From positions 1 through 24,000 of the forward strand of contig CAXXGF010000007.1 of assembly GCA_963677445.2 (NCBI GenBank): a stretch of 24,000 nucleotides of DNA, written 5' to 3'. Within the stretch, counting starts at the first letter, position 1; each line of letters begins with the position of its first letter. Positions 1 to 24,000 of this stretch are shown here, in pieces. The position numbers and the translations under genes were made by a program. The DNA is from Melioribacteraceae bacterium. GTDB lineage: Bacteria > Bacteroidota > Ignavibacteria > Ignavibacteriales > Melioribacteraceae. The notes under the pieces are model-generated. The model was not told the origin of the DNA and did not search any database. It saw only the letters and a program-made list of their open reading frames with translations.

Positions 1-2
1 AG

Positions 3-680
3 GTAAGCTGTCTGCTTGTTGAAAATTTTGTGATCACAATTCTTGAAAAAGAGACCGATATTTTCCTGCCCCTCGTAACAAGAATAAACAATCCTTCAGT
101 GCGTATAAGAAACCTTGGCCCCGATTATCTTTATTATGCCGTGCTTGATATTATGCTCGACAGCTATTTTAATATTAATGACACTCTGGAAGAAATTTTT
201 GAAGATTACGAGGAGAAGATTATTCTCGAAAGTAAAGATATCAGCGTCGCCAATATTCATGCCTATAGAAAAATGCTGCTTCGTTATCTTCACGCGGTAA
301 GGCCGATTAAAGATGTGATTCAGAAGATTTTGAAATCTGAAACTTCCCTTATTACCGAATCCATCCATCCTTATCTTAATGACCTGGCAGACCACTATCA
401 ATTGATCGCCGACTCGGCCGAATCGCTGAGAGAAATGAGTTCGGGACTTATGGATACCCATCTCAGTCTGGCAAGCAACAAAATGAATGAGGTTATGAAA
501 GTGCTCACAATAATAGCCACAATCTTTATCCCTTTAAGTTTTTTCGCCGGGCTTTATGGTATGAATTTCGAAAATATGCCGGAACTGAAATGGGAATATG
601 GTTATTTCATTTTACTCGGACTGATGTTCATCGCCACAGCCCTGATGCTCTGGTATTTCAGGAGAAAGGATTGGCTGTAG
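3..680 (+). CDS. corA: CorA-family Mg2+/Co2+ channel, C-terminal ~225 aa (5' end lies outside the window)
   Basis: The frame is open from the window edge, with no stop between nt 3 and the GTG at 30. The C-terminus has two hydrophobic helices flanking the signature YGMNFENMP (GMN motif) and ends RRKDWL*. Confidence 0.9.
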   Translation, partial: VSCLLVENFVITILEKETDIFLPLVTRINNPSVRIRNLGPDYLYYAVLDIMLDSYFNINDTLEEIFEDYEEKIILESKDISVANIHAYRKMLLRYLHAVRPIKDVIQKILKSETSLITESIHPYLNDLADHYQLIADSAESLREMSSGLMDTHLSLASNKMNEVMKVLTIIATIFIPLSFFAGLYGMNFENMPELKWEYGYFILLGLMFIATALMLWYFRRKDWL

Positions 681-934
681 ATTTTTTTTGAAGGGAGTAA
701 TTTTTGCCTGAATAATCAGTTACAGCAGAAATCCGATTGCTATCGGCTATTTTATGCAAAAGTAATTCAAAATAGGGTGTACTGAAAAAGTGATAAGTTA
801 TTGTAATAAAATAATATAGGGGGATTAAGCGTGGTAAAAGTGCAAGGGAATTAATATATTGCAATAAAAAAGCTTGCACTTATGATAAAAATAGAAGGTT
901 CTATATGAAATTTAGTGGGTAAAGTAATAAAATA

Positions 935-1106
935 GCGCATAAAGATATGAATCAAAGATTCGCAAATTGTCATGTTTGATTTCCGGAAACCAGCCCCTGG
1001 TCTTCACCACCACAGAGCGCACGGTCTTTAAAAAAGTGGATGAGTCTTAAAGTCCCTCTTACCCCCGACTGAGCCAGACGCTTTCAGCATTCCATATCTT
1101 TATGCG
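935..1106. repeat. MITE-like element or long hairpin bounded by a perfect 14-bp inverted repeat
   Basis: cgcataaagatatg (936-949) is the exact reverse complement of catatctttatgcg (1093-1106). The arms continue imperfectly inward. There is no ORF inside and no obvious target-site duplication. Confidence 0.4.
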
Positions 1107-1118
1107 TTTGCTGCTTTC

Positions 1119-1317
1119 GCCCTTTCAGGGCTCTGATAATGTTTTTGTTTTTCTTAACCAGGGCGTTGCCCCGGCCTGTTGCCTGCACCCTTTCAGGGTT
1201 TTATATCCATCTGTGACAAACTGGAATTATTATTAGAGCTGAAAGCGCGACAATCAACAGCCCCGGGCAACGCCCGGGGTAATAAAAGAAAAAGTGTATT
1301 TAAGCCCTTGTAGGGGC
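1119..1317. repeat. Cluster of five short GC-rich stem-loops in an AT-rich spacer
   Basis: The five hairpins are gccct-ttc-agggc (1119-1131), ccaggg-cgttg-ccccgg (1158-1174), accct-ttc-agggt (1187-1199), ccccggg-caacg-cccgggg (1261-1279) and gccc(t)-tgta-(g)gggc (1304-1317). Units 2 and 4 are inverted versions of each other (gggcgttgccc / gggcaacgccc). Confidence 0.5.
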
Positions 1318-1437
1318 GGAAGCTACACGTCGGGATTATCCGGTTATACTTTAACAAAAGGTTTTGTTTAATTGTCAGGACTGACAAAAATCACCCACTG
1401 TATTTCACATAGAACCAAAAAAGAACAAACTATTCTC

Positions 1438-1680
1438 ATGGAAATGATCAATATTCATGAGGCAAAAACAAATTTATCCCGAATTGCCGAAGAGGTTTCG
1501 GCAGGTAAAGAAATCATTATTGCCAAATCGGGAAAACCCAAAATGCGGCTTGTCCCTTTTGAATCCAATAAGACAAAAGTGAAATTCGGTTTACTGAAGG
1601 GTAAAATTGAAATCAGCGACGACTTTGACGCGCCCCTGCCGGATGAAATACTGGAAGATTTTTATGGTCCGGAAGAATGA
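1438..1680 (+). CDS. Type II antitoxin, Phd/YefM (prevent-host-death) family
   Basis: The N-terminus MEMINIHEAKTNLSRIAEEVSAGKEIIIAKSGKPKMRLVP is typical of Phd-type antitoxins. The stop overlaps the downstream PIN toxin start by 4 nt (ATGA at 1677-1680). The ATG at 1438 is preferred over the ORF-track start at 1372, whose extension runs into repeat DNA. Confidence 0.8.
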   Translation: MEMINIHEAKTNLSRIAEEVSAGKEIIIAKSGKPKMRLVPFESNKTKVKFGLLKGKIEISDDFDAPLPDEILEDFYGPEE

Positions 1681-2060
1681 GAATATTGCTTGATACACAG
1701 ATTCTGTTGTGGTGTCTGGATGATGGTAAAAAATTACCCGCTGAAGCAAAACGACAAATTTTAGCTGCTGATGAGGTTTATGCCAGTGGGGCAAATATAT
1801 GGGAAGTCGCGATAAAAATTTCCATTGGAAAAATCAAATTTGGAGTGGAGTTAAAGCATTTCGTTCAGGAGATTACAAGAAGCGGTTTCAGAATCCTCGA
1901 CATTAAACCTGACCATGCGTTACGGTTAGCTGAACTGGAAAATATTCACAGGGATCCTTTCGACAGAATGCTTGTTGCCCAAAGTATTTCGGAACCGCTT
2001 CACCTGATGACCTGTGATTCTTTGGTAGCTAAATATAAGTCAAATATCATTTTGATCTGA
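1677..2060 (+). CDS. vapC: PIN-domain ribonuclease toxin, VapC family
   Basis: MRILLDTQILLW (N-terminal acidic Asp), IWEVAIKISIGKI and HRDPFDRMLVAQS followed by LMTCD match the PIN-toxin pattern that pairs with Phd-type antitoxins. It is translationally coupled to the upstream antitoxin. Confidence 0.85.
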   Translation: MRILLDTQILLWCLDDGKKLPAEAKRQILAADEVYASGANIWEVAIKISIGKIKFGVELKHFVQEITRSGFRILDIKPDHALRLAELENIHRDPFDRMLVAQSISEPLHLMTCDSLVAKYKSNIILI

Positions 2061-2096
2061 GAGCCGCCCGAATTCCAAATCTAAGTCGATAAAAGC

Positions 2097-2449
2097 CTAA
2101 CCACAAGGAACACAGGGAAGGCACAAAGAACACAAGGGAATAACTCCGCGCCTTTAGGCCGGAGACCTCGGGCTGACGTGAACACACTCAAAGGGCTTTA
2201 GCCCAAAGAACGGTTGTTGGCGAATGACCATCTTTGCGCATTCCAACCCCGCCATTGTCTGAACCATAATTAAAGGATTTGTGGATTACCTGATTATTTT
2301 TCGGTATCGGTATCGGTATCGGTATCGAAAAATCAGAGTAAGAGTATGAGTATGAGTATGATGACCAGGTTGGGTGACGGCGCCGGGGGTGTTGATTTTG
2401 TTCTGGGGGGTGGGATTATGATTAAGATTACGATTAAGATTATGATTTT
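2097..2449 (-). repeat. Mosaic intergenic repeat, copy A (core inverted relative to copies B and C) plus three hexanucleotide arrays
   Basis: The reverse complement of 2097-2327 aligns module by module with 16725-16947 and 19486-19690. It is followed by (cggtat)x4 at 2302-2325, (agagta/tgagta)x5 at 2335-2364, a G-rich spacer, and (gattaN)x6 at 2414-2449. Confidence 0.8.
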
Positions 2450-2552
2450 AAAGGATAGGATATTCTTATTTGGTTAGAATAATATCATGATATTTCGTAA
2501 TTTGCGCTTTAAGCAGAATAAGAAATAGTTTAATAATCCAGAGAGAATTTTA

Positions 2553-4091
2553 ATGAAAAAAATCCTTCCGCTGATTTTATTATCCCTGTTATTGTTTGCG
2601 TGCGGGGCGAAAAGGGAAAATGAACCGCGCAGGCATATGTTCCTCAGCAATGAAAAGTTATTTGAGTTCAATAACCTGAGAATTTACCAGGTGATGGTGG
2701 AATCCTTTATAGATGGCGATCCTGAAAGAAACTATGACACCGGGTATGGCCCGAGTCACCACAAAGGTGATCTTAAGGGAATTACTAAAGCTCTGCCATA
2801 TATAAAAAGTCTTGGTGTTAACGCCATCTGGTTGACGCCCATCTTCGATTCTGAGAAAGGAAACGGCGGCAATCCCCGGCTCGACGCGACAGGTTATTTC
2901 CCCCGCAACTACTTCAAGGTTGATCCCAATTTCGGCACGATGGAAGACGCGAAGGAGATGGTGAGGAAAGCTCATGAACTGGGACTATATGTAATTATGG
3001 ATGGAGTATTCGGACACAGCAAGGGAAATGTTCCCCCATCGCCGAATGGAAATAACATCTATGGCGATCCGGCGCACCATTCTTTCCCCGAAAGCCTCGA
3101 ATTTTTCAGGGAAGTGGCAGTATGGTGGATAAATGAAATTGAAATAGATGGCTGGCGGCTTGATCAGGCTTACCAGGTTCCGACATATTGCTGGAAAGTT
3201 ATCCGGGAGGATGTGGAAAAACTATGCGCCAAAAGGAAAGCGGCCGGCAAAAAATGGGGAACCCTGGGTTACATGGTAGCCGAAATATGGAACAGCGAGT
3301 TTGTTATATCGGAAAAAGGATATGGCACTGTTGATACCGCCGGACTTTTTTCAGCGTTCGATTTCCCGATGCGCTACCGAATCGTTCAGGCGCTCGCAGT
3401 TGAGGAAAACGGCCATGGCAAAACTCCCGCCTGGATACTTGAGAATGGTTACGCCACCCATAAGGTTTATCCCGAGTTTGCCATCCCCAACCTGATGCTC
3501 GGCAATCATGATCTTGTGCGTTTTGGCGATCTGCTGGAAAGAGCGGGTTACGGAGGCAGGGACAACGAAGAATACTGGCAGAGGCATAAATGCGCCTTTA
3601 CATTCATGGCAACTTATACAGGTCCCATTACTATTTATTATGGTGATGAGATCGGGTATGACCACCCAAATTATTATAAATTACTCAACAGGACTACCGA
3701 TTCCTGCATCGTTAAAAATTTATGTGATGATCATGTTTCACGCACATCGGGTAAAATTTCAAGATTTGACGAAAAGGAAAAAGATCTGCAGAATTTCCTC
3801 AGGAAAATGTTAAAACTGAGGGAGGAATATCCGGCGTTATCACAGGGAGAGAGGACGAATATACTCGCAAATGAAATTTTTCATGCCGATTTGAAAACTT
3901 TTAAGGGAGAAAAGCTTCTAATAATTATAAACACAACCGGATCTCCGGCAGAATTTGTTATTAAAGCCGAACAAATTCCGGGGAAAAAACTGCATGACAT
4001 TTTATCCGGAAGTGAAATCAGCGCCACGGATGGTGAATTCTGCGGAAATCTTGACAAACTTTCCGGCGCTTTTTACAAAATAATAAATTAA
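2553..4091 (+). CDS. GH13 alpha-amylase-family glycoside hydrolase, lipoprotein
   Basis: It has a lipobox signal (MKKILPLILLSLLLFAC) and the four GH13 conserved regions: VIMDGVFGH, DGWRLDQA, MVAEIW and LGNHD. Confidence 0.9.
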   Translation: MKKILPLILLSLLLFACGAKRENEPRRHMFLSNEKLFEFNNLRIYQVMVESFIDGDPERNYDTGYGPSHHKGDLKGITKALPYIKSLGVNAIWLTPIFDSEKGNGGNPRLDATGYFPRNYFKVDPNFGTMEDAKEMVRKAHELGLYVIMDGVFGHSKGNVPPSPNGNNIYGDPAHHSFPESLEFFREVAVWWINEIEIDGWRLDQAYQVPTYCWKVIREDVEKLCAKRKAAGKKWGTLGYMVAEIWNSEFVISEKGYGTVDTAGLFSAFDFPMRYRIVQALAVEENGHGKTPAWILENGYATHKVYPEFAIPNLMLGNHDLVRFGDLLERAGYGGRDNEEYWQRHKCAFTFMATYTGPITIYYGDEIGYDHPNYYKLLNRTTDSCIVKNLCDDHVSRTSGKISRFDEKEKDLQNFLRKMLKLREEYPALSQGERTNILANEIFHADLKTFKGEKLLIIINTTGSPAEFVIKAEQIPGKKLHDILSGSEISATDGEFCGNLDKLSGAFYKIIN

Positions 4092-4103
4092 TCAGGGAGA
4101 ATT

Positions 4104-7100
4104 ATGTTCAAAAAATTCGTTTTTCTGTTACTGTTTTTACTTATTTCCATCCCGGCGGCGGGACAGAACAAATCACACATCCCCGACGCTCTCATGCTCC
4201 GTTATCCCGATGTAAGCAAGACTGAAATAACCTTTATTTACGCCGGTGATATCTGGGTAGCCCCCAAAACGGGAGGAATGGCCCGCAGGTTAAGTTCGGC
4301 CGATGGCAATGAATCCTTTCCGAAATTTTCACCCGACGGATCGCAGATCGCCTTTACAGCCAACTATGACGGCAACCGGGACCTCTATATTACAGGCTCG
4401 CTCGGCGGAGCGCCCTACAGAGTAACACATCACTCAGCCTCCGATAATATGGTTGACTGGTACCCGGACGGCAAAAGTCTGCTTTACCAAACCGCCATGA
4501 CATCCCCTTCCGGAAGATACAGCCAGCTCTATAAAGTACCGGTAAAGGGTGGCCTGCCGGAAAAACTGCCTATGGATTATGGTGATTTTGCTTCTCTTAA
4601 TTCCGACGCCTCAAAGATTGTTTATCAGCCATCCAACCGTGAGTTTGCCACCTGGAAAAGATACCGGGGGGGTATGGCAAGCCAGCTTTGGATATATGAT
4701 CTGAAAAACAACAAGTCGGAAAAAATGACAGAATTTGCCGGGGCCGACGCGCTCCCTATGTGGCATGGCAACACTATCTATTTCCTTTCCGACCGTGATG
4801 ACAACAAAAAACTGAATATCTGGGCTTATGACACCGGGAGCAAAAAATTCACCCGGGTAACAAAATTTGATGAATATGATGTAAAATGGCCCTCGCTCGG
4901 ACCCGAAGAGATTGTGTTCGAAAACGGAGGCAAGCTTTATCTTCTCGATCTGGCGAGCGGGAAAAGCAAAGCGGTTGAGATATCCATTCCTTCCGAACTG
5001 CTGCAGTCACGCCCCGCCAATAAAAATGTAGCGGGTAATATTGAAGGATACAACCTTTCACCCAAAGCCAACAGGGTGGTATTTGAAGCCCGCGGCGATA
5101 TTTACACCGTCCCGAAAGAACATGGCAGCACAAGGAATCTTACTCAGACAAGCGGTGTTGCTGAAAGAGATCCTGTATGGTCACCCGACGGAAAATATAT
5201 CGCTTATCTTTCAGATAAAACGGGCGAATATGAAATATACCTGCGTGAGCCGGGTCTGACTGGAAAAGAGAAACAGCTTACCAGCGGCGGCGAGGCTTAC
5301 CGTTACAACCTTAAATGGTCGCCCGATAGCAAGAAAATCGCTTTTTCAGATAAAGCGGGCAAAATTTATATCGCCGACGCGGAATCGGGAAGCATAACAG
5401 AAGTTGATAAAAATGATTTTTATTTTTTCACCGATTTCGACTGGTCACCCGACAGCAGGTGGTTCGCTTATCAGAAACATGAAACATTTTCGGTAAGATC
5501 AATTTTTATATACGATACAAAAGAGGAAAAAATTCACAGGGTTACCGATAATTATTATAACGATTCACAGCCTGTATTTGATCCCGACGGCAAATATCTT
5601 TATTTCTATTCCAACCGCACCTTCCGCCCGGTTTACAGCGACTACCAGCGGACATGGGTATATCCCAACGCCACTTATATTTACGCCCTGGTGCTCAATA
5701 GCGAGGAAAAATCACCTTTTGCTCCCCGCAGTGATGAAGTGGAAATAAAGGAGGAAAAAAAGGAAGACGCTGATAAAGATGAAGAGAAAAAGGAAGAGAA
5801 AAAAGAGGAAGATGACGACGCTGTAGTGATCGATTTTAACGATATGGAAAAGAGAATCGTACAGCTTGGAAGCGACGGCGGCAATGTCGGCAATATGGAA
5901 GCTGTATCCGGCAAGGTACTCTATATTATCAATCCCGTTTCGGGTGAAAGAACTTCAGGACCCTCCGGCACATTAAAATATTATGACCTTGAGGAGCGGG
6001 AAGCCAAAACAATAATGAGCGGGATATCTAACTTTACCGTATCTCCCGACGGCAAAAATATTCTTTACAGAGCGGGAGGAACATTCGGCGTTATCGGAAT
6101 CAGCGCGGGTAAAAAAGTCGGAGACGGCAAGCTCGATCTCGGCGGCCTGCAGACTGTAGTTGACCTGAAGCAGGAATGGAAACAGATATTCCGTGAAGGC
6201 TGGAGAGTGGAAAGAGATTATTTCTACGATCCCGGCATGCATGGCGTCGACTGGGATAAAATGTATGACCGCTATTCAAAACTGCTCCCTTATGTGAATA
6301 GCAGAAGTGATCTTACCTATATTATGGGTGAGATGATAGCCGAACTTAGTGTGTCGCACGCTTATATCGGCGGCGGCGATCAGGAAAGGGCAGCGACTAT
6401 CAATGTGGGACTGCTCGGCTGCGATTATAAGATCAAAGATGGATATTTCACTTTCAGCAAAATTTATGAAGGCGCCCCCTGGGATTATCACGATACCCGC
6501 TCACCACTCAGAGAGCCTGGCATTGATGTTAAGGAAGGTGAATATCTTATAGCCGTCAATGGCCGCAAACCGGATATCAAAAAAGATCCGTGGGCCGCTT
6601 TCCAGGGACTCGCAGGCGAGGTGGTAACTCTTACCATCAACGACAAACCCTCATCCGACGGCGCCCGTGAAATAATGGTCGAACCGATGAGAAGTGAAGC
6701 TTCACTCAGGAATATGGCCTGGATTGAACACAACAGGGCCAAAGTTGATAAAGCCACAAACGGACGCTGCGGTTATATATATGTGCCCAATACAGGCATC
6801 AACGGCCAGACAGAACTTCTCAGGCAGTTTATGGCTCAGTACACCAAAGACGCGCTGATCATCGATGACCGCTTTAACGCCGGCGGCCAGATTCCTGACC
6901 GGTTTATCGAACTGCTTAACCGCCAGGTTTACAGTTACTGGGCAAGAAGAGATTTTAATAATTACCGCACTCCGTTTGTTACCAATACCGGCCCCAAGGT
7001 AATGCTGATGAACGAGTGGTCAGGCTCCGGCGGCGACGCTTTCCCCTATTTCTTCCGCCAGGCGGGACTCGGCAAACTTGTTGGTAAACGCACATGGGGA

Positions 7101-7373
7101 GGACTCGTGGGAATCAGCGGCAATCCCGGTTTCATTGATGGCGGCTACATCACCGCACCCACATTCGGATTCTGGACTCCCGACGGCAACTGGGATGTGG
7201 AAAACCACGGCGTCGATCCCGATCCCGGCTGCGATATCGACAACATGCCCCACCTCCTCGCCAAAGATATCGATCAGCAGCTCGACAAAGCCATAGAAAT
7301 CATCAAAGATGAACTAAGCAAAAATCCCCCGCCAAAACCTGAAAAACCAGATTATCCCGATAAATCGAAATAA
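4104..7373 (+). CDS. Tricorn-protease-like S41 peptidase (secreted, 1089 aa)
   Basis: It has a signal peptide (MFKKFVFLLLFLLISIPAAG) and repeated beta-propeller (F/W)SPDG motifs (FSPDGSQIAF, WSPDGKYIAY, WSPDSKKIAF, WSPDSRWFAY, FDPDGKYLYF, VSPDGKNILY). A PDZ-like middle is followed by a C-terminal catalytic-type segment NEWSGSGGDAFPYFF. It lies 12 nt after the amylase gene, with AGGGAG upstream of the ATG. Confidence 0.85.
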   Translation: MFKKFVFLLLFLLISIPAAGQNKSHIPDALMLRYPDVSKTEITFIYAGDIWVAPKTGGMARRLSSADGNESFPKFSPDGSQIAFTANYDGNRDLYITGSLGGAPYRVTHHSASDNMVDWYPDGKSLLYQTAMTSPSGRYSQLYKVPVKGGLPEKLPMDYGDFASLNSDASKIVYQPSNREFATWKRYRGGMASQLWIYDLKNNKSEKMTEFAGADALPMWHGNTIYFLSDRDDNKKLNIWAYDTGSKKFTRVTKFDEYDVKWPSLGPEEIVFENGGKLYLLDLASGKSKAVEISIPSELLQSRPANKNVAGNIEGYNLSPKANRVVFEARGDIYTVPKEHGSTRNLTQTSGVAERDPVWSPDGKYIAYLSDKTGEYEIYLREPGLTGKEKQLTSGGEAYRYNLKWSPDSKKIAFSDKAGKIYIADAESGSITEVDKNDFYFFTDFDWSPDSRWFAYQKHETFSVRSIFIYDTKEEKIHRVTDNYYNDSQPVFDPDGKYLYFYSNRTFRPVYSDYQRTWVYPNATYIYALVLNSEEKSPFAPRSDEVEIKEEKKEDADKDEEKKEEKKEEDDDAVVIDFNDMEKRIVQLGSDGGNVGNMEAVSGKVLYIINPVSGERTSGPSGTLKYYDLEEREAKTIMSGISNFTVSPDGKNILYRAGGTFGVIGISAGKKVGDGKLDLGGLQTVVDLKQEWKQIFREGWRVERDYFYDPGMHGVDWDKMYDRYSKLLPYVNSRSDLTYIMGEMIAELSVSHAYIGGGDQERAATINVGLLGCDYKIKDGYFTFSKIYEGAPWDYHDTRSPLREPGIDVKEGEYLIAVNGRKPDIKKDPWAAFQGLAGEVVTLTINDKPSSDGAREIMVEPMRSEASLRNMAWIEHNRAKVDKATNGRCGYIYVPNTGINGQTELLRQFMAQYTKDALIIDDRFNAGGQIPDRFIELLNRQVYSYWARRDFNNYRTPFVTNTGPKVMLMNEWSGSGGDAFPYFFRQAGLGKLVGKRTWGGLVGISGNPGFIDGGYITAPTFGFWTPDGNWDVENHGVDPDPGCDIDNMPHLLAKDIDQQLDKAIEIIKDELSKNPPPKPEKPDYPDKSK

Positions 7374-7380
7374 ATTGTGA

Positions 7381-7407
7381 AAGCCCCGCGGAAGCGGGGC
7401 TTTTTTT
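7381..7407 (+). terminator. Rho-independent terminator after the tricorn-like gene
   Basis: aagccccgc-ggaa-gcggggctt forms a 9-bp GC-rich stem with a GGAA loop and runs into a T7 tract, 8 nt after the stop codon. On the opposite strand the T tract is only 3 nt, so it is a weak terminator at best for hsdM. Confidence 0.85.
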
Positions 7408-7493
7408 GAAAAACTGTGAAAAACTTAATTCTACCACTCCTTTCGCCAAGGTTGTAGTGTACTTGAACTTGTGGGTTGGCATTACATTTATTT

Positions 7494-9122
7494 TTATATT
7501 GTTTTTAATCCCAACTCTTTCAGGAATTCATTGTGTTTTTCAGTATTGGTCTTTATCCTTTCATTTATCGATTTCAAGTCTGCGTTAACTTTATCCAGGT
7601 CAATTGAAATTTCATCTTCTGCTGTGCTGACATATCTTGAAATGTTAAGGTTGTAACCATTCTTTTCAATTTCTTCCATCGAAACTTTTCTTGAAAAGCG
7701 TTCCGTTTCTTTTCTGTATTTATAAGTCTCTACTATAGATTTAATATGTTTTTCAGCTAAACTGTTCTGTCGTTTTCCATTTTCATATTGCTCACTGGCA
7801 TTAATGAATAAAACATCATCTTCTTTTTTACATTTTTTTAATACAAGAATGCAAACAGGAATTCCCGTTGAATAAAACAGTTTAGATGGCAAACCAATAA
7901 CTGTGTCAATATTGTTATCTTTTAATAGCTTGGTGCGAATTCGTTCTTCCGCTCCGCCACGGAATAAAACGCCATGGGGAAGTATGATAGCCATGGTTCC
8001 TTCACCACTTAAAAAATGAAATCCATGTAACAAAAAAGCAAAATCGGCTGCAGATTTTGGAGCCAGCCCATAACTTTTAAAACGGAAATCTTCTGCCAGG
8101 GTATCGTTCGGTTCCCATCGTAAGCTAAAAGGAGGATTTGCCACGATGGCTTCGAATTCCATTTTTTTTGCCGGATTCATTTCATTAAGAATATCCCATT
8201 GGTTGATCAGGGTATCTCCATGAAATATTTCAAACTCGGTATCTTTCATGCCATGCAGCAACATGTTCATACGGGCCAGATTATAGGTGGTAATGTTCTT
8301 TTCCTGACCATATATTTTGCCGATATTGCCACCGTTATCCTTAATTCGTTTTCTCACATTCAACAATAATGAACCTGAGCCGCAGGCAAAATCCAGCGCG
8401 TTATCCAGTTTGCCTTTCTTTCCAGTGCTTGGGTCTTGACTATCAAGTGTTACAATTTCCGAAAGAATGGTTGAAATTTGTTGGGGAGTATAAAATTCGC
8501 CTGCTTTTTTGCCCGAACCTGCGGCAAATTGACCAATCAGATATTCATACGCATCCCCAAGGGTATCGGTGTCAGTGGAAAAATCAGCAATTCCTTCCGC
8601 AATTTTTTGGATAATGGTGCAAAGTTTTTTATTTCGTTCAGTGGGTGTTTTTCCAAGTTTATCAGAATTTAAGTTTATTTCCGAAAACAAACCCTGGAAA
8701 GAATTTTCAAACGATTCGTTTTCAATGTATTTAAAACCTTTTACCAGTGTTTCAAGCAATTCTCCATCCTGCGTGCGGGCAAGTTCTGTGATATTATTCC
8801 ACAAAAATTCCGGTTTGACTACATAATGCACTTTTCTACGCATTTGTTTTTCAAAGTCAACAACATCATCCGGATTTTCTTTGTACCATTTCTCTAATGG
8901 TGGCTTAATCTTAAGTTTAGAGGTTATATCCGGTGGGGTATCGGCCGGGTAATCACGCCCCAATTCCTTTTTTGCAGACTCTTCATAATTTGTAGACAAA
9001 TATTTTAGAAAAAGAAATGAAAGCATATAATCACGGAAATCGTCCGCGTTCATCGCTCCACGAAGTTGGTCTGCTATGTCCCAAAGGGTTTTACCCAGTT
9101 GTTGTTGTTCTTTTTGTGTCAT
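7494..9122 (-). CDS. hsdM: Type I restriction-modification system, N6-adenine DNA methyltransferase subunit M
   Basis: It has an HsdM N-terminal domain (LGKTLWDIADQLRG), SAM motif I (DFACGSGSLLL) and catalytic motif IV (VANPPFSLRW). Its ATG overlaps the upstream gene's TGA (ATGA at 9119-9122). Confidence 0.95.
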   Translation of the reverse strand: MTQKEQQQLGKTLWDIADQLRGAMNADDFRDYMLSFLFLKYLSTNYEESAKKELGRDYPADTPPDITSKLKIKPPLEKWYKENPDDVVDFEKQMRRKVHYVVKPEFLWNNITELARTQDGELLETLVKGFKYIENESFENSFQGLFSEINLNSDKLGKTPTERNKKLCTIIQKIAEGIADFSTDTDTLGDAYEYLIGQFAAGSGKKAGEFYTPQQISTILSEIVTLDSQDPSTGKKGKLDNALDFACGSGSLLLNVRKRIKDNGGNIGKIYGQEKNITTYNLARMNMLLHGMKDTEFEIFHGDTLINQWDILNEMNPAKKMEFEAIVANPPFSLRWEPNDTLAEDFRFKSYGLAPKSAADFAFLLHGFHFLSGEGTMAIILPHGVLFRGGAEERIRTKLLKDNNIDTVIGLPSKLFYSTGIPVCILVLKKCKKEDDVLFINASEQYENGKRQNSLAEKHIKSIVETYKYRKETERFSRKVSMEEIEKNGYNLNISRYVSTAEDEISIDLDKVNADLKSINERIKTNTEKHNEFLKELGLKTI

Positions 9123-10327
9123 TCTTCTTCCGGTTGAATTTCTTCGTTGAATATTTCTGGGAATTTAAATTTATATTTCTCTGTAAAGCCCTGAAGTATC
9201 TTTTTGAATAAATCTTTAGTGTCAGGCGTCATTGGTGATGGAGCAAACAAGGAATATTTGCCATGGCTTAGTAACTGTACCGCTCTGTGAAAAAGGACTT
9301 CATCCTCTAAACCATGAATCACTTCATCAATTTTATCATATCCAAAAAAGCTTACTGTTTTTTCCATAACCGTACGTAAACCATTAAAATGGTAGGTGTG
9401 AATAACCTCTGATTTAGCCACTCTGTCAAGTTCACTCAATAAAGCAACGTGGTGAAAAAATGGTGTGTCACCTGTGTCTTGTAACTTATAATCTTTCGAG
9501 CCGTTTGAATGAAGGAAAAATGTCTTGCGTTTCATTTTTAATTCATTATACATCACATTAAAAAAAAGGCTGTGGTGAGTCGACAAGACTACCTTTACTT
9601 TTCGTTCTCTTTCAACCTTCTTTTTCTCCCCAGCTTCCTCGATTTCTTTATATATCCCACTTTCCATAGTTGTAGCTAAACCACAGGCTAATGCAACCGT
9701 ATTATTTTCGTCTAATGAAGAAATTGGGTCATCAATGTATACGTACTTTACCCAATCGTAGCCTTCAGCACCATCAATTGCCAATTCATAAATGGCTAAG
9801 AAGAAACACCAGATAAATAGATTTTCTTCTCCTCTGGATATTTTAATATCTTCAACATTTTGTGCTACACCATCTACCAACTCTTCTCTCATAAATCTAA
9901 CCGCCCAGTATGTCTTGGGATTCTCTTCCCCGACCTCAGTAGGTTTCACGTAATTAAAATCGGTTACAAAGTTGAAGTCACTGTAATTATGAAGTATAGG
10001 CCGAATTTTATTGTCTATATCTAAATTCTCAATACCACCAAAAAATTTAGAATGCTTGTTCAGTAAAAGTACTCTATGTTCATCGCCATCTAAATCATTA
10101 TCCCAAGAGAATAAATCTTCAGTAAAAGCATTAAAATACAATGTGTCTCTTATACTGTCACCTTGTTTGCCTATTTCTTTAAACTCCATTGATAAACGAG
10201 TTTTTCCAATACCATTGTGTGCAAATAATAAAATAAGATTTTTTTTATTCTCATGATCACCTGCGAAAATTCTTCTAAAATGTGCAGCTATATTTAATAA
10301 ATTTTCAAAATTTCTTCTTGTACTCAA
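9119..10327 (-). CDS. prrC: PrrC-like anticodon nuclease: ABC/AAA_13-type NTPase N-domain plus putative ACNase C-domain
   Basis: It is 402 aa and embedded between hsdS and hsdM. It has Walker A (AHNGIGKT), an ABC-signature-like ISRGEE, Walker B/D-loop (YVYIDDPISSLD) and an H-loop (LSTHH). The C-terminus has NGLRTVME (R-x3-E) followed 33 residues later by LLSHG, which resembles the Arg-Glu-His triad spacing described for E. coli PrrC. It uses a TTG start 7 nt downstream of GGAGGG. Confidence 0.65.
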   Translation of the reverse strand: MSTRRNFENLLNIAAHFRRIFAGDHENKKNLILLFAHNGIGKTRLSMEFKEIGKQGDSIRDTLYFNAFTEDLFSWDNDLDGDEHRVLLLNKHSKFFGGIENLDIDNKIRPILHNYSDFNFVTDFNYVKPTEVGEENPKTYWAVRFMREELVDGVAQNVEDIKISRGEENLFIWCFFLAIYELAIDGAEGYDWVKYVYIDDPISSLDENNTVALACGLATTMESGIYKEIEEAGEKKKVERERKVKVVLSTHHSLFFNVMYNELKMKRKTFFLHSNGSKDYKLQDTGDTPFFHHVALLSELDRVAKSEVIHTYHFNGLRTVMEKTVSFFGYDKIDEVIHGLEDEVLFHRAVQLLSHGKYSLFAPSPMTPDTKDLFKKILQGFTEKYKFKFPEIFNEEIQPEEE

Positions 10328-10329
10328 TT

Positions 10330-11661
10330 TTATCCCTCCATTTTCGGAAACAACCCCTGCATCAAACCTTTTTTATGCTGCTGCAATTGCTCTATTTTTT
10401 CTGACTGTGCCGTGATTAACTCATCCAAAGCCGAAAGACAGGAGGCGATTTTTTGTTGTTCTTCAAGGCGCTTTGGAATAACCAAACAATATTCTTTTAG
10501 ATTTGAAATAGAGATTGCAGGTTGTGCACCAACTTTTTTAATTGCATCTAATTTTTGAGTTTGGTGATGAAACCAAAGTTGCTGCCATATAAAGTTTGTG
10601 GAAAACCTATTTTCATCAACTGTTATTTTCAAAGCGTTTCCTGACAAAATACCTTCTTCATGCTCCAATGGAAATATTGCACTTGCACCACATCTTGCAC
10701 CAATCTTTGCCATAACAATATCACCACCATTAACAGCACTCCTTTTTTCTTTTTCAAATTTTTCTTTTGTAACATATAAATAATCTTTAGCATGGAAGAT
10801 TCCATCAGTGACATATCCACTTGTTATAATTGGAATACCCTGCTTTTTATAATGAATGGTTTTTAAGTTCGAACCAAATGGACCATCAACAATTCCATAT
10901 TTTTTCCCAGGCGGAGTGACTTTTTTTAAAGCTATTGTTTTCCATTCCTCATCTTTTTTAAACTCCGAAAAACGGTAATTAGGCGCTTTCTGCCCTTCCT
11001 GCGGAAAAAGGTTTTGCATCAAGCCTTTTTTGTGGTCTTTGAGGGCTTGCAGCTTTTCATTATGTGCGGTTATCAGCTCATCCAAAAAAGAAAGACAGGA
11101 GGCTATTTTTTGTTGTTCTTTTTTAGTTGGAGGAATAATTAAATCATATTTTTCAAAGTCCTTTTGGTATAAATGGACTATTGAAGAACCACCTGACAAT
11201 TTTTGTAAGAATAATGTAAATCTTTGGCTCAAAAAAGTATAAAAAATGAATTTAGAATATTGATTTACTACTCTAATCCTAAAAATACCATTATTTAAAG
11301 TTGCTTTTCTGTTATTCAAGTTCTCAACATAAGCAACTTTTCCTATACTACCATCTTTTGTAATTAGAATGTCTCCCTCTTTTAAAATAATATTTTCATC
11401 TTGAATATACCTGCCATAACTAACGAATTTGGCATTTTCCCAATCTACCATGTTATTTTTAAAATCAGTACCAGTTATTAAAAAATAATCACCTTTATCC
11501 AAGTGTTCTTCTTTTCGTAAATTTTGCCATCCTATTCTGGCTTTCATTGAGGCAATACTTAGAATACCTGATCCCTCCCACTCTCCATCCTTCACAAACT
11601 CAGGAAAACGCAATGCGGGCAGCAAATTCTTTTCTTTATTCATTTCCAGTCTTTGTTTCAA
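10330..11661 (-). CDS. hsdS: Type I restriction-modification specificity subunit S (two target-recognition domains)
   Basis: Two variable TRDs are each followed by a near-identical conserved helix (QQKIASCLSFLDELITAHNEKLQALKDHKKGLMQNLFP and QQKIASCLSALDELITAQSEKIEQLQQHKKGLMQGLFP). The ORF-track start is a TTG at 11661. An ATG at 11643 is an alternative. Either start overlaps the upstream gene's end. Confidence 0.9.
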   Translation of the reverse strand: MKQRLEMNKEKNLLPALRFPEFVKDGEWEGSGILSIASMKARIGWQNLRKEEHLDKGDYFLITGTDFKNNMVDWENAKFVSYGRYIQDENIILKEGDILITKDGSIGKVAYVENLNNRKATLNNGIFRIRVVNQYSKFIFYTFLSQRFTLFLQKLSGGSSIVHLYQKDFEKYDLIIPPTKKEQQKIASCLSFLDELITAHNEKLQALKDHKKGLMQNLFPQEGQKAPNYRFSEFKKDEEWKTIALKKVTPPGKKYGIVDGPFGSNLKTIHYKKQGIPIITSGYVTDGIFHAKDYLYVTKEKFEKEKRSAVNGGDIVMAKIGARCGASAIFPLEHEEGILSGNALKITVDENRFSTNFIWQQLWFHHQTQKLDAIKKVGAQPAISISNLKEYCLVIPKRLEEQQKIASCLSALDELITAQSEKIEQLQQHKKGLMQGLFPKMEG

Positions 11662-12661
11662 TCAGTTTACGGTTATGGGCTGCTATCATATCAGCCAGTG
11701 CTTCTTCAGAAGGCAGCACCGTTTTATATTTGGAGGCAAATAGTTGTTTATTTTCCTGCAGTACGGAATATTTTACAATGGTTTCATCTTTTTCGGCGCA
11801 AAGGATAATGCCTATTGTGGGGTTATCACCTTCACCACGTTTTAACGCGTCAAACATGCGCACATACATATCCATTTGCCCAATATCGGCATGGTTGAGT
11901 TTCCTGGTTTTTAAATCAATCACCACAAAACATTTGAGCAGGTAATTATAAAACAACAGATCGATATAAAAATGAGCGCTTTCGGTGCTAATCCGCATTT
12001 GGCGATCCACAAAAGAAAAACCTTTCCCCAGTTCAAGTAAAAATTTTTGCAGGTTTTCGATGAGCGCCTTTTCCAAAACAGACTCTTTACCTGTGAGATT
12101 TTCCGGGACGTCTAAAAATTCAAGAATGTAAGGATCTTTGATAAAATCGGCAGGCTTGTATTTTTCTGTCTCCATTACCGTTTGGCTATCCTGTGAAGCA
12201 AGCAAACGATGATAGCAGCCGCTTTTGATATTTCGCTCCAACTGTCTGGAACTCCAATTTTGCGCTGACGCTTCTTTAATATAAAAATCCCTTTCTTCCG
12301 GCGTATTCAAACGCATAATTATGCGGATATTGGTCCAGCTCAGATTGGCTACGCACCGCGTATCCAATTGGTCATACTCGGGAAAGGTGATAAAAAACTG
12401 CCTGATATTCTTCAGGTTGGCCTCTGAAAAACCTTTCCCTAAAGTGTCGGACAAATATCTTGAAAGATTGGTGATTAAATATTCGCCATACCCGGCGCGG
12501 TTTTTCCCATGTTGTTCCTGTTCCACAATACGTTTGCCTATCTGCCAGTAAGTTTGCGCCATTACTGTATTAACTGCCCGGAAAGACTTGTTTCTGGCCT
12601 CTATCAGTAAATCACTGATATCAGCAAAAAACTTTTTGTCGATATTTAGATTTTTACTCAT
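11636..12661 (-). CDS. DUF1016 / YhcG-like PD-(D/E)xK nuclease-fold protein
   Basis: The N-terminal helical region (LIEARNKSFRAVNTVMAQTYWQIGKRIVE) and the C-terminal core (KDPYILEFL...LEKALIENLQKFLLELGKGFSFVDRQ...FYIDLLFYNYLLKCFVVIDLK...GQMDMYV...PTIGIILC) match the DUF1016 pattern with its E...D...(D/E)xK residues. The ATG at 12661 overlaps the hsdR stop by 8 nt. The ORF-track TTG at 12697 is an alternative start. Confidence 0.85.
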   Translation of the reverse strand: MSKNLNIDKKFFADISDLLIEARNKSFRAVNTVMAQTYWQIGKRIVEQEQHGKNRAGYGEYLITNLSRYLSDTLGKGFSEANLKNIRQFFITFPEYDQLDTRCVANLSWTNIRIIMRLNTPEERDFYIKEASAQNWSSRQLERNIKSGCYHRLLASQDSQTVMETEKYKPADFIKDPYILEFLDVPENLTGKESVLEKALIENLQKFLLELGKGFSFVDRQMRISTESAHFYIDLLFYNYLLKCFVVIDLKTRKLNHADIGQMDMYVRMFDALKRGEGDNPTIGIILCAEKDETIVKYSVLQENKQLFASKYKTVLPSEEALADMIAAHNRKLIETKTGNE

Positions 12662-15656
12662 AAGCTGCCAATCCTGATATTTCACCTCCACGGGCAAGTT
12701 TTTTTAATTGCGGAACCAAATCATTCATTAAAGCCGATTCGGCTTTGCTGCGTTGTTTCCAACCCAATTCCAGTGGTTCCATTAAGTCGGTAAGTTTTTC
12801 ACCGTCAAAAATCATCCGGTTCATTATTTGTTCGACAAAGTTTTTCAAGTCCGCAGTTGGCAAGCCGTGAGTATTGGCGATGGCAGCCAGCTCCTTGTTA
12901 TATTTCTCGACTTTAAAGATTTCAAAGTTTTGTTTCAGTTCATCCGCGGTTTGTCCTTTGCTCCAATCAACCTGCCTGATATAGTCGGTTAAGTCTTCCT
13001 CTTCCTCCATCAGGTTTGAATTGGATTTCAACAAACTAATTACCTGCGCTTTTGTCATTTTTTGTTTAGAAGGTTTTTTCTGGGTACTGTCGGCAATCAG
13101 GTTCATGATATAATCGTAATCAATTACCGCAGAAGCAAACAATACAAATTCAAAATCGAGCTGCTGGATTTCCTCCGGCGCGTCATCACCTTCTTTTTGC
13201 TGTATTTCTCTAAATTGTCTTGCAGTTTCTATGTATGAACTTCTGAATTCCTGCAATTTTTCTTTCGGTAAAATGGATTCAATGGTTGATTGTTGCTCTT
13301 CATCCAAATCGGTGTATTGGTCAAGCTGTGTTTTAAGTCGCTGCACTTCTTTAAAGTTTTTCACAAAAGCAATTTTGGCAGCATTACCGCGCAGGTTATA
13401 TACTTCCTGTGGTTCGTTTACCAGATTATGATCCCGCAAAAATTCACCTAACGCTTCAACAGCTTTTTGGTATTTGTCAATCACCACCGGAGCAGGATCA
13501 ACCATCCATATTTCTTTTGCCTTATCGCTATCCTCACCTGAAAAAAGAATAATTGCCTGGTTTACCGCTTCCTCCTGCGAGCGGAAATCAAGAATATTTC
13601 CATACGGTTTTGTATCGTTAAGAATCCGGTTGGTGCGTGAAAGCGCCTGTATCAATCCATGGAATTTCAGGTTTTTGTCCACGTATAAAGTATTCAGGTA
13701 TTTGGAGTCAAAACCTGTAAGCAGCATATCAACCACAATTGTCAGGTCAATCTTGTTATTACGCGGATAATCCTCATTGCTGTATTTCTGGTCTTTGATA
13801 CGTCTTTGTACATCCTGGTAATACAAATCAAATTCATTGATAGTATGATTAGCGCTGTATTGTTTATTGTAATCAGCAATAATTTCCATTAATGCGGCAT
13901 TTTTCTCTTCAGGATTCTGTTTGTTGTCTTCTTTTTCCTGGGCTAAATCTTCCTGAAGTTGTTTTATATCCGCCGCGTTTTTCTGACTTTGCTGGTCTCC
14001 ATTCTTCGCAATCAATTGGGCGGGAGGTGAAAAAACACTTACGATATTGAGCGGTTTAAATTCGGGGTTTTCCTTGAGTATTTTCTTTTGTATCTCTTTG
14101 AAAAGTCGATAGTATTCAATGGCATTATTGATTGATGCTGTCGCGAAAAGGGCATTGAATCTTCTATTGTTTGTTGCGGCGTTATGTTTTTCTATAATGG
14201 CTTCCACTACTGCCTGCTTTGCGAGAGCTTCGCCGGGTTTTGGATTCTGATTGCCTTTGCCTTTAAAATAATCCATGTGAAAACGCAGAACATTCTTGTC
14301 ATCTATCGCATGGGTAATTGTATAGGCGTGCAACTGTTTTTCAAATATCGCCTCAGTCGTATTATAGGTTTCGTATTGCTTTTCACGTATTTTATAAGTC
14401 GCGTTTTCATCAAAAATAGGCGTCCCGGTAAATCCAAAAAGCTGCGCATTCGGGAAGAACTCTTTTATTGCTTTATGATTTTCGCCAAACTGCGAACGAT
14501 GGCACTCGTCAAAAATAAAAACTACACGTTTATTGCTCAATGGCTCAAGACGTTCCTTAAAGTTATTTTTATGTGTGCCATCTAAGGCCAGTCCCAATTT
14601 CTGTATAGTAGTAACAATAACTTTATCGGCATAATCAGCAGAAAGCAACCGCCTTACCAAAGTTTCAGTATTGGTGTTTTCTTCGACGCTTCCTGCCTGA
14701 AACTTATTGAACTCCTCACGGGTTTGTCGGTCAAGGTCTTTACGGTCAACCACAAACAGACATTTTTCAATATCAGGATTGTCTTTTAACAGGGTAGATG
14801 CTTTGAAAGAAGTCAGTGTTTTACCACTTCCGGTAGTGTGCCAGATGTAGCCGTTTCCTCTGTTTTGGTGAATGCAATCAACTATAGCTTTAACCGCATA
14901 AATCTGATACGGTCGCATCACAAGTATTCTTTGTTCGCTTTCTACAAGCGCCATATACTTGCTAATCATTTCACCCAAAGTGCATTTTGATAAGAACTTT
15001 TTTGTGAAAGGTTCAAGGTGGCTTATCTTATTATTTTGCTCATCTGCTAATCTGTAAATCGGCAGGAATTGTTCATCTGCGTTGAATAAAAAATGCTGAT
15101 TTTTATTATTGGCAAAATAGAAAGTGTTGCTGCGGTTACTAACGATGAATAACTGCATGAAACACATCAATGTATTTCCATAGCCATTGCCGGGTTCGTT
15201 TTTATAATCCACTATTTGCTGCATGGCCTTTCGTGGAGAGATGTCAAGTTTCTTCAACTCAATCTGAACTATCGGCAAGCCGTTAATTAATAGAATGATG
15301 TCATAACGTTGATTGCTGTTTTCAGTGTTTATGCGTAACTGGCTGATTACCTCATACTCATTTTTACACCAATCTTTGATATTTACAAGGGTGTAATGTA
15401 AAGGTGTTCCATCTTCTCGTTGAAAATATTGTCTTTCCCGCAACATTTTTGAAGCAGCGAAAACATCGGGATTAATGATATCCTCCCGTAAACGTAAAAA
15501 CTCGCTTTCCGACAGTCGGACACGGTTTAACGCTTCAAATTTGGCTTTGAAGTTCTGTTCAAGCGATTTCCTGTCTGTAATATCAGGTCGATGAGTGTAT
15601 TTCAACTCTTTGAGCTGCCTGATTAGATTTTCTTCTATTTGATGTTCTTTTGCCAT
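12654..15656 (-). CDS. hsdR: Type I restriction enzyme, restriction/translocase subunit R
   Basis: It has an N-terminal PD-(D/E)xK nuclease motif (YDIILLINGLPIVQIELKK), SF2 helicase motif I (HTTGSGKTLTSF) and a DEAH-type motif II (FIFDECHRSQ), within a long 1000-aa architecture. Confidence 0.95.
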   Translation of the reverse strand: MAKEHQIEENLIRQLKELKYTHRPDITDRKSLEQNFKAKFEALNRVRLSESEFLRLREDIINPDVFAASKMLRERQYFQREDGTPLHYTLVNIKDWCKNEYEVISQLRINTENSNQRYDIILLINGLPIVQIELKKLDISPRKAMQQIVDYKNEPGNGYGNTLMCFMQLFIVSNRSNTFYFANNKNQHFLFNADEQFLPIYRLADEQNNKISHLEPFTKKFLSKCTLGEMISKYMALVESEQRILVMRPYQIYAVKAIVDCIHQNRGNGYIWHTTGSGKTLTSFKASTLLKDNPDIEKCLFVVDRKDLDRQTREEFNKFQAGSVEENTNTETLVRRLLSADYADKVIVTTIQKLGLALDGTHKNNFKERLEPLSNKRVVFIFDECHRSQFGENHKAIKEFFPNAQLFGFTGTPIFDENATYKIREKQYETYNTTEAIFEKQLHAYTITHAIDDKNVLRFHMDYFKGKGNQNPKPGEALAKQAVVEAIIEKHNAATNNRRFNALFATASINNAIEYYRLFKEIQKKILKENPEFKPLNIVSVFSPPAQLIAKNGDQQSQKNAADIKQLQEDLAQEKEDNKQNPEEKNAALMEIIADYNKQYSANHTINEFDLYYQDVQRRIKDQKYSNEDYPRNNKIDLTIVVDMLLTGFDSKYLNTLYVDKNLKFHGLIQALSRTNRILNDTKPYGNILDFRSQEEAVNQAIILFSGEDSDKAKEIWMVDPAPVVIDKYQKAVEALGEFLRDHNLVNEPQEVYNLRGNAAKIAFVKNFKEVQRLKTQLDQYTDLDEEQQSTIESILPKEKLQEFRSSYIETARQFREIQQKEGDDAPEEIQQLDFEFVLFASAVIDYDYIMNLIADSTQKKPSKQKMTKAQVISLLKSNSNLMEEEEDLTDYIRQVDWSKGQTADELKQNFEIFKVEKYNKELAAIANTHGLPTADLKNFVEQIMNRMIFDGEKLTDLMEPLELGWKQRSKAESALMNDLVPQLKKLARGGEISGLAAYE

Positions 15657-15663
15657 TCAAATA

Positions 15664-15927
15664 TTATTCGATTAATAAATCCTTTAGATTGAGATCCAGC
15701 TTAATTTATGAAACGAAAATAATGAATTTACTCTTTTTTTCTCGAAAAACAATATAAAAAGTGTTTGAATAATTATTAATTAGTGTGCTTAATGGTTAAT
15801 ATCTTGCAGGTTTTATAAGCGCCTGATACCATTTGTCAGCCTGCACTTCCGACCAATTCAGACAGGTATAATTCCAAATTTTAAAGAGATCATCAACAGC
15901 TTTTCTTGTGAAATAATATTCAGCCAT
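15664..15927 (-). pseudogene. parE: ParE-family toxin remnant with two in-frame TAA codons
   Basis: The start ATG overlaps the parD stop (ATGGCTGA). The N-terminal 43 codons, MAEYYFTRKAVDDLFKIWNYTCLNWSEVQADKWYQAL, fit ParE. The frame then hits TAA at 15796-15798 and again at 15706-15708. ParE-like remnants (FYIVFREKKSKFIIFVS, KLDLNLKDLLIE) continue in the same frame. The total of 88 codons is shorter than typical ParE, and this reading is not in the ORF track. Confidence 0.6.
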
Positions 15928-16171
15928 TCCTATTCATCATGGCTTTCAATTTTTCCATGTGTTTTTCAGCGTTAAAATCGGGCGCTGGTCCACTCTCTAT
16001 TCCTTCCCGGATAGCAAATTTTAACGAGGCGATCCTGTTTTCCTCTTCTTCCAGAAGGCGCAGCCCCGCCCTGATAACCTCACTCGCGTTTTTGTAACGG
16101 CCTTTAGAAATACTATCTTCTACAAAATTATTAAAATAGCTGCCTAATGATACTGAAGTATTTTTATTCAT
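15920..16171 (-). CDS. parD: ParD-family (RHH/CopG-type) antitoxin
   Basis: MNKNTSVSLGSYFNNFVEDSISKGRYKNASEVIRAGLRLLEEEENRIASLKFAIREGIESG is a close match to the ParD antitoxin pattern. The ATG at 16171 is preferred to the longer ORF-track start at 16225. Confidence 0.85.
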   Translation of the reverse strand: MNKNTSVSLGSYFNNFVEDSISKGRYKNASEVIRAGLRLLEEEENRIASLKFAIREGIESGPAPDFNAEKHMEKLKAMMNRNG

Positions 16172-16252
16172 AAACTGGCCGAGCCAGAAGTGAATAGTGG
16201 TTAGTGGAGAGATAAGAACCAGCAATTTTTCTTTAAGATAACTTCAAAATCC

Positions 16253-16387
16253 CAAAAAAGTCCCGTCAGGGATCCGCCGCGTCGGACAGGCTTTCAGATA
16301 ATAGCCCCGCAATTCATTGTGGGGAAATAAGTTAAGAAGTTGATCAAAAGTCCCGCCAGGGATTCTCCGCGGCGAACAGGCGGACAG
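16253..16387. repeat. Two ~35-40 bp direct repeats flanking a small hairpin, upstream of parD
   Basis: aaaagtcccgtcagggatccgccgcgtcggacagg (about 16256-16290) matches aaaagtcccgccagggattctccgcggcgaacagg (about 16346-16380). Between them lies the hairpin ccccgcaat-tc-attgtgggg (16305-16324). Confidence 0.6.
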
Positions 16388-16597
16388 TATTCCCCAGTAA
16401 ATTGATGGTCAAATAAAATTTTGCCATTTTGCGTTGAATTTGACTTCTTATGGAATAATCTTCTCTTTTTTCAAAAGATACCAATTATTGGTGTTAGTAT
16501 CAAGTTTTGCATTAATAATAATACTTACATCTCTTCTCCGCGGGTTTTTCAGCGGATTCAATAATTTGGAAAAAGGATCTCGGTCTTAGGACCTGTA

Positions 16598-16947
16598 GAA
16601 ATTATCCTGATTATCATTAAAATCTTTGCAATCCTGTTCTTTCTTTGCGCGCTTTGCGTATTCTTTTCCTTCGCGGCCTTTGCGTGGAATTTTTACCCCG
16701 GGAAAACGAAAAACGAATGCGATACCGAACCCGATACCGATTTTCATCACGCAATCTTTAAATCCTCTAATCATGGTTCAGGGATTGGCGGTTTGGATTG
16801 TTCAGAAACTGTCAGCCATCTCTCTATGCGCTATTTGGGCTAAAGCCCTTCCCGGTATGTTGAGTTTTTCCGCAAATCACCGGCCTGAAGGCGCGGTGTT
16901 ATTATCGTTGTGCCCCTTGTGCCTTCTTTGTGTCCCATGTGGTCAGG
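16598..16947 (+). repeat. Mosaic intergenic repeat, copy B (most complete)
   Basis: It aligns along nearly its whole length with 19365-19690 (copy C), in its 5' half with 17413-17536 (copy D), and in inverted orientation with 2097-2327 (copy A). Confidence 0.9.
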
Positions 16948-17005
16948 AAAAAAAGTATTAAGGTGAAGGCGATTTGTACGAAGGAATTTCGAAATGCTGA
17001 CAATA

Positions 17006-17236
17006 TTAAGCTACATTCTTTGATATCTGCAATAGTTTTGCCTGGGCGGATTCCAGGATTGAGTCTCTTAAAAACAAACTTGCGTTAATAATCTCAATGC
17101 CAATTAGTTCGCCCGACTCATTTAGTTCGGCTGTAATATTGGGGCTTATTTCAACACTGCCGGATTCCTTTTCATCAGTTATTGCCAGATGCAAAATGTC
17201 CTCTTTTTCAAAATATTTTAATTTCGGATCACTCAT
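17006..17236 (-). CDS. DUF2283-family small protein (putative antitoxin-like component; no partner gene present)
   Basis: MSDPKLKYFEKEDILHLAITDEKESGSVEISPNITAELNESGELIGIEIINAS matches the DUF2283 pattern (Y-x-x-E-x-D-x-L-x-I ... G-x-L-x-GIEI-x-x-AS). Confidence 0.7.
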   Translation of the reverse strand: MSDPKLKYFEKEDILHLAITDEKESGSVEISPNITAELNESGELIGIEIINASLFLRDSILESAQAKLLQISKNVA

Positions 17237-17412
17237 ATTTATATCTTCCGCTTTTTATTCTGCTATTTATTCGCATCTGCATCACTCATTCGCGGATATA
17301 ACAACCATCGAATTTTTTCAAAAATATTGTTATTAACACCATTTTGTAATTCCTATAAATAATAACCATTTTTTTTCGAAGCCGCAAGGGAATATTTCAC
17401 CTCGGGAATCAA

Positions 17413-17536
17413 TCTTTTCCTTCGCGGCCTTTGCGTGGAATTTTACCCCGGGAAAACGAAAAATGATTGCGATACCGATACCGAACCCGATACCGATTAT
17501 TTTATCAGGCAATCCCTCAATCCTTGTCATTCAGAA
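17413..17536 (+). repeat. Mosaic intergenic repeat, copy D (5' half only)
   Basis: tcttttccttcgcggcctttgcgtggaattttaccccgggaaaacgaaaaatgattgcgataccgataccgaacccgataccgatt is near-identical to 16663-16745 of copy B. Similarity fades across the last codons and stop of the KilA-N gene. Confidence 0.85.
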
Positions 17537-18328
17537 TTTTCACAGAACTATCCTGTAACAAAATCCGCATTTGCCCGATAGCTATTTGATTCAGTTTCTG
17601 CAGGCGTTCGCTTTGCGGCATTCTTTCATCAATAAAAACCGCATTCAGGTTTTCAAGGTTAGCCAGGCAAACCAATTGAGTTACATTGGCATAGTCGCGA
17701 ATATTGCCTTGTTTATCCGGATTCTCATCACGGTATTGTTTAGCTGTTTTTCCAAACAGGGCCATGTTCAACACATCGGCTTCGCTGGCATAAACCAGGT
17801 TTATTTGCTGTATGTTAAGGTTTTGTGGTATTAAATTCCCCTTAATGGCATCGGTATGTATTCGGTAGTTTATTTTGGTAAGTTGGCGTTTTATATTCCA
17901 TTCCAGTTCTTTCGATTCTGTTTCCTTCAGGCGTTGGAATTCAATTACCAAATAAATCTTGAACTCTGCGCTAATCCACATCCCAAATTCAAATGCAATA
18001 TCCTTGTGTGCATAAGTGCCACCATATCGTCCCGCTTTTGCCGTTAAACCAATAGCATTTGTTTTTTTAACCCATTCTTTAACACTTATTTTGTAACTAT
18101 TTAATCCTGCCTGACTTTTAATTGTGGCGAATTCGCCATAATTAAAATTGGGATTATGGATTCTTTCCCAAATGCCCAAATACTCGAGGGTATTTCTGTT
18201 TCTTAACCAATCAGAAATAAAAAATCACCATCTTTTGATTTTAACATATCGGTTAAAGAGATAAAGTCATCAGGTGTGATTGTAATTGTATTGTCAAGCA
18301 CTCTAATTTTTTTATACTGTTTACTCAT
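17517..18328 (-). pseudogene. KilA-N domain protein, split by a 1-nt deletion in an A6/T6 run
   Basis: The C-terminal ORF (17517-18179 and its open frame up to 18224) reads FFISDWLRNRNTLEYLGIWERIHNPNF...GRYGGTYAHKDIAFEFGMWISAEFKIYL...INYRIHTDAIK, which is KilA-N-family-like. The N-terminal 41 codons, MSKQYKKIRVLDNTITITPDDFISLTDMLKSKDGDF, start at 18328 in another frame. Adding one A to the run at 18219-18224 fuses them into a ~270-aa protein. Confidence 0.75.
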
Positions 18329-18659
18329 ATTTATATCTTCCCCTTTTTATCCGGTAGTTCAGTATTCTCGGGTTCTTTTGAAGCAATTCCAACAGCACTT
18401 TGGTTGAGCCGGAGGGTGTTCTTTTTCCCTGTTCCCACTGTTTAACCGAAGATGAGCTTACATTCAATAATTTAGCGAATACACTCTGACTTAAATTTAC
18501 TTTCGCGCGGATATCGCGGATATCCCTCGCCTCCATTTTCACTTCGGGAATTTTCACTCCGAGTTCATTTAATTCTTTTCCGGTAAATGATGTTTGAAAC
18601 CCGTGATTGATTAAATCCTGAACTGTATCACCAATGGCGTGTTTGACTTTTTCTCTCAT
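18321..18659 (-). CDS. XRE/HTH-type antitoxin (YiaG/NadS-like) of a toxin-first TA pair
   Basis: The HTH segment is IRDIRAKVNLSQSVFAKLLNVSSSSVKQWEQGKRTPSGSTKVLLELL. Its ATG overlaps the reconstructed toxin stop (ATGA at 18656-18659), and its stop region overlaps the KilA-N ATG. Confidence 0.75.
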   Translation of the reverse strand: MREKVKHAIGDTVQDLINHGFQTSFTGKELNELGVKIPEVKMEARDIRDIRAKVNLSQSVFAKLLNVSSSSVKQWEQGKRTPSGSTKVLLELLQKNPRILNYRIKRGRYKYE

Positions 18660-19047
18660 ATTCCTTCCTTAAGACTAATAAAGCTGCCGCTTTTAATAAG
18701 CTGCAAATATTTGTCATTTTCTATTCGTAATAAATCACCGGCCAATTTCTTAAAGTATTTTAGTTCCTCTCCATCCAGATTATCCTTTTCCGATTAGAAA
18801 AACCATAAACAAAAATTGCCATATCATTTTCTTTATAAACAATTATTGTTCTGAATCCTTTGCTTTTGCCATGACCTTTTCCGGGTGCGCGGACTTTAAA
18901 TAATCCACCACCCAGGTTTGCAGTGTTCAAATTCTCAGCCAAATCAGTAGTGTTTCTTAACAGGATTTCATCTGAAACTGAATTTTTATCAGCCCATTTG
19001 ATAAACCATTTTGTTTTTAACCTTAGTATAGATTTAATATAACACAT
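18656..19047 (-). pseudogene. RelE/ParE-superfamily toxin (KTKWF...GGG..K.R...GKSGG(F/Y)R type), frameshifted
   Basis: LKTKWFIKWADKNSVSDEILL...ANLGGGLFKVRAPGKGHGKSKGFRTIIVYKENDMAIFVYGFS matches this toxin family. The ORF-track frame ends prematurely (NRKRIIWMERN*). Inserting one base in the T4 run at 18786-18789 restores NRKKDNLDGEELKYFKKLAGDLLRIENDKYLQLIKSGSFISLKEGI*, which ends in an ATGA overlap with the antitoxin. Confidence 0.7.
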
Positions 19048-19364
19048 TGTGATATACTAAATCAAGTTCTTTCTGAAAAAAGTCAGTTATAAAAAATCAG
19101 AGTGAGAATAGGAGTAATAAGTTTGAAAACGGTTATCAGGGGATAAGTGATAAAATTGGATTTATTCTTTTTTCTCGGGCTCAGCGTAAGGTTTTTACGG
19201 GAGGTTTTGTGGGACACGGGGGACTTTGGGTCGGTGAGTTTTGATTATTGAAAATATTTTTTAGTTCGGATGGAGGGACAATGAAAAAACAACTGTCGTC
19301 CGGGTCGTCATAGTCCCGCAGAACTTTTAATATCCAGGGGAAAAGCAAAAGCTATATCAATACC

Positions 19365-19842
19365 GAATTTTTATCCTGCTTATCTATACAATCCTGGTAA
19401 TCCTGTTTTTCTTTGCGCGCTTTGCGTATTCTTTTCCTTTGCGGCCTTTGCGTGGAATTTTCTCCGGAAAACAAAAAACTAATGTGATACCGATATCGAT
19501 ACCGAATTTTAATCACGCAATCCTTAAATCCTTTAATCATGGTTCAGGGATTGGCGGTTTGGGTTGTTCAGAGACTGTCAGCCATCCTTTATGTGTTTTT
19601 GAGGCTAAAGCCATTCCCGGGATGTTGAGTTTTTCCGCAAATCACCGGCCTAAAGGCGCGGTGTTATTATCGTTCTGTTCTTTGTGTTTCAAAAAAATCA
19701 GAGTAGGGGTATGAGTAAGAGTATGATGGCGGGGTTGGTGATTGTATGGGGTTATTCATTTTGCTTATAGGTAGTGGGTAAAAAACGATTGCGATTCAGA
19801 ATTTTTATCCTGGTAATCTATACAATCCTGTAAATCCTGTTC
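19365..19842 (+). repeat. Mosaic intergenic repeat, copy C, with extra modules, bounded by a ~43-bp direct repeat
   Basis: The core 19365-19690 aligns with copy B. It is followed by the (agagta/ggggta/tgagta) array at 19700-19729 and a G-rich segment. The direct repeats gaatttttatcctgcttatctatacaatcctggtaatcctgtt (19365-19407) and gaatttttatcctggtaatctatacaatcctgtaaatcctgtt (19799-19842) flank it. Confidence 0.9.
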
Positions 19843-19862
19843 TGTTTGGCCGGTAATGTTTT

Positions 19863-19887
19863 CCGGAGGGGGGGGAAATTTCCCCGG
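19863..19887. other. G8 run plus perfect palindrome ggggaaatttcccc at the island/core junction
   Basis: The sequence is ccggaggggggggaaatttccccgg. The 14-bp perfect palindrome at 19872-19885 is nested in ccgg...ccgg and lies 2 nt downstream of the stop of ORF 19889-20275. Confidence 0.5.
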
Positions 19888-19888
19888 A

Positions 19889-20275
19889 CTAAGCCTCGTG
19901 CTGGAGGAAGTCCAGGAAATCTTCATTATTCAGTGAGAAGAATTTTTTACAGAGTGGGAAAAGCTCCTCAAGGTAGTCAGCCTGGATATTAAACTCGGTT
20001 TCTGTCTGATTCACATAATCCACACCGGCAAGGAACATAATTTCATCTTTCCATTCGGCGCCGGCAATCCAGAATTCAAGATTATCTTTAAAGAGAGTAA
20101 GTATGGGAGAGTTGGTCTCGAGCCGGTTGGCAGTTTCCACATGCTCTTCCCATTCCAGTTCTTTAAGTTTTTCCTCAATTTCTTCCGCGGTGGCCAGACC
20201 GGTTTCTTCAGGTTCATCTTCTCTTGACGGGAGAAGCAATTCATACTTTAATTTCACAACATGTCCTTTCATCAT
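19889..20275 (-). CDS. Hypothetical acidic protein (128 aa), translationally coupled to mlaD
   Basis: Its ATG overlaps the mlaD TGA (ATGATGA at 20269-20275). I recognise no motif. It is Glu/Asp-rich with no TM segment. Confidence 0.5.
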   Translation of the reverse strand: MMKGHVVKLKYELLLPSREDEPEETGLATAEEIEEKLKELEWEEHVETANRLETNSPILTLFKDNLEFWIAGAEWKDEIMFLAGVDYVNQTETEFNIQADYLEELFPLCKKFFSLNNEDFLDFLQHEA

Positions 20276-21303
20276 TTTGTATTTTTCTTTTCCAGTTCCT
20301 TAAGCTCTTCAATCTTCTGATCAAGAATCTCATTCTGTAATTTAATTTCTTTCAGCTTCTTGTCAAGTTCTTTTTCATATTCCGATTTATCCCAGTAGCC
20401 GCGGGCTTCAAAATAATCTTTAAAAAGCCAGTTATGTTTAAGAGCCTCCATATTTTCCGAGAATCCCTCAGCGCCGTTAAAAGCCGCGCTCGAAGTTCTT
20501 ACCAGGTTATCCATCACAATTTTAACACTATCGAGCAGACTCGATTCGGTTATCAGTTTTCCAAGAACACCCCGGCCGCCTCTTACGCTGTCGACAACAA
20601 GCTGAACATCGTTAATAAGTGAATCAAGCCCGGCGATTATCTGTTCAACACTGGCTCCCGCTTCAAGCACATAAGAGCTTATCACATCAAAACGTTCGGT
20701 CATAAGATTAAGACTGGTATCGGCAGATTCGGAAACATTAACCGCGGCAAAATAGAGCCTGTCATCATTAACAAGCTTGCCAATCGTTCCGGTGCCCCGG
20801 TTAATTTTATTTACAATCTCCGAAAAATCTTTTGTTATAAGTTTGATATTGCTTATCGTGGCCTGCGATTCCCCAATTATTTCCGAAATGCTTACAGGCG
20901 GTTTCGCTTTGATAAGTCCGTTTTCACTTATCATTTCATATTCCATTGAGCCGGGAGAAACAACAATGATTTTTTTGCCCACAAGTCCTTCGGTTTCAAT
21001 TGTCGCTTCGCTATCCAGCCGGATAAGATGTTTAACACTGTTTTCAATTTTCAGGTTAACTTCAACGATGCCGGACGAATCATCAACCAGGGCGATTGCT
21101 CCCACACTTCCAATATCCATACCGCTAAGGCGCACCGGCGCTCCCGACTTTAATCCCTGAACATCGGGGAAACGGGATTTAATATTGATCGTGGTAGCAA
21201 AGAGTGATTCCTTGTTACCGATAAGAAAAATCGCGATTACAAAAAGGACTGTGCCGAGGAAAATAAATATACCCAGGCGGGCCCCTTCAAGTTGTTTAAG
21301 CAT
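20272..21303 (-). CDS. mlaD: MlaD/MCE-domain protein with a C-terminal coiled coil
   Basis: An N-terminal TM helix (LGIFIFLGTVLFVIAIFLIG) is followed by an MCE-domain pattern (FPDVQGLKSGAPVRLSGMDIGSVGAI). The C-terminus is EYEKELDKKLKEIKLQNEILDQKIEELKELEKK. Its ATG overlaps the mlaF end by 8 nt. Confidence 0.85.
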   Translation of the reverse strand: MLKQLEGARLGIFIFLGTVLFVIAIFLIGNKESLFATTINIKSRFPDVQGLKSGAPVRLSGMDIGSVGAIALVDDSSGIVEVNLKIENSVKHLIRLDSEATIETEGLVGKKIIVVSPGSMEYEMISENGLIKAKPPVSISEIIGESQATISNIKLITKDFSEIVNKINRGTGTIGKLVNDDRLYFAAVNVSESADTSLNLMTERFDVISSYVLEAGASVEQIIAGLDSLINDVQLVVDSVRGGRGVLGKLITESSLLDSVKIVMDNLVRTSSAAFNGAEGFSENMEALKHNWLFKDYFEARGYWDKSEYEKELDKKLKEIKLQNEILDQKIEELKELEKKNTK

Positions 21304-22060
21304 TTATTTCTCCCTGCTCACTTTTAATATCATCACTGAAAAAATTCATCAGGAACGGATCGCCGGTATGTTCCAGGTTGTCCATCGTTCCTTCATAATA
21401 AATATTTCCATCCTTAAGAAATATTGCCCTGTCGGCAATAATCTTTGCGCATATCAGGTCATGTGTTACCACTATAGAGGTCATATTCAGTTTCTTTTGT
21501 AAATCGAGAATAAGGCTGCTGATCTCTTTTGACGTAATAGGATCGAGTCCGGTTGTCGGTTCATCATAAAACATTATTCGCGGCTCGGTGATAATCGACC
21601 TGGCCAGTCCTATTCTTTTTCTCATTCCGCCGGAAAGTTCCGAAGGCATTTTATCAACCGCCTCTGCGAGTGAAACCATATTCAGGGCATTCATTACCTT
21701 TTTATCAACTTCGGTCTGTGTAAAGGAAAAATTTCTCTTAAGGGGGAATTCGAGATTTTCCCTTACAGTCATGGAATCATATAAAGCGGCGCTCTGGAAA
21801 AGAAAGCCTGTGCTTTTTCTGATTTCATTAAGCTCTTTAATGGATAATTTTTGTATCTCCTGGTCATAAACAAAAATCTCTCCCTCATCGGGGGAAAGCA
21901 GACCGATAATACATTTCAGAAGCACACTTTTACCGGAGCCGCTCTGGCCGAAGACAATCAGATTTTCTCCCTGCTCAACCTGCAAAGAAATCCTGTTCAG
22001 CACCACATGGCTGCCGAATGATTTCAGCAGTCCCTTTATTTTTATCAGAATGTCGGCCAT
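21296..22060 (-). CDS. mlaF: ABC transporter ATP-binding protein, MlaF-like
   Basis: It has Walker A (GQSGSGKS), an ABC signature (LSGGMRKRIGLARS) and Walker B (IMFYDEPTTGLD). The ATG at 22060 is used here. The ORF-track GTG at 22066 is an alternative. Both overlap the mlaE end. Confidence 0.9.
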   Translation of the reverse strand: MADILIKIKGLLKSFGSHVVLNRISLQVEQGENLIVFGQSGSGKSVLLKCIIGLLSPDEGEIFVYDQEIQKLSIKELNEIRKSTGFLFQSAALYDSMTVRENLEFPLKRNFSFTQTEVDKKVMNALNMVSLAEAVDKMPSELSGGMRKRIGLARSIITEPRIMFYDEPTTGLDPITSKEISSLILDLQKKLNMTSIVVTHDLICAKIIADRAIFLKDGNIYYEGTMDNLEHTGDPFLMNFFSDDIKSEQGEINA

Positions 22061-22851
22061 AACCACAGGGTAATTTTTACTAAAACTGTATCAACAAGAA
22101 GAATCAGCAGTGAGGCGGCAACAACAGATGTAGTGGAAGCGTTGCCAACTCCTTCAGTTCCTCCTTCAGCGGTATATCCTTTATATGCCCCTACTATTCC
22201 CGCTATAAAACCAAATACGAATGTTTTGGCAATACCGGGAATAAAATCCCCAAACTTAATTGCCTCAACAACCGCGTTTTTATAATATTCAAAACTCATA
22301 TTTTCTGTAATAATTACCGCGATATATCCCCCCATAAGGGCCAGAAAAACTACATAAACGGTTAATATGGGCAGTATCATTGTTGTAGCGAATACCCTTG
22401 TTACCACGAGGTACTTAAAAGGCTGAATGGCCGAAACCTCCATCGCGTCAATCTGCTCGGTAACTCTCATCGAACCCAGCTCGGCGCCAATTCCCGAACT
22501 GACCCGCCCGGTAAAAATAAGCGCGGTTATTACAGGGCCAAGCTCTCTTATTACCGAAAGCGCTACTGTTGCCGGCAAAAAATCGGACGCGCCGAAACGC
22601 TGAAATACCGGCTGCGACTGAAGCGCCAAAACCAATCCGATTATCACTCCCGTAACACTTACGATCGGGAATGTTTTCACCCCCAGCTCATTCATGTGTT
22701 TCCTTATCTCGTATATCTCATAGGGAGGAAGAAAAACTTCTTTCAAAAATTGAAAGCTGAAAATGGTCAGTCCGCTTATGGTAACAAAAAAGTTATAAAC
22801 TTTATCGCCGAATGAGGGCCTTTTTTTATGGCGGACTTTAGGCAGATTCAT
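22045..22851 (-). CDS. mlaE: ABC transporter permease, MlaE-like
   Basis: It is a multi-TM protein with the MlaE-type conserved stretch RELGPVITALIFTGRVSSGIGAELGSMRVTEQIDAMEV. The ATG at 22851 is preferred to the TTG at 22875. Confidence 0.9.
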   Translation of the reverse strand: MNLPKVRHKKRPSFGDKVYNFFVTISGLTIFSFQFLKEVFLPPYEIYEIRKHMNELGVKTFPIVSVTGVIIGLVLALQSQPVFQRFGASDFLPATVALSVIRELGPVITALIFTGRVSSGIGAELGSMRVTEQIDAMEVSAIQPFKYLVVTRVFATTMILPILTVYVVFLALMGGYIAVIITENMSFEYYKNAVVEAIKFGDFIPGIAKTFVFGFIAGIVGAYKGYTAEGGTEGVGNASTTSVVAASLLILLVDTVLVKITLWLWPTF

Positions 22852-22911
22852 GCTTAACCGTTTTAGAATTATCAAATATAGTAATTTAGCAATTCCTATT
22901 TAAATATGGTA

Positions 22912-22927
22912 TGAATAAATTTATTCA
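22912..22927. promoter_or_regulatory. Perfect 16-bp AT-rich palindrome tgaataaatttattca between yraN and mlaE
   Basis: It was read directly from the sequence. It lies 4 nt downstream of the yraN stop and about 75 nt upstream of the mlaE start. It is a candidate dimeric-regulator operator; no function has been demonstrated. Confidence 0.3.
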
Positions 22928-22930
22928 CAA

Positions 22931-23290
22931 TCAGAACGCGTTTTCATAATGATTTGTGTTAAATCTGTTCTTTTCATCTCTGTAAATCGCAATAACGTCA
23001 ATTCTGCACTCAGTGTCTGTGATCTCTCTCTCATATAACCAGGCCTGCGCAATTTTTTTTATCTGCGCCTGCTTCTGTTTTGTCACTGAATATTCCGGCC
23101 TTCCATATTCCAGCGATTTTCGGTATTTAACCTCCACAAATACTATCGTTTCTCCATCTTTTGCAATAAGGTCTAATTCACCATGCCCAAAATGGTAGTT
23201 TTCCTCCAGTATTATATATCCTTTTTTAAGCAGGAATTTTTTGGCGAGTTCCTCTCCGTAACTTCCTTTATTCCTGGTAGATTCATTCAT
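22931..23290 (-). CDS. yraN: YraN-family (UPF0102) PD-(D/E)xK endonuclease-like protein
   Basis: GSYGEELAKKFLLKKGYIILEENYHFGHGELDLIAKDGETIVFVEVKYR matches the YraN family signature. Its start overlaps the rnhB stop by 1 nt (TGATG). Confidence 0.85.
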   Translation of the reverse strand: MNESTRNKGSYGEELAKKFLLKKGYIILEENYHFGHGELDLIAKDGETIVFVEVKYRKSLEYGRPEYSVTKQKQAQIKKIAQAWLYEREITDTECRIDVIAIYRDEKNRFNTNHYENAF

Positions 23291-23910
23291 CAGAATAACA
23301 CCGTTTGTTTTTCGGATTCAAGGATTTTCCCGCAGAAACTTTTCCTGTGGTATGGAGAAAGACCAAATTTTAATACCGCTTCCCTGTGTTCTTTAGTAGG
23401 ATATCCTTTATTCTGTTTCCAGTTATAAACAGGATATTCTTCCGAAAGTTTCACCATGATCCTGTCCCGTGTTACCTTTGCGATAATTGACGCCGCCGCA
23501 ATAGAGAATGATAATGAGTCTCCTTTTATTATCGCTTCGACCGGGATATCGGACGTAAAAGTTTTATTGCCATCTATCAGGATTATTCCCGGTTGCGGAT
23601 CAAGCCGTGAGACCGATTCTTTCATTGCCAGAAGTGACGCCTGAAGAATATTAATATCATCGATCTTATAATTATCGATAACAGAAACGCCGACCGAAAG
23701 GGCATTCAGTTCTATCAAATCAAATAATTTCTCTCTTTTGCTTTCGGTGAGTTTTTTACTGTCATTTATTCCTTCTATCCTTGTGTCCGGCCTGAAAACC
23801 ACCGCCGCGGCGACAACCGGACCTGCCAGGGGTCCCCGGCCTGCTTCATCAGTTCCCCCTATCAGTTCATATCCCTCCCGGTAATATTTTTTTTCAAACT
23901 GAAATATCAA
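23290..23910 (-). CDS. rnhB: Ribonuclease HII
   Basis: It has GGTDEAGRGPLAGPVVAAAVV (DEAGRG metal-binding motif), INDSKKL and IAAASIIAKVTRD. The start is a TTG at 23910, and there is no in-frame ATG upstream before a stop. Confidence 0.93.
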   Translation of the reverse strand: MIFQFEKKYYREGYELIGGTDEAGRGPLAGPVVAAAVVFRPDTRIEGINDSKKLTESKREKLFDLIELNALSVGVSVIDNYKIDDINILQASLLAMKESVSRLDPQPGIILIDGNKTFTSDIPVEAIIKGDSLSFSIAAASIIAKVTRDRIMVKLSEEYPVYNWKQNKGYPTKEHREAVLKFGLSPYHRKSFCGKILESEKQTVLF

Positions 23911-24000
23911 ATTATGGTCCCGGTATACACAGCCGCCATTCCGAATAACATATTAAGTTTCAGGAGGAAGCTTATTTTGTTTAATGATTTACCTGTCTGA

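Follow-up and report, generated by a model that had tools for sequence, protein, structure and literature searches.

The repeated elements of this locus most probably constitute a lineage-specific, mosaic family of non-coding extragenic sequences of the REP/BIME type, which is shaped by tandem duplication and inter-copy exchange and lies at synteny breakpoints. The family is best read as an unreported variant within the known REP/BIME class, rather than as a separate kind of system. Comparison across taxa identifies the arrangement of its two hairpins (H1–spacer–H2–TTA) as a conserved end module that flanks, as inverted copies, a widespread low-copy IS200-like Y1 (HUH) transposase gene of Bacteroidota and Ignavibacteriota.

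Mosaic repeat copies in the window

The window is the whole 24,000-nucleotide stretch analysed here (contig CAXXGF010000007.1 of a Melioribacteraceae bacterium). Repeat detection and MAFFT alignment recovered copies A, B, C and D at the positions given in the original prediction, together with a leader-only copy (Table 1). The order of the modules was also as claimed, except that the array described as (gataccga)n is the hexamer (GATACC)n. Copies B and C, judged by eye to be identical at about nine positions in ten, share 87–98% identity per block and approximately 88–90% over their common 315 nt (16598–16912). Copy A is indeed inverted and more diverged, with arms 83–93% complementary to copy C, and the repeat positions confirm that the core and the agagta array have opposite relative orientations in copies A and C. 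In copy D, the conserved box CORE5 is shortened and contains the stop codon of the KilA-N gene. The last five codons and the TGA of this ORF (17517–18179, minus strand) are located within the box, in agreement with the proposed overlap. The additional fragment proposed at 19085–19255 resembles the agagta block only weakly, but it continues into a conserved block at 19208–19482, which is 81% identical to another copy in a block of the related genome (L055).

Table 1. Repeat copies and associated modules in the window, with matches of covariance model R1
Feature	Position	Strand	Match or remark
Copy B, full type-I unit	16598–16947	+	R1 match 16834–16904, 29.7 bits, E = 4.6e-08
Copy B leader with AATCCTG repeats	16602–16638	+	
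Copy B CTTTGCG units	16643–16687	+	
Copy B CCCCGGGAAAACGAAAAA	16696–16713	+	
Copy B (GATACC)n	16721–16738	+	
Copy B conserved box CORE5	16745–16781	+	
Copy B H1	16837–16848	+	
Copy B H2 + TTATT	16878–16903	+	
Copy B TGT-rich tail	16908–16947	+	
Copy C, full type-I unit, tail truncated	19365–19697 (BLAST limits 19347–19697)	+	R1 match 19599–19669, 25.7 bits, E = 1.1e-06
Copy C leader	19371–19407	+	
Copy C CTTTGCG units	19411–19455	+	
Copy C (GATACC)n	19486–19503	+	
Copy C CORE5	19511–19547	+	
Copy C H1	about 19602–19613	+	
Copy C H2 + TTATT	19643–19668	+	
Copy A, inverted type-II-like core	2096–2327	-	R1 match 2138–2207, 35.3 bits, E = 5.3e-10
Copy A TGT tail	2096–2135	-	
Copy A H2, compensatory CTCCG/CGGAG variant	2139–2164	-	
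Copy A H1	2193–2204	-	
Copy A CORE5	2259–2295	-	
Copy A (GATACC)4	2303–2326	-	
Accessory modules joined to copy A: agagta hexamer array (2335–2358), G-rich block, (GATTAY)n array	2328–2447	+	
Copy D, partial: 5' half only, without H1 or H2	17391–17536	+	
Copy D half CTTTGCG block	17413–17438	+	
Copy D CCCCGGG box	17446–17463	+	
Copy D (GATACC)n	17471–17494	+	
agagta array (19700–19723) and G-rich block, then leader-only copy	19693–19850	+	orthologous place in OY782765.1 about 90% conserved
Leader-only copy	19781–19850 (leader 19805–19841)	+	
Degenerate agagta/G-rich module (19092–19137), then conserved pre-leader block (19208–19365)	19085–19365	+	module at 61% identity
PROM module copy (ttttgccattttgcgttgaatttgac...)	16410–16465	+	about 70 occurrences in examined OY782765.1 blocks, mostly adjoining cores
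Second REP-like element: H2-type hairpin CCCCGCAATTCATTGTGGGG flanked by a pair of 36-nt direct repeats	16255–16390	-	R1 matches 16299–16362 (-), 22.9 bits, E = 1e-05, and 16266–16330 (+), 13.3 bits; 94% identical copy elsewhere in L055

A conserved core with two hairpins

Conservation was measured on 56 distinct cores (alignment A2). The invariant part spans approximately 170 nt and comprises CORE5, a variable spacer, H1, a second variable spacer and H2, with the two spacers being about 50–70% identical. CORE5 (AATCATGT AATCCATA AATCCTTT AATCATGG TTCAG) is an unstructured box of 37–45 nt composed of four 8-nt AATCnnnn repeats. H1 (GGGCTAAAGCCC) consists of four base pairs capped by a tetraloop, and its block is nearly invariant across the 56 cores (TTTGGGCTAAAGCCC). 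H2 (CnCCGGCCTRAAGGCGCGGnG, followed by TTAT) contains eight base pairs, one bulged G and a tetraloop, and the surrounding block TCnCCGGCCTRAAGGCGCGGnGTTATT is likewise nearly invariant. RNAalifold predicted exactly two helices in the 56 copies, corresponding to H1 and H2. Both are predicted to fold on either strand, and each is able to fold in copy B according to the folding prediction. One pair of H2 covaries, appearing as UA in 34 copies, CG in 10 and AU in 9. An all-against-all scan of column pairs in the same copies revealed no convincing further helices between CORE5 and H1 or H2, and the 5' half shows no excess structure (z-score near 0). A T-rich run follows H2 in most copies.

A GGCGGG/CCYGCC stem that had been spotted by eye was not supported by the column-pair scan. 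The GTAG/CGTC tag at the foot of the hairpin is absent; instead, an invariant TTA(T) comes after H2 in the window copies, and most modules linked to Y1 genes have it as well. The missing canonical tag counts against a REP assignment, as do the units of 350–555 nt, which are far above the classical REP size.

Copies beyond the window

The hairpin-pair pattern was found at 54 loci among representatives of 185,579 species. Of these, 42 are 8-kb blocks of OY782765.1, the complete chromosome of a Melioribacteraceae metagenome-assembled genome (MAG) and the nearest complete genome to the window; these blocks often contain several matches spaced 430–560 nt apart; the remaining loci are single or double matches in Bacteroidota. 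A relaxed regular expression yielded 70 copies in the examined OY782765.1 blocks, and the independent covariance model R1 gave 89 matches in 336 kb of this chromosome, both numbers being lower bounds for the chromosome. The family thus far exceeds chance and is not confined to the window; confinement to the window had been named in the original prediction as a possible refutation. All 73 counted copies are intergenic relative to ORFs of at least 150 aa.

Many OY782765.1 copies are arranged in tandem arrays with units of 430–560 nt. At one locus (L050), five near-identical tandem units of 555 nt occupy a gene-free region between gdhA and a membrane-protein gene. Module mapping distinguished two unit types. 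Type I, to which copies B and C belong, consists of the leader, CTTTGCG units, (GATACC)n, CORE5, H1 and H2, while type II, represented by copy A, contains MID50, PROM, a G-rich block, agagta', (GATACC)n, CORE5, H1 and H2. Recombinant units occur besides both types. Internal order and orientation are constant throughout. The region downstream of H2–TTATT comprises one of three discrete alternative modules or unique DNA. These results bear out the proposed mosaic architecture and conservation at the nucleic-acid level.

Where both genes beside a spacer run in the same direction, the element is antisense to them in 18 cases and sense in 4 (two-sided binomial about 0.004), so that its H2 end mostly points towards the 3' end of the gene upstream. 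Along the chromosome, all copies lie on the plus strand from 1.0 to 2.9 Mb and on mixed strands from 3.2 to 5.7 Mb, with no clean replichore switch. A scan of the JGI metagenomes gave no match to CORE5 combined with H1, so this composite appears to be lineage-restricted with respect to that collection.

Neighbouring genes and synteny

The window, a chromosomal stretch, encodes, in order, CorA, Phd/PIN, an alpha-amylase and a Tricorn-type protease; a type I restriction-modification operon including AAA_13 and YhcG/DUF1016 genes; ParD with a truncated ParE, DUF2283, a frameshifted KilA-N, MqsA/HTH with RelE and a 128-aa ORF; and MlaD, an ABC ATPase, MlaE, UPF0102 and RNase HII. No recombinase or integrase domain was detected among the annotated window ORFs scanned, and ARAGORN found no tRNA or tmRNA. 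The same locus is present in OY782765.1, where the shared genes are approximately 93% identical and the accessory genes differ in content and order. Synteny breaks at window positions 2425, 7413 and 19497, two of which lie in or beside repeat copies; synteny resumes at 19497, inside copy C. The KilA-N and DUF2283 cassettes occur in opposite orders in the two genomes.

The spacer between PIN and the amylase contains one core in the window, as compared with three cores and an insertion sequence in OY782765.1. Together with the near-identical tandem units, the different core numbers at one locus reveal amplification and contraction; tandem amplification and a copy-number difference between two related genomes are both observed. 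The orthologous copy C in OY782765.1 has kept CORE5, H1 and H2 but differs by about 50% in its spacers, while copies B and C of the window are almost identical. This combination indicates the exchange of internal segments between copies.

The repeats had been proposed to separate accessory gene modules. This description is accurate within the window, where the copies lie at synteny breakpoints, but it does not extend genome-wide. The neighbours of the arrays in OY782765.1 (93 ORFs, 164 Pfam families) are mostly ordinary, with PIN and HTH_3 each occurring twice, and toxin-antitoxin or defence genes are not enriched among them. No gene recurs beside the copies in general; only unrelated paralogue families do so. 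The copies are associated with accessory modules only locally, at this recombination-prone spot.

The hairpin module adjoins IS200-like Y1 transposase genes in other taxa

In each of two Runella genomes, the sole exact pattern match adjoins a Y1_Tnp gene (Pfam E = 4.4e-25). The gene encodes 144 aa (143–144 aa for the Y1 gene of the module in general) and is accompanied by clusters of H1/H2 modules on both sides. Since its ORF ends in '...CAG GGC TAA AGCCC', the stop codon is located inside H1. The protein contains the motifs DHIH and YIRNQEEHH, which fit the Y---Q--HH signature of subclass 1.2, a low-copy group of Cyanobacteria and Bacteroidetes described as having no associated REPs (Quentin et al. 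2018, PMC6006769). Y1 homologues in Ignavibacteriales MAGs share 64–69% identity, and three independent Ignavibacteriales loci exhibit the arrangement H2'–H1', a gene ending in H1, and then H2–TTA, with a different H2 sequence (CCCCACGATAAATCGTGGGG).

A metagenome set of 80 Y1 loci, 76 with enough downstream and 73 with enough upstream sequence, displays the same organisation. The stop codon lies inside GGCTAAAGCC at 52 of the 76 loci, 62 of the 76 have a tetraloop hairpin, its stem 5 bp or longer, 20–30 nt past the stop, and an inverted module precedes the gene at 59–66 of the 73. Among 67 Y1-linked modules (alignment A5), H2 is 99.6% paired, a percentage that arises partly by construction because the sequences were pre-selected for the hairpin, and compensatory changes occur in seven of its eight pairs. 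The H2 covariation score in these modules is 0.468, as compared with 0.142 in shuffles, and none of 500 shuffles reached the observed value. R1, which was built solely from Y1-linked modules of other taxa, matches copies A, B and C of the window over the full length (Table 1). The label 'BIME-like' in the original prediction is thus supported, in that the two tetraloop hairpins correspond to a REP-type module flanking an IS200-like Y1 gene in other taxa. In Bacteroidota, R1 detects head-to-head doublets, as in REPINs, and these look like gene-less REPIN-type derivatives.

No Y1 gene was detected by tblastn in the window or in the 42 8-kb blocks around every exact match in OY782765.1, and two protein searches placed none of the best 120 homologues on the 6,885,115-nt OY782765.1 contig. 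Accordingly, any Y1-driven mobility would be hypothetical in this lineage and may have died out. The modules of the OY782765.1 lineage are singlets that share one orientation within arrays, rather than inverted doublets. They therefore do not offer the two-ended substrate normally needed by IS200-type enzymes, which counts against the REP reading. CORE5, the best-conserved block, has no counterpart near the Y1 genes of other taxa, even when four mismatches are allowed, and this also counts against the REP reading. A resemblance between CORE5 and the 5' coding end of the Y1 gene, noticed by eye, was not borne out, as nhmmer with a profile of 81 Y1 starts gave no match. Searches of the literature for the hairpin sequences or for REP/RAYT in Bacteroidota and Ignavibacteriota returned no description; the link between subclass 1.2 and a REP-type module appears to be undescribed in the literature searched.

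Alternative explanations

The copies could instead be small regulatory RNA genes, transcribed from the upstream module through CORE5, which would act as a seed or protein-binding site, and ending at H1/H2 with a U-rich TTATTTT terminator. Such genes would fit the highly conserved and unstructured CORE5 followed by two stable hairpins, the T-rich run behind H2 in most copies and the strong orientation bias relative to flanking genes. This role, which formed part of the original prediction, is nevertheless unlikely. Rfam contains no match at permissive thresholds; the window gave none at the gathering threshold, and only a chance snoRNA match appeared at E <= 10 and E <= 1 for the window and a tandem unit. 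The upstream modules differ between the unit types (leader and CTTTGCG versus MID50, PROM and G-rich block), and hence there is no conserved promoter, nor are sigma-70-like promoters in excess. Moreover, some copies lack part of the unit or run into gene ends (copy D), covariation is found nowhere outside H2, and the hairpin module is independently accounted for by its identity with Y1 gene ends. The terminator or insulator function that had also been suggested is tentative. Hairpin-plus-T-run matches are mildly enriched in the window repeat region (10, as compared with 4.1 +/- 2.2 in shuffles). On the gene-sense strand they lie in the (GGUAUC)n array, on the opposite strand in the CTTTGCG units, but the pattern fails in type-II units, so a terminator role can only be inferred. 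A minus-strand family of small membrane proteins or type I toxins (MIRGFKDCVMKIGIGFGIAFVFRFPGVK...), with some copies being pseudogenes, is largely refuted and the least credible of the explanations considered here. Copies B and D share a hydrophobic-then-basic frame, a 62-aa ORF is present in both B and C, and the ATG is kept in 51 of 56 copies. However, the minus-strand ORF starting from this ATG ranges from 2 to 144 aa (median about 24) in differing frames across 72 copies, and variation by codon position over the first 12 codons (84/103/83) shows no third-position excess. There is no Pfam match, and the hexamer array switches its reading between GIGIG and RYRYRY. The claim that the family is non-coding therefore stands, and the conserved reading frame that would have contradicted it was not found.

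Other explanations attribute the copies to recombination or transposition enzymes. CORE5–H1–H2 might serve as the cis sites of a domesticated IS200-like Y1 enzyme that captures, excises and reorders cassettes on single-stranded DNA, amounting to an integron-like HUH platform in Ignavibacteriota in which the enzyme or a partner protein would load at the AATC box; we consider this highly improbable. Less probable still are MITEs or remnants of DDE-type insertion sequences mobilised in trans by a conventional transposase. The high copy number and intergenic location of the copies are compatible with such elements, and DDE_Tnp_1 and DDE_Tnp_1_6 (two each) occur near some arrays, as does Transposase_29 in L055. 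In contrast, the units lack terminal inverted repeats, none of which were found around any window copy by repeat detection, and no transposase gene recurs beside the copies. The 5' ends of the units are modular and variable while the 3' end is precise after H2–TTATT, a pattern that fits ends defined by hairpins rather than by terminal inverted repeats. The probability is lower again for integron attC-like sites at which a site-specific recombinase moves repeat-bounded accessory modules. In their favour, copies are interleaved with toxin-antitoxin and KilA-N modules in the window, cassette order differs between the two related genomes with breakpoints in repeats, and the hairpins could form in single-stranded DNA. 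Against them, the annotated window ORFs include no integrase or other recombinase, the units are three to five times the attC length, and no R''/L''...L'/R' imperfect palindrome spans a unit. Across the genome, the majority of copies sit beside ordinary genes or in tandem arrays devoid of genes, and homologous recombination between copies of 85–98% identity accounts for the breakpoints.

Possible origin and implications

Under the preferred reading of a REP/BIME-type family, the module may have been seeded initially by single-strand DNA cutting and joining by a Y1 enzyme, which would recognise H2 and cleave near TTA. In this lineage, tandem duplication, unequal crossing-over and gene conversion would today be the main routes by which the units multiply. 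For the host, they would act as substrates for homologous recombination that reshuffles neighbouring cassettes; they probably also place hairpins at the 3' ends of mRNAs, and the AATC repeats may bind a protein.

These findings connect a large, previously unexplained repeat family of an Ignavibacteriota lineage with a specific enzyme family. Subclass 1.2 was reported to be without repeats (PMC6006769), whereas the modules described here suggest that its Y1 transposases have a REP-type module of their own. If confirmed, this link would extend REP-RAYT biology beyond Proteobacteria and Cyanobacteria and make a two-hairpin substrate available for biochemical tests. In practical terms, mosaic units of 350–555 nt in tandem arrays cause spurious ORF calls and assembly breaks. 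The units also mark recombination-prone spots at which close relatives differ through gain, loss or reordering of toxin-antitoxin and restriction-modification modules.

Comparison with known systems

The Correia/NEMIS elements of Neisseria resemble the present family in being intergenic, abundant and located at rearrangement points, with the potential to carry promoter or terminator signals. The proposed Correia-like nature does not hold, since 26-nt terminal inverted repeats and a TA duplication delimit Correia elements and the present units have no terminal inverted repeats. Integron attC arrays, such as the Vibrio cholerae repeats, are likewise interleaved with small accessory genes, toxin-antitoxin pairs among them, and may form single-stranded hairpins. 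The present family differs in having no integrase among the scanned window ORFs and no unit-spanning imperfect palindrome; its units are much longer than attC sites (57–141 nt), and in the rest of the genome most of its copies have no connection with cassettes.

The ends of IS200/IS605 elements such as IS608 and ISDra2 are marked by subterminal hairpins beside short cleavage motifs (summarised in PMC6006769). The transposase gene reaches with its 3' end into the right end, and gene-less derivatives (PATEs) keep only the ends. The present module shares the hairpins next to a short motif and the right end lying over the 3' end of the gene, and the Bacteroidota doublets look like PATEs. However, both ends of the Y1 loci consist of one module in inverted copies, with no separate left-end and right-end types, the Y1 gene is low-copy and very conserved (64–69% identity between phyla), and the window units carry a single end type.

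The closest counterparts are the REP/BIME elements of Enterobacteria and the REPIN-RAYT systems of Pseudomonas; Ton-Hoang (2012) is reportedly a further source on REP/RAYT systems. Several differences are apparent. The Y1 protein linked to the present module belongs to subclass 1.2 in the IS200-like clade, while RAYTs form class 2. The module comprises two hairpins, the first of which contains the stop codon of the gene. A GTAG or CGTC tetranucleotide marks the foot of REP hairpins (Di Nocera 2013, PMC3733652), whereas the present H2 is followed by TTA. In this lineage, the modules are same-orientation singlets, without the inverted doublets or alternating orientation of the class, and are fused to a 37–45 nt AATC box and hexamer microsatellites in units of 350–555 nt. 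The features that place the family within REP/BIME are its hairpins, copy number and extragenic location, together with the Y1-flanking position in other taxa. As in REP/BIME and REPIN-RAYT (Nunvar 2010, PMC2817692; Bertels and Rainey 2011, PMC3116915), short GC-rich hairpins are present in tens to hundreds of extragenic copies, and a single or low-copy Y1 HUH transposase gene, in other taxa in the present case, has hairpins of this class on its flanks. Both also form mosaics with other conserved motifs, are organised in clusters and tandem arrays, and exhibit compensatory changes in their stems.

Y1 transposase genes and their flanking modules

The subclass 1.2 Y1 genes, which encode IS200-like transposases with the signature Y---Q--HH and are flanked by the H1 and H2 hairpin modules of the repeat family, share 64–85% identity across Bacteroidota and Ignavibacteriota. 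Two paralogues are present in the metagenome-assembled genome GCA_018335975.1. The stop codon lies within the GGCTAAAGCC hairpin in 52 of the 76 metagenome Y1 loci with enough downstream sequence, out of 80. The sequence of the H2 hairpin near these genes differs by lineage; despite this, the TTA that follows it is kept in most of the Y1-linked modules.

Composition and distribution of the repeats

PROM and MID50, the latter containing the stem ATTCCGG...CCGGAAT, are independent repeat modules, and both are frequently found without the hairpin core. A PROM copy lies at 16410–16465 of the window, and the modules occur in the tandem array of 555-nt units (L050) and at about 70 other places in blocks of the related genome OY782765.1. 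The microsatellite-like arrays joined to the units are of the types (GATACC)n, (AGAGTA)n, (GATTAY)n, and the 7-nt (GAATTAC)n, with one to eight repeats that differ from copy to copy. The AATC motif recurs across the whole family with periods of 6, 8, and 9 nt.

The copies are spread very unevenly over OY782765.1 (coordinates of loci L002–L054), with approximately 31 arrays within 3.16–5.72 Mb versus 8 in the remaining 4.3 Mb. Between 1.0 and 2.9 Mb, all seven arrays are on the plus strand.

Two further REP-like elements were found in the window. The arms of the inverted doublet are 69 nt long with 71% complementarity, and its hairpins are GCCCTTTCAGGGC and CCCCGGGCAACGCCCGGGG. The doublet is located close to a synteny break at 1434. 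The second element, the variant hairpin at 16255–16390, scores 22.9 bits with R1, a covariance model built only from H1/H2 modules flanking Y1 genes in other taxa, and another copy with 94% identity lies at a different place in the related genome.

Gene content of the window and the related genome

The KilA-N gene of the window (17517–18328) is split by a frameshift into two ORFs; its counterpart in the related genome is intact (290 aa). The window ParE toxin (15796–15927) is truncated to 43 aa. The restriction-modification operon, which contains two additional genes, is missing as an entire block from the corresponding locus of OY782765.1. The related genome carries an insertion sequence, made up of a 151-aa ORF and a Transposase_29 protein, that inserted immediately next to the repeat array 5' of the amylase gene; the window lacks this element.

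Coordinates of the genes, modules, and repeat elements
Feature	Position	Details
Subclass 1.2 Y1 genes	L020 6315–6803; L056/L059/L062 4001–4432; L064–L143	
REPIN-like inverted doublet	window 1113–1323	distinct from main family; 5' of Phd/PIN pair
REP-like variant hairpin CCCCGCAATTCATTGTGGGG	window 16255–16390	two 36-nt direct repeats (AAAAGTCCCGYCAGGGAT...) on either side
PROM module (cttttccattttgcgtagaatttaac...)	window 16410–16465	further copies in L050 and OY782765.1 blocks
Microsatellite-like arrays	window 2303–2447, 19700–19723; L050 units	joined to units
KilA-N N-terminal ORF	window 18203–18328	41 aa
KilA-N second ORF	window 17517–18179	minus strand; 220 aa
Type I restriction-modification operon	window 7494–15656	HsdM, HsdS, HsdR
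AAA_13 ATPase gene	window 9119–10327	inside operon
YhcG/DUF1016 PD-(D/E)XK nuclease gene	window 11636–12697	inside operon
Insertion sequence, related genome	L032 ~3700–6500 / L055 18290–20231
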